A DNA stretch of 64,000 bases from Oligoflexales bacterium (GTDB lineage: Bacteria; Bdellovibrionota_B; Oligoflexia; Oligoflexales; RGVZ01), in assembly GCA_947494335.1 (NCBI GenBank), contig CANLUT010000003.1:22682-86681 (forward strand), given 5' to 3'. A program made the translations under genes and the position numbers. The notes below the pieces were generated by a model that saw nothing but the letters and a program-made list of their open reading frames with translations, searched no databases and was not told where the DNA came from. Shown one piece after another: positions 1 to 64,000 of this stretch (positions within the stretch are counted from its first letter, which is position 1; each line of letters opens with the position of its first letter).

Positions 1-1
1 T

Positions 2-745
2 TCAGTCGGACTCAACTACGATGCCTCTCCAAACCGGCTTCGCATCGGTTTGTCTGCGCTAGTTTATGCTTCGAACGGTATCTCCGCTAAAATCGACACG
101 CCACTTGCATCGGGAGCACAGGGCGGCGGTTTGAAAGGCACAGATCAAACTTCGAATAAATTTATGTCGGAATTTTTGATGGGGGTTGAGTTTCAAGTCA
201 ATCCATTGCTGACCATATACTCCGATGGATTATGGAGACGCGCGGATCCCAGCCAAGAAGAATTCAGCATTGTTGATCTGGTTTCAAAAAAGAAGGATAT
301 CCATGACACACTTAGCTATTTTGGAGCTCTAAGTTACATGGTTAGACCATCGCAGTTCGGCTTAGCAACCTTCACATATGAGCCATCGCCAATTGGGCCT
401 GGAAGTAAGGGTGAGGGTGGACTTTCTGGTTTTGGAATGAAGGAAACGATTTTACTATATTCGGGGTTTGGTGATTTGCTTCCTGCATGGAGTCTTGGCG
501 CTGGTTATCAATACGGGGAGGAACTACCTACGCAAGATGACACAGGACGTGCTGGTCGACCTGGTAAAGGCCGGAGCGATAAAGTAAAAAAATTAGAAAG
601 GACCAGTTTGAAAGACCGGATAACGTTTTCAATTGGTGTACGCTACCGTCGTGCATCTCTTGGAGTTGATTTGGATGGAGAGCTCCCGGGGGCTTATTCA
701 CAGACAAAACTACAGTTTCCGATTTCTCTAAAGACTATCTTTTAA
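2..745 (+). CDS. outer-membrane beta-barrel-type protein, 5' end outside the window
   Basis: The frame is open from base 2, with no stop before the TTG at 50 used by the ORF track. The sequence is Gly/Tyr/Ser-rich with an alternating pattern and ends ...ISLKTIF (C-terminal Phe), typical of OMPs. A hairpin terminator follows. Confidence 0.5.
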   Translation, partial: SVGLNYDASPNRLRIGLSALVYASNGISAKIDTPLASGAQGGGLKGTDQTSNKFMSEFLMGVEFQVNPLLTIYSDGLWRRADPSQEEFSIVDLVSKKKDIHDTLSYFGALSYMVRPSQFGLATFTYEPSPIGPGSKGEGGLSGFGMKETILLYSGFGDLLPAWSLGAGYQYGEELPTQDDTGRAGRPGKGRSDKVKKLERTSLKDRITFSIGVRYRRASLGVDLDGELPGAYSQTKLQFPISLKTIF

Positions 746-751
746 AAGTAA

Positions 752-773
752 AACCCCGCCAAATGGCGGGGTT
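752..773. terminator. intrinsic terminator hairpin shared by convergent genes
   Basis: aaccccgcc-aaat-ggcggggtt forms a 9-bp GC-rich stem with an A-run before and a T-rich tract after. It lies between the stop at 745 (+) and the stop at 796 (-). Confidence 0.8.
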
Positions 774-795
774 TCGTTGAAAAGATTAAGTGAAA

Positions 796-1611
796 TTATT
801 CAGCTGACGTGTAGAAGAATAATGCTGCGTCGCCTGCTGTGGATGCGAGCTGGTTACAGCCTTGCTTTGACCATGCAAAGCCACCGTCACCCCAGTCCGT
901 ACCCCAGGAGTTTCCAATCAGGAATTCATAACCACCGTTTGGTGCTGGACGGTATCCGGCAAGGGTCACCATGTGGTTAATGCCGCGGCTACCGCAGGAT
1001 GTAATGCGTGCACTCGAATTTGGAGAAAAGCTGCTACCAGCTGCAACAGTTACGGCTATAACGCCGTAGTCAAGGATGGCTTGACGTAGCTCATCGACCC
1101 CTGGAGCGCGGTTGTTGGCTCCAATCATGGCCCAGCGTGTTGCTTTTGCAAATTTTTCACCTTTGCATGAGTAACGGGCGCTTGCACGGTAAGGACAAAG
1201 TTCTTCTGTGGTCACTCCTTTTGAAACCTCAAAACGTCCATCCATGAAACCACCGCGACAGCCGTAAGAATTTGGATCATTTACGAGAGCGTCCTGCTCA
1301 GCAAGATCCAGTGCTTCGTCGGAAGAACGGCCGGCTTTGATCAAAGCCGCTTCAAATGCTTTGGTGCGGGCAAATGACCAGCAAGATCCACAGTTACCTT
1401 GATTCTTGATGGGAGTCACCAGACCTTGCTCGCGTGCGTCATAGCTCTCTGGCAAATCACCGCGAACAGTGATGGACTTGTACTGAGCTGGCATTCCTTT
1501 AGGTCGTGGCAATAAACCCGTGCGGTAGGTTTTGCCTTTGATGGTGACTTCATCAGACTCAGCAAAAGCGGCAGTCGATAAGAACAAAAGACTCCATAAA
1601 AGTTTACGCAT
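796..1611 (-). CDS. secreted papain-family (C1) cysteine peptidase
   Basis: Carries the NQGNCGSCWSF catalytic-Cys motif, then INHMVTLAGY (His) and NSWGTDWGDGGF motifs. Start moved to ATG 1611 (MRKLLWSLLFLSTAAFA signal peptide), preceded by AAGGAG (plus-strand ctcctt, 1619-1624). Confidence 0.85.
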   Translation of the reverse strand: MRKLLWSLLFLSTAAFAESDEVTIKGKTYRTGLLPRPKGMPAQYKSITVRGDLPESYDAREQGLVTPIKNQGNCGSCWSFARTKAFEAALIKAGRSSDEALDLAEQDALVNDPNSYGCRGGFMDGRFEVSKGVTTEELCPYRASARYSCKGEKFAKATRWAMIGANNRAPGVDELRQAILDYGVIAVTVAAGSSFSPNSSARITSCGSRGINHMVTLAGYRPAPNGGYEFLIGNSWGTDWGDGGFAWSKQGCNQLASTAGDAALFFYTSAE

Positions 1612-1820
1612 ATATTCACTCCTTCGTGTTTGGAATTGATTCCATCCCTTTATTTTAAGGCGTGGCACGCAAACCTCAAAGTAACGCAGCGGACAATTAA
1701 ATGGGTGAAAACTCTCAGAAGCCTTGATGTGCAGGCATTCTGAGAGTTCCTAGTGTGAGGTATTATAAATTTTTATGAGCGCTTTTTGTCAAAAAACAAA
1801 TGTACTAGCGCGAGGTGTGA

Positions 1821-2579
1821 TTATGGAGTGGGGAGCGCGCAAACGTCGCTCGTAATTTGATTGGCGACCTTTCTCCACATGGTTTCATCGGTCTCCATCA
1901 AGCGGTGCGCACCCATTGGGATCCACCAGCCAGCGTCGAAGGAGCGCTCAACGTTTTCATGAGCCGCGGTAATCTTGCTCGAGTGAAGCAAAGTAAATTC
2001 AAGCTGAAACCAGTTTGTCCAACGAGCTACGCTTTTGGAGATCTGAGCGTAGTCTGGCTCAAGATCTTGAGGCGCACGCCGACAGCCTGGAGATGAGCCG
2101 GAGATGACGCCACCAATAAAAATGGCGGGTCCACAATCTCTGACACTGATGGGGTCGACAGTATGCAGTGCTCTATAGTTTAAGTTTGGAAGACGTCGCA
2201 CAAGATCCATCGCAGTCCAGCCGCCATGGGACTGACCCCACAAATAAATCGGAGCGTTATCATTAGCGGCTGCAGTGTCTTCAACTAATTGCGCGAGTTG
2301 ATCTCTGTTCATCGGTGCACTTTGCAAATCAAGAGCGCCTGATGAAACGTAAATAGGATCGTTACCCAGTGCGTAGCAAGTTCTGATTTCAATGATTTCA
2401 TTTTTGTAGGCTTTTTGCACCTGATCCACGGTTTGATTCATCATGGCAGATGATTTGATCTCAGTTGTTTTTCCATCAAGAGCGCAGGATCCAAAGCCGC
2501 CCATGAAAACCATGATCGGGCTGGCCCAAGCGTTGGAGCTGATCATTAGGCATAAAACAAATGTCGTCATGCGAAACAT
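1821..2579 (-). CDS. secreted alpha/beta-hydrolase (lipase/esterase-like)
   Basis: Signal peptide MFRMTTFVLCLMISSNAWA and nucleophile elbow GQSHGG (G-x-S-x-G). No finer family assignment is possible by eye. Confidence 0.6.
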   Translation of the reverse strand: MFRMTTFVLCLMISSNAWASPIMVFMGGFGSCALDGKTTEIKSSAMMNQTVDQVQKAYKNEIIEIRTCYALGNDPIYVSSGALDLQSAPMNRDQLAQLVEDTAAANDNAPIYLWGQSHGGWTAMDLVRRLPNLNYRALHTVDPISVRDCGPAIFIGGVISGSSPGCRRAPQDLEPDYAQISKSVARWTNWFQLEFTLLHSSKITAAHENVERSFDAGWWIPMGAHRLMETDETMWRKVANQITSDVCALPTP

Positions 2580-2758
2580 CGTTCACCTCAACAAGACATT
2601 AATGGATAGGTCCGGGTATAACTATTACAAATATCCATAGAATCCAATGAAAATGTCTATCCAAGATAAACATCTGAAATCACGTGGAAATAATTGATTT
2701 GAGAACTGTCGTTTCGTGCGTATGTTGTGATGTAGAGGTGATTTTTTGAGGGGTTTTT

Positions 2759-3115
2759 ATGCGGCAGTCATTAACAGATCTAAACAGGAAGACCGTTGAA
2801 ACACAGCTAAAGTGCTACAACGCCAGAGATCTGGAAGGGTTCTGCGCCTGCTATCACTCTGAGGTAATCGTAGAATGGATCGTATCGGGTCGTCAGATCA
2901 GCAAGGGTATGGATGCTTTCAAGGCTAAATATCAAAAGCTTTTTGCATCGTCGCCAGCCCTTCACTGTGAAGTAAAGCATCGATCATATGTGGGTGAGAC
3001 CATTATCGACGAGGAGTTTGTTACAGGTATCAGTGGGATCGAAGATGGTCTCCACACGGTGGCGATCTACGGATTTAGGGACGGTCTGATTGATCGCGTG
3101 TGGTTCTTACGTTAG
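2759..3115 (+). CDS. small NTF2/SnoaL-like fold protein (tentative)
   Basis: 118 aa with a GAGGGG SD upstream of the ATG. The N-terminus ...VETQLKCYNARDLEGFCACYHSEV... resembles SnoaL/NTF2-like proteins. Assignment is by eye only. Confidence 0.45.
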   Translation: MRQSLTDLNRKTVETQLKCYNARDLEGFCACYHSEVIVEWIVSGRQISKGMDAFKAKYQKLFASSPALHCEVKHRSYVGETIIDEEFVTGISGIEDGLHTVAIYGFRDGLIDRVWFLR

Positions 3116-3145
3116 CAGAGAATAGGTGAGTCGGAGGGACATTCT

Positions 3146-3367
3146 ATGAATTTCGATCCCATTGCAAAATTTTTGGTGATTGCTGGTATTGTCTCAATTG
3201 TGGCTGGACTTCTTTGGCAGTCTGGACTCATTCAAATGCTGAGTCTCGGCAAGCTTCCAGGTGATATTGTCGTAGAAAATGATCGCTACCGTTTTTACTT
3301 TCCCATCGTTACGAGCTTGGTTCTGAGTGCTCTTCTTTCCTTTATTTTGTGGTTATTTCGGCGATAA
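3146..3367 (+). CDS. DUF2905-family small membrane protein
   Basis: 73 aa with two hydrophobic helices flanking LGKLPGDIVVENDRYRFYFPI, the DUF2905 signature. A GGAGGG SD precedes the ATG. Confidence 0.7.
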   Translation: MNFDPIAKFLVIAGIVSIVAGLLWQSGLIQMLSLGKLPGDIVVENDRYRFYFPIVTSLVLSALLSFILWLFRR

Positions 3368-3382
3368 GTTGACTCGAAACAA

Positions 3383-3415
3383 AAAGGCCGCGCACTATTG
3401 AAGTACGCAGCCTTT
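3383..3415. terminator. probable terminator hairpin between convergent genes
   Basis: aaaggccgcg ... cgcagccttt forms a 10-bp stem with one mismatch and a 13-nt loop. An A-run precedes it and a T-rich tract follows. It lies between the stops at 3367 (+) and 3437 (-). Confidence 0.4.
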
Positions 3416-3436
3416 GATGTTTTGTGTCCCGAGGAA

Positions 3437-3952
3437 TTACTTCTGCTGAGCGCTGAGTGGCATTCCAAATTTAAAGCCACCAGAGAACGTCCAGTCATCA
3501 GCCGTTGTATTGGTTTGGCTCTCGTCGTGAGCGGTCATGACCTCATCCAACATCTGATCGCCGTTCAGTGACTGCTTATCGCCTTCGTAAATTTTGGAAT
3601 AAACATCACCGTAGTACACAACATAGTTGGTGCCGCGCAGGTAGGTGCCGGTCAAGACCATGGCGGTATGCTCAGGTGCTCCGGGAGGATCAAGAAACAG
3701 GACAGAGAAGATCGTGCGTCCGTGAGTTTTCTTGGTTTTGAATGCATGGCTTTCGAGGCTGTGATTTGCGCTTTTAAAAATAACTTTGCCTTGACCGCGA
3801 GCTGGTACGTCAAGAGTGACTTCGCGTTTGACCATTTCTCCAGAAGGCATCTTATAGAATACTTTGCCTGGGACTTCGGCAGCCATGGTAGCTGAGCCAA
3901 GAAATGAGGCCGTTATAATAAGTACAAAAAGTGAAATAAGTTGTTTTTTCAT
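3437..3952 (-). CDS. secreted hypothetical protein
   Basis: Signal peptide MKKQLISLFVLIITASFLGSATMAA. ATG 3952 was chosen because the GGGAG SD lies about 8 nt upstream, too close to the ATG at 3958. No recognisable family. Confidence 0.6.
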   Translation of the reverse strand: MKKQLISLFVLIITASFLGSATMAAEVPGKVFYKMPSGEMVKREVTLDVPARGQGKVIFKSANHSLESHAFKTKKTHGRTIFSVLFLDPPGAPEHTAMVLTGTYLRGTNYVVYYGDVYSKIYEGDKQSLNGDQMLDEVMTAHDESQTNTTADDWTFSGGFKFGMPLSAQQK

Positions 3953-4096
3953 GATCATGTCTCCCTAGCGTAAGGTTATGAATAATCGCTCCGTCCAAAT
4001 GATGGACGAGTGGCAGAGGATACTCTGATTCCACATAATTAAAAACGTATAATCGTGCTTGTCTACCTTTTTAGGTCAAAAGCTGAGGTGACCTAT

Positions 4097-4957
4097 TTAA
4101 ATGATACCCAAATTTGCAGCCTCGGCGGCGATGAGCTGTCCGGCTCGCCGGAAGAAGTCGCCGCGAATTCGTGTGATATGACTCATTCCGTGCGCTTCTC
4201 CCACAATTGATGTGACATCGCGCTGTGGTAAGGACTTTTGCGGGCACCCAAACTGCCCAAGAGCCAGCGTTCTTTTCGATAACAAATAAAGAGAACTCAA
4301 AATGAAATCCATGCGTGAATACCAGATCATGGCGCGCGCTGATTCATGGCCCGTGTAAAGTTTCGAGACCATACGATACTCGCCGGCTTCGGTTAGGCTG
4401 CCCCTTTGTAAAGCTGGCTGCAGTGACCACCAGATTCCAGGGCGAATGAGCATGGATGATGATTCAAGAACTAGCCTCAGAGCCTCGGCCCAAACAAGGC
4501 TTCCCATGCTATGGGTAATAACAATCGGTCCGGCACTTCCGTAACTGTTCCATTCAAGGATGAAAGGCTGTAGGTATTGCGCCGCCTCTTTGGCCCTTTT
4601 CTCAACGTCATTCATGTAGCGTCGGCATTTCATGAGTTCGGTTAGACCTTGAATGATCTGTTTTGATCGATTTGCAGCAAAAAAACTCGAAGATATCTCT
4701 CTAGGAACAATCAAGCTGTTCCATGTCAGTAAGTAAATGCTTCTGTTTTTTAAATTTTCGATTCCTAGATGCTGGAGCATGGGGGCCACTAGGTCCTTCA
4801 TTGCTTCCTCAGGTCCGTGAAATTCCACTCCATGAATAAATAAGATTGGTGGACAATGGTCTCGTAATTGCCTGGGTTTGGAAATTTTTTCCATGCGACC
4901 GTCATTAAGGTCGAGCAATTTCCAAATTGATGCGTCGGTGTTTAAAACCGCGTTCAT
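4097..4957 (-). CDS. alpha/beta-hydrolase-like protein, no signal peptide
   Basis: 286 aa with ILFIHG (oxyanion-hole-like) and ITHSMGS (G-x-S-x-G-like nucleophile elbow). Family unresolved. Confidence 0.5.
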   Translation of the reverse strand: MNAVLNTDASIWKLLDLNDGRMEKISKPRQLRDHCPPILFIHGVEFHGPEEAMKDLVAPMLQHLGIENLKNRSIYLLTWNSLIVPREISSSFFAANRSKQIIQGLTELMKCRRYMNDVEKRAKEAAQYLQPFILEWNSYGSAGPIVITHSMGSLVWAEALRLVLESSSMLIRPGIWWSLQPALQRGSLTEAGEYRMVSKLYTGHESARAMIWYSRMDFILSSLYLLSKRTLALGQFGCPQKSLPQRDVTSIVGEAHGMSHITRIRGDFFRRAGQLIAAEAANLGII

Positions 4958-5145
4958 GTCCCATCCCTGATCTTTTTGTGAGGTGCTGCATCCATGATCT
5001 GGCTTTCATGAAAAGATCTGTTAAAGACCAAGAAAAAAATTCGAGAAAAGGTATCTGGGATAACTTATTAGACGAATCTAAAGAAGGCCTTATTCATTTT
5101 AAGTATCTAAAATAATTGGATAAATTTGAGTAATACAAAAAATTC

Positions 5146-5173
5146 TAAAGTTGGCCCTATCCGAGGCCGATAC
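5146..5173 (+). promoter_or_regulatory. sigma-28 (FliA)-like promoter P1
   Basis: TAAAGTTG (5146-5153), 12-nt spacer, GCCGATAC (5166-5173), against the enteric consensus TAAAGTTT-N11-GCCGATAA. It lies inside the ORF-track N-terminal extension (5151-5216) and 44 nt upstream of the SD-supported ATG at 5217. Confidence 0.55.
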
Positions 5174-5216
5174 TACCTTACATTTGGCGCAAAAATTTAA
5201 TTTGGAGAGACAGCAA

Positions 5217-6500
5217 ATGATCTTGGACAACAAATTGCGGGCAGTCTTGATCGGCAGTGTAATGACGCTCTTGACCCCTAATACTGCCTTTGCTGGTATC
5301 GAGGTTCAGCCAACTCCCACGCCGACCCCGACGCCAACTCCAGCCCCGACCCCAACTCCAACGCCAGTGCCAACTCCAACTCCAACGCCAGTGCCAACTC
5401 CAACTCCTGAATTGACGCCAGAAGCATTTGAGATGGAGTTTGCAATTACGCCGTTCTCCAACATGGAACATGGATGGCACGTTTTTGAGCCAGGATACCG
5501 TGCTGTTTGTTCAGACGGGCAAGGGGTCGTAGCTACCGCCAAGCTTTCAATTGATGCGGCAATTAACGGTGAAACCACAGATGGTCGTGGCGCTTACCAG
5601 GGTTTAATTATTCGTCCTGTCGCTCAGTACATTCGTCGCGGCGCGACCTCAGGAAATTGTGAGCTTTCCATTTGTTTGGATCAAAACGCCGAGCGAGCTC
5701 AATCACAGGCGAGCTGCAAACAAGTAAGCAGCGTGACAGATGGTGATGCAGAGCGCGCTTTATCATTTAAGCAAAGTGTTCCGTATCGGGTTCATGGAAA
5801 CAAAATCAGCTTACAAACAGGGGCACCGGGGTTATCCGCATGGCATCCGGCTTTTGGATTTGCAGCGCCTGCCAAGTCATTTAAAGATTACCAGTCTCCA
5901 CTTGTTCTCGATATGAACGGTGATGGTGTTCTATCGCTCACCGATGTTTGGAACGAAAAAAAGACCATTCAATTTGATATGGCCTTAGAAGGTCGTAACT
6001 ATCCGACGGGCTGGGTAGGTCCGAAGGATGCGTTTTTGGTGATTGACCGTAATCGTAACGGAGTTATTGACAATTCATCTGAGCTTTTCGGTGAATATAC
6101 CGGAGCTGATATCAACGGACCCAAGACATTTAAGAACGGATTTTCAGCGCTGACTCTGTTCGATTCGAACGCTGACGGTCGTGTTGATGCCCGTGACAAG
6201 CAATTTGAATCCCTTGCGGTCTGGTTTGATAAAAACCAGAACGGTAAGACTGACCGCGGTGAGCTGCAGTCTCTTGCGGTGGCTGGAGTAAAAACAATCA
6301 GCCTTACTTTCGCTGATCTTCGTGATGCAAAGGGACATGTTCCATTAATTGCTGGCAACGAGGTTCGTCTTGCCGGCACATTTGAAACTAATTCCGGGAA
6401 AACACAGAAGATTGCTGATGTTTGGTTTAAGGTGCGGCGAAATTATAACAATGCCACGGCTATGACAAAATGGCTCATGGCTCCAGCTAAGCAGAAATAA
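5217..6500 (+). CDS. secreted Pro/Thr-linker protein with four DxNxDG-type calcium-binding loops
   Basis: Start moved to ATG 5217 (GGAGAGA SD; signal peptide MILDNKLRAVLIGSVMTLLTPNTAFA). It has a (TP)n/(VPTP)n linker, a Cys-containing middle domain, and the loops DMNGDGVLSLTD, DRNRNGVIDNSSE, DSNADGRVDARD and DKNQNGKTDRGE. Confidence 0.75.
   Translation: MILDNKLRAVLIGSVMTLLTPNTAFAGIEVQPTPTPTPTPTPAPTPTPTPVPTPTPTPVPTPTPELTPEAFEMEFAITPFSNMEHGWHVFEPGYRAVCSDGQGVVATAKLSIDAAINGETTDGRGAYQGLIIRPVAQYIRRGATSGNCELSICLDQNAERAQSQASCKQVSSVTDGDAERALSFKQSVPYRVHGNKISLQTGAPGLSAWHPAFGFAAPAKSFKDYQSPLVLDMNGDGVLSLTDVWNEKKTIQFDMALEGRNYPTGWVGPKDAFLVIDRNRNGVIDNSSELFGEYTGADINGPKTFKNGFSALTLFDSNADGRVDARDKQFESLAVWFDKNQNGKTDRGELQSLAVAGVKTISLTFADLRDAKGHVPLIAGNEVRLAGTFETNSGKTQKIADVWFKVRRNYNNATAMTKWLMAPAKQK
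5352..5408 (+). repeat. perfect 24-bp tandem duplication (2.4 copies) inside the PT linker
   Basis: ccaactccaacgccagtgccaact at 5352-5375 is repeated exactly at 5376-5399, followed by a partial copy ccaactcct. It sits within the wider Pro/Thr-coding tract 5310-5408. Confidence 0.9.
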
Positions 6501-6515
6501 GGGAGGAATGATTAT

Positions 6516-7226
6516 ATGAAACGCTCAATGAAGAATCTCCCGATAATTATCGTGTTAGGTGTCGCTACTTTAGGCGCCATTTCTTGTCGCAAGCAAGATG
6601 GAAAGGGTAAGGCTTCCGCTTTGCTCAGTTTGAGAACCGATCAAAAAGGAAGTGTTCCGGGTGGAAGTGATCCTCAAGCATTATGTAGCTTTCTGAAAGA
6701 TAAAGGTTATTTTCCAAAAAACTCTTATCCTACGAACACCAAAGTTTTGTTTTCTACCTCTTATGAGGTGGTTGAGGATTCTGCAGGTCAGGGCTACGGT
6801 GTTGTTGGTGCCGATGGGTTTTTTGAGCAGCAAGGTAATACGACCACCCAACTCCTCGTTTGTCCAGGTGCAAGCAGCATCAGTGGCGGTAAATGTAACT
6901 GGAAAATAAATGGGGATGATGGATACGCGCAGCTGGCGTTTGATGTTGTTTGTAACAAACGCTCGCGGCAGGGAACAAAGATTCATCCTGGCTATAGTCA
7001 ACAGTCAGCATCCTTGGTGAGCTATCAAGCGAGCACCGCTGGTCAGTCGACCTCGGGGCAAGATGCAGTTGAAGTCGTGCTACAGGGGCGTGAGTCAAAA
7101 GCACGCATTGTGTTTGCCAAAGGTGTAGGTCTTGTTGCGACCGTATTTCAGGAAAGCCTAACTCCAGCAGGAACAGCCGAAGTCTTTATCGGCGGAACAT
7201 CGAGTGGCAGCATGTTTGGTGATTGA
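6516..7226 (+). CDS. lipoprotein, unknown family
   Basis: GGGAGG SD. Signal peptide with lipobox: MKRSMKNLPIIIVLGVATLGAIS-C. It starts 15 nt after the previous stop, so it is probably co-transcribed. Confidence 0.7.
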   Translation: MKRSMKNLPIIIVLGVATLGAISCRKQDGKGKASALLSLRTDQKGSVPGGSDPQALCSFLKDKGYFPKNSYPTNTKVLFSTSYEVVEDSAGQGYGVVGADGFFEQQGNTTTQLLVCPGASSISGGKCNWKINGDDGYAQLAFDVVCNKRSRQGTKIHPGYSQQSASLVSYQASTAGQSTSGQDAVEVVLQGRESKARIVFAKGVGLVATVFQESLTPAGTAEVFIGGTSSGSMFGD

Positions 7227-7281
7227 GTTGATCGTTAGACTCTATCAGGACCGATCAATCAGTTAAGGTGGCAGGGAGCTA

Positions 7282-7938
7282 ATGGTGATCAGAAAATTAA
7301 ACTTCATGTGGTTAGGGCTTGCTTCACTTCTCGTGACGCTGGGATCCTGCAAGCAGTCTGGGGATTTTTCGGGTGGATCTGCCAGGCCAAATAAGCCTCT
7401 GCCTGCCGTGTCCAAGCCACCCGTTCAAACGGCTCCTTCCGATGACTGTCAGGACAGTAAGCTCATTGCCGTTAAAAGCCTTAGTAGTTTTATTTATCAG
7501 GGCGGCACGACGAAGTCGTTTGACGTGGAGCTCACCTTTCAGCCATGTCCAACACAAATGAACAGTGTTGAGCTTCCGATCAAGTTTGATTTAGATGCGT
7601 ACATCCAATTTATAAGTCAATCTGAAAAAACAATTCCTTATGAGCTTTTGGTCAATAATGCTCAACAATCCTCGGGTCGCTTGCGGCAAACCGTTGGATC
7701 TGATCTCTTTGGTAAGTCCTGTGCGACGTGTTTTTATTTTCTAACGGACTTTCCTCTCCAGGCGGATCCAAAGCTGACGAAAGCGATCTTGCGCTTAAGC
7801 TTGTCGTCGTTCGCAGTTCGTGGGCCAGCCACGTCCCAAACTGTCGCCGCACAGAACTTTACGGTCCCTCTTCATGTTCGCGTTGGATCAGCTGCTCCTG
7901 TGACAGGCCAGCTGACATTTACACCGATAGGACTCTAA
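7282..7938 (+). CDS. lipoprotein, unknown family
   Basis: AGGGAG SD and lipobox ...LLVTLGS-C. Pro-rich linker after the lipidated Cys. No recognisable domain. Confidence 0.7.
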   Translation: MVIRKLNFMWLGLASLLVTLGSCKQSGDFSGGSARPNKPLPAVSKPPVQTAPSDDCQDSKLIAVKSLSSFIYQGGTTKSFDVELTFQPCPTQMNSVELPIKFDLDAYIQFISQSEKTIPYELLVNNAQQSSGRLRQTVGSDLFGKSCATCFYFLTDFPLQADPKLTKAILRLSLSSFAVRGPATSQTVAAQNFTVPLHVRVGSAAPVTGQLTFTPIGL

Positions 7939-8041
7939 GTAGTCATCCTAATAGGGTGGAGACTTGGTTTTTAATTAGGGCCGCTCGCATCCGCTTAAGT
8001 ATCTAAAAATAATATAAAAAAGATCAAACTCAGAGATTAAA

Positions 8042-8069
8042 TAAAGAAAAGTTCAAAAAAAGCCGATAA
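8042..8069 (+). promoter_or_regulatory. sigma-28 (FliA)-like promoter P2
   Basis: TAAAGAAA (8042-8049), 12-nt spacer, GCCGATAA (8062-8069, an exact consensus -10). It lies 20 nt upstream of ATG 8089. Confidence 0.6.
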
Positions 8070-8088
8070 CCCCTGTGAGGTTAAACAG

Positions 8089-9072
8089 ATGGGTCGGATC
8101 ATTCAAAATTTATTAACTTGTTCAATCGCCGCGGCGCTAACTGGTGGCTGCGGTAAAACTATTTTACAAGTCATGGGTGGCGGATCGACAAATATTGTCG
8201 GACTCAATGCAGCGCCTCCAGGTGAAGGGCTTTATGACCGTTGTGGAGTTCGAATCAAAGATTTAGCAGATCCAAATGCAAAACTTGCGGATATTAAGCT
8301 TCGGGCTGATGTCCGCGTCACCGGCACCGCCTCTGATTTGAAGTACGACCTTCTCTTGCGAGCGAATCTTCATATTTCCGCTTCTGCTGGACGGTCTGTG
8401 TCTGAGACAATTCTTGAGTTGAAGGAGAATAAATCTGAGGATGTCGATGCGTCCGGTAACGGGAGAATCACATCAGATATGGCTAAGCAGGCTGCCTATG
8501 ATAACAGTACTCGTATGACATCGGAAAGCATGTCTACAGGGCTTTTGCTGAAACTTCAGAAAAGCGATCCACAGTTTAAAGATATTGAATGCGCTGTGAC
8601 GTTCACTGGTAAGTCAACCACTGAAACTTACAATTCAATGGGTATTGTCGAATTTACTCCTGGTATTCCAAGTGCTCTCAACCCGAGAGCATCGATGGCG
8701 ACATACGATCTTGAATTGGGCGCGTCTCGTTCATTTACAGTTAAGGCGAAGGTTATCAAGGCGGCCAAAGACTGGCTTCCAGAAGGTACCGAAACTGATG
8801 TGACCATAACTTATAAGCGCGTATCTCCGGATCAAAAATCTACCCCTGGGATGCCAGCTGGTGCTCCGCAGATCAATGCTGATCTAGCCTATGAAATGAC
8901 AACAACGGCAGCTGCCGGTGATGCATGGAGGCTTGGTCTATCCAAGAGACAAGTGTTTTTCGTCAATACGGCAGAGCGCGATCTCGTAGGAGCTTTGGCT
9001 GATATGGGAAGAAAAGACCCCAAGCTAAAAGCTGAGTTCCCGCCGGCTTTTGCGGTTCCAGTGACTGAATAA
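8089..9072 (+). CDS. lipoprotein, paralogue of 10549-11586
   Basis: GAGGT SD and lipobox AALTGG-C. Collinear similarity to the 10549 product, for example FTPGIPSALNPRASMATYDLELGASRSFTVKAKV against FTPALVNSVSPLASPERMRQEIGSGRTFNVTANV. Confidence 0.75.
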   Translation: MGRIIQNLLTCSIAAALTGGCGKTILQVMGGGSTNIVGLNAAPPGEGLYDRCGVRIKDLADPNAKLADIKLRADVRVTGTASDLKYDLLLRANLHISASAGRSVSETILELKENKSEDVDASGNGRITSDMAKQAAYDNSTRMTSESMSTGLLLKLQKSDPQFKDIECAVTFTGKSTTETYNSMGIVEFTPGIPSALNPRASMATYDLELGASRSFTVKAKVIKAAKDWLPEGTETDVTITYKRVSPDQKSTPGMPAGAPQINADLAYEMTTTAAAGDAWRLGLSKRQVFFVNTAERDLVGALADMGRKDPKLKAEFPPAFAVPVTE

Positions 9073-9143
9073 GCAGCTCTAAAAACGTCCCGTATATTTT
9101 TTTCTGCCATCTTAGGTTGTTATCGAGTTTTCAGCTTATAATT

Positions 9144-10418
9144 ATGAATGAATTAATAAGCGGAGACACCTGTTTGCCTGGATTCAATTTGAAATCGGTC
9201 GTCCTATTTCTCACCAGCACTGCTTTTGTTGATATTTTTTTCGCACCGGCAGCTCGTGCACAGTCTTTTTTATTTCCAGGCGCTTCTGTGGGGTTTGAGT
9301 CTGGTCTCTCTCAGACCAATACGAGAGGTCCAGTAGCGATTCCAAACAATCCTGCCAATGCTGTCATAACGAAACGATTTGAGCTGTACGCTGATATGAC
9401 AATCCTTAACGTTAACTATACCTATACACGCGAAGGCTACGATCCCGTGAGTATCAAGTTGACCGCCCCTCCCGTCAACTTCGGTGTTAGTTTTAAGCCC
9501 AACCCTAAAATCGCACTCGGCGCTTTCGTCACACCGAGGCCGGGCGCCAAGCCTCAGGTTGTCAAAAATGTCCCGCAGGATTTGGGTGGTGAAATTACTA
9601 CGGTTGATGTTTATGCAACCCAAGGATCCTTCATCACCGGGTTCGGTCTCGGATTTAAAGTCAATAACAATACCGCTTTGGGCGTCAGCACCATAGAAAC
9701 CGCGGAAGATACCCAAATTGTCGTACGTAATGCTGGGACCACAGACGACAAAAATGCGTTATTGGGTGCACGTTTTATTGGTTCGTCGTTTCAAGTAATC
9801 GCTGGGTTTCGTCATATTCCAGTACCACGACTGACCTTGGCAGGAAGTTACAAAACGGCCGTACAGAAGGAGTACAATGGTCGACTTATTCTGAAAGGTG
9901 ATGAAGATGATACCGTCAAACGAAAAGGGTTTTCTCCCGCGGTATTAGCAGTGGGAGCTGAGTACCGCCTAGGTGTCCCAACTGCGTTTGGAGAGCTTCG
10001 TCGGGAGTTTTGGTCCGCGGGGGCTTCAAGTGTTTCAACAGGAATACCTGGCGCGCCAGCTAAAACTGCGTTCGAGGATACGCTCATTGTGATCATGGGT
10101 GGACGCTTTAGAATCAATAATGATCAGGTTGCGAGTGCATCTGTCGGATTCTATCCACCAAATGTTGGAAACGGGACACCGACCTCTAAAACGGTTAATC
10201 CCGATGCAGTGGGTGGAGTTCAATTTGGTGAGTTTGATGGTATCAGTCGAACCATGTTCTCTGGATCATATAGGGCTTCGTTGAAAAATTTGGATATAAC
10301 GGGCGGCTTTAACTTTATATCTGGTTCCAGGACCGTACCTGCCAATTATCCGGGCGCGGGACGATATGACTTAACGGTGTTCTCAGTCGGCGCCGGTGTC
10401 AGTAAGTACTTTAAGTAG
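9144..10418 (+). CDS. outer-membrane beta-barrel protein, FadL/OmpP1-like (tentative)
   Basis: Hydrophobic leader ending ...FFAPAARA-QS. The N-terminal NNPANAV resembles the FadL NPAG motif. The sequence shows an alternating beta-strand pattern throughout and ends ...VSKYFK. The start is uncertain (TTG 9117, ATG 9144 or TTG 9189). Confidence 0.55.
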   Translation: MNELISGDTCLPGFNLKSVVLFLTSTAFVDIFFAPAARAQSFLFPGASVGFESGLSQTNTRGPVAIPNNPANAVITKRFELYADMTILNVNYTYTREGYDPVSIKLTAPPVNFGVSFKPNPKIALGAFVTPRPGAKPQVVKNVPQDLGGEITTVDVYATQGSFITGFGLGFKVNNNTALGVSTIETAEDTQIVVRNAGTTDDKNALLGARFIGSSFQVIAGFRHIPVPRLTLAGSYKTAVQKEYNGRLILKGDEDDTVKRKGFSPAVLAVGAEYRLGVPTAFGELRREFWSAGASSVSTGIPGAPAKTAFEDTLIVIMGGRFRINNDQVASASVGFYPPNVGNGTPTSKTVNPDAVGGVQFGEFDGISRTMFSGSYRASLKNLDITGGFNFISGSRTVPANYPGAGRYDLTVFSVGAGVSKYFK

Positions 10419-10497
10419 TGAATCCTTTAATTAATGGCCGCGGCACGCAGCTAAATATAACAAATCATTGCAAAAAATAGTTATTTTTCCGAATTAA

Positions 10498-10525
10498 TCA
10501 AGTTTTGGCCGTTGATTCCCGATAC
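10498..10525 (+). promoter_or_regulatory. sigma-28 (FliA)-like promoter P3
   Basis: TCAAGTTT (10498-10505), 12-nt spacer, CCCGATAC (10518-10525). The spacing is the same as P1 and P2. It lies 24 nt upstream of GTG 10549. Confidence 0.5.
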
Positions 10526-10548
10526 GTGACCTTGAGGGGAGCGCAGTC

Positions 10549-11586
10549 GTGTCAAAGCTACGTCTTATATTGATCCTGCTGATTCCAATGGCTGGAGTTG
10601 CTTCCTGCTCTGGCGATGCCATGGTCGATTTGGGTTCGTCCAGTGATGCCAAGGGCGCGAACCGTTTTAAGCCTCCTGGGGAACGTCCTGAAGCCTTCGA
10701 TTTCGAAAAAAATTGCGGAATCGCCGCAGACAAAGCCGACGATCAAAATGCAATTCTGTTTAGCGGAGACTATACGAGCTTTCCGATCATCGTCGAAGGA
10801 TCAAAGTCGGTACCCATTGTAGGAACGATTCCGTATCGAGTTATATTGCAGGCTAAAATTAAGATCGCTGCAAACGCAAAAGGTTCAACGATTGATAGAA
10901 CTGTTACCAAAATTTCTGCTGAGGGTACGAACCCTATTATCAGCTCAATCGTAAACAGTACTGCAGATAAGAAAGCAAAAGCAGCATCGGGTACGACCAA
11001 AGGCGTGCCTTTGCCAATTGGAGAATGGCTCAAACTAACCGGACCGTCAGGAAACCCTGAACTTAAGGACCTTCTTTGCGTATTGACCGGTGCGAAAAGC
11101 TCTACGTCTATATCTGGTGAAGGCACGCTATCGGCGACGTTTACTCCAGCGCTCGTGAATTCAGTGAGCCCGCTTGCCTCTCCAGAGCGGATGCGACAAG
11201 AGATTGGATCTGGTCGCACTTTTAATGTCACAGCCAACGTAACATCGATTCCAAAAACTGGAGGTTTTTTAGAGCCAGTTGATAAAAACTTTAAATTAGG
11301 TTCGAAGTCTGGAAAGGTAACCATAAAAGAGACAAAGCCAGTGCTGTCGGTTGTAAATACTGCTGCCAATATCAATCGAACCATCACATCTGATATAGCA
11401 TTTGAGGTGACGAACGAGTTTCCAGACGGTGCGTACACTGTTGGCTTACCAAAACGAACCGTTTATCTAATCGATACGGCGAAAAAGACGCTAAAAGCTA
11501 TTTATCTGGAGGACGATCGTCCTGATCCATCTTCACCGGATACTGGGCCGGCGACTCCTCCCATAGTGATCGTCAGAGACAAATAA
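10549..11586 (+). CDS. lipoprotein, paralogue of 8089-9072
   Basis: GTG start with a GAGGGGA SD. Lipobox LIPMAGVAS-C. Similarity to the 8089 product extends to the C-terminus (DIAFEVTNEFPDGAYTVGLPKRTVYLIDTA against DLAYEMTTTAAAGDAWRLGLSKRQVFFVNTA). Confidence 0.75.
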   Translation: MSKLRLILILLIPMAGVASCSGDAMVDLGSSSDAKGANRFKPPGERPEAFDFEKNCGIAADKADDQNAILFSGDYTSFPIIVEGSKSVPIVGTIPYRVILQAKIKIAANAKGSTIDRTVTKISAEGTNPIISSIVNSTADKKAKAASGTTKGVPLPIGEWLKLTGPSGNPELKDLLCVLTGAKSSTSISGEGTLSATFTPALVNSVSPLASPERMRQEIGSGRTFNVTANVTSIPKTGGFLEPVDKNFKLGSKSGKVTIKETKPVLSVVNTAANINRTITSDIAFEVTNEFPDGAYTVGLPKRTVYLIDTAKKTLKAIYLEDDRPDPSSPDTGPATPPIVIVRDK

Positions 11587-11588
11587 AA

Positions 11589-11612
11589 AGCGCCCCGAGA
11601 GGGCGCTTTTTT
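11589..11612 (+). terminator. intrinsic terminator closing the exported-protein block
   Basis: agcgccc-cgaga-gggcgct followed by tttttt, immediately after the stop at 11586. Confidence 0.85.
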
Positions 11613-11634
11613 ACGTCATTCCAGGCTTGCGATA

Positions 11635-12159
11635 TCAACCGCGAGTATATTTAAGTTTTGACAGGTCAAACTTGTGAACGTTTTGAAGTCGACTGAGCAG
11701 TGCGTCCAGCGTATCACGGCTCATGTCCGGAGAGCGGCTAAGAATCCAAAGCGTGCTGCGGCGTGGTTCGCTGACAACGGCATACTCGTAATTATCACCT
11801 AGCTCAATAATCCAGTAGTCGCCTGAAAACGGCCAGAAAAATGAAACTTTAAGTTCCGCGTTGGTTTTCTTGTTCACCACTCGAGCCACGCCCTTTGCTG
11901 ACGTCACGTCACCAGTGGGAGAACCTTTGTGGCACTCATTGAGAACATCAACGCGGCCGTCGTCTCGTAGGGTGTACTTTGCAGTCGTGTTGTAACAATC
12001 ACGGCTAAACCACTGAGGATAGCTTGCAATTTCATACCATTCACCCATGTAGCGTTCGATATCTACGTGCTCGACAGTCTTAAGGGGTACCTCAGCATTG
12101 GCTGTCGTCTGGCAGCAAGCCAAGTAGGCTGACAAAACGATAATAAATCTTTTTAGCAT
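11635..12159 (-). CDS. blc: bacterial lipocalin (outer-membrane lipoprotein Blc family)
   Basis: Collinear with E. coli Blc: ERYMGEWYEIASYP, YTLRDDGRVDVLN, LKVSFFWPFSGDYWII, LWILSRSP. Signal peptide present, with a GGGAG SD. Confidence 0.85.
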   Translation of the reverse strand: MLKRFIIVLSAYLACCQTTANAEVPLKTVEHVDIERYMGEWYEIASYPQWFSRDCYNTTAKYTLRDDGRVDVLNECHKGSPTGDVTSAKGVARVVNKKTNAELKVSFFWPFSGDYWIIELGDNYEYAVVSEPRRSTLWILSRSPDMSRDTLDALLSRLQNVHKFDLSKLKYTRG

Positions 12160-12248
12160 GGTCTAATCTCCCTGTGTCATGCGTTTCTAAGGTGGATATA
12201 CACCCGCCCACCAAGAGATTCCAAGGAAAGTTTTCAAGTTACTGAAAG

Positions 12249-12620
12249 CTATTGGGTAAAGGCCATTTTGGCGGCCGCTAAAACCATGAAGACCGCAAAG
12301 ATTCTGCGTAGGGTTTGAGGGCCTAAACCGATGGCCAAATGGCTTCCGAGGTAGGCACCAACAGCAAGCCCCAATGCCAGCCAGAGGCCTGCATGAAGAT
12401 GGCTATAATTTATTTTTCCAGCCTGCCAATAATTCCAAACAGCAAAGACTCCGACAGGTAAAAGTAACGCTATGAGTGATGTTCCGTTGGCTGCATGCTG
12501 ATCCATTCCAAAAATGAACACGAGTATAGGAATGATGACGAGGCCTCCACCGATGCCGAATAGCCCTGATGCAATTCCGGCCGCGACCCCTGTTACGACA
12601 AATCCCAAGGCACTTGTCAT
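12249..12620 (-). CDS. TauE/SafE (TSUP) family membrane protein, half-size
   Basis: 123 aa with about four Gly-rich TM helices (GIASGLFGIGGGLVIIPILVF...) typical of TauE/SafE. AGGAG SD. Confidence 0.65.
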   Translation of the reverse strand: MTSALGFVVTGVAAGIASGLFGIGGGLVIIPILVFIFGMDQHAANGTSLIALLLPVGVFAVWNYWQAGKINYSHLHAGLWLALGLAVGAYLGSHLAIGLGPQTLRRIFAVFMVLAAAKMAFTQ

Positions 12621-12696
12621 GAATGAGCTCCTGCAAATTTTTTCTTATGCTGGTATTTTGTCATAAATTTGAGAACTCGTCATAAAGGTATCCGCT

Positions 12697-13299
12697 ATGG
12701 GCATGTGGCATGAACGATGGGCTGAACAAAAGACTGGGTGGGATCTGAATGGTCCTCATCCACTGACAAAAATTTTATTTGAGCGAGTTCAAGCTTTACA
12801 TCCGCAAGTGGCCAAAGGTCGATGGTTGATTCCTGGTTGCGGTCGTGCTCATGATGCACCGTTCCTGCTTGAATCCGGAGCTTCTGCGATTGACGGGCGT
12901 GACTTGGTGCCCTTGGCTATTGAAGAGGCGCAGCGTCTTTACGGGCACATTCAAAATTTGAAGTTTCGCTACGGTGATATTAACGATCTATCTTCGTCAG
13001 AGGTAGGAGCCTTTGATGCAATCTTTGACCGGGCCATGCTTTGTGCTTTAGACGGTGAAAACAGAGTTAACTATGTAAGGTCATGTGAACGGTATCTAAA
13101 GCCAGGTGGTGTATTTGCTTCATTAGCTTTTGCGTCAACATTTGAGCCTGAAATTGGGCCACCTTTTCAGATTACAAAACTGCAAGTTGAAGGCCTATTC
13201 GGCAAAGGCTGGCAGATCGAATCCCTTGAGGAGCGCCGAGACGGCGCTTGTGGTCAAAAAATACTCAGTGAGTGGATCCTGATCGTGCGAAAGTTATAA
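12697..13299 (+). CDS. thiopurine/thiol S-methyltransferase (TPMT) family SAM methyltransferase
   Basis: N-terminal WHERWAEQKTGWDL plus LIPGCGRAHDAPFL (motif I region), as in bacterial TPMT-like enzymes. Confidence 0.65.
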   Translation: MGMWHERWAEQKTGWDLNGPHPLTKILFERVQALHPQVAKGRWLIPGCGRAHDAPFLLESGASAIDGRDLVPLAIEEAQRLYGHIQNLKFRYGDINDLSSSEVGAFDAIFDRAMLCALDGENRVNYVRSCERYLKPGGVFASLAFASTFEPEIGPPFQITKLQVEGLFGKGWQIESLEERRDGACGQKILSEWILIVRKL

Positions 13300-13401
13300 A
13301 CCAGCACCAAAAGTTCCGTGGCTTTAGGGTCCTCCTCTTTGTATAGTGTGAAGTCCTGTGCGGAGTTTCGTTTTATAGCAGGATCTAGGGGGACAATTAA
13401 C

Positions 13402-14682
13402 ATGGCAAAAAAACATCGCTTCATGGATCAAATCGGTGGAGATCTCTTTGAAGATGAAGATAGTGAAGCGTTAGAGTCTTCGACTAATGAGTTTGCAGAC
13501 ATGATTGCTCAGGAGTCAGCCCGAGGTTTCGTCCAGCTGCGCCAAGGTGCAAAGGTCGATGCCAAGGTGATTGGTATTATCGATGGCAGCATTGTCTGTG
13601 ACGTTGGTCAGCGTAGCGAGGGTGTCCTACCAACAGATTCGATGGCTCCTGAGGAGATCGCGAAGTTTACGGTTGGAGAAACTTATTCTCTCTACGTGAG
13701 CTCGCTAAAAAACGGGATCGAACTTGCCACCTCTATTTCTGCAAGACACGCCGGGCTTGACAACCTGCGTGACGCTATGAATTCAGGTCTTCCGGTTGAG
13801 GGTAAAGTCACCGGCGAGAACAAGGGTGGATATACGGTTGAGCTTTCCGGTGCGCGTGCATTCTGTCCTTTCTCCCAGATGGATGTGGTTGGTGGTAAGC
13901 CGCCAGCAGCTTTTATCGGTCAAACTTTTAAGTTCAAGGTTATCAAAGTTGCAGGTCGGGACGTGGTCTTGTCTCGGGCAGCCTTGCTGCGTGAAGAGCA
14001 GGCTGGTGAGCGTGCAAAAATTTTGGAAACTCTTCAGGTTGGAGATACAGTTTCCGCAAAAGTTGTCAAAATTGAAAACTTTGGGGCTTTCATTGAAATC
14101 GGCGGCGGCATGAATGCCCTTGTTCCAGTCAGTGAACTAAGTTGGAGCCGTCCATCGTCTCCTCACGCTGTTGTGAGTGTTGGTGACCAGGTTACGGCAA
14201 AAATCCTGAAAATAGATACTTCTGGTGAACGTCCAAAAATCTCTGCATCGATGAAGCAAGTAGAGGGCGATCCCTGGGATCTTCAGGTTGAGAAAATCGA
14301 AAACGGTGCGATCGTCGACGTGAAGATTACAAAACTTATGCAGTTTGGGGCTTTTGCAGAGATTCTTCCGGGCCTTGAGGGGTTGATTCACATCTCTGAA
14401 ATGAGTGCGAAGCGTCGCATCAACACGCCTGGCGAAGTTGTTGAGGTGGGTCAAACTGTTAAGGTTAAAATTACCGGTATCGATCGCATTCAAAGGCGTA
14501 TCGGGCTTTCCATGAAGGTTCTAGAAGCAGATTACGTCGAGCAAGAGGGCAAAAAGAAGCTTGATGAACAGAAAAAATCTGAAGATGAGCATCGTGGCGT
14601 TGAATTTCGCTCCCAAGGCGGATCAGCCACTTTAGGAGACGCGTTTCTCAAGGCGGCAGCCAAAGCCAAGACTGGGAAATAG
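13402..14682 (+). CDS. S1 RNA-binding-domain protein (four S1 repeats, ribosomal protein S1-like)
   Basis: Start moved to ATG 13402 (AGGGGGA SD). Repeated S1 modules (G..V.GKV..., FGAFIEIGGGMNALVPVSELS, FGAFAEILPGLEGLIHISEMS). Lys-rich tail. Confidence 0.8.
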   Translation: MAKKHRFMDQIGGDLFEDEDSEALESSTNEFADMIAQESARGFVQLRQGAKVDAKVIGIIDGSIVCDVGQRSEGVLPTDSMAPEEIAKFTVGETYSLYVSSLKNGIELATSISARHAGLDNLRDAMNSGLPVEGKVTGENKGGYTVELSGARAFCPFSQMDVVGGKPPAAFIGQTFKFKVIKVAGRDVVLSRAALLREEQAGERAKILETLQVGDTVSAKVVKIENFGAFIEIGGGMNALVPVSELSWSRPSSPHAVVSVGDQVTAKILKIDTSGERPKISASMKQVEGDPWDLQVEKIENGAIVDVKITKLMQFGAFAEILPGLEGLIHISEMSAKRRINTPGEVVEVGQTVKVKITGIDRIQRRIGLSMKVLEADYVEQEGKKKLDEQKKSEDEHRGVEFRSQGGSATLGDAFLKAAAKAKTGK

Positions 14683-14688
14683 AATGTC

Positions 14689-15588
14689 TTGATCAGTGCA
14701 GGCGTAAAACTTTTAATAGGAGCAACAGCCATTGGCTTTGCTCCTATTTTTGCAAAACTTTTGATTGTTGATGGTTCAGTCAGCCCAGTTGCGTCTGGAT
14801 TTTGGCGTATGTTTATCGGGAGTCTTGGGTTTCTTTTGCTCCTGATTTTTGGGAAAGACTGGCAGCGGAGTCGATCTGAGGTTTTGCGGATCATGTCAAA
14901 CTCCTCCGTCATCGTATTGCTCGCTGGATTTTTATTTGCAGCAGACTTGGTCGCGTGGCATACGTCATTTCTTTACACGTCTGTTGGGGTGAGTTCGATT
15001 ATCGCAAATTTTTCTGCGGTTTTTGTACCCATTACTGGAATTGTTTTTTTTCGTGAAAAGTTAAAGACCAATGTCGTTTATGGTGGTCTTTTAGCTTTTG
15101 TTGGATTTGTTGGGCTGACGTATCTTAAGTCAAAACAAGCGTCGACTGACGGCGCGCTGTCCCATCAAGACTTCATCGGCGAATTACTCGCCTTCTTGAC
15201 GGCGTTTTTCTACACGGGCTACATTCTGGCTATAAAATCGCTGGCTACACGATATTCATCTCGGGTTCTGATGTTGCTTGCATCTTCTATTAGTGCATTG
15301 ATCCTAGGTGTCATTACGGTCGTTAGCGAACCCGCAATTATCCCCCAGGGAGCTTTAGGCTGGATATGGGCTTTATGTCTGGGCTTGATTAGCCAGGTGT
15401 TTGGGCAGGGGCTGGTCGCCAGCTCGCTGTCTGTGCTACCGGCAGGGCAATCAGCATTAACCTTATTGTGGGCACCCGTAAGCTCTGCCCTGTTTGGTTG
15501 GATCTTTCTCGGAGAAATCCTCAACTCTGGGCAGATCATCTCTATGATTGTGGCCGTGCTTGGTATCGCTCTTGTTGTTCAAAAATAG
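14689..15588 (+). CDS. EamA/DMT-family transporter
   Basis: 299 aa with about 10 TM segments in two EamA-like halves. TTG is the only in-frame start near the 5' end. Confidence 0.7.
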   Translation: MISAGVKLLIGATAIGFAPIFAKLLIVDGSVSPVASGFWRMFIGSLGFLLLLIFGKDWQRSRSEVLRIMSNSSVIVLLAGFLFAADLVAWHTSFLYTSVGVSSIIANFSAVFVPITGIVFFREKLKTNVVYGGLLAFVGFVGLTYLKSKQASTDGALSHQDFIGELLAFLTAFFYTGYILAIKSLATRYSSRVLMLLASSISALILGVITVVSEPAIIPQGALGWIWALCLGLISQVFGQGLVASSLSVLPAGQSALTLLWAPVSSALFGWIFLGEILNSGQIISMIVAVLGIALVVQK

Positions 15589-15591
15589 CGT

Positions 15592-17877
15592 TTATTTTTG
15601 ATTTTGAACGTACCGGTTGGCAATCATGTAGATCATATTGCACAGATCTTCTGTGTTTGTTCCGCGCTCCATGACAGATGCTGGAAGTTGTGGTCCAAGC
15701 AACACGGGTCCAATTCCTGTGCTACCCGAGATTGCAGAGAATAGCTTATAAGCAATGTTTGCGCTGGTTAGATCCGGGAAAATCAAAACGTTAGCCTGTC
15801 CTTTGAGTTGGCAGAATGGAAAGTCCCGCTCCTGAAGTTTTTCGTTAAGTGCTACGTCCGCCTGAATCTCTCCGTCAAAAATAAAGTCGACGTTACGCTC
15901 ATGAAGAATTTTTACCGCATCCGCAACACGCTGACATTTTTCGTGGCGATTGCTACCAAAGCTTGAAAAGCTCAGCATGGCCACGCGGATTGTGGCATCG
16001 GTATACTGTTTCGCAAAGTTAGCAGTATTGAATGCAATATCAGCCAATTCTTCTGCTGATGGCTCCACACAGACTGTGCAGTCTGACAGAAAGTACATTC
16101 TTTTATTCCAAGAAAACATGTAAAGACCGTTCATGATACGGCCTGGTTTTGTCCGAATAACTTCCATAATTGGGGCAAGGCCATCGACGTAGGGCTCAAC
16201 GACGCCGCCAATGAGTCCCTCGACAGCCCCGCTCCGAAGCAGCATACAGCCAAAGTAGTTGTTGTTTCTCAGCATTTGCTGCGCTGCGGAACGAGTGACG
16301 CCTTTACGTTGTCTCAATGAGTAAATTTCATCAGAAAACGCATCGAGACGATCATCGCTGTGGGGGTCAATGATCGTCGCCTTTTTAGCGAAATCGTGGA
16401 TACCGAGAGTTTCGGCCTTTGCGACAATTTCATCAGGGTTACCCAGCAGCACTGGCGTGACGTCACCCTCGTAGTCCATCTGAGCAGCTGCTTTGATCAC
16501 GCGGTCATCGTGCCCATGGATCAGGACGATGCGCGGTTTCTTTCCTGATTTTCGCGACCAGCTTGCAATGTTGTTACGCATCTTGCGGATAAGTCGCTTG
16601 GTTGGTCCGAGGATTCGTTCGATGTGCTGAGTGTACTGGTCAATGTTGACCTCTTTGCGCGCTACGCCCGATTTCATGGCTGCCTCAGCCACAGCAGGGG
16701 CTACATAGAGCAACACGCGCGGATCCATAGGTTTTGGAATCAAGTAGTCTTTTCCAAAGCGGTACCCCTCGGCTGTGTTGTACGCACGTAAGACCTGCTC
16801 AGGAACGTCCTCTTTGGCAAGTTGCGCGATCGCGCGCACGGCGGCCATCTTCATTTCCTCGTTAATGGTCGTCGCCTGAACGTCTAGGGCCCCGCGGAAG
16901 ATGAATGGGAAGCCCAAGACATTGTTAACTTGATTCGGAAAATCGCTGCGACCAGTCGCCATGATGCAGTCAGGCCGCGCTTTCAGGGCATCATCTGGAA
17001 GAATTTCGGGATCAGGATTTGCTAATGCAAAAATAATCGGATTCGGTGCCATAGGCATAATCATCGAAGGCTTTAAAACACCGGCGGCGGAAACACCAAC
17101 GAAAGCGTCAGCTCCTTTTAGCGCCTCGTCAAGGGTGCGGAGGCTTGTCTCTAAAGCAAATTTTTCTTTGTATTTGTTCATCCCATCTCTGCGACCTGCG
17201 TAAATAACGCCTTTACTGTCGCACATGATGAGATTTTCCCTGCGGACGCCCAAGGAGAGAAACAAATTAGCGCAAGCCACTGCGGCAGCACCGCCGCCGC
17301 TGAATACGACTTTGACGTCGCTAATTTTTCGCCCCGTGATTTCCAGCGCATTCAGAAATGCTGCGCCAGCAATAATGGATGTACCGTGCTGGTCGTCATG
17401 GAATACGGGGATCTTCATGCGCTTGCGAAGCTCTTCTTCGATGTAGAAGCACTCGGGAGCCTTGATGTCTTCGAGGTTGATGCCACCGAAGGTCGGCTCT
17501 AAAGCTTGCACTGCTGTAATGAATGCATCGGGATCTTTGGCATTAACTTCGATATCAAAGACGTCAATATCGGCAAATTTTTTAAATAAAACAGCTTTAC
17601 CTTCCATGACAGGTTTTGAGGCCTCTGGGCCGATATCGCCGAGACCAAGGACTGCTGTTCCGTTGGAAATGACGCCAACCAGATTTGCACGGCCTGTGTA
17701 CTCGAACGAAAGCGCCGCGTTTTTTGCGATTTCGCGGCAAGGGCCTGCAACTCCTGGTGAGTAAGCAATAGCCAAATCCTTTTGGCTTGAAACAGGCTTT
17801 GAGAGGCCTGTGAAGATTTTTCCTCGAGGTTCCCGGGCGTGGTATTCAAGTGCGAGTTTTTCATAGTCAGTGCTCAC
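15592..17877 (-). CDS. maeB: NADP-dependent malic enzyme with C-terminal phosphate-acetyltransferase-like domain
   Basis: 761 aa. The N-terminal malic enzyme region ([27 protein letters not shown]) plus a PTA-like C-terminal half is the MaeB architecture. GTG start. Confidence 0.9.
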
Positions 17878-18090
17878 GGGTCACCTCAGCAATATCAATA
17901 ATCATCAATGGGAGTCTTAAGAGGATTGATTTTATTGCAAAAGACCGCCTTGGGCAAGCCGGGCCGCCCTATAAAGCTATAGGGTCTAACGTACGGTATT
18001 TATTTTGACTTACATCCCCTGCAAAGGCATTCTACAACGATGGCTTGAGTATAAATAAAGCAGCCACGACCATGGCTTGGAAGGTGCCTT

Positions 18091-19146
18091 TTGACTCCTG
18101 TGTCCGCAGATAAAAGTCAGTCTTTGGGAAAGGTTTTAGTTACCGGTGGGGCGGGCTACATCGGTGCAACCGTTTGCTCAGCATTATTGGATGCTGGTTG
18201 GACGCCGATCATTCTCGATAATCTTTGTCAGGGTCGTAAAGAATTCACTGAAGGTCGCATTTTTTACCAAGGCGACATCGCCGATAGATCTCTTTTAAAA
18301 AACATAATTCAAAAACATGGACCATTGTTTGGAGCGATTCACTGTGCAGCGCTTATTGTAGTGCCTGAAAGCGTCACATCTCCAGAAGAGTATTACCGTG
18401 AAAATGTATCTAAATCCGTAGATTTGTTTGCAGGTCTACGTGACGTTGGGTGCAAAAGAATCGTCTTTAGTTCGTCTGCGGCAATCTATGACGTCGTAGA
18501 TGGTTTCATGGTGACAGAGACATCTCCGCTAAGACCTTCCAGTCCCTATGCACGCACAAAGTTTATGATGGAGATGGTGCTTCGTGATTTTTGTCAAGCT
18601 TACGGCATGAGGGGCATTGCTTTACGCTACTTCAATCCGATTGGTGCGGATCCGAAGATGAGAACCGGTGCCTATGTCAAGTCACCAACCCATGTTTTGG
18701 GGCGTATGGTTAGCGTATCTTTAGGCAAGGAACCGACTTTCGAAATTACGGGGACTAATTGGCCGACTAGGGACGGTAGCGGTATCAGGGATTATATTCA
18801 TGTGTGGGATTTAGCACAGGCTCATGTAAAGGCCATTGAAAATTTTGATCAGGCCTTTTCCAAAAACTCTGATCAAGCATCTAAAAAAGACTCTTATTTG
18901 GCCATGAACTTAGGCACTGGACGTGGCGTGACCGTACGAGAGTTGGTGGGCGCATTTGAAAAAGTGAATGGTTGTCCGATTAACAAGAAAGAAGCTGGGC
19001 CAAGACCTGGAGACGTGGCAGGAAGTTTTGCTAGCTGTGCGCTCGCAGAGAGTCATATTGGTTGGAGGTCTGAGCTGTCCATTGAACAGGGAATTAGTGA
19101 TGCCCTTAAGTGGGCTATAACTTGGGATGAGCGCTGCCGGCGCTAA
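18091..19146 (+). CDS. galE: UDP-glucose 4-epimerase
   Basis: VLVTGGAGYIG Rossmann motif, SSSAAIYD, and YARTK (YxxxK catalytic motif). TTG start with a GGAAGG SD. Confidence 0.85.
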   Translation: MTPVSADKSQSLGKVLVTGGAGYIGATVCSALLDAGWTPIILDNLCQGRKEFTEGRIFYQGDIADRSLLKNIIQKHGPLFGAIHCAALIVVPESVTSPEEYYRENVSKSVDLFAGLRDVGCKRIVFSSSAAIYDVVDGFMVTETSPLRPSSPYARTKFMMEMVLRDFCQAYGMRGIALRYFNPIGADPKMRTGAYVKSPTHVLGRMVSVSLGKEPTFEITGTNWPTRDGSGIRDYIHVWDLAQAHVKAIENFDQAFSKNSDQASKKDSYLAMNLGTGRGVTVRELVGAFEKVNGCPINKKEAGPRPGDVAGSFASCALAESHIGWRSELSIEQGISDALKWAITWDERCRR

Positions 19147-19185
19147 CACTATTGAGCATTGTAGATTTTCGACTGAGGTTTTAAT

Positions 19186-20627
<1,442 letters not shown>

Positions 20628-20646
20628 AATTAGCGAGAGTGGGTAC

Positions 20647-21486
20647 ATGGCGTCTTTTGTGGTTTTGAAAGAGCATCGTTGCTTCGATGGATGGGTTCGA
20701 TTTGCCGAACACGACTCTCATCAAACTAAAACAAAGATGAAGTTTTCGTATTTCATCCCAGACGGTGAAATCCGCGGCGCCATCATTTGGCTGTCTGGTC
20801 TTACCTGTACCGACGAAAACTTTATGACGAAAGCTGGGGCGCAAAGCTTTTTATCCAGGGCGGGGGCAATCGTGATTTGTCCCGACACCTCTCCACGAGG
20901 GCTTGGTTTACCTGGAGAGCATGATCATTGGGACTTTGGAGTTGGCGCAGGATTTTACGTTGATGCGGTCACAGCTGGGTATTCTGACCACTACCGCATG
21001 TACAGTTATGTTGCCAAAGAACTTTATGATTTGGTCGTAAATGAATTTTCAGTAGCCGAAAACATTTCCATCATGGGCCACTCGATGGGCGGGCACGGTG
21101 CACTCGTAGTGGGTCTGCGTGAGGCGTCAAAATTTAAATCTATTTCGGCTTTTGCTCCCATTGTGAATCCCGTGAATTGCCCATGGGGTGAGAAAGCATT
21201 TAGGGGATACTTTGGATCCGAGGCTGGGAGTTTGGGTCGTCAATACGATGCTTGTGAGCTGATAAAATCAGGACATCGGCATCAACATCCACTACTGATC
21301 GATCAAGGTGTCTCTGATCAGTTTCTCGAAGCTCAACTACGCCCCGAAAGATTGGTTCAGGCTGCACAAGGAACCCAGCAGAAGGTGATTTTAAATTTGA
21401 GGCAAGGCTATGATCATAGCTATTACTTCATCGCCTCATTTGTTGAAGAGCACATTAAATTTCATTCGTCGCACTGGACTCGCTAA
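20647..21486 (+). CDS. frmB: S-formylglutathione hydrolase (esterase D family)
   Basis: Start moved to ATG 20647 (MASFVVLKEHRCFDG...). GHSMGGHGA nucleophile motif and YDHSYYFI near the C-terminus. Immediately downstream of frmA. Confidence 0.88.
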   Translation: MASFVVLKEHRCFDGWVRFAEHDSHQTKTKMKFSYFIPDGEIRGAIIWLSGLTCTDENFMTKAGAQSFLSRAGAIVICPDTSPRGLGLPGEHDHWDFGVGAGFYVDAVTAGYSDHYRMYSYVAKELYDLVVNEFSVAENISIMGHSMGGHGALVVGLREASKFKSISAFAPIVNPVNCPWGEKAFRGYFGSEAGSLGRQYDACELIKSGHRHQHPLLIDQGVSDQFLEAQLRPERLVQAAQGTQQKVILNLRQGYDHSYYFIASFVEEHIKFHSSHWTR

Positions 21487-21528
21487 GTCGATTGCCCACG
21501 TCAAAAAAATCACATGCCAAATTTAAAA

Positions 21529-22596
21529 CTACTGATTTGTGCTTGCTGATCTACGTAAAAAATAAGGCCAGACCCGAGCGCACGCTAAAAACATTGCAAC
21601 GATGACTGGGCCAAGTAACACACCCAAAAGACCGAAGAACTCGACTCCACCAAGAATTGCAACCAAGCTGATCAGAGGGTGCATATCGCTTCCGCCTTTA
21701 AGCACAAGCGGTCTGATAAAATTATCGATTAATCCAGTGATGACGCTTGCAACTAAAATAATTGCCAACGACCACCAGGCCTTCTGAATGACGGCCCAGA
21801 TGGCGGCGAGTATAAACACGGGTGCTGATCCTAAAACAGGAATCCAGGCAAATACGAATGTGGCACCCGTAGCCAATGCAGCCCCGGGTATTCCAAGCAT
21901 CAAGAATGTTAGAACAACGACGGCCGCCTGCGCTAGAGCAGCCGCTAGACTTGCCATCAATGTAGACCGCGTTGCATCTCTGAAAGACTTGGCTATTTCA
22001 CTTTGAATACTCTCGGACATCGGGAGAATTTTCTTAAGCCAACCCAAAAAGCTCGGGCCATCAACCAGGAAGAAATAGCAACTTAAAATTCCCATGATCA
22101 GTTGCAGGATTAGTGCCGGAGTATCACCAGCAATCCGGATCACCGTGCTACTGGTCCAATCAAGGATCATCTTGATCGCTAAAATGGCGTTATCTTCAAG
22201 ATCTAATCCCTCAAACCATGGGAGATATGTGCGAGCAGTTCCTTCTAAAGTTACTTGCCAGTGGGACCACCAATCTTTAAACAGAGCGTGCGATGCTTCA
22301 CTGGAGAGGTAGTTTGTAAACGTGGTGGCGTCTCGCAGGGCGACTCCAGCCAAAACGAGCATCGGGACAATAACTAAGATGGCCATGGAAAGCGTTGCAA
22401 CCGCAGCGGCTACATAGCGGGGCATACGTCTTAACAAAACTCGAAACCATGGATTAAGAATCAATGCCATCATTCCGCCAGCAATAAGCGCGACGATGAA
22501 AGGCTTTGCGATTAAAACAATCATGAACAAGAAAAAGGCCGTAACGGCCATGAAGATCCAAAGTCCAATTCGAGGGTCGACTTTTTCGCGTGACAT
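21529..22596 (-). CDS. AI-2E family transporter (PerM/YhhT-like, UPF0118)
   Basis: About 8 TM helices and a conserved C-terminal GL.DNFIRPLV..G......PL..L.A.LGG..FFG..G...GP pattern. ATG 22596 with a GGAGA SD. Confidence 0.8.
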   Translation of the reverse strand: MSREKVDPRIGLWIFMAVTAFFLFMIVLIAKPFIVALIAGGMMALILNPWFRVLLRRMPRYVAAAVATLSMAILVIVPMLVLAGVALRDATTFTNYLSSEASHALFKDWWSHWQVTLEGTARTYLPWFEGLDLEDNAILAIKMILDWTSSTVIRIAGDTPALILQLIMGILSCYFFLVDGPSFLGWLKKILPMSESIQSEIAKSFRDATRSTLMASLAAALAQAAVVVLTFLMLGIPGAALATGATFVFAWIPVLGSAPVFILAAIWAVIQKAWWSLAIILVASVITGLIDNFIRPLVLKGGSDMHPLISLVAILGGVEFFGLLGVLLGPVIVAMFLACARVWPYFLRRSASTNQ

Positions 22597-22608
22597 CAAA
22601 TGTCTCCA

Positions 22609-23997
22609 TCAACTTGTTGAGGCTGAGTCAACTTCCTGCCAGGACGCTTTAACGATCTGATTGAGTTCCTGCTGTAGATTGTGTTCAGCGGGGCCGAGGG
22701 CTGTGACGCAAAGGCCTTTAAGAGTGAACAGATTCAAAGCAGTCTCTTTTAAGTTCTCAGCCGTCAACGCAGAGTATCGTTTTGCCCAAACAGAAAGTTT
22801 TGCTTCAGTGCCGGAAATTTTAGCCCAGCTTCCGCGCCACGCCAATGCCGCCGGCTCAGACGTTGTGATATCAAGATCGACAAGTGCCCGGTGCTTATGC
22901 CGCAGTAGCTCCGTACTGGGGATCTGGGTTTTGGTCAGAGATTTGACAACGGAGAACACTTCTTTAAAGAAGGGACGGATATTCTCGCCTAATACACTGG
23001 CGCTGATGTTAAATAGGCCGCTGCCATCATATTGATGGACATCCGAGCTAATGTCGTAGACTAGTCCCAACTCCTCTCTAATGCGTTTGGTTAGTCGGCT
23101 ACTAAATCCGTCTGACAATACCCGCGATAACATTTCGTAAGCGGCGGTGTTGCTACTTCCCGTGCCATCACAAACAAAGCTAATTTGAATCTGATATTCG
23201 TTGTCGCTATTTTCTACCCAAAAAGCACAAGGTCCTTTGAAGCCAGTTTTTTGTGTTGGAGGCTGCTTCACATGTTTTTGAGGCTTCCAGACTCCGAAGT
23301 TGTTATCCAGTAAATTTTGGATGGTCTCATAATTGCCGCCAACGCAACAGATCACGGCATTATTAGGAGCGTACCAACGATTAAACCAATCTCGCAAATT
23401 TTCGGACGCTATCTTTCCCAAGGTTTCCGGGGTGCCAATGATCGGCATGGCCATAGAGGTGTTAGGCCAAATTTTAGTGGCAATATGAAAATCTGGATCA
23501 GTGCTGATTCCATTTTCATTTAGTTCGCCTTCAAGCTCTCTGAGTACGATTCGGCGCTCTGTGTCCAGGTCTGAGAGGGCAGGTCTAAGGATAAAGTCGG
23601 CAAAAAGCTCAATAGCTTCATCCATACGGGCAGTAGTACCGTTAACGTAGAACTCCGTATACTCATGTCCTGTAGCAGCATTCCACTCCCCTCCAAGGCT
23701 CTCAAATGCCGCACTAAGGTCAGAGAAAGATGGATACTTTGATGAGCCTCGAAATAGCATGTGTTCTAGTAGGTGGCTGATACCAGAAAGTTCAGCAGGC
23801 TCGTGGCGGCTGCCTGTGCCAATGAGAAGGGTCATTTGAAAGCGGGGGTCGTCCTTTGGCAGGGGTATGTGTAGACAGCGCAGACCATTGTCCATGACCC
23901 ACTCGTTCCAGTTGGTCTCTGTTTTTTCGAGGTGAGTTAATTGCAGTTGCGCCTGTTGTTGCTGCAGCAATGTTTCGTCTCCGGGTACTAAACTCAA
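22609..23997 (-). CDS. M16-family zinc peptidase (insulinase-like)
   Basis: HLLEHMLF (HxxEH inverted zincin motif) near the N-terminus. 462 aa. The TTG start overlaps the ispB stop (TTGA). Confidence 0.8.
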   Translation of the reverse strand: MSLVPGDETLLQQQQAQLQLTHLEKTETNWNEWVMDNGLRCLHIPLPKDDPRFQMTLLIGTGSRHEPAELSGISHLLEHMLFRGSSKYPSFSDLSAAFESLGGEWNAATGHEYTEFYVNGTTARMDEAIELFADFILRPALSDLDTERRIVLRELEGELNENGISTDPDFHIATKIWPNTSMAMPIIGTPETLGKIASENLRDWFNRWYAPNNAVICCVGGNYETIQNLLDNNFGVWKPQKHVKQPPTQKTGFKGPCAFWVENSDNEYQIQISFVCDGTGSSNTAAYEMLSRVLSDGFSSRLTKRIREELGLVYDISSDVHQYDGSGLFNISASVLGENIRPFFKEVFSVVKSLTKTQIPSTELLRHKHRALVDLDITTSEPAALAWRGSWAKISGTEAKLSVWAKRYSALTAENLKETALNLFTLKGLCVTALGPAEHNLQQELNQIVKASWQEVDSASTS

Positions 23998-25094
23998 GAA
24001 AAGCGCATCAGTAATCGGCGCGCGAGAACTTCCATGTCAGTCCGAGCTGGTGATGGAGGGAAAAAGTGTAGGGCTTTTAACGCTCGCTCTGTCCACTGCT
24101 CCGCCAGCTCAAGAGTTTTGCCAGCTGTGTCATAGCGATTGACGAGATCGAGTACCTTCAACATCGAGGCTGGGGAAATCTCTTCAGAGTGGATCAATGA
24201 TTCGACCTGAGCCCACTCACTTTCCGTCGCGAGCGATCGAAGGAGAATAATTGGCAGTGTCACCTTGCCCTCTGGTAAATCAGATAGTGTTTTTTTGCCA
24301 AAAATTGTCTCTGAACCCGCATAGTCTAAAGCATCATCTAGAAGCTGAAATGCGTAACCCACGCATCGACCGAATTCCGAAAGTGCGTCCCGTATTTCTT
24401 GGGTTTTATCTCCAAGTACTGCGGGAGCTCGACAAGCGGCTGCTAGAAGGACGGCCGTCTTGTGCTCAATAATTCTGAAATAGGCATCCTCAGGCATCAC
24501 AGGATTATAGAGGTGCTCTAGCTGCAGCAATTCACCATCACTCATGAGCCGGATGGCCTTGGCAAACATCGACACTATTTCCAGGCTTCCTGTCTCTGCC
24601 ATGAGTTCACTGGCACGAGCATAGATTAAATCACCGACCAACACAGCAGATTCATCTCCCCAAATTGAGTTGGGAGTTGGTTTGCCTCGGCGAAGGGTGC
24701 TGTTATCAATCACATCGTCATGAAGAAGGCTTGCGGTATGGACATATTCACACACTGCTGCGATGGGCATCAGGTGCGGTCCCTTGTACTCCACGAGTCG
24801 ACTGGCAAAAAAATAAAGTGCCGGGCGGATTCTTTTACCGCTACCGGCAAAGACATAATCGATAATGTGTTTACTCGACGCGGTGTTAGCTTTTAGAAGG
24901 CCATTAAGTTCTGGTGCCAGATTGACCAAACTTGATGAAACGGGGACAAGTGCCTCGTCGATGAGTTTTCTGGGTTCCAGGTTTGCCAGATCAAAGCCGA
25001 GAGCTGGGTAATCCAACCCCACGGTCTTGGAGATGTGGCATTGTGTCGTCGTATGTTCGTTCACTGTAGACGGCTCTCCTGGACGGGACTTCAT
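23994..25094 (-). CDS. ispB: long-chain polyprenyl diphosphate synthase
   Basis: LLHDDVIDNSTLRRG (first DDxxD) and FQLLDDALDY (second DDxxD), with an overall trans-IPPS layout. Confidence 0.88.
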   Translation of the reverse strand: MKSRPGEPSTVNEHTTTQCHISKTVGLDYPALGFDLANLEPRKLIDEALVPVSSSLVNLAPELNGLLKANTASSKHIIDYVFAGSGKRIRPALYFFASRLVEYKGPHLMPIAAVCEYVHTASLLHDDVIDNSTLRRGKPTPNSIWGDESAVLVGDLIYARASELMAETGSLEIVSMFAKAIRLMSDGELLQLEHLYNPVMPEDAYFRIIEHKTAVLLAAACRAPAVLGDKTQEIRDALSEFGRCVGYAFQLLDDALDYAGSETIFGKKTLSDLPEGKVTLPIILLRSLATESEWAQVESLIHSEEISPASMLKVLDLVNRYDTAGKTLELAEQWTERALKALHFFPPSPARTDMEVLARRLLMRFS

Positions 25095-25232
25095 CGAAGT
25101 CCGGGTTATAACTCGAAGTCCTAATCCAAGGGAATCATTAAATCATCCGCGCACTAGCCTCTGATTAAAAAAGTTGCAATTTAGCACTGCCTTTGGTAAA
25201 ACCCCGCTCCATTTCCATATTCAGGGGGCCCC

Positions 25233-26651
25233 ATGACCGCTCGTTTATCAGAAGACGCCGTCATTCATTCATTAGACACTGGGTGGCAGTCTCTGGTCTG
25301 GAGGAGCCATTTTCCCATGAAATCAGGCGGTTTACTGCCTGCGGTGAACTTTAAAGCTATCCTTGATGCTAAAGATCCAGTGGCCGCGGCCCAGGCGGTG
25401 CCGCGTCAAGACATGTATTTAGCTTTGGTTTCTGAAGGACCTGAGGATGCGCTTGAGGTTTTACCGCTTCTTTCCAGTGAGCAGTTTGTTGCGATCATTG
25501 ATCATGAAGCTTGGCAGGATGGACGTTTATCAGTGTACCAGGCTATCCGCTGGCTGGATCTCTATAAAAACTTAGGTCCAGAACAATTGTACCGACGATT
25601 TAGGGAGCTCGATGAAGAGTACCAAGTTGCTCTGCTAAATCCTTTCATTGAAATGGTGGATGAGGAAGCCTTTGAAACCTTGGCCCAAGAGGAACAAGAC
25701 AAATTTACGGCCATGCCCTGCAATACCCTGTGGTGGCGAGTAAAAGATGGCGATGAAAAGGTTCAAGAATTTGTACATAGTATGATTAGTGCTTCAATCG
25801 GTGAAGATGCAGCATACGTATACTCTCTGTTAGGGATGGCCGCCATGTTGCCTCCTAACGAACAAGAAGCCCTTATTAAGCAGTTCCGCGATGCGAGACT
25901 TGAAGAGGATGGCTTTGTCACGAAGGAAGAGAGCTTGAGCCTTTTCAGTCGTTATGATGGAGAGCCTTTATACAGGCGATGGGCGTCTAACGCAGACCAA
26001 GATCAAAATAAAATGGTTTCCACGTCCGATTCCCCTGCATTGTTCCTTGATTTAGTTTTGGCCGCAGCCTCGACCTCTGGTCAGGTTGATGCTGTCGCAG
26101 TGGAAAATCTACAGCGAAGCTTTGCTTACCTTGCAAACTCAGTTTCTTCTGCGTGCAATGTGGCTCCTGATGACGTCAATGGATTGTCTAGTTTGCTTCA
26201 GCAAGTTAGATTTTTGGTGAGCTATGGCCTTGAAGTTTTAGCTGACGGTGACACGGCCAAAGGTGTTGAGATCTTGTTCTCGGAATATCCAAAAACTATT
26301 TTCCAATTTGCGCTTTCCACGGTCGACGCCATCAGGTCAGAGGTGATTAGTCGTCTGCAAGCAGTTAATCATCAGACGGCTCAGAGGCTTGATTTGTTTT
26401 GGAAGTCGGGGAAATATGGGGCTGCATTATGGCTCATAGATCGTGAGTTTTTGGATGTTCTCGGCTTCGAAGCATGCGAGATGGTTAAAGGACTGTTTAA
26501 TCGCTTCCCTATGGTCCAAGATGAAATCATTGAGCTTGACCATATCAAGCGAGCCAAATTTAGACCAATTGCAACGCGCCAGGACTTTTCAACTCTTTTA
26601 ACAAGTGTGAGAAAGATTATGGGTGTTGATGGTAAGGAGGTGTTGCAATGA
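25233..26651 (+). CDS. conserved hypothetical acidic helical protein
   Basis: 472 aa with an AGGGGG SD, no signal peptide and no motif I can assign. The stop overlaps the next start (ATGA). Confidence 0.6.
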   Translation: MTARLSEDAVIHSLDTGWQSLVWRSHFPMKSGGLLPAVNFKAILDAKDPVAAAQAVPRQDMYLALVSEGPEDALEVLPLLSSEQFVAIIDHEAWQDGRLSVYQAIRWLDLYKNLGPEQLYRRFRELDEEYQVALLNPFIEMVDEEAFETLAQEEQDKFTAMPCNTLWWRVKDGDEKVQEFVHSMISASIGEDAAYVYSLLGMAAMLPPNEQEALIKQFRDARLEEDGFVTKEESLSLFSRYDGEPLYRRWASNADQDQNKMVSTSDSPALFLDLVLAAASTSGQVDAVAVENLQRSFAYLANSVSSACNVAPDDVNGLSSLLQQVRFLVSYGLEVLADGDTAKGVEILFSEYPKTIFQFALSTVDAIRSEVISRLQAVNHQTAQRLDLFWKSGKYGAALWLIDREFLDVLGFEACEMVKGLFNRFPMVQDEIIELDHIKRAKFRPIATRQDFSTLLTSVRKIMGVDGKEVLQ

Positions 26652-27082
26652 ATATGGCAGTTGAACATTCAAAAGTAATGGGAACAGAGCAAAAGAAAAC
26701 TTTGGCAGAAATGTTGGAGCGGAAATATGGTAGTTGGTTGGGCAAACGATATTTTGAAGTCGAAGGTCACGTCGATGGACCAGCGTTAAATTTGAAAGTG
26801 ACTCTTAAGACAGCCGACCGTTCGTTTGTTTATCCTATTGAAGCGCGCATGCTTTATGCTGATCAGGATATGAAAATGGATCAGGCTAGAGATTTCTTGT
26901 TGGATTTCATTGATGCCTACCTTCAAGAGTATCTGTCTGGTGGTGAAGAAACATATTTGACCATCGATTGGTCTAACTACGATTGTGATGGTATTGAGCT
27001 TCAAATGCGTGGCCAAATTTTGAACGAAAAACTCGAAGAATTAGCAGATCAGTGGATGAATGGTTCATCGACTCTTAACTAA
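26648..27082 (+). CDS. hypothetical acidic protein, translationally coupled to 25233-26651
   Basis: 144 aa with an AAGGAGG SD inside the upstream gene and an ATGA overlap. A strong terminator follows. Confidence 0.6.
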   Translation: MNMAVEHSKVMGTEQKKTLAEMLERKYGSWLGKRYFEVEGHVDGPALNLKVTLKTADRSFVYPIEARMLYADQDMKMDQARDFLLDFIDAYLQEYLSGGEETYLTIDWSNYDCDGIELQMRGQILNEKLEELADQWMNGSSTLN

Positions 27083-27111
27083 CTTGGCTAGCCTTTTGTC
27101 TTAGAGATGAA

Positions 27112-27139
27112 AAAGCCTGCGCGTGATCGCGCAGGCTTT
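27112..27139. terminator. bidirectional intrinsic terminator
   Basis: aaagcctgcgcg-tgat-cgcgcaggcttt forms a perfect 12-bp stem, flanked by an A-run and a T-run. It lies between the stops at 27082 (+) and 27152 (-). Confidence 0.9.
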
Positions 27140-27151
27140 CATTTTTTAGAA

Positions 27152-28114
27152 TTAAGCTGCGTTGATTACGGAAGCCACAACATCGGCTCCCGTGTGGACT
27201 CGCACCTGGTTTCTACCGTTTTGCTTGGACTGGTACAGCGCAGTATCCGCTCGCGCAATAGCATCCTTGCCGTGCTCTTGCCCTACAATCAGCTGAGCCA
27301 CGCCAAGAGACATGGTCACAGGAATGATTGTTCCTTGAAAATCAAAAACCTGAGACTCGATCGCTTGGCGAACCTTCTCTGCTGCAATACGAGCTCCCGC
27401 ATGATCACTAGCTGGCAGGATTACTAAAAATTCTTCTCCACCGTATCTGCAAACGACATCCGTCTTGCGGAAGGTCTTTTGGAAAATTCCGGCGACTGTT
27501 TTTATGACAAAATCACCAGCAGGGTGACCGTATTTATCGTTGATCTTTTTGAAGTGGTCAATATCGCCCATGATCACTGAGAGGTTGCGATGGTCATTAC
27601 CAACGGGCAGGCTTATAATGCGCTTTTCCTCCACGTTCATGTACTCTTCAAAGTGAGCGCGATTAAATAGTCCAGTCAATGGATCGGTAATCGATTTTGA
27701 AGCTTTGTCTTTATATTTGCCTTGAAGCTGCGTCTCTGCCGTTACGTCTCGAAGTAGTATGAATGCGCCAATGACCCGCCCGTCCAACAGGAAGGGAAAA
27801 TATCCGATGGTAAGATTCAAGTCCGTCCCCTGATTAGTTGTACCAATCAAGTCGTCAATCCTAGTGGGGACTGTATTTTGCAAAATTTCTGCCGCCGTAA
27901 TTGGCTTCTCCATAATGGACAGCGATAAAGCGCTGTTGAAAGAATCAATTTTCAAAAGCTGCTTTGAGGTAATTCCTGTGACCAGTGCGGCAGCTGGATT
28001 TGACTTCAAGATTTTTCCCTGAGCATTCACAACGAGGTATGCGTCGAGCATGGCCTTGCAAAACTGCTCAAATGGCTTGAATGCCTCTAAGACTTGTTCA
28101 TTTGTCGCCGTCAT
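27152..28114 (-). CDS. PAS-domain diguanylate cyclase (GGDEF)
   Basis: DPLTGLFNR, RYGGEEFLVILP (GGEEF active site) and RADTALYQSKQNGRN, with a PAS-like N-terminal half. ATG 28114 is preferred (GGGAG SD); the ORF track starts at 28129. Confidence 0.88.
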   Translation of the reverse strand: MTATNEQVLEAFKPFEQFCKAMLDAYLVVNAQGKILKSNPAAALVTGITSKQLLKIDSFNSALSLSIMEKPITAAEILQNTVPTRIDDLIGTTNQGTDLNLTIGYFPFLLDGRVIGAFILLRDVTAETQLQGKYKDKASKSITDPLTGLFNRAHFEEYMNVEEKRIISLPVGNDHRNLSVIMGDIDHFKKINDKYGHPAGDFVIKTVAGIFQKTFRKTDVVCRYGGEEFLVILPASDHAGARIAAEKVRQAIESQVFDFQGTIIPVTMSLGVAQLIVGQEHGKDAIARADTALYQSKQNGRNQVRVHTGADVVASVINAA

Positions 28115-28134
28115 CTCTGCTCCCAACATTCTTA

Positions 28135-28611
28135 TTAAGCTTCAACCCAGGCAAAAAACTCTTCCTCTAGTTCATCCATCTCCGTCGGCTTTCCACACTT
28201 TGCGCAATTAACCTGACCACCGCCATCACTGGCAGCCGCCGGGAGATTCTGTCCTTTCACAAAAAGGTGCTGTTGCTGATTTCCACAGCTTGGACATGTG
28301 TAGCTTGCATAAACGGATTGAACCTGAGCTTTGCCGCGAAAGTTTGGAATCATGTTGATCTGGCTAACGATGTCTGGGGTGCACTCTTCAAACACAAGTG
28401 TGCGGCCTTTTTCTAGTTCGCGCATAAAGGTAATCCATGCGCGAACGCCACAGGAGTTCACTGACTCTACCTGCTTAAAGTTGATGATGACATTCTGTCC
28501 GAGAGCTTGAACGAGCTTTGGAAGATGCACTTCAGCATCCTCATTTATTGGACCAAAAAGGCTTAATTTCTCCCACTCACCGTTACGGGCAATTTGGCTT
28601 GTAATGCTCAT
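28135..28611 (-). CDS. STAS-like domain protein with C-terminal CxxC...CxxC zinc ribbon
   Basis: VIINFKQVESVNSCGVRAWITFMREL resembles an anti-sigma antagonist/STAS core. The C-terminus carries CPSCG...(27 aa)...CAKCG. It lies 5 nt upstream of the GGDEF gene. GGAGAG SD. Confidence 0.55.
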   Translation of the reverse strand: MSITSQIARNGEWEKLSLFGPINEDAEVHLPKLVQALGQNVIINFKQVESVNSCGVRAWITFMRELEKGRTLVFEECTPDIVSQINMIPNFRGKAQVQSVYASYTCPSCGNQQQHLFVKGQNLPAAASDGGGQVNCAKCGKPTEMDELEEEFFAWVEA

Positions 28612-28781
28612 GAAACTCTCCGTCTCTATCCCTGAAACCGACTGCGATGATGCCGATCGTTGTCTGCTGGGGAGTATCGGAAGAACGAACTTATCCTTAA
28701 ATGCCTAAGCCCGATGTCAATATTGGCATCGGGCTCATGCATTGGTTTTTACTGGTTTTATTAGTTTTTTTGGCTCTAAGC

Positions 28782-30707
28782 TTAAGGTTGGCCGGTCTCA
28801 ATCAGGTACGGGTAACCCTTTGTATATTTAACCAATTTTTCAAAGGCCTGGGCTTTGGCTTCTTGGGTCATCCTGCTCTTTTCTACAGCCGAGTCTAACT
28901 GAGCTTTGTATGCGTCAGTAATTTCTGTCATGTCGTAGTTGCGGCTAACGAGAAGCTCATCGATCGGATCGCCTTGTGTGATTTTTGTGATTTCCCATTC
29001 ACCATCTGTATTGACGTGCACTTCGACCTCGTGAATTGCGCCAAAGAGGTTGTGCTCATTTGCCAGAGACTCCTGATAAGCACCGACAAGGAAGAACCCA
29101 ATGTAGTACGGAGAGTCACTTGGTGGATGAAGTTCTAGCACCGTCTTGGTGTCCGCACGATCGATGAACGTGGTCAGACATCCGTCAGAGTCGCATGTGA
29201 TGTCAACGATGGTTGCTTTGAGATTCGGTTTTTCATCGTGTCGCGATAGCGGCATGACGGGGAAAAGCTGATTGATTGACCAAGAATCTGGAATGGACTG
29301 GAAAATTGAGAAGTTCGCCAGGTACTTAGAAACCATGACCTTTTGGAGATTTTCAAACTCTTCTTGGGTGTGACGTTCGAAGCTCGAAAAGTATAGGGCT
29401 TTGCGGCAGATTCGGTGAAATAATTCTTCTGCTACTGCGCGATCTTTCAGCTGCAAGTAGCCAAGGTTGAAAAGCGTAAAGAGCTCTTCCTGATAAACGA
29501 TGGAGTCGTGATAGTACTCGACGTAGTTCTTGCGATTCATGTTGTTTACGATGTAGCGCAACTCATTAAGTGCTTTGTGAGCACTCTGATCAATATGCTC
29601 CAAGTCCAGAATGTCATCGGCATCCATATTAACATCCGCGCCTTGAACTTCACGGATGTTAGTTACGACAACGCTATGGTATGCAGCGATAACTCGGCCT
29701 GACTCTGTGACGATGGTTGGGTGAGGGACACCTTCATTGTCACAGACTTCCATGAGTACGTAGACAGCGTCGTTGGCGAATTCTTGTAAGCTATAGTTGG
29801 CTGAAGACTCAAAGCTTGTCTTACTGCCGTCGTAGTCTACGCCTACGCCGCCACCAATATTTAAGTAGTTCGGTTTAAAGCCTGATTTGATGACTTTTGA
29901 ATAAACGCGCGCAGCCTCTTTCAAGGCGCCTTTGAATCTCTTGATTTCGGTGATCTGACTGCCGATGTGGAAGTGCAGCATGGCGAGTTTTTCAGTCAAA
30001 TTCGCCTTTTCAAGCATCTGAAGTGCGTGGATCACCTCTGTCGTGGTAAGTCCGAATTTGGACTGCTCACCCGAGCTTTTCTCCCATTTTCCGGAGCCCT
30101 TGGAGTAAAGACGTACGCGAAGTCCAATTTCAGGGCAGTCTTTGTAATGTGCGGCGCGGTCGATGATCATCTGAAGCTCATCAGGACCTTCCACGACCAT
30201 CACAACGTTTTTACCCATCGCCTTGGCGATGAAGCCCATGTCGATGAATTCCTGGTCCTTGAATCCGTTGCAAACCATCAAGGCGCTATCTTGAAGTTTG
30301 TAGCCAAGGGCTGCGATGAATTCTGTTTTACTTCCGACTTCGAGACCGTAGTCGACTTTTCGACCGGCATTGACAATGGCGTCAATGAACTCACGGCGCT
30401 GATTGACTTTAAATGGGAAGACGCCCATGTGGCGACCTTTGAAGTTGTTATCAGCGATCGCATTTTTGAATGACCGATGCATCCGCTCAAGCTGCCCCTC
30501 GATGATTTGGGGAAAGCGTATAATGAGAGGAGCAGTAAGGCCTTTCTTGCGCACCTCTTCCATCACATCGGGTAAAGACACACTGATGTGTTCCTCGCCA
30601 GTCGGATTAGCAACTACGTGGCCTTGATCGTTGATACCAAAATAACCCGCACCCCAACCGTCGATGCCGTAAAGTTCTCGGGCTTCTTGAATTTGGCGAA
30701 TATTCAT
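28782..30707 (-). CDS. speA: biosynthetic arginine decarboxylase
   Basis: LYGIDGWGAGYFGIN N-terminus, about 640 aa, fold-III PLP decarboxylase layout (FPFKVNQ, LHFHIGSQ, GGGVGVDY). ATG 30707 has a GAGGA SD that contains the ORF-track GTG. Confidence 0.9.
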   Translation of the reverse strand: MNIRQIQEARELYGIDGWGAGYFGINDQGHVVANPTGEEHISVSLPDVMEEVRKKGLTAPLIIRFPQIIEGQLERMHRSFKNAIADNNFKGRHMGVFPFKVNQRREFIDAIVNAGRKVDYGLEVGSKTEFIAALGYKLQDSALMVCNGFKDQEFIDMGFIAKAMGKNVVMVVEGPDELQMIIDRAAHYKDCPEIGLRVRLYSKGSGKWEKSSGEQSKFGLTTTEVIHALQMLEKANLTEKLAMLHFHIGSQITEIKRFKGALKEAARVYSKVIKSGFKPNYLNIGGGVGVDYDGSKTSFESSANYSLQEFANDAVYVLMEVCDNEGVPHPTIVTESGRVIAAYHSVVVTNIREVQGADVNMDADDILDLEHIDQSAHKALNELRYIVNNMNRKNYVEYYHDSIVYQEELFTLFNLGYLQLKDRAVAEELFHRICRKALYFSSFERHTQEEFENLQKVMVSKYLANFSIFQSIPDSWSINQLFPVMPLSRHDEKPNLKATIVDITCDSDGCLTTFIDRADTKTVLELHPPSDSPYYIGFFLVGAYQESLANEHNLFGAIHEVEVHVNTDGEWEITKITQGDPIDELLVSRNYDMTEITDAYKAQLDSAVEKSRMTQEAKAQAFEKLVKYTKGYPYLIETGQP

Positions 30708-30869
30708 CTTTTGTGGCGTCCTCACATGAAGGTTGGAGACGATAAATATTAATGAAATAGATTTCTTTCATAAGCCATATGGGACAAATATCAAGTGCAA
30801 ATTGCGCCTGGGAGCGATAATAAAAAATCCTGGCTTTTTTGAAGATTTAGGAATCGGGGAGTCATCGCC

Positions 30870-31451
30870 TTGAAAATTTCCTCCGGCTGGAGCAAAGGCC
30901 TGAAAATATTGACGCCTGAAGGTTTCGACACACGCCCGACCAGGGAGCGTGTGCGTCAGTCTGCCGTCAACATGCTTCAGCCGTGGATACCTGAGGCGCG
31001 GGTTTTGGATCTGTTTGCTGGAAGTGGCGCTGTGGGTATTGAGCTCGTCAGTCGCGGTGCGGTCGGAGCGCAGTTTGTGGAGATTTCGCAGCCTGCCTTA
31101 AAGTGTCTACGTTCAAATATGGCAGAAGCTCAGGCAAGGGCCAGTAAGCAGGGTATTCCGCTTAAGCCCTGGCAACTATCTGTGATGGATGCCCTTCAAT
31201 TTGTAAAGTCGACCCCCGAAAACAGCTTTGAGCTGATCTGGGCGGATCCCCCCTACGAGGCGGTGGTCGGGTTTTTGACGGGTTCTTCCGTGGACCTTAG
31301 CCGTATTTTGAGCCCGGGCGGAATCTTCGCGCTTGAATCCGGTTTGGATGCCAAGGAGCTTACAGCGTCCTGGGGGCTTGGCTCCGGTCTAATGCTTGAG
31401 AAACAGCGCGAGTACGGTGTTTCCCTGATATCAATCTGGCGAAAATCTTAA
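30870..31451 (+). CDS. rsmD: 16S rRNA (guanine966-N2)-methyltransferase
   Basis: RPTRERVRQSAVNML, DLFAGSGAVGIE (SAM motif) and ADPPY. It sits directly upstream of coaD, the common rsmD-coaD pairing. TTG start. Confidence 0.85.
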   Translation: MKISSGWSKGLKILTPEGFDTRPTRERVRQSAVNMLQPWIPEARVLDLFAGSGAVGIELVSRGAVGAQFVEISQPALKCLRSNMAEAQARASKQGIPLKPWQLSVMDALQFVKSTPENSFELIWADPPYEAVVGFLTGSSVDLSRILSPGGIFALESGLDAKELTASWGLGSGLMLEKQREYGVSLISIWRKS

Positions 31452-31508
31452 TCATTTGAGACACTAAAGCCTGAATTTCGATGATCCTCCAATGACTTTG
31501 AGGTGAAC

Positions 31509-31988
31509 ATGTCAGCTGTAGCTCTGTATGCGGGAAGCTTTGATCCAGTTACCATGGGACACATGGACATTATTGTCCGAGCAAGTCGTATCTTTGATCG
31601 TTTGGTCATTGGTGTTGGACACAACCCAAAGAAGCCTGGACTCTTCAGCGATAAAGAACGCATTGAGCTCCTCAAACACTGCTGCAAGGGTTTAAAAAAT
31701 GTCTCAATTAAGTCTTCCTCTGGTCTGACAGCCGACTTTGCAAAGCGTGAGGGTTGCAGTGTTTTGATTCGGGGTCTTCGTGATGCGCAGGATTTTGGGT
31801 ATGAGATGCAGATGGCGCATATGAATCATCATTTGGCTGGAACCATCGAGACGGTATTTATGCCGTGTATGCAGCAATACTCTAATATCAGCTCCTCTTT
31901 AGTCAAAGAGGTTGCAAGCCTTGGCGGCAAAATCAAAGGACTCGTTCCTCCGCCAGTTGAGGCGGCTCTGCGTAAGAAGCTGAAGTGA
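31509..31988 (+). CDS. coaD: phosphopantetheine adenylyltransferase
   Basis: ALYAGSFDPVTMGHMDII (T/HxGH nucleotidyltransferase motif) and ISSSLVKE. ATG 31509 follows a GAGGTG SD. Confidence 0.9.
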   Translation: MSAVALYAGSFDPVTMGHMDIIVRASRIFDRLVIGVGHNPKKPGLFSDKERIELLKHCCKGLKNVSIKSSSGLTADFAKREGCSVLIRGLRDAQDFGYEMQMAHMNHHLAGTIETVFMPCMQQYSNISSSLVKEVASLGGKIKGLVPPPVEAALRKKLK

Positions 31989-32008
31989 TGTTTTGGCAAG
32001 AGATTGTA

Positions 32009-34399
32009 ATGAGACAAATACTAAACCAAGAGAAATGTTTTCTCCTCAGTTTTTATCTCTTTTTTTGTGTGAATCAGTCTTTATCCGCAGCTCAAATTAG
32101 CGGACTCACGCCTCGCGACCTGAAGGTGACGCGGGGTGACCAATTGACACTGCGCGTGGCAACAACTGGCGATCAGCCCACGATCGAATGGTGGAGCGAG
32201 GGCCGCGTCATTTGCAAATCTGATAGTTGCGTTGTTGATACATCGTCATTTTCCCCAGGCAAGACCCTAATTGATGTTGTGGTTGAGGATGAATCTGGAG
32301 CTTCCTTATCTCAAACGTTCGTCAGTGCCATGGACGCGCCACCTTTATACACACCCAAGACATTGACTCCTGATGTCCTCGCTCCCGAGGAAGCGCCCAA
32401 GTCCGTGGCCAAAGGGCAGTGGCTCATCGTAGAGCGCGACGGCGGAGTTTCGTTTACTCATCCAGCTCGGCCCAAGGAAATCGTTCAGGTGTCTATGTTC
32501 TCTGTCCCATCGGCAGAAGCCGTCTATACGGTTTCTGCGGGAGGCTTGGGGATTATCCGTCGCATCGGTATGCCAGAGCAGGTGTTATTGTCCGAATCAG
32601 CTAAGTTTACCGTCGGGAAGGACGGTCGGTTTGAATTACTTTCTGGGCGGGCATTGTGGCGGTCGCATTCCGAAAGTAATGATGTAACGAATATGCTTGT
32701 AGTTGCCGGTGGCGAGGTCCAGGTCAAGGGCTCGTCTTTAGTTGGTTTAGAGGTTGGAAGTCTGACCAAAAATGAAAGTCGAGCGATTATTCAAAATTTT
32801 CAGTCGCAGTCTCTGACTGTGAGTTGTCGCGCAAAGGCCAAAGCTGTCCCAGTTGGAATTCGTCGAGCCGGAATGTTGGTGCTAAACAGTGAGTTCATGT
32901 GTGTGCGTATGGATCCGGAGGATTTTCGCGGTGATGACTCCTCATCTTGGGTGTCCAAATGGTCCCCGTGGTGGTTCACGGAGCAACTCACTGGTGCTGT
33001 TGATCGGTGGCGCAGCGACTATGTTTTATTTTCTGACAGTCGTGCGCTGGCGGAGCGCATTGTTGTCGCCCAAAAATTTAAAGATCAAGCTGACTGTGCC
33101 AGTGCCCTGGATGTTTTGAACATTCGTCAAGCCAGTGATAAGAAATCTATGGATCGTTTGAAAATCGTTGGTATGTGCCAGTTCAGCTTGAATATGTTTG
33201 GCAAAAGTTTAGGGACGTTTTCCCGGTTGAATGAAATGAAGATTGATCCTCCACAAACGGCGTTCATGATTGGAAAGTCGTATCAAAATCTCAACCGGCA
33301 TGATCTTGCGCTACATTGGTTTGATCAGGCTTATGCGCGTGACTATCAGCCCCTATCAGAGCTTGGAGTTGCTGCTGTTTTATCTGCTGATGCTATCAAG
33401 GACGGGACCCAGAAGCTTCGCTGGTTGGAAGTCACGTGGTGGGCGGAAAACGAGAGTAAAGTGGCCGCGCGACAGGCTTATCTTAGCTGGTATACGCGCA
33501 GGCCAAAGGGAGCAGAGGTATCGGCTGCAGTTTACATGGATAGCCAGGCTGTTCCTCTCAATTCAAAAACGTCAACCCCGCTGCCAATTAAATTAAAGGC
33601 GAGTCGAGCCATCAAGACTGCGCTTAATGCTGACTGGTGGACAGAGCGTCCTATAGCGGGGCAGTCGAAGTTTAGAGTGCAAGGTTGGCACAACTTTCAG
33701 ACGCCCATGGCTGCGAGTTTATCGTTTGCATCGACGTCCGAACATGTTCTCGGGGTGGATTTTAAAATTGGAAGTTTTGACAATAAGGGTGACATCGATC
33801 GCTGGAATATTTCCACAGGGGCGCGAATGGGTCTTGGTATAGTTGGCGGTGAGTCCCAGAGAGATCGGTACGGCTTTGTTGTGGAGGCGCATAGACCAAG
33901 TTGGACCGGATTTTTTGTCAGCCTTCAGTCAGATAAATACTTTGATCCAAGTCCAGGAGGAGCCGACCTGCTCGATCTAGATATGGAGCGCTACACAGGT
34001 GAGGTCGACCACAGTCATGTGGACTTAAAGTTTTTTGCTGGCTTCAAGTCTCTAGGCCATCCGCTGGGTTGGTCATTTAGTCTAGGCTCGGGGTCGATAG
34101 ATTATCGAACGCCTGAGATGGGACGCTATGATCATTCCCTTTCTATATTTGATGGGCAAGTAATGTGGCAACCAGCCGATCGATGGAGTTACTCGGTTGA
34201 GGGACGATTCAAAAATCGATCGTTTAATGAGGGTGGTTCTGACAGCACTCAAACGTTAAAAGCCGACGCGAAGGCTCGACTTTTTCCTCTTTGGCGATTC
34301 TCGTTGTTTGCAGGTTATGAACTGCGCAAAGTTTCTGCAGATGTTCTTACGAGTTGGGGGCGGAACTTTTACGGCATGGCAGTACAAACGGATCTGTGA
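32009..34399 (+). CDS. large exported multidomain protein (Ig-like N-terminus, possible FecR-like and TPR-like regions, beta-rich C-terminus)
   Basis: The leader MRQILNQEKCFLLSFYLFFCVNQSLSAAQ favours ATG 32009 (the ORF track starts at GTG 31985, overlapping the coaD stop). The last 250 aa or so show an alternating beta-strand pattern. Domain calls are tentative. Confidence 0.55.
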   Translation: MRQILNQEKCFLLSFYLFFCVNQSLSAAQISGLTPRDLKVTRGDQLTLRVATTGDQPTIEWWSEGRVICKSDSCVVDTSSFSPGKTLIDVVVEDESGASLSQTFVSAMDAPPLYTPKTLTPDVLAPEEAPKSVAKGQWLIVERDGGVSFTHPARPKEIVQVSMFSVPSAEAVYTVSAGGLGIIRRIGMPEQVLLSESAKFTVGKDGRFELLSGRALWRSHSESNDVTNMLVVAGGEVQVKGSSLVGLEVGSLTKNESRAIIQNFQSQSLTVSCRAKAKAVPVGIRRAGMLVLNSEFMCVRMDPEDFRGDDSSSWVSKWSPWWFTEQLTGAVDRWRSDYVLFSDSRALAERIVVAQKFKDQADCASALDVLNIRQASDKKSMDRLKIVGMCQFSLNMFGKSLGTFSRLNEMKIDPPQTAFMIGKSYQNLNRHDLALHWFDQAYARDYQPLSELGVAAVLSADAIKDGTQKLRWLEVTWWAENESKVAARQAYLSWYTRRPKGAEVSAAVYMDSQAVPLNSKTSTPLPIKLKASRAIKTALNADWWTERPIAGQSKFRVQGWHNFQTPMAASLSFASTSEHVLGVDFKIGSFDNKGDIDRWNISTGARMGLGIVGGESQRDRYGFVVEAHRPSWTGFFVSLQSDKYFDPSPGGADLLDLDMERYTGEVDHSHVDLKFFAGFKSLGHPLGWSFSLGSGSIDYRTPEMGRYDHSLSIFDGQVMWQPADRWSYSVEGRFKNRSFNEGGSDSTQTLKADAKARLFPLWRFSLFAGYELRKVSADVLTSWGRNFYGMAVQTDL

Positions 34400-34511
34400 C
34401 TCGGAGTCGGTTTAATAATGAGATTCTGAAGCTTAGCGTAATTTTTTAAAAATTATTGACACATCTATATCTCTGGCGGAACATAATTGGACCTTCTTTT
34501 TACAAGGATCA

Positions 34512-35033
34512 ATGATGAACTCATGTTTGAAGTTTTTCAATTTGCTGATCGTTCTGGTGGCTGTAAATTCTTGCGCCGTTCTCCACAAAACTCAGGTTGG
34601 CGATCTAAACGATGATCCGAAGTTTGCGCTGCGTCCGTTTGAGCTGAAAGTTAGCGAAACTGGAGTCGACTTTGAGGAGGCCGGTAAAGTGGCTAAGGCC
34701 CTGTCGCGTTCCAAGACAGCGCAAAAAGATATCGACGGCGTGATGGGTATTATTCAGCTGTTTCAGCAGGGTCCTCGCACAGGTGTGCCAGTTTTTTCAG
34801 AGTCCTACGCACAAAATATCGTAAATGATCTATATAAAGAGTGTCCTTCAGGCCGCGTGACGGGGTTGGTCTCGATTCGCGAAATGCGGAAGTACCCTGT
34901 TATTAGCGGGGAAATTGTAAAGATCAAAGGCTACTGCATGCTTCCGAGAGATTCAGCGCAAAAATCAAATAGTGAGTCAAATGGCTCGCCTAAAACTAAA
35001 TCAAAATCAAACTCTAAAAAGGAGACGATCTAA
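34512..35033 (+). CDS. small lipoprotein, paralogue 1 of 3 (extended, Lys/Ser-rich tail)
   Basis: Lipobox LVAVNS-C. Conserved core ...YAQNIVNDLYKECPSGRVTGLVS...KIKGYC. AAGGA SD. Confidence 0.7.
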   Translation: MMNSCLKFFNLLIVLVAVNSCAVLHKTQVGDLNDDPKFALRPFELKVSETGVDFEEAGKVAKALSRSKTAQKDIDGVMGIIQLFQQGPRTGVPVFSESYAQNIVNDLYKECPSGRVTGLVSIREMRKYPVISGEIVKIKGYCMLPRDSAQKSNSESNGSPKTKSKSNSKKETI

Positions 35034-35344
35034 TGCTGCATCGTATAATTTCTCAAGGCATGGTCGTGCTAGGGCTCGTATCGTGCGTTCATGTGCAAAG
35101 TGTCTCTTTAACTCAAATTCCCGAGAAACGAACCAACAAGGTTACTGCGACGACTGAAAAGTGGATTTTCTTTGCTGCTAATTTTGACAACGATTTCGTC
35201 GATAAAATTAGCGAGGATTTAAGAGAAAAATGCTCCGGCGGAAAAGTTCAGGGCATTTTGACCAAGGACGAGTATGCCAATTATTTTATTGGATTAGTCG
35301 TCAAGCGTCGAATCACAGCATCCGGATATTGCAGTAAGGCTTAA
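35033..35344 (+). CDS. small lipoprotein, paralogue 2 of 3
   Basis: Lipobox VLGLVS-C. Core ...NDFVDKISEDLREKCSGGKVQGILT...ASGYC. TAATG overlap with the upstream stop. AGGAG SD. Confidence 0.7.
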   Translation: MLHRIISQGMVVLGLVSCVHVQSVSLTQIPEKRTNKVTATTEKWIFFAANFDNDFVDKISEDLREKCSGGKVQGILTKDEYANYFIGLVVKRRITASGYCSKA

Positions 35345-35358
35345 GGAGGGTGATGTCA

Positions 35359-35673
35359 GTGAAAAAAATATTTCCTCTTATCGTGACACTCTTTTTGGGC
35401 GCAAGTTGCATGCATTCCATTCACCAAGTCCACGTTAGTGATTTTGATCCCTATGGATCATTTGAGTCTGGTAAGATTGTGAAGGCTAAGACAGAGCAAT
35501 TTGTCATTATGGGCTTTGTTACCGAGTCTAATTACGTTGATAAAGCATATCGGGATCTCCAAGCCAAATGTAAAGATGGCCGCATTCAAGGTATAACGAC
35601 CCAATACATTACAAGTTTGGGGTTTTTCAGCTGGACGAACAAGATTTTGATGCAAGGTTTGTGTCTAAGTTGA
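35359..35673 (+). CDS. small lipoprotein, paralogue 3 of 3
   Basis: GTG 35359 lies 9 nt after AAGGAGG (35343-35349) and gives MKKIFPLIVTLFLGAS-C. The ORF-track start at 35350 is too close to the SD. Core ...SNYVDKAYRDLQAKCKDGRIQGITT...MQGLC. Confidence 0.7.
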   Translation: MKKIFPLIVTLFLGASCMHSIHQVHVSDFDPYGSFESGKIVKAKTEQFVIMGFVTESNYVDKAYRDLQAKCKDGRIQGITTQYITSLGFFSWTNKILMQGLCLS

Positions 35674-35706
35674 GGTCTAAAACAGTTGTTGTCGCCAGTT
35701 AAATTT

Positions 35707-36660
35707 CTACGGTCGTACTTCCAGCCAAATAATGAGCTTTGAATACGACTCGGATTCTGTTTTGCCAGTCAAGATGGGTCCGATGATGGGGATGTCAGCG
35801 ATGGCAAATGGCCGGCGAGTCTCCTCTGCCGAGGATGAAAGATTGATGACAGCAGCCAATTTTCTCTCGCCGAAATTTAGGTCTATGGATGATTTCGCCT
35901 CGCTAAGGCCGTAAGAACCGTTTCGCTTTGCCGGTGTTCTTAAAGATATGGAGTAGGGGACTCGGACAGTAAGTCGATTCATGGGGATAAGTTTCATTCG
36001 AAGCGATAAACCATGTTGTTTCCAGACGCTAACGATTGCGTCGGTTCCTGTACGGGACTCGGTCTGTTCTTCGCCTCCCGCGTGAATTTCAATGTCGGTA
36101 CAAGGGTTGGCTGTGATTATCGGATCACCTATGATTTTGCGATCTTGGGATGAATCCGTCAAATCAGCATCAAAACTGACAAGGGCGTTTTGTTGGGACG
36201 GCGTCAACTTGATAGCACTCATGACTCCGTGTCCTGTAGATTTTGCCTTGGTACTGTTAGCCATCTCGACTGTGGTCAGCACTTGAAATTGTTGTACATC
36301 CAGAGTCGTTGGAGACGCGCACGAAGAAAGAGTTGGTTTTATGCTTTGGAATCCCAATTTTTTACCCGTCTCGGGTTGTTTGACAAGAACATAGATTGTC
36401 CTGGATAGCTGCTGTGCTGATTTTATTTCGATAGCTACCATGCCGGATCTGAGTGCAGTTAGCTGCCAACGGTCGTCGTGCTGGTGAATCAGATGGACGA
36501 TACCTTTACGGCTAATGTGTACTTTTAATGCGCGTTCGAACCTAATATCTCGACTTTCGCCCACGATCATGTGAATTTTCTCGAGATCACCCGCCAAAGA
36601 TGGTTTGGTTGCGATGATCGCTATCGCCAGAAGAGTCTTAAATAAAAGTCTACGAGCCAT
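35707..36660 (-). CDS. short secretin-family protein (CpaC/RcpA-like)
   Basis: Signal peptide MARRLLFKTLLAIAIIATKPSLA. The N-terminal IHMIVGESRDIRFERALKVHISRKGIVHL...LTALRSGMVAIEI resembles the pilus-formation N-terminal (T2SS/T3SS_pil_N-like) region. The C-terminal ...FAIADIPIIGPILTGKTESESYSKLIIWLEV resembles the secretin C-terminal motif. AAGGA SD. Confidence 0.6.
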   Translation of the reverse strand: MARRLLFKTLLAIAIIATKPSLAGDLEKIHMIVGESRDIRFERALKVHISRKGIVHLIHQHDDRWQLTALRSGMVAIEIKSAQQLSRTIYVLVKQPETGKKLGFQSIKPTLSSCASPTTLDVQQFQVLTTVEMANSTKAKSTGHGVMSAIKLTPSQQNALVSFDADLTDSSQDRKIIGDPIITANPCTDIEIHAGGEEQTESRTGTDAIVSVWKQHGLSLRMKLIPMNRLTVRVPYSISLRTPAKRNGSYGLSEAKSSIDLNFGERKLAAVINLSSSAEETRRPFAIADIPIIGPILTGKTESESYSKLIIWLEVRP

Positions 36661-37087
36661 AGCTAATCCTTGGATGCACAGCGCATGACCGAGTCCTTAT
36701 TGTTGCTTTGATGTCCTCAACATCAGGTTGTTTAAGATCACTAGGCCATAGATTCAAAGCTAAGCTTTCCAATCCATCTAGCCCTAATTCTAAAAAGATA
36801 TTTTGATCGCTAGTTTGTAGACGTGCTGGTTTGTGGTTAATCATGCAAGGTCCATCTAAGTCCGTTGTGGACTTTCGTATGAGTTGGACAAGTTGTCCCT
36901 TCATGCTTGCGATGCGACCCGGAGTGGTGAAGTCTCGTGCTGGTAATACGAGATAAATCCCGGGATCTTGGCTTGATACCCGTGGTTTTTGATTGAGCGT
37001 TGGCAATGTCCAGGATGCAACTACAAAGCCTGTAATGAATGCAGCACCAATTGTTAGCACCTTGCCTGGTATGGCTTCAGCGTTCAT
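36650..37087 (-). CDS. single-pass membrane protein, secretin-operon member (possible CpaB/RcpC-like)
   Basis: ATG 37087 with a GAGG SD. N-terminal TM segment VLTIGAAFITGFVVASW, then a soluble part. It overlaps both neighbours by 11 nt. The family call is speculative. Confidence 0.45.
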   Translation of the reverse strand: MNAEAIPGKVLTIGAAFITGFVVASWTLPTLNQKPRVSSQDPGIYLVLPARDFTTPGRIASMKGQLVQLIRKSTTDLDGPCMINHKPARLQTSDQNIFLELGLDGLESLALNLWPSDLKQPDVEDIKATIRTRSCAVHPRISYGS

Positions 37088-37370
37088 GGCATGCCTCGCT
37101 TTCACAGCTTGAGATCATCATGACAATCAGTTCTTGTGGGGTTATGTCATGTTGTCCCCTAAATGAGGATAGGTCTGGCATTAGGCATGATTTTAGAATG
37201 TTGTGATCAGAGATCTGCTCTTCTGTGGAAGTGATGGCTTCAATGGGACAATCGGTCTTTCGCGAATGATAGACAAGATCTCTGAAGAGTGTCTTTTGTT
37301 TAAAGAGTGCACCCTCACCGATCCATAGTGAGATGAGTAGCGATGATAGCCCTAGAAGGAGATTTGCCAT
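37077..37370 (-). CDS. small N-terminally anchored protein, secretin-operon member
   Basis: 97 aa. MANLLLGLSSLLISLWIGEGALF hydrophobic N-terminus. GGAGAG SD. It starts 3 nt after the upstream stop. Confidence 0.45.
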   Translation of the reverse strand: MANLLLGLSSLLISLWIGEGALFKQKTLFRDLVYHSRKTDCPIEAITSTEEQISDHNILKSCLMPDLSSFRGQHDITPQELIVMMISSCESEACHER

Positions 37371-37373
37371 CGT

Positions 37374-37799
37374 TTAGAGCTCTCCAGTTGTTGATATAAG
37401 TCTGTATCCATAGTCTGATTCGCCAACTCTACTTTTGAAGCGGTCGTAACGGTAAAGACTGGCCACTGGCAAATCAGATTTGGCCCGTCGACAGGCTTGA
37501 GCTCTGATTGTGGTGCTGGGATGTAGAGATAGTTCAATGCGGTGTGTAAGAATTTTGACTGCATTTTCGATACGGAGAGACTCTTTGGGATCCAAGCGTT
37601 TTAGAATCATGCTGACTGATCGGATATTCTCGAGGGCAGCAAGGGCTCGGCCACATCGATGGGCTTCAAACTCCTCACGGTATTTATGGGTCTGGAGACG
37701 ACGGGTTTCGTCTGCAATAGATGCAGTCCAAGAGGTTGCAGCGAACGCAAATGAAATGGAGAGTATGAGGGTTAAGCCGGATGGTAATGTGGTGGCCAT
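37374..37799 (-). CDS. small N-terminally anchored protein, first gene of the secretin operon
   Basis: ATG 37799 lies 6 nt after AAGGAG (the ORF-track ATG at 37817 lies upstream of this SD). MATTLPSGLTLILSISFAFAATSW hydrophobic N-terminus. Confidence 0.5.
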   Translation of the reverse strand: MATTLPSGLTLILSISFAFAATSWTASIADETRRLQTHKYREEFEAHRCGRALAALENIRSVSMILKRLDPKESLRIENAVKILTHRIELSLHPSTTIRAQACRRAKSDLPVASLYRYDRFKSRVGESDYGYRLISTTGEL

Positions 37800-38041
37800 G
37801 ATGCTCCTTTCTTTCATGGTGGCTCACAATGTGGACGCATCAGAGCATGGAAGATGATGATTAGTCCAAAGACATTTGCAGGACGGTTCTGGTGTTGATT
37901 TATTGCCAAACCTAGGCAATGAGGCCTAAAGTTTGACTTTCATAGCTTTCTCTTTCTCGTGCGGTGATGGCTAATTTGCGTGGACAATAAATGCTCCCGG
38001 ACATAGCTTCATAGAGCCATTTTTGGAGGGTATTTTTTTTG

Positions 38042-39073
38042 ATGGAAATGATTCGACTGACTGAGACGGTGAAAAAAGGTGGCTGCGCGGCAAAACTTCC
38101 AGCGGACGAGCTACGCGCCGTCCTGGATGGACTGAGGCTTAACACAACTCCAGAGCTGATGGTTGGTACCTCAACAATGGATGACGCATGTGTATGGGAT
38201 CTTGGTGATGGCCGATGCATGGTTCAAACGTTGGATTTTTTTACGCCCATTGTCGACGATCCTTATGACTTTGGTGCGATTGCTGCTGCTAACTCTATTT
38301 CCGACGTTTATGCAATGGGCGGGACGCCAAAGACAGCTATGACGATTCTGGCGTTTCCTGCATCGACGCTTCCGCTTGATCTGCTGAGACCTCTCATGCA
38401 GGGTGCAATCGACAAAATTCACGAGTCAGGATCAGCTCTGGTGGGCGGGCATAGTATCGATGATGAGACATTAAAGCTTGGATTTTCAGTCACAGGGTTT
38501 GTCCCTAAACAAGACGTCTGGACGAACGCGGCATTAAAGCCTGGGGATGTTTTGATTTTGACAAAGCCACTCGGTACGGGGACGATCACGTCCGCCTTGA
38601 AATCAAAAAAAGCCTCTACGGCCTCCATGGATGACGCCATATCAAGTATGAAGACCTTGAATCAAGTACCCGACTTGCTCAAGGGTATGGGTGTTCGTGC
38701 TGGTACTGACATCACGGGGTTTGGTTTGGCGGGTCATGTAGTTCAGATGGCGCGCGCCAGTGACGTCTCTGTTGAAATTGATGTACGAACGCTTCCAACC
38801 TTAGAAGGGGCTATTGATTTGTTGAAAGCAGAGGTGCTGAATCGGGCTCATCGTACAAACTTGCGCTACGTGGAAAATGAAGTGGATTTTGCTGGAACTC
38901 CTCAAGAGTATCGCTGGCTAACTCTCGATCCACAGACTTCTGGGGGAATTTTATTCTCTGTTTCAGAAGGACAGGCTAACGAGGCATTGGCTGCCGTGCG
39001 GCGGAAATTTCCGCGTAGCTCTATTGTCGGGAGGGTTATGAAATCAGCCGATTCCAGGGTGCGATTTACTTGA
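38042..39073 (+). CDS. selD: selenide, water dikinase (Cys-type)
   Basis: IRLTETVKKGGCAAKL (the active-site residue is a TGC Cys codon at 38084-38086, not TGA), DDACVW, TLDFFTPIVDDPYDFGAIAAANSISDVYAMGG. GGAGG SD. Confidence 0.9.
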   Translation: MEMIRLTETVKKGGCAAKLPADELRAVLDGLRLNTTPELMVGTSTMDDACVWDLGDGRCMVQTLDFFTPIVDDPYDFGAIAAANSISDVYAMGGTPKTAMTILAFPASTLPLDLLRPLMQGAIDKIHESGSALVGGHSIDDETLKLGFSVTGFVPKQDVWTNAALKPGDVLILTKPLGTGTITSALKSKKASTASMDDAISSMKTLNQVPDLLKGMGVRAGTDITGFGLAGHVVQMARASDVSVEIDVRTLPTLEGAIDLLKAEVLNRAHRTNLRYVENEVDFAGTPQEYRWLTLDPQTSGGILFSVSEGQANEALAAVRRKFPRSSIVGRVMKSADSRVRFT

Positions 39074-40105
39074 CGTCAGAGCTAAAAGACGCTCTTGAGC
39101 AAGGCTTCCCTCGGTGGACATGTTGATTGTTGCGATGATGCTCGCAGTTTGGCGTTTAATAGTTTTGTCATAGCATTGATCGTAGCGGTGGATCATCAGC
39201 AATCGAATGGCATCGTGAAACTCACGTTGCTGTACGTGAGTTAATATCTGCTGGTAAATTTCGCCCTTGATGTGTTTCTTCAGTAGCAGCATTCCGGCTT
39301 GAAACTTTGCGTCGTCCATGTCGGACCAGGCGGGTGCATATTCAGCTGCAATATGTCGCACCCGATCCTCAAAGTCGCGTTCGATCAAAACAATGTTAGA
39401 GTCGTAAATGTGTTTGCGCAAATGCTGAGGCATTTGGATTGAGCCAATGTTTTGTTCAATCTCAACGATTATCAATGGATGATGTTTTACTTTGACGTAG
39501 GCATTCGCAAGATCGTTTTCGAATTGTTGCTGTGTTGGCTGATTGCTATTGATACTTAGGTGGCCGAGTGCGCTGCCGCGGTGTCGAGCGAGCCCTTCAA
39601 AGTCTATGACGGGGGCATTCATCGCTGCTAGGCGGTGAACCAATTCGGTTTTCCCAGAGCCTGTTCGACCATTGAGGACGATCAGCTTATGCTGTGATAG
39701 CTCGGCGATGTGTTTGAGCACTTGATTACGGTAGGTTTTATAGCCGCCGCTAATCAGTATGGGAGTAATGCCTACAACTTCAAGCAGTTTGGCGACAGAG
39801 CCACTTCTCATGCCGCCACGCCAGCAATGAAGAGCTATTCGACGCTCAGGTCCAGCTAAGTCTATCAATTGATCCAAAAAGGCAGGAATTTTCTCGGCAA
39901 CTAGTTCAAGGCCTTGCTGAACAGCTTCGAGTTGGCCCACTTGCTTATAGGTGGTTCCTACCTGGGCGCGCTCGTCATTTGTGAATAGGGGTACATTGAT
40001 TGTATGAGGCATCGCCCCAAGAGCAAATTCTCCTGGACTACGCAAATCCACAAGTTTCAGTTGACCGCCAGTGATTGCATCAAAATAATCAAAGTAAGAC
40101 GACAC
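39044..40105 (-). CDS. selU: tRNA 2-selenouridine synthase
   Basis: N-terminal rhodanese domain with CWRGGMRSG plus the P-loop GRTGSGKT. About 350 aa, the YbbB/SelU layout. GTG start. The 3' end overlaps selD by 30 nt. Confidence 0.88.
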   Translation of the reverse strand: MSSYFDYFDAITGGQLKLVDLRSPGEFALGAMPHTINVPLFTNDERAQVGTTYKQVGQLEAVQQGLELVAEKIPAFLDQLIDLAGPERRIALHCWRGGMRSGSVAKLLEVVGITPILISGGYKTYRNQVLKHIAELSQHKLIVLNGRTGSGKTELVHRLAAMNAPVIDFEGLARHRGSALGHLSINSNQPTQQQFENDLANAYVKVKHHPLIIVEIEQNIGSIQMPQHLRKHIYDSNIVLIERDFEDRVRHIAAEYAPAWSDMDDAKFQAGMLLLKKHIKGEIYQQILTHVQQREFHDAIRLLMIHRYDQCYDKTIKRQTASIIATINMSTEGSLAQERLLALTSSKSHPGIG

Positions 40106-40124
40106 CTAGAAATCCTATCGACGC

Positions 40125-40550
40125 TTAGTCTAGTGATGGTACCACGTCCATGATCACATCCTCGCCAAACCTGTTTTGAAGTTGGCTACGAACGCCGTTA
40201 AAAAGTGTGATTTGAGAGGATGGACATCCCTGACAGCCGCCACCTAATCGAATATGCGCAACTCCTGCTTCGTAGGCATCAAGGCGAGCAAATCCGGAGT
40301 GAAACGCAAGCGCCTCAGATACCGGTCCCTCCAAGAAAAGGGCGATAGATTGAGCAACCCCGCTAAAGCGTGAGCTGGTCACTGGTTCCTCAAACTTGCC
40401 CTCGACGTTTAGCCCCAGTGCGTCCCTCATGCCCTCTTGAGCCAACTCCATGGAGTCCGCTTCAATCTTACGGCCCGACGGGACATGATGAGCGAGCCAG
40501 CGCCCTTCCGCTGTTTTGGAGATAACGACGCTTTGCAGATCTATGCTCAT
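40125..40550 (-). CDS. NifU C-terminal (Nfu-type) domain protein with a unique N-terminal extension
   Basis: The C-terminal IRLGGGCQGCPSSQITLFNGVRSQLQ is the Nfu CxxC motif. The N-terminal 65 aa or so are unassigned. Confidence 0.7.
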   Translation of the reverse strand: MSIDLQSVVISKTAEGRWLAHHVPSGRKIEADSMELAQEGMRDALGLNVEGKFEEPVTSSRFSGVAQSIALFLEGPVSEALAFHSGFARLDAYEAGVAHIRLGGGCQGCPSSQITLFNGVRSQLQNRFGEDVIMDVVPSLD

Positions 40551-40710
40551 AATGTATTCCTAGTGAGGGCCTTGCCTAAAATTTAAGTGTTCTTGTGGCA
40601 AGCCATCTATATAACAGTCTGGACGACTGCGACCATTGCAAAATAATGGTAGGAAAAATATACTGTAATCAGGGACTTCGATCAAATTTGACCTTTAAAA
40701 GGGTGATGTT

Positions 40711-41397
40711 ATGCCGCAAAAATCTGCTGGTGAAAGAGAGCTTCAGGCCATAAGCGGCAAATTGGAAGAACTGATGCAGACGGTTCTTCAGCAGTTTGTG
40801 GGCTTAAAGCGGGGCCTAGATGGTGCCGACTTCGTGCTTCTAAAGTCCATTGTTGCCGGTGATGAAAAGGTAGACGCCATTGAGCTTGATTTGGATGATC
40901 TATCGATGCTGTTTGTAGCGAATCGTGCTCCCATGGGTCAGAGTCTAAGATTCATGTTTGGTGCCATTGATGTCGCCGCAGCTCTGGAGCGCATTGGCGA
41001 CTGTATCGAATACGTTGCACGACACGCGATTGACACTAAAGAGCTAAGGACAGAGTGCGCTGACGGATGGCATTTACTTCAGGATATGACCACTAAGGCC
41101 TTTTCAGTTTATGAAAGAGCCATGACGTCAGTCAGTAATCGTGATCCCAAAATTGCCAAAACAGTCCCCGCAATGGATGACCTGGTAGATGCATTACAGG
41201 ACCAGGCCTACAAGCTTGTGATTGACCGTGTACGAAAAGGTCAGCTTGATGTGGAGATGGGAATTCATCTTATTCTGATGGCAAATAAACTTGAGAGTAT
41301 TGCGGACATCGCGTGCCATATTGCGCAAATGGTTGTCTACATCGTGGAAGATGAACGCATCAGGCACCAACACGGCGTCCCAAGTCAAAACTTGTAA
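40711..41397 (+). CDS. phoU: PhoU-family phosphate signalling regulator
   Basis: Two PhoU repeats with ...ALERIGDCIEYVARH... and ...KLESIADIACHIAQ... (E/D-x-x-x-D-like motifs). 228 aa. Confidence 0.75.
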   Translation: MPQKSAGERELQAISGKLEELMQTVLQQFVGLKRGLDGADFVLLKSIVAGDEKVDAIELDLDDLSMLFVANRAPMGQSLRFMFGAIDVAAALERIGDCIEYVARHAIDTKELRTECADGWHLLQDMTTKAFSVYERAMTSVSNRDPKIAKTVPAMDDLVDALQDQAYKLVIDRVRKGQLDVEMGIHLILMANKLESIADIACHIAQMVVYIVEDERIRHQHGVPSQNL

Positions 41398-41441
41398 TTT
41401 ATCACACGCTGAAGGCCTGACGATGTTTTGCTAATTGAAGG

Positions 41442-41978
41442 TTACCCCAGGTGGTCGTTCATTTTGGCAACCGCCTCTTCCATCTCAAGTTTATGCTTTT
41501 CAAGATGATCATTGATTTTTGCAGCTTGAGTCGAGTCACCAATGGATAACATCTGAGCGGCTAGAATTCCCGCATTCCAGCCGTTGCCAATGGCTACTGT
41601 GGCAACTGGCACTCCCTTGGGCATTTGCACGATAGACCATAGCGCGTCTTCACCTTGCATAGCGCCGACCGGACAGGGAACCCCAATGACAGGCAGCGTG
41701 GTGTGGGCAGCCATCATCCCCGGTAAATGAGCTGCACCGCCAGCGCCAGCGATAATGACTTTAAGGCCTCTCGATTTAGCGGATCCGCCGTAGGCCATAA
41801 CCAGGTCTGGAGTTCGGTGAGCTGAAACGATGCGTAGTTCATAAGAGATGTCAAATTTATCTAACGCATCGGCAGCCTGCTCCATCCACATCAAATCACT
41901 GTCACTTCCCATGACAATTCCGACTACGGGTGTGTCTTTGGATTTTGTTTTTTTGGAGAGTTTAGATTTAGTTTTCAT
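41442..41978 (-). CDS. purE: N5-carboxyaminoimidazole ribonucleotide mutase
   Basis: [21 protein letters not shown] and [13 protein letters not shown] are canonical PurE motifs. Lys-rich N-terminal extension. Confidence 0.92.
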
Positions 41979-43207
41979 GAAGGACCTTTTTGTGCGTTTT
42001 GAGCATTGAGAAACATTTGACGCTGCTCTTCCTGCCAGCGGCCATAGGCCGACTGAACTGCAGATATCAGGTCCCCGCGGTTATCTACGCTGTGGCTTAC
42101 TGCGTTGAGATGGCCTAATTTTCTGCCAGGCGAAATGCCGCGTTTGCCGTACCAATGTACATGCATGGATTCAGCTCCCCGCGGCGCTTGAGCGCAATCT
42201 TTTGACGTCACCTCTGCGGGTCCCAACAAATTTTGCATCATAAAGAATGGTGCGGTATCAGTTCGCCCAAGACTAAGTCCCAACACAGCACGCCAGTGAT
42301 TTTCAAATTGGGATACACAGCCTGCATTTTGAGAAAAGTGGCCGCTGTTGTGGACTCTCGGTGCGATCTCATTGACGACAAGGTCTCCACTACTTGTCAG
42401 AAAAAACTCGACAGCAAAGACCCCGACGAGTCCCAAGTGAGCACCAATTTTCTCACATGCGATTTGGGCTTCCGTTTCAATCTCTTTTTTAATGCCAAGC
42501 GATACCGCAGGCCCTGTCACCCGCTCGCAGACTCCGGACTTTTGCTCAGTGATCACCAGGGGCCATGTTTTGATGGTGCCGTCACGACCTCTAACGGCAA
42601 TCATCGCCAGTTCTCGATCAAAGCCCACAAAGTCTTCTGCGTAAACATCAATTCGTCTTTTAGTGGCTGTGAGTAGAAAGTCTCCAGCGAGGTCTTGATC
42701 CCGTTGCCCGCTACCGCGCAAAACCAGGACTCCTTTTCCATCGTAACCAAAAGTCGCAAACTTCAGAACAATCGGTTTTGTGAAGTTATGAGTCAGCGAG
42801 GCGACGGCGCCTTCCATGTTTTTTTTATCAAGTGGGTAAAACGAGGATGATTTGACTCCAAGGGACTCGAGAAGCTTTTTTTGTTCGAACTTGTTTTGGA
42901 GAATTCTAATCGCACTGGTTCGTGGGTAAACTTTCTCGGCGAGCCCAGTGGCTTCAAGGGCGTCACAATCAACAAATTCACTTTCGATGATTGCTCCGTC
43001 GACCTGGCTCAGGAGAGCATGAAGATCTTCTCGACTGTCAACATGGCCTCGTACCACGAGGGGAGAAACTTGGCCTGCTGGGCTTGAGGAGTCGCCGGTT
43101 AAAACCACGGGTCTAAGGCCAAGGGCGTATGCATCAAGTGCCAACATGCGTGCAAGCTGCCCATCACCAATGATTCCCCAGCGTTTTTGTCCCGTGATAT
43201 CAAACAT
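41975..43207 (-). CDS. purK: N5-carboxyaminoimidazole ribonucleotide synthase
   Basis: [12 protein letters not shown]-terminus, ATP-grasp core, [15 protein letters not shown] overlap with purE. Confidence 0.9.
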
Positions 43208-43365
43208 TCAATAAAAACCCCGTGATGGCTCGGTTGCCGATCGGCCGCTTGTGATGAATTTACGAACAATGTTGGCCTATGGGAGTTTTAGGGAAATCGG
43301 CGATGATTGTCTACCGCTCTTAGTGTAAAATTAACAATAGTTTCCGCCCGCAAAAGGACAACTTC

Positions 43366-43992
43366 ATGACCCTACCAAACTCTGTTGAAGCATTGATTAA
43401 TGAACGCACCGGCAAATACTTCATCGTTATTGATTGGGACGGCGGAGAAGAGGGAAAGGTTAAAGTTATCAATCCAATTGGTGACATATTGGATGTTCCG
43501 ACGGTGATTTTCAAAGCTGACGAACCAAAGTCTGTGGTGCAGTCAGAATTCGCATCAAAATTTTCTCCTGAACAGATCACGCGTCTTGAACGCTGGGAGC
43601 AGGAGCGTTTTGCGATCGATGAAAAAAAGCGTCTTGAACGCGCAGCAAGGACGAGTCAGTCCTCGAGTTCCGGGAAGACCTCAATGCCGCGAGCGCGAGC
43701 AGGTTCCAGTCGCAGAGACGGTATTATCGACAAGTCCACGTCGTCCGCCGGTCGGCGTCCAACCGTCCAATGGAGTTCTGATAAGTTGGTTTTTTACCGA
43801 CATAAGATCGAAGGCCTAAAGCCTAATGATGTGTTTGCGATTGTTGTCGAAGGTCAGGGTACCGTGCAAATGAGTAAGGCGGAATTTCAACGCAAGTTCA
43901 ACAACATCATTATGAGTCCCGAGTATCGTGGCCATGGTATTTATAGCTACGAGACCATGCCCGAGGAAGCACTGCCATTTTTAGTTAAATGA
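43366..43992 (+). CDS. hypothetical protein with a Ser/Arg-rich central linker
   Basis: 208 aa with an AAGGA SD. Two folded-looking ends are joined by ...RTSQSSSSGKTSMPRARAGSSRRDG.... No family recognised. Confidence 0.55.
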   Translation: MTLPNSVEALINERTGKYFIVIDWDGGEEGKVKVINPIGDILDVPTVIFKADEPKSVVQSEFASKFSPEQITRLERWEQERFAIDEKKRLERAARTSQSSSSGKTSMPRARAGSSRRDGIIDKSTSSAGRRPTVQWSSDKLVFYRHKIEGLKPNDVFAIVVEGQGTVQMSKAEFQRKFNNIIMSPEYRGHGIYSYETMPEEALPFLVK

Positions 43993-44009
43993 GACTTTTA
44001 TCTATGAGC

Positions 44010-45242
44010 TTAACCTGAGATGCGATTCGCAGGTTGAGCCAGATTTAAAGACATAAACAACGCAATCATAACCAGTGCACTTGCCGTGAAAAAAGGTAAG
44101 CCGTAGTTGAGTTCAAACAATGCACCCGCTAATGCGGGACCAGCGACGCGACCAAGAGCGCCCATACTTTGATTAAGTCCTAAAACTCCGCCTTGCTGGT
44201 CCGCCGGGGCGGATCTCGAGATTAAGCTGGATTGCGACGGATTAAAGATCCCTGTGCCCGCGGCTAAAATCACAGCTGCAAATAACATGTTTTCGTAAAC
44301 GCCAGTTTTTGCGAGAAATGGAATCATTCCGATGCTAATACATGTGAGCAGAAGCCCCATCTGAAATAATTTACGCTCTCCAAATTTTTTAGTCAGTCGT
44401 CCAATAAGACCGCCTTGGACAATAACAGCCGTTATCCCTACGGCCACCAGAAACCAAGCCGTCAACTTCGCGGCTGCTGCAATGTGCTCAGGGGTATCGC
44501 GTCCTTCGATTGGTAGAAAGGAGCGCTCCATGAGAAGTCCCACGATGACTTCAAACATCGCAAACGCCCCTGTGTTGATGAAGCTGATTTTTAGAATGGT
44601 TCCGACATTTGGAAGTGCCATGGCTGACTGTAAAGTCTTCAACGAAAATGTGCGGCGGTGATGATTGTCACCAGTGGCACCTTCGACCCGAGTTTCCGGG
44701 AGCATGAAGTAAGCCATGACAAAGTTAATTGCAGCCAAACAGCCTGCGGTGATCGCTGGAGCTTGGGGACTAAACTGGCCTGCAAAACCGCCAATGGCGG
44801 GACCCAGTAAAAAACCAAGACCAAATGCTGCGCCGATCAGTCCCATCCCTTTTGCTCGATTCTCAGGAGTCGTCACGTCAGAAATAATCGCTTGAGCGGT
44901 TCCGAGATTAGCGTTGCCAAAGCCGGCCAAAATCCTCGCAGCAAACACAGCAGCAAGTGTGCTTGAGAGTCCGAAGATCATGTGCCCAGCACAGCTCGCA
45001 GCCACGGAAATCAAAATCACTGGGCGACGGCCAATCTTGTCGGAAAGCCGGCCCCAAAAAGGAGCAAAAAGAAACTGCATCAGAGAGTAGGAAGCCGATA
45101 ACCAGGCAATGACAGTAGGGCTTGCACCCAGGCTTTGTACATAAAAGCTATTAACAGGAATTACGATGCCAAACCCAAGGAGGTCCAAGAAGATCGTAAA
45201 GAAGGCTATAACTATCGGACTACGTTGCTTTTTCTGGTTCAT
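44010..45242 (-). CDS. MFS transporter (drug:H+ antiporter/TCR-Tet-like)
   Basis: Start moved to ATG 45242 (MNQKKQRSPIVIAFF...). 12 TM helices. Motif A-like GRLSDKIGRRPV. Confidence 0.8.
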   Translation of the reverse strand: MNQKKQRSPIVIAFFTIFLDLLGFGIVIPVNSFYVQSLGASPTVIAWLSASYSLMQFLFAPFWGRLSDKIGRRPVILISVAASCAGHMIFGLSSTLAAVFAARILAGFGNANLGTAQAIISDVTTPENRAKGMGLIGAAFGLGFLLGPAIGGFAGQFSPQAPAITAGCLAAINFVMAYFMLPETRVEGATGDNHHRRTFSLKTLQSAMALPNVGTILKISFINTGAFAMFEVIVGLLMERSFLPIEGRDTPEHIAAAAKLTAWFLVAVGITAVIVQGGLIGRLTKKFGERKLFQMGLLLTCISIGMIPFLAKTGVYENMLFAAVILAAGTGIFNPSQSSLISRSAPADQQGGVLGLNQSMGALGRVAGPALAGALFELNYGLPFFTASALVMIALFMSLNLAQPANRISG

Positions 45243-45418
45243 CAGCCGGAAATTTCCTGTGGCATTTTTCGCACATTTATGCCAAAACCTACCACCTTCG
45301 GCCAAGGCTGGCAATTTGCGGTCGGCATGTTGCTAAAAAATAATATCTTGAATCACTCCGCAAGGAACGTCTGGTTCGATGCCGGTAAGGCCCCTGATTG
45401 AATTGGTGAGCTAAAATA

Positions 45419-47032
45419 ATGAGCAATGCCCTGATTGATAAAGAAATAACCAAAAGACGTACGTTTGCGATCATCTCCCACCCGGATGCGGGAAAGACGA
45501 CGACCACAGAAAAGCTTCTGCTTTACGGTGGCGCGATCCAGATGGCTGGTACTGTGAAAGCTAAGCGTGGCAAAAAATTTGCTACGTCTGACTGGATGGA
45601 GCTAGAGAAGCAGCGCGGCATCTCGGTGACGAGCTCTGTCATGAACTTTTCCTACGATGGTTGCGAAATCAATCTGATTGACACCCCTGGTCACCAGGAC
45701 TTTTCTGAAGATACTTATAGAACTTTGACCGCAGTTGACTCGGCTGTGATGTTGATTGATGCCGCCAATGGTGTTGAAAGTCAGACGAAAAAACTTTTTG
45801 AAGTTTGTGCCATGCGTAAGACGCCGATCATTGCCTTTATCAACAAAATGGACCGCGAGGGGCGTGAGGCCTTTGATCTCATTGATGAGATCGAGAAGGT
45901 GTTGGGAATTCAGTGTTTTGCAGCCACATGGCCTATCGGCATGGGTGCAAACTTTCGCGGTGTTTATGACCGTTTCAAAAAAACCTTGCTAGTCTTTGAT
46001 AAGGGAGCAGACCGCGCCCGCCCTGTGGCTTTGAAGGGAATGGGAGTTGATGATCCGGAGCTTGAGAAGGAAATCGGCCCTGAAATGGCTGCCCAGCTCC
46101 GCGATGAGATTGAAATGCTGGAAGGTGCTGGAGAAGTTTTTGATCGGGAGAAATACCTGCGCGGCGAGCTTTGTCCTGTCTATTTTGGTTCAGCGATGAA
46201 TAATTTTGGTATTCAAACGCTTCTGGAAGCTCTCATTGAAATTGCTCCGCGGCCAATGCCACGCCCGACAAGGTCCCGTGCGGTTGAGCCAACGGAGTCC
46301 AAGTTTTCAGGATTTATTTTCAAGATCCAGGCCAACATGGATCCAGCACACCGCGACCGCGTTGCCTTTATGAGGATTGTATCAGGTAAGTTTGAGCGCG
46401 GTATGAAGGCGTTTCACGTACGGATGAAGCGTGAATTCCGACTGGCGAGACCGACGCAATTTATGGCGCAAGATAGGTCTCTGGTGGAGGAGGCCTACGC
46501 TGGAGATATTGTCGGTATTCACGACCCTGGAATATTTAAGATCGGAGACACGCTCTCTGAGGGCGAGTCTTTGATCTACACGGGCATTCCTGTTTTCTCG
46601 CCTGAAAACTTCGTGCGTGTGCAGTTAAAAGATCCTCTTAAGAGTAAGCAGCTCAACAAAGCGTTGGATCAACTTTCCGAAGAAGGCGCCGTTCAGGTTT
46701 TGCGCCCTTTAAACTCCAATGACTTATGGCTTGGTGTTGTCGGAATTTTGCAGTTTGACGTGGTGAAGTACCGCGTTGAAAACGAGTACGGGGTCCGCGT
46801 GGACTTTCAAACTCTTCCATACTCGGTCGCCCGATGGGTGCACTGCGACGACGAAAAAATGCTGACCCAGTTTACCCAAGAGCAAAGTCAGTCCCTGTGC
46901 CGCGATCAGCGGGGTGACTTGGTTGTACTCATGGAGCAGATTTGGCGCATGAAAGTATTGAATGAGCGTTACCCAAAAGTGACTTATACGGCCACAAGCG
47001 AAAATCTTAGTGATGCGGAAGTGGCGCACTAA
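45419..47032 (+). CDS. prfC: peptide chain release factor 3
   Basis: RRTFAIISHPDAGKTTTTEKLLLYGGAIQ.AGTVK, DTPGHQDF and NKMD GTPase motifs. 537 aa. Confidence 0.93.
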   Translation: MSNALIDKEITKRRTFAIISHPDAGKTTTTEKLLLYGGAIQMAGTVKAKRGKKFATSDWMELEKQRGISVTSSVMNFSYDGCEINLIDTPGHQDFSEDTYRTLTAVDSAVMLIDAANGVESQTKKLFEVCAMRKTPIIAFINKMDREGREAFDLIDEIEKVLGIQCFAATWPIGMGANFRGVYDRFKKTLLVFDKGADRARPVALKGMGVDDPELEKEIGPEMAAQLRDEIEMLEGAGEVFDREKYLRGELCPVYFGSAMNNFGIQTLLEALIEIAPRPMPRPTRSRAVEPTESKFSGFIFKIQANMDPAHRDRVAFMRIVSGKFERGMKAFHVRMKREFRLARPTQFMAQDRSLVEEAYAGDIVGIHDPGIFKIGDTLSEGESLIYTGIPVFSPENFVRVQLKDPLKSKQLNKALDQLSEEGAVQVLRPLNSNDLWLGVVGILQFDVVKYRVENEYGVRVDFQTLPYSVARWVHCDDEKMLTQFTQEQSQSLCRDQRGDLVVLMEQIWRMKVLNERYPKVTYTATSENLSDAEVAH

Positions 47033-47835
47033 TGGATCGTGCTCCGTCGATTTTTATCAGTCACGGTGCTCCATCCGTATTGACGGAAACCGGTCCGTGG
47101 CAGTTAGCGCTGGAGATGATCGGTCGGGACATAAGTCCCCGCGCTGTGGTTGTGATGTCGGCCCATTGGCGAAGCCGCACTGGATTTGATGTGGGATTTC
47201 AGCCGCAGTTTGACACAATTCATGACTTTTCTGGATTTTCTGATTCACTGCAGCAATTCAAGTACCCTGCCAAGGGTCATCAGGACTTGGCTCAGCAATG
47301 TGTTGACCTTTTAAATGGCGCAGCTTTTAGCTCAAGTTTGGATCTATCGAGGGGATTAGATCACGGCTCTTTTGTGCCCCTTCATTTCATGTGGCCAAAG
47401 GCTGACGTTCCCGTTGTTCCTGTGGCGATTTCCGCTAAGGCAACGCCGCAGGACGTGTTTCGTGTGGGAGAAATTTTAGCGCCTTTGCGTCAAGATGGTG
47501 TTTTAGTCCTTGGAAGTGGTGGCATGGTCCACAATTTAGGCTCAATCGAGTGGCAAAAGCCGTCTGACAGCTCGCCAGACACGTGGGCGGCAGAGTTTGA
47601 GGATTGGGTGATAAAGGCTTTATCGGACCGAGATTTTTCAGCGCTCTGTGATTTCCGTGATGTGGCGCCTCATGGCAAGGAGGCGCATCCGACTTGGGAA
47701 CACTTTGCACCTCTTGTTTTTGCTGCTGGCGCTGCAAGCGCCTGGGATGAGGAGCTTCAGGAGCTTTATCGAGGCTGGGCTTTTGGTAATTTAAGTATGT
47801 CTTGTGTTGGATTTGGAGTTGAACATTTAAATTAG
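47032..47835 (+). CDS. ygiD: class III extradiol dioxygenase (YgiD / 4,5-DOPA dioxygenase family)
   Basis: IFISHGAPS, VVMSAHW and VLGSGGMVHNL. TAATG overlap with the prfC stop. Confidence 0.8.
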   Translation: MDRAPSIFISHGAPSVLTETGPWQLALEMIGRDISPRAVVVMSAHWRSRTGFDVGFQPQFDTIHDFSGFSDSLQQFKYPAKGHQDLAQQCVDLLNGAAFSSSLDLSRGLDHGSFVPLHFMWPKADVPVVPVAISAKATPQDVFRVGEILAPLRQDGVLVLGSGGMVHNLGSIEWQKPSDSSPDTWAAEFEDWVIKALSDRDFSALCDFRDVAPHGKEAHPTWEHFAPLVFAAGAASAWDEELQELYRGWAFGNLSMSCVGFGVEHLN

Positions 47836-47850
47836 ACTTGGAGCGCGTCG

Positions 47851-48639
47851 ATGAACTTGTTTTCCGCTAAAAGTAAACATACGGTCATTGGAATGCTGCA
47901 TCTTCCTCCGCTTCCGGGGTCTCCGCAGTATGCAGGAGACTGGAAGAAAGACCTGCAAAAGGTTTTGGATGATGCGAAAGCATTAACCGAGGGCGGCGTT
48001 CACGCGCTTATGATGGAAAATTTTGGTGATGTGCCGTTTTTCCCGGGTCGAGTCCCATCTGACGTTGTTGCCTTGATGACCGCAATTGCTTGTGACGTTA
48101 AACGTGCAAGTCCGCTCCCTCTGGGGATTAACGTGCTACGTAATGATGGACTCAGCGCTTTATCGATTGCGTTGGCCGCTGAGGCGTCATTTATCAGGGT
48201 GAATGTACTCAGTGGTGCGCGCGTCACTGATCAGGGTGTCATTCAAGGTATTGCTCACGAGTTGCTGAGGTCAAGATCAAGCCTTGCTGCCGGGCATATA
48301 AAAATTCTTGCGGACGTTGATGTAAAGCACTCTGCGCCGCTGGCGCCGCGTCCGGTTGAAGACGAAGTGGAAGACACCGTAAAGCGTGGCTTGGCTGATG
48401 CCGTGATTGTATCAGGAGCTGGGACCGGTAAGGGTGTTGATCCGGCAAAGCTTGCTAAGATTGCAAAGGCTGCTTTGGGTGTGCCGGTGCTTCTTGGTAG
48501 TGGTGTGACGGAATCAAACATTGCTCAACTAAAAGAACTGGCCACGGGCTTTATTGTCGGCACGTCCTTGAAGTTTGATGGCGATGTGCGAAAGCCTGTT
48601 GACGTGGCAAGAGTGCGCCGATTGGTGGCGGCACTCTAG
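47851..48639 (+). CDS. BtpA/SgcQ-family TIM-barrel protein
   Basis: VIGMLHLPPLPGSPQY, ENFGDVPF and INVLRND are characteristic of the BtpA family. TGGAG SD. Confidence 0.75.
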   Translation: MNLFSAKSKHTVIGMLHLPPLPGSPQYAGDWKKDLQKVLDDAKALTEGGVHALMMENFGDVPFFPGRVPSDVVALMTAIACDVKRASPLPLGINVLRNDGLSALSIALAAEASFIRVNVLSGARVTDQGVIQGIAHELLRSRSSLAAGHIKILADVDVKHSAPLAPRPVEDEVEDTVKRGLADAVIVSGAGTGKGVDPAKLAKIAKAALGVPVLLGSGVTESNIAQLKELATGFIVGTSLKFDGDVRKPVDVARVRRLVAAL

Positions 48640-48664
48640 CTGCTCATTTAATTCGGATTTTGAA

Positions 48665-49444
48665 TTAAAGGGAGTCGAGTGCGTCTTGTAGCACTCGTCT
48701 CACCGAAGCTGGATCATATCCTGGCTTAACGATTACATCGATACTCGCTGGTGCGCTGTCTAGTCTGAAGCGATCTGTTTGCTCTGGGATGCCTAGTCGA
48801 CAGCTGACGAGATTCCCAGAAGCATCAAACTGAGCTGTCAAAGATTCTCCGGCATAACCTGTGTTGAAGGTCATGACGGTATTAAAACCGTCGCCAGATT
48901 CAACAAGTGCAACAGTCACGCCGTCTCCTTGTGAGAAACGGTCAAGGTGAGCGGTTGTCCGGTCGGCAGACCTTTCAATGTAAAAAGAATAAAAGTTGCC
49001 CGGACCGATGTCCGTACGAATTGTAATCGGAAATTCGGTACGCGAGCCATCGTTGCGATAAAGAGTTGTTCCCGAGCGAAGATACTGACCGTTGCTGTAG
49101 TAGAAGGTGGATCCTGAGCGAAGGTATTGACCGTTCTCATAGTACCAGCTGCTACCCACACGCAGGTATTGGCCATTTGCATAGTAAAGAGATGATCCAG
49201 ATTTAAAGTATTGCCCGTTAGAGTGATAGAAGGTGCTACCAGATTTTAAAGATTGGCCATTGGCATGATAGAGGCTACTACCCATCGAAACAGTCTGGCC
49301 GTTATTGTAGTAAAAACGATTACCGGATTTTAGCGTCTGTCCGTTGGAATATTGAAGCTGACTTGGACACTGGCTAGCCTCGACGATTGGTGCATGAAAT
49401 AGACTGACTACCAGAAATAGACTTGAGATTAATTGCAGCTTCAT
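48665..49444 (-). CDS. secreted protein with about eight tandem 14-residue YxNGQxL[KR]SGSxF repeats
   Basis: Start moved to ATG 49444 (GGAG SD; signal peptide MKLQLISSLFLVVSLFHAPIVEA). The repeats run QYSNGQTLKSGNRF / YYNNGQTVSMGSSL / ... / YYSNGQYLRSGTTL. A unique C-terminal domain of about 135 aa follows. Confidence 0.7.
   Translation of the reverse strand: MKLQLISSLFLVVSLFHAPIVEASQCPSQLQYSNGQTLKSGNRFYYNNGQTVSMGSSLYHANGQSLKSGSTFYHSNGQYFKSGSSLYYANGQYLRVGSSWYYENGQYLRSGSTFYYSNGQYLRSGTTLYRNDGSRTEFPITIRTDIGPGNFYSFYIERSADRTTAHLDRFSQGDGVTVALVESGDGFNTVMTFNTGYAGESLTAQFDASGNLVSCRLGIPEQTDRFRLDSAPASIDVIVKPGYDPASVRRVLQDALDSL
49031..49354 (-). repeat. degenerate 42-bp tandem repeat array (coding, 7 full units plus 1 partial)
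   Basis: Period-14-aa repeats spanning residues 31 to about 138 of the 48665-49444 product. The YxNGQ motif recalls MORN-variant/YwqK-type repeats, but the period is shorter. Confidence 0.8.
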
Positions 49445-49523
49445 GGGTACTCCGTACAAAATCTGATTCGAGACATAGTACAAGAGTAGCAAAGCGAGAA
49501 TTAATAAAGCAACGCGTAAAAAT

Positions 49524-49540
49524 GACGCAGGGGCTGCGCC
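49524..49540 (-). terminator. probable terminator of the 49544-50512 gene
   Basis: On the minus strand, ggcgcag-ccc-ctgcgtc (7-bp stem including one G-U pair) is followed by attttta, starting 3 nt after the stop codon. Confidence 0.45.
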
Positions 49541-49543
49541 TGA

Positions 49544-50512
49544 TCATGATTCCGTAAAGGGCGCCTTAGCTGCCAGCGAGATGTCGCAGCCGCCCATCCA
49601 TGTGACGAGATCCTGGTACTCCTGCTGTGCCGCTTTGAGAAAATTGCCACGACGCGTTGCGAGTATCAGTGTGTTCTTCGGAGTGGCATGGGACATTGTA
49701 AATTCAGTTGTGGTGACTTCGTAGCCGTGACCACGAAGGATTAGAACGCGCGCAAGATCCGTCAGATGGGAGGCAAGTTCGCGACGAAGATGGGGGTTGT
49801 GGTAGGCCGGTTTTAATGGATTGTTGACCCCCAGATCAGCAAACTCGCGCCATTTCTTAGCGAGCTCAGCCTGACAGCAGGGGGCAACAGCAATGAAGTC
49901 TGCTTTTAACTTAATGCCGAGGGCAATGGCGTCATCAGTGGCTGTATCGCAAGCGTGAAGCGCGACAACGGCGTGGGGACGAAGCTTCTTGGAGTCTGAG
50001 TTGACCTCGATTGCCTGCTCTCCGCTCATAATTTTCTGCCAGTCAGTGTCAGCGATGGAAGAGGTGAAGAATTTGACAGCGTCACTTACTCCCATGTCAT
50101 GGGCGGTATGGCTATTTTTTGTAATCAGCGTTTCATTTGAGTCTACGCCAATGATCAGGTGTGGGTGCTTCCACACCTCTTGGTAGGCCCAGGCGAGAAG
50201 AAACGTTAGAAATGAACTTCCGCAACCAGCGTCCAGGACGCGAACCTGTCCATGACGCTTATTGAGTTCCTCCAGGTAAGGTCGAAACTGAGTCAGCAAG
50301 TGATTGACCTGAATGAATTTTCTCGTAGCGTCTGCTGACATGGAGGCGTCTTTGTTGAGAAGTCCAAGGGCTCTCAGTAGCAGTGGTGCGTTTGTCGGGA
50401 GAACATGGTACTTATGCCCAGCGGTGATCTTCTGTAGGCGTTCAGGGGTCCAATAAGCCTTTGCTTTTTGGATGAAGGTTCGTGACTGCTCTGACAAACT
50501 AGAAGACATCAA
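49544..50512 (-). CDS. class I SAM-dependent methyltransferase (Methyltransf_32-like)
   Basis: VLDAGCGSSFLTFLLA (motif I), LHACDTATDDA and VAPCCQAE, a pattern typical of the PF13679-type family. Confidence 0.65.
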   Translation of the reverse strand: MMSSSLSEQSRTFIQKAKAYWTPERLQKITAGHKYHVLPTNAPLLLRALGLLNKDASMSADATRKFIQVNHLLTQFRPYLEELNKRHGQVRVLDAGCGSSFLTFLLAWAYQEVWKHPHLIIGVDSNETLITKNSHTAHDMGVSDAVKFFTSSIADTDWQKIMSGEQAIEVNSDSKKLRPHAVVALHACDTATDDAIALGIKLKADFIAVAPCCQAELAKKWREFADLGVNNPLKPAYHNPHLRRELASHLTDLARVLILRGHGYEVTTTEFTMSHATPKNTLILATRRGNFLKAAQQEYQDLVTWMGGCDISLAAKAPFTES

Positions 50513-50549
50513 AAAACTCTTTCATTGTTGGGACTAGAGGGCCTTTGCA

Positions 50550-51596
50550 TTGATGATCATGCCAGTAGATTTACCCCCATTAGTGCGCTTAAAGCAGCTG
50601 GAATTACTGGCCGAACTTGGGATTCATGCTGGCGACGCACCGAGGATTGCCAAGGCCGTCATGGCCATGTCGGACTTCTATGCGAAGCATCCGGAAAAGT
50701 CCAGTCCCTGGTCTGAGTCGTGGGCTAAGGTGGCATATCTGGCCTACTACATGCCCTTAAACTGGTGGCGCCTTTGTGGTGTCACGACCCGTGGTCAGCA
50801 ATTGAAGTTTTTTGACGGATTTGAGCATTACATAGATTTTGGTAGCGGTCTCGGTAGCGCAGGCTTGGCATTCGATCATCATGATCTGACTTTTAAAAGT
50901 GCTCTGTGTGTCGAGAGGTCGACCGAGGCCATAGCGTTTCACCGTAAACTGGTGACGGAATCCAAGACAGTGATCGATTGGAGCAAAGACGTCGATGGAC
51001 GAGACGTCAAACCAAAAACTTTGGCAGTTTTTTCGTACTCATTTACTGAGCTTGAGCGACTTCCCCCATGGGTTGATCACTGCGATGGTCTAATGATTGT
51101 TGAACCATCGACCAAAGATGACTCAAGACGCTTGCAGGCGTTGAGAACTGAGCTGCTTGAAAAGGGTTGGCATGTGTGGGGGCCTTGTACTCACGCCAAG
51201 CCGTGTCCTCTATTAACTCATAGTGAGCGTGACTGGTGCCATGACCGATTCACATGGCAACAACCAGATTGGCTAAAAGCAATCGAGCAGCACATGCCAA
51301 TTAAAAACGGCACGCTGCCCTGCTCCTGGCTCATGATGCGCCGTGACAAGTCTAGCCTTGAGACTACAAATCTCGCTCGTGTCACGGGTGACTTGCAGGA
51401 GTTCAAAGGCTTTGCAAAGCAGCTGATCTGCCGCGGTGAGAATCGCGAGTTTGTTGCGTGGCAAAAAAAGCACTTCAAGAAATCTTATCCCATAATTCCA
51501 AGGGGAGAACTTATAGCGCTAAAAGATCATCTTGAGCTTAAAAATAACGAGGTTAGAGCGAGCTCGGCAGAGGATGTTTTTTTAGTATCGATTTAG
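50550..51596 (+). CDS. Rsm22-like small-subunit methyltransferase family protein
   Basis: YMPLNWWR, DFGSGLGSAGLA (SAM motif) and the Cys cluster GPCTHAKPCPLL...RDWCHDRF, characteristic of Rsm22-family proteins. Start is TTG 50550 or ATG 50553. Confidence 0.6.
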   Translation: MMIMPVDLPPLVRLKQLELLAELGIHAGDAPRIAKAVMAMSDFYAKHPEKSSPWSESWAKVAYLAYYMPLNWWRLCGVTTRGQQLKFFDGFEHYIDFGSGLGSAGLAFDHHDLTFKSALCVERSTEAIAFHRKLVTESKTVIDWSKDVDGRDVKPKTLAVFSYSFTELERLPPWVDHCDGLMIVEPSTKDDSRRLQALRTELLEKGWHVWGPCTHAKPCPLLTHSERDWCHDRFTWQQPDWLKAIEQHMPIKNGTLPCSWLMMRRDKSSLETTNLARVTGDLQEFKGFAKQLICRGENREFVAWQKKHFKKSYPIIPRGELIALKDHLELKNNEVRASSAEDVFLVSI

Positions 51597-51652
51597 CGCT
51601 CGAGTCTCATTGCTAAGAGTTGCTGGCATGCAAGATCTGCAGAATAACAAAA

Positions 51653-51678
51653 CCCCCAGTAGATTTCTCTAACGGGGC
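51653..51678 (-). terminator. terminator downstream of the 5S-like segment
   Basis: On the minus strand, CCCCGT-(11-nt loop)-AC(T)GGGG is followed by TTTTGTTATT. Confidence 0.5.
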
Positions 51679-51690
51679 TTCGATTTAATA

Positions 51691-51793
51691 GGCTGGATCG
51701 TGCTACTCTCCCACACTTAAAATTGCAGTACCATCACCGCTGACAAGCTTGACCTCCGTGTTCGGGATGGGAGCGGGTATTTCCTCGTCGCTC
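51691..51793 (-). rRNA. rrf: 5S rRNA-homologous segment, apparently lacking the 5' strand of helix I (partial or orphan rrf)
   Basis: The minus strand reads GGAGCGACGAGGAAATACCCGCTCCCATCCCGAACACGGAGGTCAAGCTTGTCAGCGGTGATGGTACTGCAATTTTAAGTGTGGGAGAGTAGCACGATCCAGCC, matching the universal 5S blocks (CCCATCCCGAACACGGA, GATGGTACT, GGGAGAGTAG). Helix II pairs (GCGACGAG with CTTGTC-A-GC). The sequence upstream of 51793 is not complementary to the 3' strand CACGATCCAGCC, and no 23S sequence is adjacent. Confidence 0.7.
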
Positions 51794-51795
51794 CG

Positions 51796-52113
51796 CTACT
51801 GTACATTTATAACAAACTCTTTCGTGAACTGGGTTCCAGCCGCATCACGTACCGCGTTTGTGATATCCGTGTTATTACTGTTAATCAGCCAACTGGTGGT
51901 CAAAACAACCTTGAGCTTATAGGTACCAGGGAGCGCTGGGGCAACATAATTGTAGCTATAGCCATCGAAGAGACCAGTCCTGTTCAAGGTACCACCAGTG
52001 ACGGACCAATTATAATCGGTATGTGAGCCGTAAATGTTCGCCAGGTCATATGAAGAGCATTTACCGATTTCATTGCATGAATTGCCTATTGAAATACCAA
52101 AGATCCAGGTCAT
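51796..52113 (-). pseudogene. Ig/PKD-like domain ORF fragment (possible gene remnant)
   Basis: 105 aa with no signal peptide or SD. YNWSVTGGTL...YVAPALPGTYKLKV resembles bacterial Ig-like/PKD modules, which normally occur inside large exported proteins. An in-frame stop lies immediately upstream, and the stop codon abuts the 5S-like segment. Confidence 0.4.
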
Positions 52114-52404
52114 TCAGGTCTGGCATGAGCGGCACCACCGTGATGCCGCTCATGCATGGCTTCGTCAGGTGATTCAGCGGGTTTGTCAGACTCTTTAGCT
52201 TGACGACCAGCCGAATGCTTTAATTTCATCGAAAGGGTTCGGCATCTTCATCCGTGGCCACACCTCTCGCTCAATTCCGTCAGTCTTCTGTAGTGCACGC
52301 CGAGAGCCGCATGATTGACAACAAATTTTGATTGTTGCATTTGTACAGAGCGTCCTTATTACGTCATTGGCACTGCGTGAGAATAGACAGATCAGGTCAT
52401 AAAA

Positions 52405-53688
52405 TTAAAATGTAAAATTATAATGAAGCAAATCAAAGTAAGTCTGCCCAACATTGTCTCCGTAAAGGTACGGCGAAACATATTTTAACGTCGGAGAAAA
52501 ATACTTCATAACGCGAACACCAGCCCCGCCTTCGTACCGGATTGACCTTAGATGTTCGTATGCCTCGCTGGCGATCTGACGAACTGCACGGAGTTCCATC
52601 CCATACTCCCAGTATTCCGGCTTAATGACGTGAACAACATTCCATCTGAGTCCAACTTCATCCATTATTTTGCTCTTTTCAGCAGAAATCGAACAAAGTC
52701 CCCGAGCGACTCCCCATCCAGTCGAGTAAATTGGGTGTGAGAGTCCAATCTCTCCCGCCAATGAAAAAAATCGTCCCTCTGGCTGATTGATGTATTCAAG
52801 ATTCTCAATTGAGTTACGTGTTACACGGTGAATCGCGATATGAACGTCTTTGCCCCCTTTATTACCGATATCGTTGTAACCAACAGATATCTGAGCGCGA
52901 ATGGGAAGGCTGGCAATAACGGATGTTGTCGCAAATGATGTCTTAAGTTCCGTCCAATCTGCATATCGACCGACAGGCTTCTTAAGATCTGGAACGTTGA
53001 ACTCGGGCTTAAAAGAAGGCGTCAACAGACGCCAATAACCTACAGTTTCAATGCTCAGCCAATCCCAGGTCCTCAGTATGCCAAACTTCAAGCTCGCCGT
53101 GAGTAGTTTGTCCGTATTCCCTGTCACGTCATTATAAATAGGATGAATATATGCCCCTTCGGGAATCAAAAATAAATTACTCGACTCGCCAATGGCGCCC
53201 TGTCCACTTGCACGCAAAAATCTTTGATGAGTTGCCTGCAGAATGTCTTCTTCACGAGATGATTTTTCCGAGTTCGACGCAGATCCATAAGCTCCCAATG
53301 CCGCCGCCCAAGCTAAGCCGGTCACCGCATTGCCAAACGTACGGGCGTAAGGCTTTCTCATCGCATCTGCAACCAGCATTCCTCCAAGCCCGGCTAGTCC
53401 TAAATAGAGACCATTCCACTTGATGGAGTCATACATTAACTTCTGATTTTTTTGGCTTTCAACATAATCGTGTAGTCTAGATTCATTGGTAGCATCCCTG
53501 GCATCATTATGGATCGGATTCCCCTCGGTATTTGCTAAAAAAACAGACGACTCAGACTGAATACTGGGTTGAGTAACCGCCTGTGCTGCGAGCCCAGGTA
53601 AAACTGCTAAAATCAAGACACATGCTGCCAACTGCTGCAATCGAAGTCGGCCGTTTAGCCTGATTAAAAAACTAGATGACATACTCAT
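52405..53688 (-). CDS. outer-membrane beta-barrel protein, possibly LpxR/DUF2219-like, with an N-terminal extension
   Basis: Leader ...LAACVLILAVLPGLAAQA. The C-terminal 250 aa or so show an alternating pattern ending ...LLHYNFTF (terminal Phe). IYNDVTGNTDKLLTASLKFG loosely recalls the LpxR NDxF..D..YT motif. The family call is weak. Confidence 0.5.
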   Translation of the reverse strand: MSMSSSFLIRLNGRLRLQQLAACVLILAVLPGLAAQAVTQPSIQSESSVFLANTEGNPIHNDARDATNESRLHDYVESQKNQKLMYDSIKWNGLYLGLAGLGGMLVADAMRKPYARTFGNAVTGLAWAAALGAYGSASNSEKSSREEDILQATHQRFLRASGQGAIGESSNLFLIPEGAYIHPIYNDVTGNTDKLLTASLKFGILRTWDWLSIETVGYWRLLTPSFKPEFNVPDLKKPVGRYADWTELKTSFATTSVIASLPIRAQISVGYNDIGNKGGKDVHIAIHRVTRNSIENLEYINQPEGRFFSLAGEIGLSHPIYSTGWGVARGLCSISAEKSKIMDEVGLRWNVVHVIKPEYWEYGMELRAVRQIASEAYEHLRSIRYEGGAGVRVMKYFSPTLKYVSPYLYGDNVGQTYFDLLHYNFTF

Positions 53689-53919
53689 TTTCCAAATAAG
53701 TTTTGAATTTAATTATAAGAGCTGTACTGTTTATTTGCACTATTCGGCGTTAATATTGAATGGTGACCATCGGCAGAGACTGCTACTTAATGAGTCATGA
53801 TCACACGCTGCCGGCACTAACGTGATCGACATCTTGGTCACAATAAATATTTTTTTCAAAAATATCTGCGAATCCGTGCTGACGCCTAAACTCTGCGGCA
53901 ATGCCTGTTTGGCTGTGCC

Positions 53920-54750
53920 TTACGGCTCCAAATAGGTCGCAGCCGTTTCCAAAGTTTGTTTGATCGTGTCATAGCTTTTTGCCACTGACTTCAAAACATC
54001 TGTGTGCTCAACTCCGGAACCGCCAGACTCATTGGTCACAAAACTACAGGCAAAAACTTTTTGCCCACACATTCTCGCGGCAATGGTTTCTTGCACGGTA
54101 CTCATGCCCGCAAGATCAGCTCCCATGATACGTAGCATTTTTGCTTCGGCAGGAGTTTCAAATGTTGGTCCAGCCATGCCAGCGTAAACTCCAGATTCAA
54201 TGCCAACACTGCGGCACACATGCTCACGCCAGGCTGAGTTATAGGCATCGACCATCTCTACAAACTGATGCCTAAGATCATTTGTTGCAGCTCCAGCGAC
54301 ATTTTGGCCCATAAGGTTCAAGTGATCAGATAATGCAATGATGGATCCCTGCTTGGCTTTTGCTGAAATGCCGCCAGCCGCGTTGGTGAGAATAATTGAT
54401 TTGATACCCATCTCATGGGCCATAAAGATCGGAAGACAAGTGGAGTGAGCCGAATAGCCTTCATAGAGGTGGATTCGACCTGTTGCAATCAAGGCGTCTA
54501 CTTTTTTAGTTCCGACCGTAATGCGTGTGCCGATCAGTTTTGTTCCATGTCCTTCAACCTTAGGGCAGGGATAGCTTGGAACGTCGGACATTGGAATTTC
54601 AATACGAGTCGACCATTCTTTTACAACGTCACGAAAGCCTGAGCCTAAAACCATAAAGACTTTCGGATTTAGGTCTGCGTGCCTAAGTCTAGGTGCTAGA
54701 TACGTGGCGGCCTGTTTCGCCTTGTAGGCAAAGTTCAAGGTAGTCGTCAT
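53920..54750 (-). CDS. punA: purine nucleoside phosphorylase (trimeric PunA/PNP-I type)
   Basis: Start moved to ATG 54750 (AAGGGGG SD). FMVLGSGF, NAAGGI and GPTFETPAEAKMLRIMGADLAGMSTVQE. Confidence 0.85.
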   Translation of the reverse strand: MTTTLNFAYKAKQAATYLAPRLRHADLNPKVFMVLGSGFRDVVKEWSTRIEIPMSDVPSYPCPKVEGHGTKLIGTRITVGTKKVDALIATGRIHLYEGYSAHSTCLPIFMAHEMGIKSIILTNAAGGISAKAKQGSIIALSDHLNLMGQNVAGAATNDLRHQFVEMVDAYNSAWREHVCRSVGIESGVYAGMAGPTFETPAEAKMLRIMGADLAGMSTVQETIAARMCGQKVFACSFVTNESGGSGVEHTDVLKSVAKSYDTIKQTLETAATYLEP

Positions 54751-56857
54751 AAATGCCCCCTTTTCTGAGGGTAGCGTAACACTCCGACAGGTCTCTTCCC
54801 ACCACAAGTAGCGCTAGGGCCTGCTTTGCGCGGGCGGGGTCATTCATAGGGTAAACGCCTTTGCGAATGACACGTTGAGCATTGTGGTTATGTAGGTCAT
54901 CGGGCTGTAATTTTTTAAGTGCCTGAGTTAGCTCAGTAAATCCTGGGTAGCCTGCGCGCTCCAGATCCCTTTTGGAAAGATGGATCCAAAGACCGCAGTG
55001 TTTGGATGCGATCTTTTGGGTTAATTGCAGCGCGATACGACCCATGGACCAGCGGGGATTTAATTCGATCATAGGTCTAAGTGTGAGGCGATCTTGATCG
55101 CGGTAAATAAATGCGTCTATTCCGAGCGGGCCAAAATATCCGGATTTTGCCGCAATCTGACCGATCTCAAGGGCGGTCTCGCGCAAGGTTTTTTGCCATC
55201 CTTGTTGTTCGTTGTGCCATCGCTGGAGTGCATCGGTTTCAAAGTCATCCATAATTCGGCCTAGAATGTGACCTCGGTATTGACCACCCGACGTTGTCCA
55301 AAATCGGGTTAATCCGACAAACTGAACGTCTCCGTTCTCTAGGATATCAATGTGAGCACTGAGATCGGCAACCTTGTCGAGCCAAGGCTCTGCTAAAACT
55401 TTTCCGTGTTGTTTAATTGCTGATTTCAGCCATGCGAGCTCTTTGTCTTTGGGTGAATCACTAAGGACGCGGCACATGCCACGACCTGACGTGCTAAATG
55501 GAGTTTTGAAGACAATGGCTTTGTGTCCCTGATTCTTTCGAAGATTTTCAATCGTTGCATCAAGGGTTTCCAACTCTGAAACGTAAGCCCTTGGTAACGA
55601 GTCGAGTTTGAGCTGTTCTCTGATGCTGGCTGCCGTGAACTTGCTAAATAGGCACAGTTCAGACGTGGCGTCTCCTAAGTTTGGCGTCTTTAGAGGCGAC
55701 AAAAGACTAGACTCCAGCGGGGCAAAGTATTTTTTAGCAGCGGGGGACCATCCCCAAGGAACGAATTTATCGATTTTACGGTTTTTCAGTCGTGAGATAT
55801 CGGCATGGGCGACAAATTCCGGGACATCAAAGCCAATTGCGTTGAGCGTACTAAGAAATTGCACCGAAGGAAGTTCAGTTGTCATCACAATATCGTGTTT
55901 GTGCGCGATAAAGGACATCAATGATTCATAGTCGCACGCTAGCTGGCGAATACTTTGTGGTGCTGTCCAAGCTGACGAGCCTGCTTCAACCTCGCTCTCG
56001 CAGCCAGGGTTGAACATTAAAACCTTTGGAGGTCGACCTTTTGACTGATTGTGAACAGCCAGTTCATCAATAAAGTCCTCCGTTAACCCTGCAGCCCGGC
56101 GACCCTCTCGATCCAGTTTTATACCTTTGGCTCTTGCTGGTGTTATGGGAAACGTGAGCGTGTCATACCATTCTTTAAACAGGCGCTCAGTCTTTGGACG
56201 CCAGCGCTCAAACCAGACGACACCGTGTTTGACGTGGCCAATTTCCTCAAGTCGCACACGTTTCATAATTTCAGCGGTCGTTGTGTCTCCGAGCTCCGAA
56301 AATGTGGACTCATAGTGTAGAGAGAAATCAAGATTAGCTTGTTCAAAGGTCATGGACATCGCTGCTGCATACTCTAGAGGCGAAGACATGGATTTAAGTG
56401 AATTCCAAAAAAATGCATTGACCGGCGCCTCTCCAAATTTCACGCCAAGTTCGGTCATGCGCTGCAAGTATAAACGCAGATGACTTTGCTCCTCGGCCAT
56501 CGTTTGTACGATGCCTTTGCGAAACCCTAGCGGTGCATCGGGCCACTTCAAAAGAGCTAGCGCCATAATTTCAAGCGCTAAAAGCTCGTGATTGGCAAAA
56601 AAATGCAGAACCATGCCTCGAGAGCGGTTCTCTTGCAGGCTCGTCTTCGCAGGGAAACGTGATTTGGCACTGGCGCCCCGGCTCATTAAACTCAATTCGG
56701 TCGGACGACCAGGTGCATCGGGGATTGTGGTTAACGGGCTGACGATGGACGCGTCCAGCTGCACAGAGACTGATGGAGCTTTCAGCTTGTCTTCCAGCGA
56801 TGAGGAAAACAGCACTAACTCCGCGAATGATTTGATAGTTTCAGCAGTTGCGCCCAT
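54689..56857 (-). CDS. fusion protein: DUF455-like ferritin-fold di-iron domain plus C-terminal ATP-grasp domain
   Basis: The N-terminal 270 aa or so carry NHELLALEIM, AEEQSHLRLY, TFEQANLD and LEEIGHVKHGVVWF (the E/H ligand pattern of DUF455). The C-terminal half carries KTPFSTSGRGM, LGIDAFIY and MIELNPRWSMG (ATP-grasp E-x-N-x-R). The stop lies 62 nt inside the PNP gene. Confidence 0.65.
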   Translation of the reverse strand: MGATAETIKSFAELVLFSSSLEDKLKAPSVSVQLDASIVSPLTTIPDAPGRPTELSLMSRGASAKSRFPAKTSLQENRSRGMVLHFFANHELLALEIMALALLKWPDAPLGFRKGIVQTMAEEQSHLRLYLQRMTELGVKFGEAPVNAFFWNSLKSMSSPLEYAAAMSMTFEQANLDFSLHYESTFSELGDTTTAEIMKRVRLEEIGHVKHGVVWFERWRPKTERLFKEWYDTLTFPITPARAKGIKLDREGRRAAGLTEDFIDELAVHNQSKGRPPKVLMFNPGCESEVEAGSSAWTAPQSIRQLACDYESLMSFIAHKHDIVMTTELPSVQFLSTLNAIGFDVPEFVAHADISRLKNRKIDKFVPWGWSPAAKKYFAPLESSLLSPLKTPNLGDATSELCLFSKFTAASIREQLKLDSLPRAYVSELETLDATIENLRKNQGHKAIVFKTPFSTSGRGMCRVLSDSPKDKELAWLKSAIKQHGKVLAEPWLDKVADLSAHIDILENGDVQFVGLTRFWTTSGGQYRGHILGRIMDDFETDALQRWHNEQQGWQKTLRETALEIGQIAAKSGYFGPLGIDAFIYRDQDRLTLRPMIELNPRWSMGRIALQLTQKIASKHCGLWIHLSKRDLERAGYPGFTELTQALKKLQPDDLHNHNAQRVIRKGVYPMNDPARAKQALALLVVGRDLSECYATLRKGGIYDDYLELCLQGETGRHVSST

Positions 56858-56967
56858 AAGTACCCGGACTCTATAACATATTGTTTATGATGCAAATAAA
56901 ATAGTGCTAGGATCTGCAGCCTTGAATTTATTCTAGTGTCACTTATTGTTTTAAGTATCCAGGGAGT

Positions 56968-58956
56968 TTGCCGTTGATCCGGGTTGAAAGCCTAAAAAAG
57001 TCATTTGGTTCGAAAACGATTTTGAACGGCGTGACATTTCACTTTCCCGAAGGTGAGCGCCTTGCGCTCGTCGGGGCGAACGGGGCTGGGAAAACCACTC
57101 TCCTGGATATTTTAACCGGTGTCGCGGAAGCTGACTCTGGGCAAATTTTGAAGCCTAACCGCTTGAGGCTAGGCTATTTACCCCAAGAGCCCAATCCATC
57201 ACCCATGACGTCAGTCATTGAAGAAGCCGTTATTGGGGGGGATGGTTACATCCAATCACTGGTGCGTCGTCATCGTGCTGCACTGCAAGAGATGACTGTG
57301 AACTATTCCGAAGCAAGTCACCGGGCTTGGGAGATGCTCGATGAGGAGTATAAAAGTGAGGGCGGTTACTCCCTGGAATCTGAGGCGATGTCGATTCTCT
57401 CCGGCCTTGGTTTTCACGGGGGAATGATTGCGAAGGACCCTCGCGAACTTTCGGGTGGTTGGCGCATGCGTCTTGAGCTGGCGAAAATATTCCTCAATAA
57501 GCCAAACTTTCTGGTACTGGATGAACCAACGAACCATTTGGACTTACCGAGTTTAGTTTGGGTTGAAAAATGGCTCCAGAGCTTCAAAGGTACCTTGCTT
57601 TTTGTATCTCATGATCGAAGTCTGCTAAGGCGTTTGCCAACCAGTACGCTCCATTTGCAGAACGGCGTGTTCACGAGATACTCCGGGAATTTTGACTCAT
57701 TTCTAGAGCAGCGTGAAATGCAGCAGGAGTTGGTCGCTGCCCAAGCAGACACCTTGCGTAAAAGACGTGAGCATCTAGAGTCATTTGTGACTCGCTTTGG
57801 CGCTAAGGCAACCAAAGCAGCGCAAGCCCAATCAAAAATGAAAATGATTGCACGCATAAGAGATTTGGAGTCTGACGTTGTTGGTGAAGAGGATGTGGAT
57901 GCAATGCACGTGGAGATTCCCTTGGGTCAGCCATCAGGCCGTACTGTGCTTTCCATCAAAGATGGTGCAATTGGCTACTCTCAGCCGCTCAGTCGTGGCA
58001 TCAATCTTTTAGTGGAGCGCGGTCACAAAGTTGCTGTTATCGGCGCTAACGGGATTGGCAAATCAACATTACTAAAGACCGTTGTGGGAGATATCGGGGC
58101 GCTCAATGGGAGTTTTGAAATAGGGCACAATGTTCGACTAGCATGGTTTGCTCAAGATCAACTCTCCACCTTGAATCCTGAAAAAAGCATTCTCGAGAAC
58201 ACCTTGGACGCATCTCCGAAAGCCACTCAAGGCTTGGTACGCAACCTTCTTGGAAGTCTTCTGTTTCGAGGCGAAGACGTTTATAAGAATGTAAAGGTGC
58301 TTAGTGGTGGTGAGAAGGCGCGGGTGGGTTTGGCTCGACTTTTGATGCAAGAGGCGAATTTTTTGGTACTGGATGAACCAACAAACCATCTCGATATTTC
58401 GTCGTGCGAGGTGCTGTCACAGGCAATAACCGATTTTGAAGGAACGGTACTGTTTGTTAGTCATGATCGTGAGTTTATTGACTCGGTTTGCACACACGTC
58501 TACGCCATGCTTCCTGACGGCAGAGGCAGACTGTTTGAAGGTAAGCTTTCTGACTATGAAATGATGGCAGACAAGTCGGGATTTCCAAATGTCCTTAGTG
58601 TGCAGGCAACGTCCGCTCAGCAAGCTGATAAAAGCCCAAGAAGTACCTCGCCAATTCCTGACACTTCCTCGAAGATTTCTGAGCAGGACGTTAATCGGCT
58701 AAAGAAAGAGGCACAGAAGAACCAGAAAAATGTCGAAAAATTAGATTTAGAGATGTCTCGTCTCCAACGACTGATCGCAGATTGTGACTCTCAGATGGAA
58801 CAGTGTCATTCTGACTTTAGTCGAGTAGCAGCCTTATCTGATGAGAAAAGGGGATTTGAGCGACAACTAGCTGAATATGAGGAACAATGGCTCGATCTTT
58901 CTGAAAAAGTAGAATCAGTTCGCCAGACTCTTATGTCATTGGGACGAACGATATAA
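56968..58956 (+). CDS. ABC-F family ATPase (two ABC domains, coiled-coil tail)
   Basis: GANGAGKTT / LSGGWRMRLELA / LVLDEPTNHLD, then GANGIGKST / LSGGEKARVGLA / LVLDEPTNHLD. No TM domain. TTG 56974 fits the GGGAG SD better than TTG 56968. Confidence 0.88.
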   Translation: MPLIRVESLKKSFGSKTILNGVTFHFPEGERLALVGANGAGKTTLLDILTGVAEADSGQILKPNRLRLGYLPQEPNPSPMTSVIEEAVIGGDGYIQSLVRRHRAALQEMTVNYSEASHRAWEMLDEEYKSEGGYSLESEAMSILSGLGFHGGMIAKDPRELSGGWRMRLELAKIFLNKPNFLVLDEPTNHLDLPSLVWVEKWLQSFKGTLLFVSHDRSLLRRLPTSTLHLQNGVFTRYSGNFDSFLEQREMQQELVAAQADTLRKRREHLESFVTRFGAKATKAAQAQSKMKMIARIRDLESDVVGEEDVDAMHVEIPLGQPSGRTVLSIKDGAIGYSQPLSRGINLLVERGHKVAVIGANGIGKSTLLKTVVGDIGALNGSFEIGHNVRLAWFAQDQLSTLNPEKSILENTLDASPKATQGLVRNLLGSLLFRGEDVYKNVKVLSGGEKARVGLARLLMQEANFLVLDEPTNHLDISSCEVLSQAITDFEGTVLFVSHDREFIDSVCTHVYAMLPDGRGRLFEGKLSDYEMMADKSGFPNVLSVQATSAQQADKSPRSTSPIPDTSSKISEQDVNRLKKEAQKNQKNVEKLDLEMSRLQRLIADCDSQMEQCHSDFSRVAALSDEKRGFERQLAEYEEQWLDLSEKVESVRQTLMSLGRTI

Positions 58957-59137
58957 ACTTTTAGAAATTTCGATAAAATACATATCTTTACCTAGATTAT
59001 AAAAAATAAAAAAAAAACACGGAAAGGCAGTGAGTTTCAGAGGTCTCGCACGTCTTAAAGATGGTTGCGGGTTTCTCTGGTCAAGACTTCAGGTCCTAGC
59101 TTGTGCGATGACATTGGATTGGAGGGTCTTCCCAGAC

Positions 59138-59165
59138 TAAACTATAGACAGGTTTTCACCGATGC
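59138..59165 (+). promoter_or_regulatory. weak sigma-28-like promoter candidate for the chemoreceptor gene
   Basis: TAAACTAT, 12-nt spacer, ACCGATGC. The spacing matches P1-P3 but the -10 has two mismatches. It lies about 85 nt upstream of ATG 59249. Confidence 0.3.
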
Positions 59166-59248
59166 CGCGTACAAATATTGAGACCAATTAAAAGCGGTCT
59201 TGGTGAGCGAAATTTAAGGTGCATTTTTAAATTGTGTAAGGAGGACTT

Positions 59249-61159
59249 ATGGAAGAGCTTCTCAAAATTCCATCAACCAAGCAGGCCCCAGGTCTCGAGT
59301 ATTTCGGGATGTTGGAAAATGCTCCTATCAACGTCCTCTACTGCGACTTGAACATGACCATTCAATACGTCAATCCAAAAAGTCTTGAGACTCTGACATC
59401 AATCGAAAAATGGCTACCAGTTCCAGCAAAAAAGGTCCAGGGCAGTACAATTGACATCTTTCACAAACATCCGTTGCATCAGCGGAAGATGCTTGCTAAT
59501 GACGAAAATCTTCCCCACAAAGCCGTGATAAACGTTGGTCCCGAAAAGCTTGAGTTGTTGGTGTCCCCAATTTACAACAACAAAAAAGAGTACTCGGGCA
59601 TCATGGTCACTTGGGACATAGTTACCCAGAGGATTTTGGATCAAGAAAACCTGGCGCGCATTTACTCCATGATGGAAAACGCTCCTGTTAACATCATGTA
59701 CTGCGATCGCGATCTAAATATCCAGTACCTGAACCCCAAAAGCCGCGACACTCTCAGGATGATTGAGCGACATCTTCCAATTTCAGTGGATAAGGTGGTG
59801 GGCGCAAATATCGATGTTTTTCACAAAAATCCGGCACATCAAAGAAAGATCTTGGCAGACGACCGTAATCTCCCAATCCAAACGGTCATATCAGTCGGCC
59901 CAGAGAAGCTTGATCTCCTCGTCAATGCTATTTATGACACAAATAAGAATTTCATCGGGACCATGGTGACATGGGATGTAGTTACGAAAAAAATCGAAAA
60001 CGAAATTGAACTGGCCCGCATTTATTCCATGATGGAAAACGCGCCGATCAATATTATGTGTGCTGACTTGGATTATAAACTGCGTTACTTAAATCCGGCG
60101 TCCGTTAGAACGCTTCGTACCTTGGAGAAATATCTTCCAAAGCCGGTTGATCAACTCGTTGGACAATCGATTGATATTTTCCATAGAAGTCCAGAAAATG
60201 CCCGCCGAATTACAAAAGATGATAAGCAGTTACCATATGTGGCTAAAATTAAGTTAGGGCCTGAAACCTTGAAGCTGTTGGTCGCACCAATGTACGACAA
60301 CAACAAATCCTATATCGGACCAATGGTAACTTGGGAGGTTATCTCAGCTCAGATGACTCTTGTTTCGGAGATTACCGAAGCTAGTCGAATGTTATCCGCT
60401 GCTGCGGCTGAACTCAATGCGACTGCAAGCCAGATGACAACGAATGCTACAAAGTCGACAAAAGAAGCAAATCAAGTTGCTGGAGCCTCAGAACAAGTCT
60501 CTCGAGGTGTGCAGACCGTAGCGACCAATACGGAAGAGATGAGTGCATCAATTGCAGAGATAGCGCGTAACGCGAACGAGGCTTCTATGGCAGCCAACTC
60601 AACGGCCCGTCAATCTGAGGTGACAAATACCACCATTAACAAATTGGGTCAGTCCAGCTTGGAAATTGGAAATGTCATAAAAGTTATTTCGTCTATCGCA
60701 CAGCAGACAAACCTTCTGGCACTCAACGCGACAATAGAAGCCGCTCGCGCGGGAGATGCGGGTCGCGGATTTGCAGTTGTTGCGAACGAGGTCAAGGAGC
60801 TTGCTAAGCAGACGGCCCAGGCGACAGAGGACATTACGAACAAAATTGGTGGCATTCAACGAGACACATCGACTGCTGTTGATGCAATTGGAAGTATCTC
60901 TGAGAGTATCCGTAGATTGAACGGAATTGCATCCGCCATTGCAGCCTCAGTGGAAGAGCAACAGGCAACAACTAACGAAGTAGCTCGCGTCGTTCAGGAG
61001 TCCTCTCGCGGCGTACAGTCCATCTCGGAAAGCGTCAAGGTAGTTTCACTTGCGTCAAGTGAAACTCAGATCGGCGCAGAGCAGGTCCTTCAGGCCGCCC
61101 GTTCATTGGGAGAGTTGTCAGAGAAGCTAGAGAGCTTGGTTAAAAAGATTCAGGTGTGA
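59249..61159 (+). CDS. soluble methyl-accepting chemotaxis protein with three tandem PAS domains
   Basis: AAGGAGG SD and no TM segment. Three 120-aa repeats are followed by the MCP signalling domain ([37 protein letters not shown]). Confidence 0.9.
59309..60352 (+). repeat. triplicated 360-bp (120-aa) PAS-coding module
   Basis: The units begin at 59309, 59669 and 60029, each opening M[LM]ENAP[IV]N[VI][LM]... and containing ID[IV]FH[KR].P...R and MVTW[DE][IV][VI]. Confidence 0.85.
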
Positions 61160-61175
61160 TTGTTCTAAAATGAAA

Positions 61176-61205
61176 AGGGCTGGCAATATTTGCCAGCCCT
61201 TTTTT
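61176..61205. terminator. bidirectional intrinsic terminator
   Basis: agggctggca-atatt-tgccagccct forms a perfect 10-bp stem, preceded by an A-run and followed by ttttt. It lies between the stops at 61159 (+) and 61214 (-). Confidence 0.9.
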
Positions 61206-61213
61206 GTTAATTA

Positions 61214-62524
61214 TTAGGATGACAAGTGTGATGGTTGGCCTGTGGATTCAAGAACATTAAACCATAGTTCTCCTGCCGGGTTGATTCTTTGACGGCCAGA
61301 TATGGCGTGAAACGGCACATGCGTCATGCGTCCATGCCAAAATCCTACGAGCATGCCCGTTTTTCCTGCCATAGCCGCGTGGACCGCATTCTGAGCAAGA
61401 CGTGCACAAAATAGCTGATCACCGGCGTTTCCGCAATGTGCGCGGATCAGATAGCTGGGATCAATATATTTTAGTGTCATGGGAATATTTCTATTTTTGA
61501 AGTGTTCTCTGATTTTGTCACGCAAATAGGTTCCGATATCGCCAAGCTTTATGTTTCCGCTAGCGTCAGTCTCCCTCCTCTGATCATTTTCAAAAAATTT
61601 TTGACCCGCTCCCTCTGCGATAACAATCACAGCGTGCTCTCTAGCAGACAGGCGCTTTTCTAATGCAGAGAGGAGTCCTCGAGGTCCCCCGAGGTCAAAA
61701 TCGACTTCAGGAACGAGACAGAAATTTACGTCACCCGACGCTAATGTCGCATTGGCCGCGATGTATCCTGATTCCCGACCCATTAGCTTGACGAGTCCAA
61801 TTCCGTTATGGACGCTTTCTGCTTCCACATGAGCAGCTTTTACCGATTCGACAGCAATACTAACAGCGGTTTCAAATCCGAATGTTCGTCGCACCCAGGG
61901 GATGTCGTTATCGATGGTCTTTGGTATACCAACGATGGCAACTTTTTCGCCGCGCCGCTGTAGTTCTTTATTAAGCGCCGCAGCTCCGCGCATGGTACCG
62001 TCTCCGCCGATGGCAAAAACGATATTGATACCTTTTGCAATGAGTGAGTCGGCAATTTCCTCCGTCGGAGGTGAACCTCTTGATGTTCCGAGAATGGTGC
62101 CTCCTTGGGTGTGGATTTCTTCCACATCGTCCGGAGTCAGACCGACAAAGTGATCGGCTTTTTCCTTCGCAAGGCCCTGATAGCCGCCTTTAATTCCCTC
62201 TATATATCTGCATCCATAACGATGCCAAAGCTGCATGACAACGGCGCGAATTACACTATTGAGGCCTGGACATAGACCGCCGCAGGTTAGAATTGCAGCC
62301 TTCACTTTGTCAGGCTCAAAGAAGATCTTCTCCCGGGGACCACCCACTTCAAATGCTTCTGGTTCATCTCCTCGTCGAACTTGATCAAGCAGCGTTGTAA
62401 GGTTAGGTTTTAAGGCCATCAGGTCATTGTCACTGGTGAATGACCCTGTATCAGGCAAATTTATAGGGGAATCCCATAGACAGGGTCCGAGTGTCTCAAT
62501 TGAAAATCCTTTTGTTGCCGGCAT
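61214..62524 (-). CDS. pfkA: 6-phosphofructokinase (long group-III type, predicted ATP-dependent)
   Basis: Start moved to ATG 62524 (AAGGGAG SD). TCGGLCPGLN, AIGGDGT (Gly rather than the Asp of PPi-PFKs), PKTIDNDI and MGRESG. Confidence 0.85.
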   Translation of the reverse strand: MPATKGFSIETLGPCLWDSPINLPDTGSFTSDNDLMALKPNLTTLLDQVRRGDEPEAFEVGGPREKIFFEPDKVKAAILTCGGLCPGLNSVIRAVVMQLWHRYGCRYIEGIKGGYQGLAKEKADHFVGLTPDDVEEIHTQGGTILGTSRGSPPTEEIADSLIAKGINIVFAIGGDGTMRGAAALNKELQRRGEKVAIVGIPKTIDNDIPWVRRTFGFETAVSIAVESVKAAHVEAESVHNGIGLVKLMGRESGYIAANATLASGDVNFCLVPEVDFDLGGPRGLLSALEKRLSAREHAVIVIAEGAGQKFFENDQRRETDASGNIKLGDIGTYLRDKIREHFKNRNIPMTLKYIDPSYLIRAHCGNAGDQLFCARLAQNAVHAAMAGKTGMLVGFWHGRMTHVPFHAISGRQRINPAGELWFNVLESTGQPSHLSS

Positions 62525-62665
62525 GATGTCACACTCCCTTGTCCAGAAAACAAACATCAATTTCAGTAGTTTAGCATGGATCCGTCCTTGGCAGAAGGCG
62601 TATGGACAAGGCAAACCGGGGCATGATAGAAGCCGCCTACCGTAGACGGCAGTTGCCAGGGGGTC

Positions 62666-63781
62666 TTGGGTTTGGATGTATTGGCGCAAATAACTGAATC
62701 AAAACCGGAGAGCGCAAGTTTTCTGGGTTTGACGATAGAGGATGCGGGGCAGCTTTGCGTTAAGTCGGGAGCGTCTCCAATACATGCTCGAGATTTATTT
62801 CGTGCAGTCTACAAGGACAATCAGTTAAAGCCTTGGGAGAGACCTGGAATTCCAAAAAAATTGGCCTCCGACTTGGCTAACGGATTTCAATTAACCGGCT
62901 TAAGAATTCACAGTGAGAATCAAAGTCGTTACGATTCCAGCGTCAAATTTCTTATCGAGCTTGGGGATAAGTCCCAAGTTGAGATGGTCCTCATGCCGGA
63001 GGCAAAGCGAATTACACTGTGTGTCAGTTCTCAGGTCGGATGTGCCCAAGCATGTATTTTTTGTCATACAGGTCGAATGGGGCTAACCCGAAATCTTAGT
63101 GCGGCAGAAATTGTAGGGCAGGTCTGGCTTGCAAATCATTGGATTTCCACCCATGGCGACTGGTTATTAAAGCTAGGTCTTCCAGCTCATCAAAGAATCT
63201 CCAATATCGTGTTTATGGGTATGGGCGAGCCATTGGATAATCCAGAGGCCGTTGGCAAGGCGATTAGTATTTTGATTGATCCCTTTGGCTATAACCTTGC
63301 GAAACGAAAGATCAGTGTCTCGACTGCTGGACATATGGATGGGCTGGACAGATTGCTGCGTTTACATCCTGATGTGCGGTTGGCTATTTCTGTTCACTCC
63401 GCCTTTGATCATGAGAGATCAAAAATTATGCCAATAAATCGCAGGTGGCCGCTGAAAGATCTAATAGCAAAGCTTAAAGACTTGCCGACACACAAAGAAA
63501 ATGGATTGTTGTTGCAATATACATTGATTGCTGGCGTCAATGACTCAACAGACCACGCTCGTGAGCTGATTCGTCTGGTGGACGGGATGAATGTAAAAAT
63601 AAATCTCATTCCTTTAAATCCGGTCGGTCCCTCGCGCTTAAGTAGCCCTAATGTCGATAGACTTGAGGCATTTCGTGATGAAATCTATCGTGCTGGCCAT
63701 CGTGTCATGGTTCGCTACAGTAAGGGACAAGACATCGGCGGTGCGTGTGGCCAGTTGGTTGTTTCCCAAAAAGACGCCTAA
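62666..63781 (+). CDS. rlmN: 23S rRNA/tRNA (adenine-C2)-methyltransferase, radical SAM
   Basis: CVSSQVGCAQACIFCHTG (CxxxCxxC), GMGEPLDN and VNLIPLNP. TTG 62672 fits the GGGGG SD spacing better than TTG 62666. Confidence 0.88.
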   Translation: MGLDVLAQITESKPESASFLGLTIEDAGQLCVKSGASPIHARDLFRAVYKDNQLKPWERPGIPKKLASDLANGFQLTGLRIHSENQSRYDSSVKFLIELGDKSQVEMVLMPEAKRITLCVSSQVGCAQACIFCHTGRMGLTRNLSAAEIVGQVWLANHWISTHGDWLLKLGLPAHQRISNIVFMGMGEPLDNPEAVGKAISILIDPFGYNLAKRKISVSTAGHMDGLDRLLRLHPDVRLAISVHSAFDHERSKIMPINRRWPLKDLIAKLKDLPTHKENGLLLQYTLIAGVNDSTDHARELIRLVDGMNVKINLIPLNPVGPSRLSSPNVDRLEAFRDEIYRAGHRVMVRYSKGQDIGGACGQLVVSQKDA

Positions 63782-63913
63782 ATACCTTTCGATTAAGTTT
63801 GTTCGCAAAGAGTCCCTCGGGGCTTATTTTTTGCAAATAACCGAATTATTTAAGAAAAACAGCAAATGAGACGAAGGACTAACTGAGGGTCTGTACTTTG
63901 TGGAGGCATCATA

Positions 63914-64000
63914 GTGTCTAGCGTCCAATCGCCAGCGCTGTCCTATAACGCGCAGCAGTACCGCGTAAAAATTTCGTTTACGCGCGCTGATGCTTTGCGT
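63914..64000 (+). CDS. 5' end of an unidentified gene running off the window
   Basis: GTG 63914 lies 6 nt after GGAGG (63903-63907), and the frame stays open to the window end (VSSVQSPALSYNAQQYRVKISFTRADALR). It is too short to identify. Confidence 0.3.
   Translation, partial: MSSVQSPALSYNAQQYRVKISFTRADALR

Follow-up and report, generated by a model that had tools for sequence, protein, structure and literature searches.

One partnership between a FadL-type barrel and a surface lipoprotein is that of Vibrio cholerae, where the lysophospholipase VolA is co-expressed with a FadL homologue and where, in the model proposed for this operon, the surface lipoprotein prepares or captures lipid that is then imported by the barrel (PMC3656444). 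FadL-fold barrels can also bind surface lipoproteins or cargo on the extracellular side, as in BamG-BamH of the Bacteroidota BAM complex and PorV of the T9SS, which grip surface proteins via their outer loops, and in Bt1785/Bt1786, a barrel-lipoprotein pair paralogous to BamG-BamH and encoded side by side (PMC12578637). Attack-phase promoters of B. bacteriovorus are marked by TTAAG-N16-CCGATA, which precedes many non-flagellar cell-surface genes, and the FliA regulon in the Bdellovibrionota reaches far beyond the flagellum (PMC3627812). In the 'clip-and-link' reaction carried out by FrpC's self-processing module (SPM) an Asp side chain serves as the nucleophile according to the published mechanism (PMC7078468), and FrpD is the lipoprotein partner of FrpC (PMC5233953). 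All of these bear on a block of six genes that we have analyzed in a stretch of 64,000 nt, referred to below as the window, from an uncultured freshwater Oligoflexales bacterium of the phylum Bdellovibrionota. The analysis itself shows the six genes and their export signals, the paralogy, the assignment of a fold, the synteny, the promoter motifs and the way in which divergence is distributed. The features discussed are as follows.

4097-4957, minus strand: opposite-strand gene flanking the block on the left.
5099-5112, plus strand: first copy of the upstream box TTAAGTATCTAAAA, lying 47 nt ahead of the -35 element of P1.
5146-5172, plus strand: P1, sigma-28 (FliA)-type promoter TAAAG-N16-CCGATA, 5' of W1.
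5217-6500, plus strand: W1, 427-aa secreted protein (open reading frame, export signal, FrpC-type domain).
6516-7226, plus strand: W2, 236-aa lipoprotein (Cys24), four further Cys, no family.
7282-7938, plus strand: W3, 218-aa lipoprotein (Cys23), four further Cys, no family.
7995-8008, plus strand: second copy of the upstream box TTAAGTATCTAAAA, lying 47 nt ahead of the -35 element of P2.
8042-8068, plus strand: P2, sigma-28-type promoter TAAAG-N16-CCGATA, 5' of W4-W5.
8089-9072, plus strand: W4, lipoprotein of 327 aa (Cys21), the trio's paralogue A.
9174-10418, plus strand: W5, outer-membrane protein of 414 aa (424 aa if read from an alternative ATG at 9144).
10498-10524, plus strand: P3, sigma-28-type promoter TCAAG-N16-CCGATA, 5' of W6.
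10549-11586, plus strand: W6, lipoprotein of 345 aa (Cys20), the trio's paralogue B.
11585-11611, no strand assigned: bidirectional intrinsic terminator, common to the block and a convergent blc gene.
11635-12159, minus strand: opposite-strand gene flanking the block on the right.

The six open reading frames run consecutively on the plus strand from 5217 to 11586, each with a GGAG/GAGG Shine-Dalgarno-like element upstream. The original prediction had placed opposite-strand genes on both sides and a strong terminator at the end of the block, and both are found: the flanking genes lie at 4097-4957 and 11635-12159, and the terminator has a 12-bp stem (dG -20.1 kcal/mol, z -4.8) with T-runs on either side. 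It had also taken the six genes as a single module, which is at odds with distant loci that lack W1-W3 and contain only a W4-like gene, the barrel and one or two W6-like genes. The block does not hold as one module but consists of two envelope units, W1-W3 and the conserved trio W4-W5-W6. Export signals, called by rules, are present on all six products as had been proposed, with Sec signal peptides on two (W1 and W5) and lipoboxes on four. The W1 peptide has a hydrophobic core and ends in ...TAFA before GIEV, and that of W5 ends in ...APAARA before QSF, an AxA-QSF junction kept in 27 of 29 family members. The lipoboxes are AIS-C24 in W2, LGS-C23 in W3, TGG-C21 in W4 (L-[STA]-G-C in its orthologues) and VAS-C20 in W6, and the lipid Cys is retained in the orthologues of the lipoproteins.

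The W1-W3 unit was found only in the close clade of the window. In W1 a Sec signal peptide (aa 1-26) is followed by a Pro/Thr linker (aa 32-~66, nt 5310-5415), a four-Cys domain of no known family (aa ~70-227) and, at aa 228-404 (nt 5898-6428), a Ca2+-binding domain resembling the SPM. What had been regarded as a generic Ca-loop module is specifically of the FrpC self-processing type, so that the view that no product belongs to a characterised family beyond the Ca-loops and the barrel fails for W1 and stands for W2 and W3. Residues 228-404 align with FrpC 415-582 (E 4e-25; SPM of FrpC/FrpA/ApxIVA, PDB 6SJW), and the four EF-hand-like Ca2+ sites, both pi-pi Trp residues and the equivalent of D579 are kept. 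The scissile Asp-Pro, in contrast, is Ser227-Pro228 in W1, with Ser-Pro also in all three orthologues seen, and judging from the sequence Asp-Pro self-cleavage has probably been lost. W1 further differs from FrpC in its small size (427 aa), its Sec signal peptide and the lack of RTX repeats or a type I secretion context. The W1-W3 operon would then be a separate addition particular to this clade, with W1 exported by Sec and its FrpC-like SPM domain folding upon Ca2+ binding. Lipoprotein genes share the operon of W1 as frpD does that of frpC (PMC5233953), and by analogy the small Cys-rich lipoproteins W2 and W3 may be partners of W1, as FrpD is of FrpC.

The sequence THAAG-N16-CCGATA occurs at exactly three sites in the 64 kb, all on the plus strand (5146, 8042 and 10498), as compared to a chance expectation of 0.06, and none of 100 shuffles contained three or more. 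The P1 motif is also found 5' of W1 orthologues (L005, L010), that of P2 is kept 5' of W4-like genes (L005, L009, L001, L003, L012, L013, L015 and, at one mismatch, L017) and that of P3 5' of W6 orthologues (L005, L009, L010), while W6-like genes that are inverted (L003, L014, L016) have a P3-type motif upstream of them, on the opposite strand. Spacers diverge across loci while the motif 5' of W4-like and W6-like genes stays. The three look-alike sigma-28-type promoters that had been noted from the window are confirmed, and they are also retained 5' of other species' orthologues, even where the gene is inverted. The two upstream boxes form an exact 14-nt direct repeat that is partly kept in L005 and L010, and a CTGAAAATA-like box occupies a comparable position in distant loci. 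That the organism belongs to the Bdellovibrionota, order Oligoflexales, makes an attack-phase or motile-phase surface apparatus a fair hypothesis.

Promoters of this type before all three units might mark late flagellar genes, with the trio an accessory of the flagellum, its sheath or an outer-membrane disc. FlgO/FlgP/FlgT are flagellar structural accessories in Vibrio, and the window encodes a chemoreceptor, so that the organism is probably motile. We nevertheless consider a flagellar role highly improbable, with no product matching a flagellar family in Pfam or NCBIfam, flagellar genes adjoining in none of the loci, basal-body parts not expected to be hypervariable and a FliA regulon known in this phylum well beyond the flagellum (PMC3627812).

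For W5 the TTG at 9174 is more likely to be the start than the ATG at 9144, because of a GGAG at 9161-9164 and agreement with a 414-aa orthologue (P0001). The AF2 model (pLDDT 79.7, pTM 0.75) has as its top PDB match in Foldseek E. coli FadL (E 2e-18, TM 0.68), so that the FadL-like beta-barrel that had been suspected is supported by its predicted fold, and the next matches are P. aeruginosa FadL, TodX/TbuX and Bacteroidota BamG chains (9hiv_F, 9n2d_B and 9hjm_F, E 7e-15 to 4e-13). DSSP analysis of the model gives 14 strands, with periplasmic turns of 2-4 residues and longer outer loops; strands are broken at an invariant Pro-Pro (109-110) and a Pro-Arg-Pro (131-133), and the C-terminus is ...YFK. 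The first 21 mature residues, QSFLFPGAS.TFESGLSQTNT, form the most conserved region of the family (majority fraction 0.90, as compared to 0.71 for strands and 0.69 for outer loops), and the first ~15 of these, in the plug, are modeled with pLDDT < 50. An N-P-A at mature residues 30-32 is invariant. In FadL the NPA lies at residues 33-35, and PDB entries of its 'delta NPA', N33A and P34A mutants are among the structural matches to W5. At the level of sequence no family member matched Pfam Toluene_X, even at E 10, nothing was found when the family profile was compared with PDB sequences, and hhalign of the family against E. coli FadL returned a probability of 0.7%; the FadL assignment therefore rests on predicted structure. 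W5 is thus predicted, from its model, to be a highly divergent 14-stranded FadL-type outer-membrane channel with an N-terminal plug, from a family of only 30 protein clusters in 10 species.

The lipoproteins flanking the barrel are paralogous, as had been proposed, with 25% identity between W4 and W6 over 307 aa (E 4e-16). In W6 a tether of ~30 aa leads into a beta-rich domain; the model of the protein is confident and matched no solved fold in the PDB. We take W4 and W6 to be outer-membrane lipoproteins, each with a tether of ~30 residues and a disulfide-stabilised beta-rich domain. Their family has no invariant Ser or His, and VolA-like lipases are therefore ruled out. Long members of the family are lipoproteins as well, one of them with Big_9/cadherin domains, and more distant members stand in tandem, 2-3 genes in a row, where no barrel adjoins, so that the lipoproteins are not strictly dependent on a dedicated barrel.

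In a check for conserved synteny the trio was found together in all 10 of the genomes having the barrel (10 GTDB species, in every case under the label Oligoflexales or that of a similar Bdellovibrionota-type MAG), as well as on metagenome contigs. At each barrel locus the gene immediately upstream is W4-like and the one or two immediately downstream are W6-like, the latter on the same strand or convergent; in a distant clade the W6 genes are inverted and retain a sigma-28-like promoter of their own. No genes of fatty-acid activation or degradation adjoin. Relative to the near-identical L005, W4-W6 form an island of divergence, with nucleotide identities of 68-86% as opposed to 90-98% in the flanks and dS values of 0.9-2.2 as opposed to 0.1-0.4, saturated for W4 and W6. 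W6, the fastest-diverging gene of the block, varies to a like extent within and between species, being 72% identical within the species and 77% between species (99% and 88% for S1). With dN/dS < 0.15 in all six genes, the divergence of W4-W6 looks like the result of old or imported alleles and not of demonstrable positive selection.

Co-regulation without a complex would make W4 and W6 periplasm-facing structural or envelope-maintenance lipoproteins and W5 an independent channel for hydrophobic solutes. The residue at +2 after the lipid Cys, G in W4 and S in W6, would by the E. coli +2 rule make the inner leaflet of that membrane the default destination of both outer-membrane lipoproteins, and the barrel-free arrays of distant relatives point the same way. 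We regard such independence as unlikely, nonetheless, given that adjacency in 10 species has outlasted both the inversion of W6 and a full change of flanks and that so steep and local a rise in divergence as at W4-W6 is out of the ordinary in housekeeping lipoproteins of the periplasm.

With a FadL-type channel and two lipoproteins all behind sigma-28 promoters, barrel and lipoproteins probably constitute a motile-phase surface apparatus. The reading that we put forward, tentatively and at somewhat less than an even chance, is a FliA-controlled complex of FadL-type channel and surface lipoproteins that captures or takes up hydrophobic molecules; we infer complex formation, surface exposure, the substrate and the dependence on FliA. 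W4-W5 would be an operon transcribed from P2 and W6 would be under its own P3, with both envelope units of the block, W1-W3 and the trio, driven by sigma-28 (FliA). In the motile phase W4 and W6 would be positioned at the surface of the cell, either on the barrel or next to it, capturing a hydrophobic ligand (a lipid, a fatty acid or a molecule of that kind) that comes from the environment, from prey or from a host, and handing it to W5, which would admit it via a plug-gated lumen and a lateral opening at the kinked strand. W6, and to a lesser extent W4, would be the exposed, rapidly diversifying part. The VolA-FadL operon (PMC3656444) and BamG-BamH, Bt1785/Bt1786 and PorV (PMC12578637) provide precedents.

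The main rival to an uptake channel is a scaffold for variable adhesins: W5 would be a scaffold or shuttle and not a transporter, anchoring or helping to display W4 and W6, and these variable lipoproteins, produced in the motile phase, would do the actual work as adhesins or by recognising prey, host algae or surfaces. BamG, which holds BamH, and PorV, which carries T9SS cargo, would be its models, with BamG chains among the top structural matches to W5. A hypervariable W6 beside a conserved barrel, relatives of the lipoprotein domain fused to Ig/cadherin-like domains and tandem paralogue arrays typical of surface-protein families are likewise consistent with display. W5 differs from BamG, however, in that by its length it lacks the conserved 10-12-residue N-terminal extension that separates BamG from transporting FadL channels, and in that its outer loops are conserved like its strands, unlike the BamH-binding loops of BamG. 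Its plug, with the invariant NPA, is also its most conserved region, which is unexpected in a pure scaffold, and there is no T9SS or Bacteroidota-type BAM context. BamG comes from another phylum, and none of the searches made related W4 or W6 to BamH. A scaffold is thus possible but, in our view, doubtful.

An uptake complex would be closest in organization to VolA-FadL, a lipoprotein gene apparently being co-transcribed with that of a FadL-type barrel in both, although W4 and W6 have no hydrolase motif, their fold is unmatched and two paralogous lipoproteins take the place of one enzyme. Slam (DUF560 barrel, type XI secretion) follows the same gene logic, an outer-membrane barrel adjoining the lipoproteins that it serves, but W5 matches neither DUF560 nor TPR and has FadL-type barrels as its neighbours in structure, and W6 matches no TbpB/fHbp-type fold in the PDB. 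The three promoter motifs match that of the B. bacteriovorus attack-phase regulon at 10 of 11 positions with equal spacing, a likeness in promoter motif that would extend from the Bdellovibrionales to an uncultured member of the Oligoflexales. As in FadL/TodX/TbuX (Toluene_X, PF03349), W5 is predicted to have 14 strands, ~385 mature residues and an N-terminal plug. Its NPA lies about as far from the mature N-terminus, the third mature residue is a conserved aromatic, invariant prolines mark a kinked strand, and there is an aromatic at the C-terminus. It differs from that family in having no similarity detectable by Pfam, profile comparison with PDB sequences or hhalign, and in its constant linkage with two lipoprotein genes and with promoters of the sigma-28 type.

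Positions 5217-11586 of the window hold six open reading frames in succession, all on the + strand and each with a Shine-Dalgarno-like sequence before its start, that we denote W1-W6; on both sides of the block the genes run on the opposite strand.

5217-6500, + strand: W1, exported protein with a Pro/Thr linker and calcium-binding loops
6516-7226, + strand: W2, predicted lipoprotein
7282-7938, + strand: W3, predicted lipoprotein
8089-9072, + strand: W4, predicted lipoprotein, paralogue of W6
9144 or 9174-10418, + strand: W5, FadL-like barrel
10549-11586, + strand: W6, predicted lipoprotein, paralogue of W4
5146, 8042 and 10498, + strand: THAAG-N16-CCGATA sites in the intergenic stretches ahead of W1, W4 and W6
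11585-11611, both strands: bidirectional terminator (12-bp stem, dG -20.1 kcal/mol, z -4.8)

Signal peptides and lipoboxes were assigned by rules and not by SignalP or LipoP, and on that basis W1 carries a Sec-type signal peptide (...TAFA, cleaved before GIEV), as does W5 (APAARA, cleaved before QSF), with the cleavage context of the latter kept across its family. W2, W3, W4 and W6 have the lipoboxes AIS-C, LGS-C, TGG-C and VAS-C, respectively, following hydrophobic leaders whose cores score 2.2-3.1 on the KD scale, and in each the lipobox Cys is conserved in orthologues, as expected of Lgt/LspA substrates. Four cysteines are present in each of mature W1, W2 and W3, and two conserved cysteines are common to W4 and W6, a content in keeping with an oxidising compartment. 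For W5, TTG 9174 (with GGAG at 9161-9164) is the likelier start, and it coincides with the start point of a 92%-identical orthologue, P0001. None of W2-W6 was matched when the six proteins were scanned with Pfam and NCBIfam, sequence and profile searches of the PDB gave no real match for W2 or W3, and an Rfam scan of 4000-12500 gave nothing above noise. W2 and W3 show no paralogy to one another, and long antisense ORFs inside W1, W5 and W6 are without support and are taken as non-genes. Divergent from W1 are a gene for a 286-aa protein with neither family nor signal peptide, in which an HSMG motif resembles a hydrolase nucleophile elbow (4097-4957, - strand), and one for a 173-aa secreted protein of no family (3437-3958, - strand), both conserved in L005, a near-identical related locus. 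Elsewhere in the window, genes for a papain-family cysteine protease (Peptidase_C1; 796-1668, - strand), a GGDEF diguanylate cyclase (27152-28129, - strand) and a DUF6178 protein (25233-26651, + strand) have no evident tie to the block.

The core observation of the original prediction, a + strand block of six genes for exported proteins only, is thus borne out and sharpened with regard to ORFs, signals, boundaries and terminator. Its extension to a single six-gene module is not, as becomes clear from related loci. In the nearest relative (L005-L008) the flanking DNA is 90-98% identical to the window, and close relatives retain all six genes and the same neighbours. Relatives with ∼50-57% barrel identity have another neighbourhood, with HPF and RecD2 upstream and W1-W3 absent, and here a W4-like lipoprotein gene always directly precedes the barrel while one or two W6-like lipoprotein genes, convergent with it, always directly follow. 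Synteny exists for W4-like, barrel and W6-like genes, and since these stay together without W1-W3 it is the trio W4-W5-W6 that forms the conserved functional unit; next to it, W1-W3 is limited to the window's clade and has the same type of putative promoter.

Exactly three THAAG-N16-CCGATA sites occur in the 64 kb window, versus 0.06 expected by chance, and they stand 24-44 nt ahead of start codons. Each has the features of a sigma-28 (FliA) promoter, that is a -35 TAAA(G), a -10 (G)CCGATA(A), consensus spacing and an upstream position, and the motif agrees at 10/11 positions, with identical spacing, with TTAAG-N16-CCGATA, the attack-phase FliA consensus of Bdellovibrio bacteriovorus (PMC3627812). 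A scan for the sigma-70 consensus found sites rarer than chance. The motif recurs upstream of W1 orthologues (L005, L010), of W4-like genes (L005, L009, L001, L003, L012, L013, L015, and L017 with one mismatch) and also of W6-like genes, including the opposite-strand copies in L003, L014 and L016. Spacers differ in sequence throughout these loci, and at the sequence level the motif is a phylogenetic footprint. Gaps of 15 and 55 nt inside W1-W3, a motif-free gap of ∼100 nt between W4 and W5, and gaps of 150 and 130 nt where the two predicted internal promoters lie, taken together with the motif positions, point to three transcription units, W1-W2-W3, W4-W5 and W6. One might read such an arrangement as co-regulation of W4, W5 and W6 with no contact between the products, which we consider unlikely for genes that remain directly adjacent in the distant loci as well.

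An identical 14-nt box, TTAAGTATCTAAAA, is found at 5099-5112 and 7995-8008, in each case 47 nt before the -35 element of the promoters of W1 and W4, and a similar C(T/A)GAAAATA box is comparably placed upstream of W4-like genes in L001, L003, L012 and L015; the TTAAGTATCTAAAA box may serve as a binding site for a regulator or as an UP-like element. Further along the window, 59249-61159 encodes a methyl-accepting chemotaxis protein that contains PAS, and ahead of this gene, at 59137-59163, lies a degenerate sigma-28-like site with the sequence TAAAC-N16-CCGATG, together suggesting that the organism is motile and chemotactic. The conserved putative promoters suggest that the FliA regulon of Oligoflexales exceeds the flagellar genes, as in Bdellovibrio. 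That the trio is itself a structural part of the flagellum, a reading to which FliA control would also lend itself, is very improbable; flagellar H-ring proteins were dropped as candidates, together with LptDE-like plugs and MtrABC, as there was no match in family, size or cofactor motif.

An AlphaFold2 model of W5, built from a 29-sequence alignment, has pLDDT 79.7 and pTM 0.75, and its DSSP strands group into 14, joined by predicted periplasmic turns of 2-4 residues and, at the opposite face, by longer loops. In Foldseek searches FadL, TodX and TbuX lead (E 2e-18 to 5e-13, TM 0.54-0.69), the best match being E. coli FadL (E 2e-18, TM 0.68), and P. aeruginosa FadL and the FadL-like BamG subunits of the Bacteroidota BAM also match. 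The initial FadL-like call, made tentatively, was therefore right. Sequence searches do not reach this fold: PF03349 (Toluene_X) is matched by 0 of the 29 family members at E <= 10, neither W5 nor any of its 28 relatives has a Pfam match, a PDB search with the family profile gave no match, and hhalign of the family against E. coli FadL yields a probability of 0.7%. Slam (DUF560), a barrel with an N-terminal TPR region, was rejected on the same Pfam result. The best-conserved segment of the family consists of the ∼39 residues ahead of strand 1, including the invariant N69-P70-A71 (mature positions 30-32), and over the first 21 mature residues the majority fraction is 0.90, versus 0.71 for the strands. 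The NPA of the FadL hatch, which we take to be near that of W5 by position only, is 32 residues from the mature N-terminus as compared to 29 in W5, and given the absence of an hhalign signal the hand alignment of the putative W5 plug with FadL is only a lead; FadL NPA mutants are among the PDB matches of W5 in Foldseek. Strand 3 of the model is broken at the invariant P131-R132-P133, a candidate counterpart of the S3 kink that creates the lateral opening of FadL channels, and strand 2 at P109-P110. W5 would thus appear to be a transport-competent FadL-type channel, judging from a model that is weak at the extreme N-terminus (pLDDT <50 for residues 33-54).

The barrel is rare: a search of 5.8 billion protein clusters gave only 30 relatives, none with a Pfam domain, and it is present in 10 of 185,579 GTDB species. 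Five of these are labeled Oligoflexales, an order of the phylum Bdellovibrionota, and one each Pseudobacteriovorax, 'Bdellovibrio sp.', 'Deltaproteobacteria', 'bacterium' and Polynucleobacter, the last probably a mislabeled bin; several of the genomes come from lake metagenomes.

The paralogues W4 and W6 are 25% identical (E 4e-16), each with a tether of ∼30 residues followed by the two conserved cysteines. The model of W6 has pLDDT 80.5 (>85 across most of residues 50-345), and its best Foldseek hits in PDB and BFVD are at E 0.015 and 0.025 with TM <0.3, so that weak matches to a porin and a sliding clamp (E >= 0.015, TM <0.3) are considered noise. There was no real match of the lipoprotein family to PDB sequences, and a Pfam scan of each member of the alignment at E 10 gave nothing meaningful. 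A profile search found 165 representatives of the family in 1.84 billion proteins, and a metagenome scan with the lipoprotein alignment one locus only. Some distant relatives, whose neighbourhoods were read, where DNA is present, from short contigs, are encoded in tandem, in arrays of 2-3 paralogues that have no barrel gene beside them (L022, 425-2497, and the contigs of the homologues P0066 and P0107); a weak Toluene_X protein four genes from the array on the P0066 contig is not counted as linkage. One distant relative, L018, retains a sigma-28-like motif upstream, and in four long lipoproteins of 507-943 aa (P0104, P0093, P0086, P0082) a W4/W6-like domain is embedded, in P0104 behind Big_9/cadherin-like domains. 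Convergent with W6, and with the terminator in common, is a gene for a Blc-type bacterial lipocalin (11635-12159, - strand; Lipocalin_2, E 7e-46) that is probably a lipoprotein, to judge from its ...YLAC-C sequence. This adjacency is kept in L005, L009 and L010 and not in the distant clade; a lipid-binding lipocalin beside the trio is suggestive.

Comparison of ∼8000-11500 of the window with 7450-10950 of L005 reveals an island of divergence, with nucleotide identities of 68-86% as opposed to 90-98% in the flanks. Values of dS are 1.6 for W4, 0.9 for W5 and 2.2 for W6, and 0.14-0.40 for W1-W3 and the flanking genes, with dN/dS below 0.15 for all genes compared. W6 shares 72% identity with its L005 allele and 77% with that of L009, another species; for ribosomal protein S1 the corresponding values are 99% and 88%. 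As far as the alleles themselves tell, such a pattern is the one given by old or imported variants that would be kept at the locus under selection from outside, and it fits a predicted surface exposure of W6 and W4. The island marks both as likely targets of such selection, by phage, grazers or partner specificity, and hence as candidate specificity determinants. The group to which the organism belongs takes in algal and bacterial predators, and a link of the trio to predation is put forward here as a hypothesis.

W1, for which the original prediction had only a generic Ca-loop module, can be placed in a characterised family. Its residues 228-404 (5898-6428) match the SPM (self-processing module) found in Neisseria FrpC (PDB 6SJW; phmmer E 4.1e-25), which spans FrpC 415-591 with four EF-hand-like Ca2+ sites; the W1 loops DxNxDG, DRNRNGVIDNSSE, DSNADGRVDARD and DKNQNGKTDRGE align with these four sites, and W1 also retains both tryptophans and the counterpart of D579. 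The scissile Asp-Pro is absent, the sequence in W1 being ...DYQS-PLVLDMNGDG, with Ser227-Pro228 at 5895-5900, as is also the case in L005, L007 and L010. In the SPM mechanism the Asp side chain is the nucleophile, attacking its own carbonyl to form a reactive anhydride (PMC7078468), so that with Ser in its place canonical clip-and-link is unlikely in W1. Known SPM proteins are large RTX proteins exported by type I secretion, whereas W1 (427 aa) has a Sec signal and a Pro/Thr linker and lacks RTX repeats, Pfam and NCBIfam scans having found no RTX or HemolysinCabind match. The lipoprotein FrpD is a partner of FrpC, and its gene shares the operon of frpC (PMC5233953); by analogy, W2 or W3 could be such a partner for W1. 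The W1 linker (5310-5415) is made of 6-18-nt repeats and is the only low-identity stretch (80.6%) inside W1-W3 relative to L005, which has other Pro-rich sequence (PPPEVKPP...). The Ser-Pro variant offers a natural test of the role of the SPM fold without its reactive aspartate.

Our leading interpretation of the trio, a tentative one at somewhat below even chances, is that a FadL-type channel and surface lipoproteins form a complex under FliA control, in which W4 and W6 would capture a hydrophobic ligand and W5 would import it. The VolA-FadL operon (PMC3656444) provides a precedent for capture by a lipoprotein and import through a barrel. A VolA-type Ser-hydrolase motif was not found in W4/W6, with no Pfam match and with invariant residues among their relatives limited to C, G, D, A, F, P, E and R; lacking an invariant Ser or His, the family is unlikely to have VolA-like lipase activity. 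The main rival, which we regard as doubtful, holds that W5 anchors variable adhesin-like lipoproteins or acts as their shuttle, much as BamG and PorV behave (PMC12578637). BamG is set apart from transporting FadL channels by 10-12 conserved extra residues at the N-terminus, which run through the lateral opening (PMC12578637) and which W5, from a comparison of lengths, does not have. BamG is also tightly associated with BamA and the surface lipoprotein BamH, and bamA is not adjacent to the trio in the loci examined. Beyond the capture-and-import complex lies a more elaborate and rather improbable picture, in which the trio is an undescribed, Oligoflexales-specific barrel-surface-lipoprotein machine made under FliA only in the motile or attack phase, its cryptic FadL-fold channel carrying two lipoproteins of new fold and a hypervariable W6 determining the prey, algal host or lipid source to be recognised and harvested. 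W1 would in this picture be an offshoot of the RTX clip-and-link module, exported by Sec, either non-cleaving or altered in its chemistry, and working with lipoproteins of its own.

FadL-type barrels are mostly regarded as stand-alone diffusion channels, and barrels that work with surface lipoproteins have been shown only recently (VolA, BamG-BamH, PorV). The locus is a variation on this known theme of FadL-type barrel and lipoprotein, with a narrow distribution and a lipoprotein family without known fold. It would extend the theme to another phylum, adding to it a barrel family that is invisible to profiles and a family of lipoproteins without a fold neighbour.
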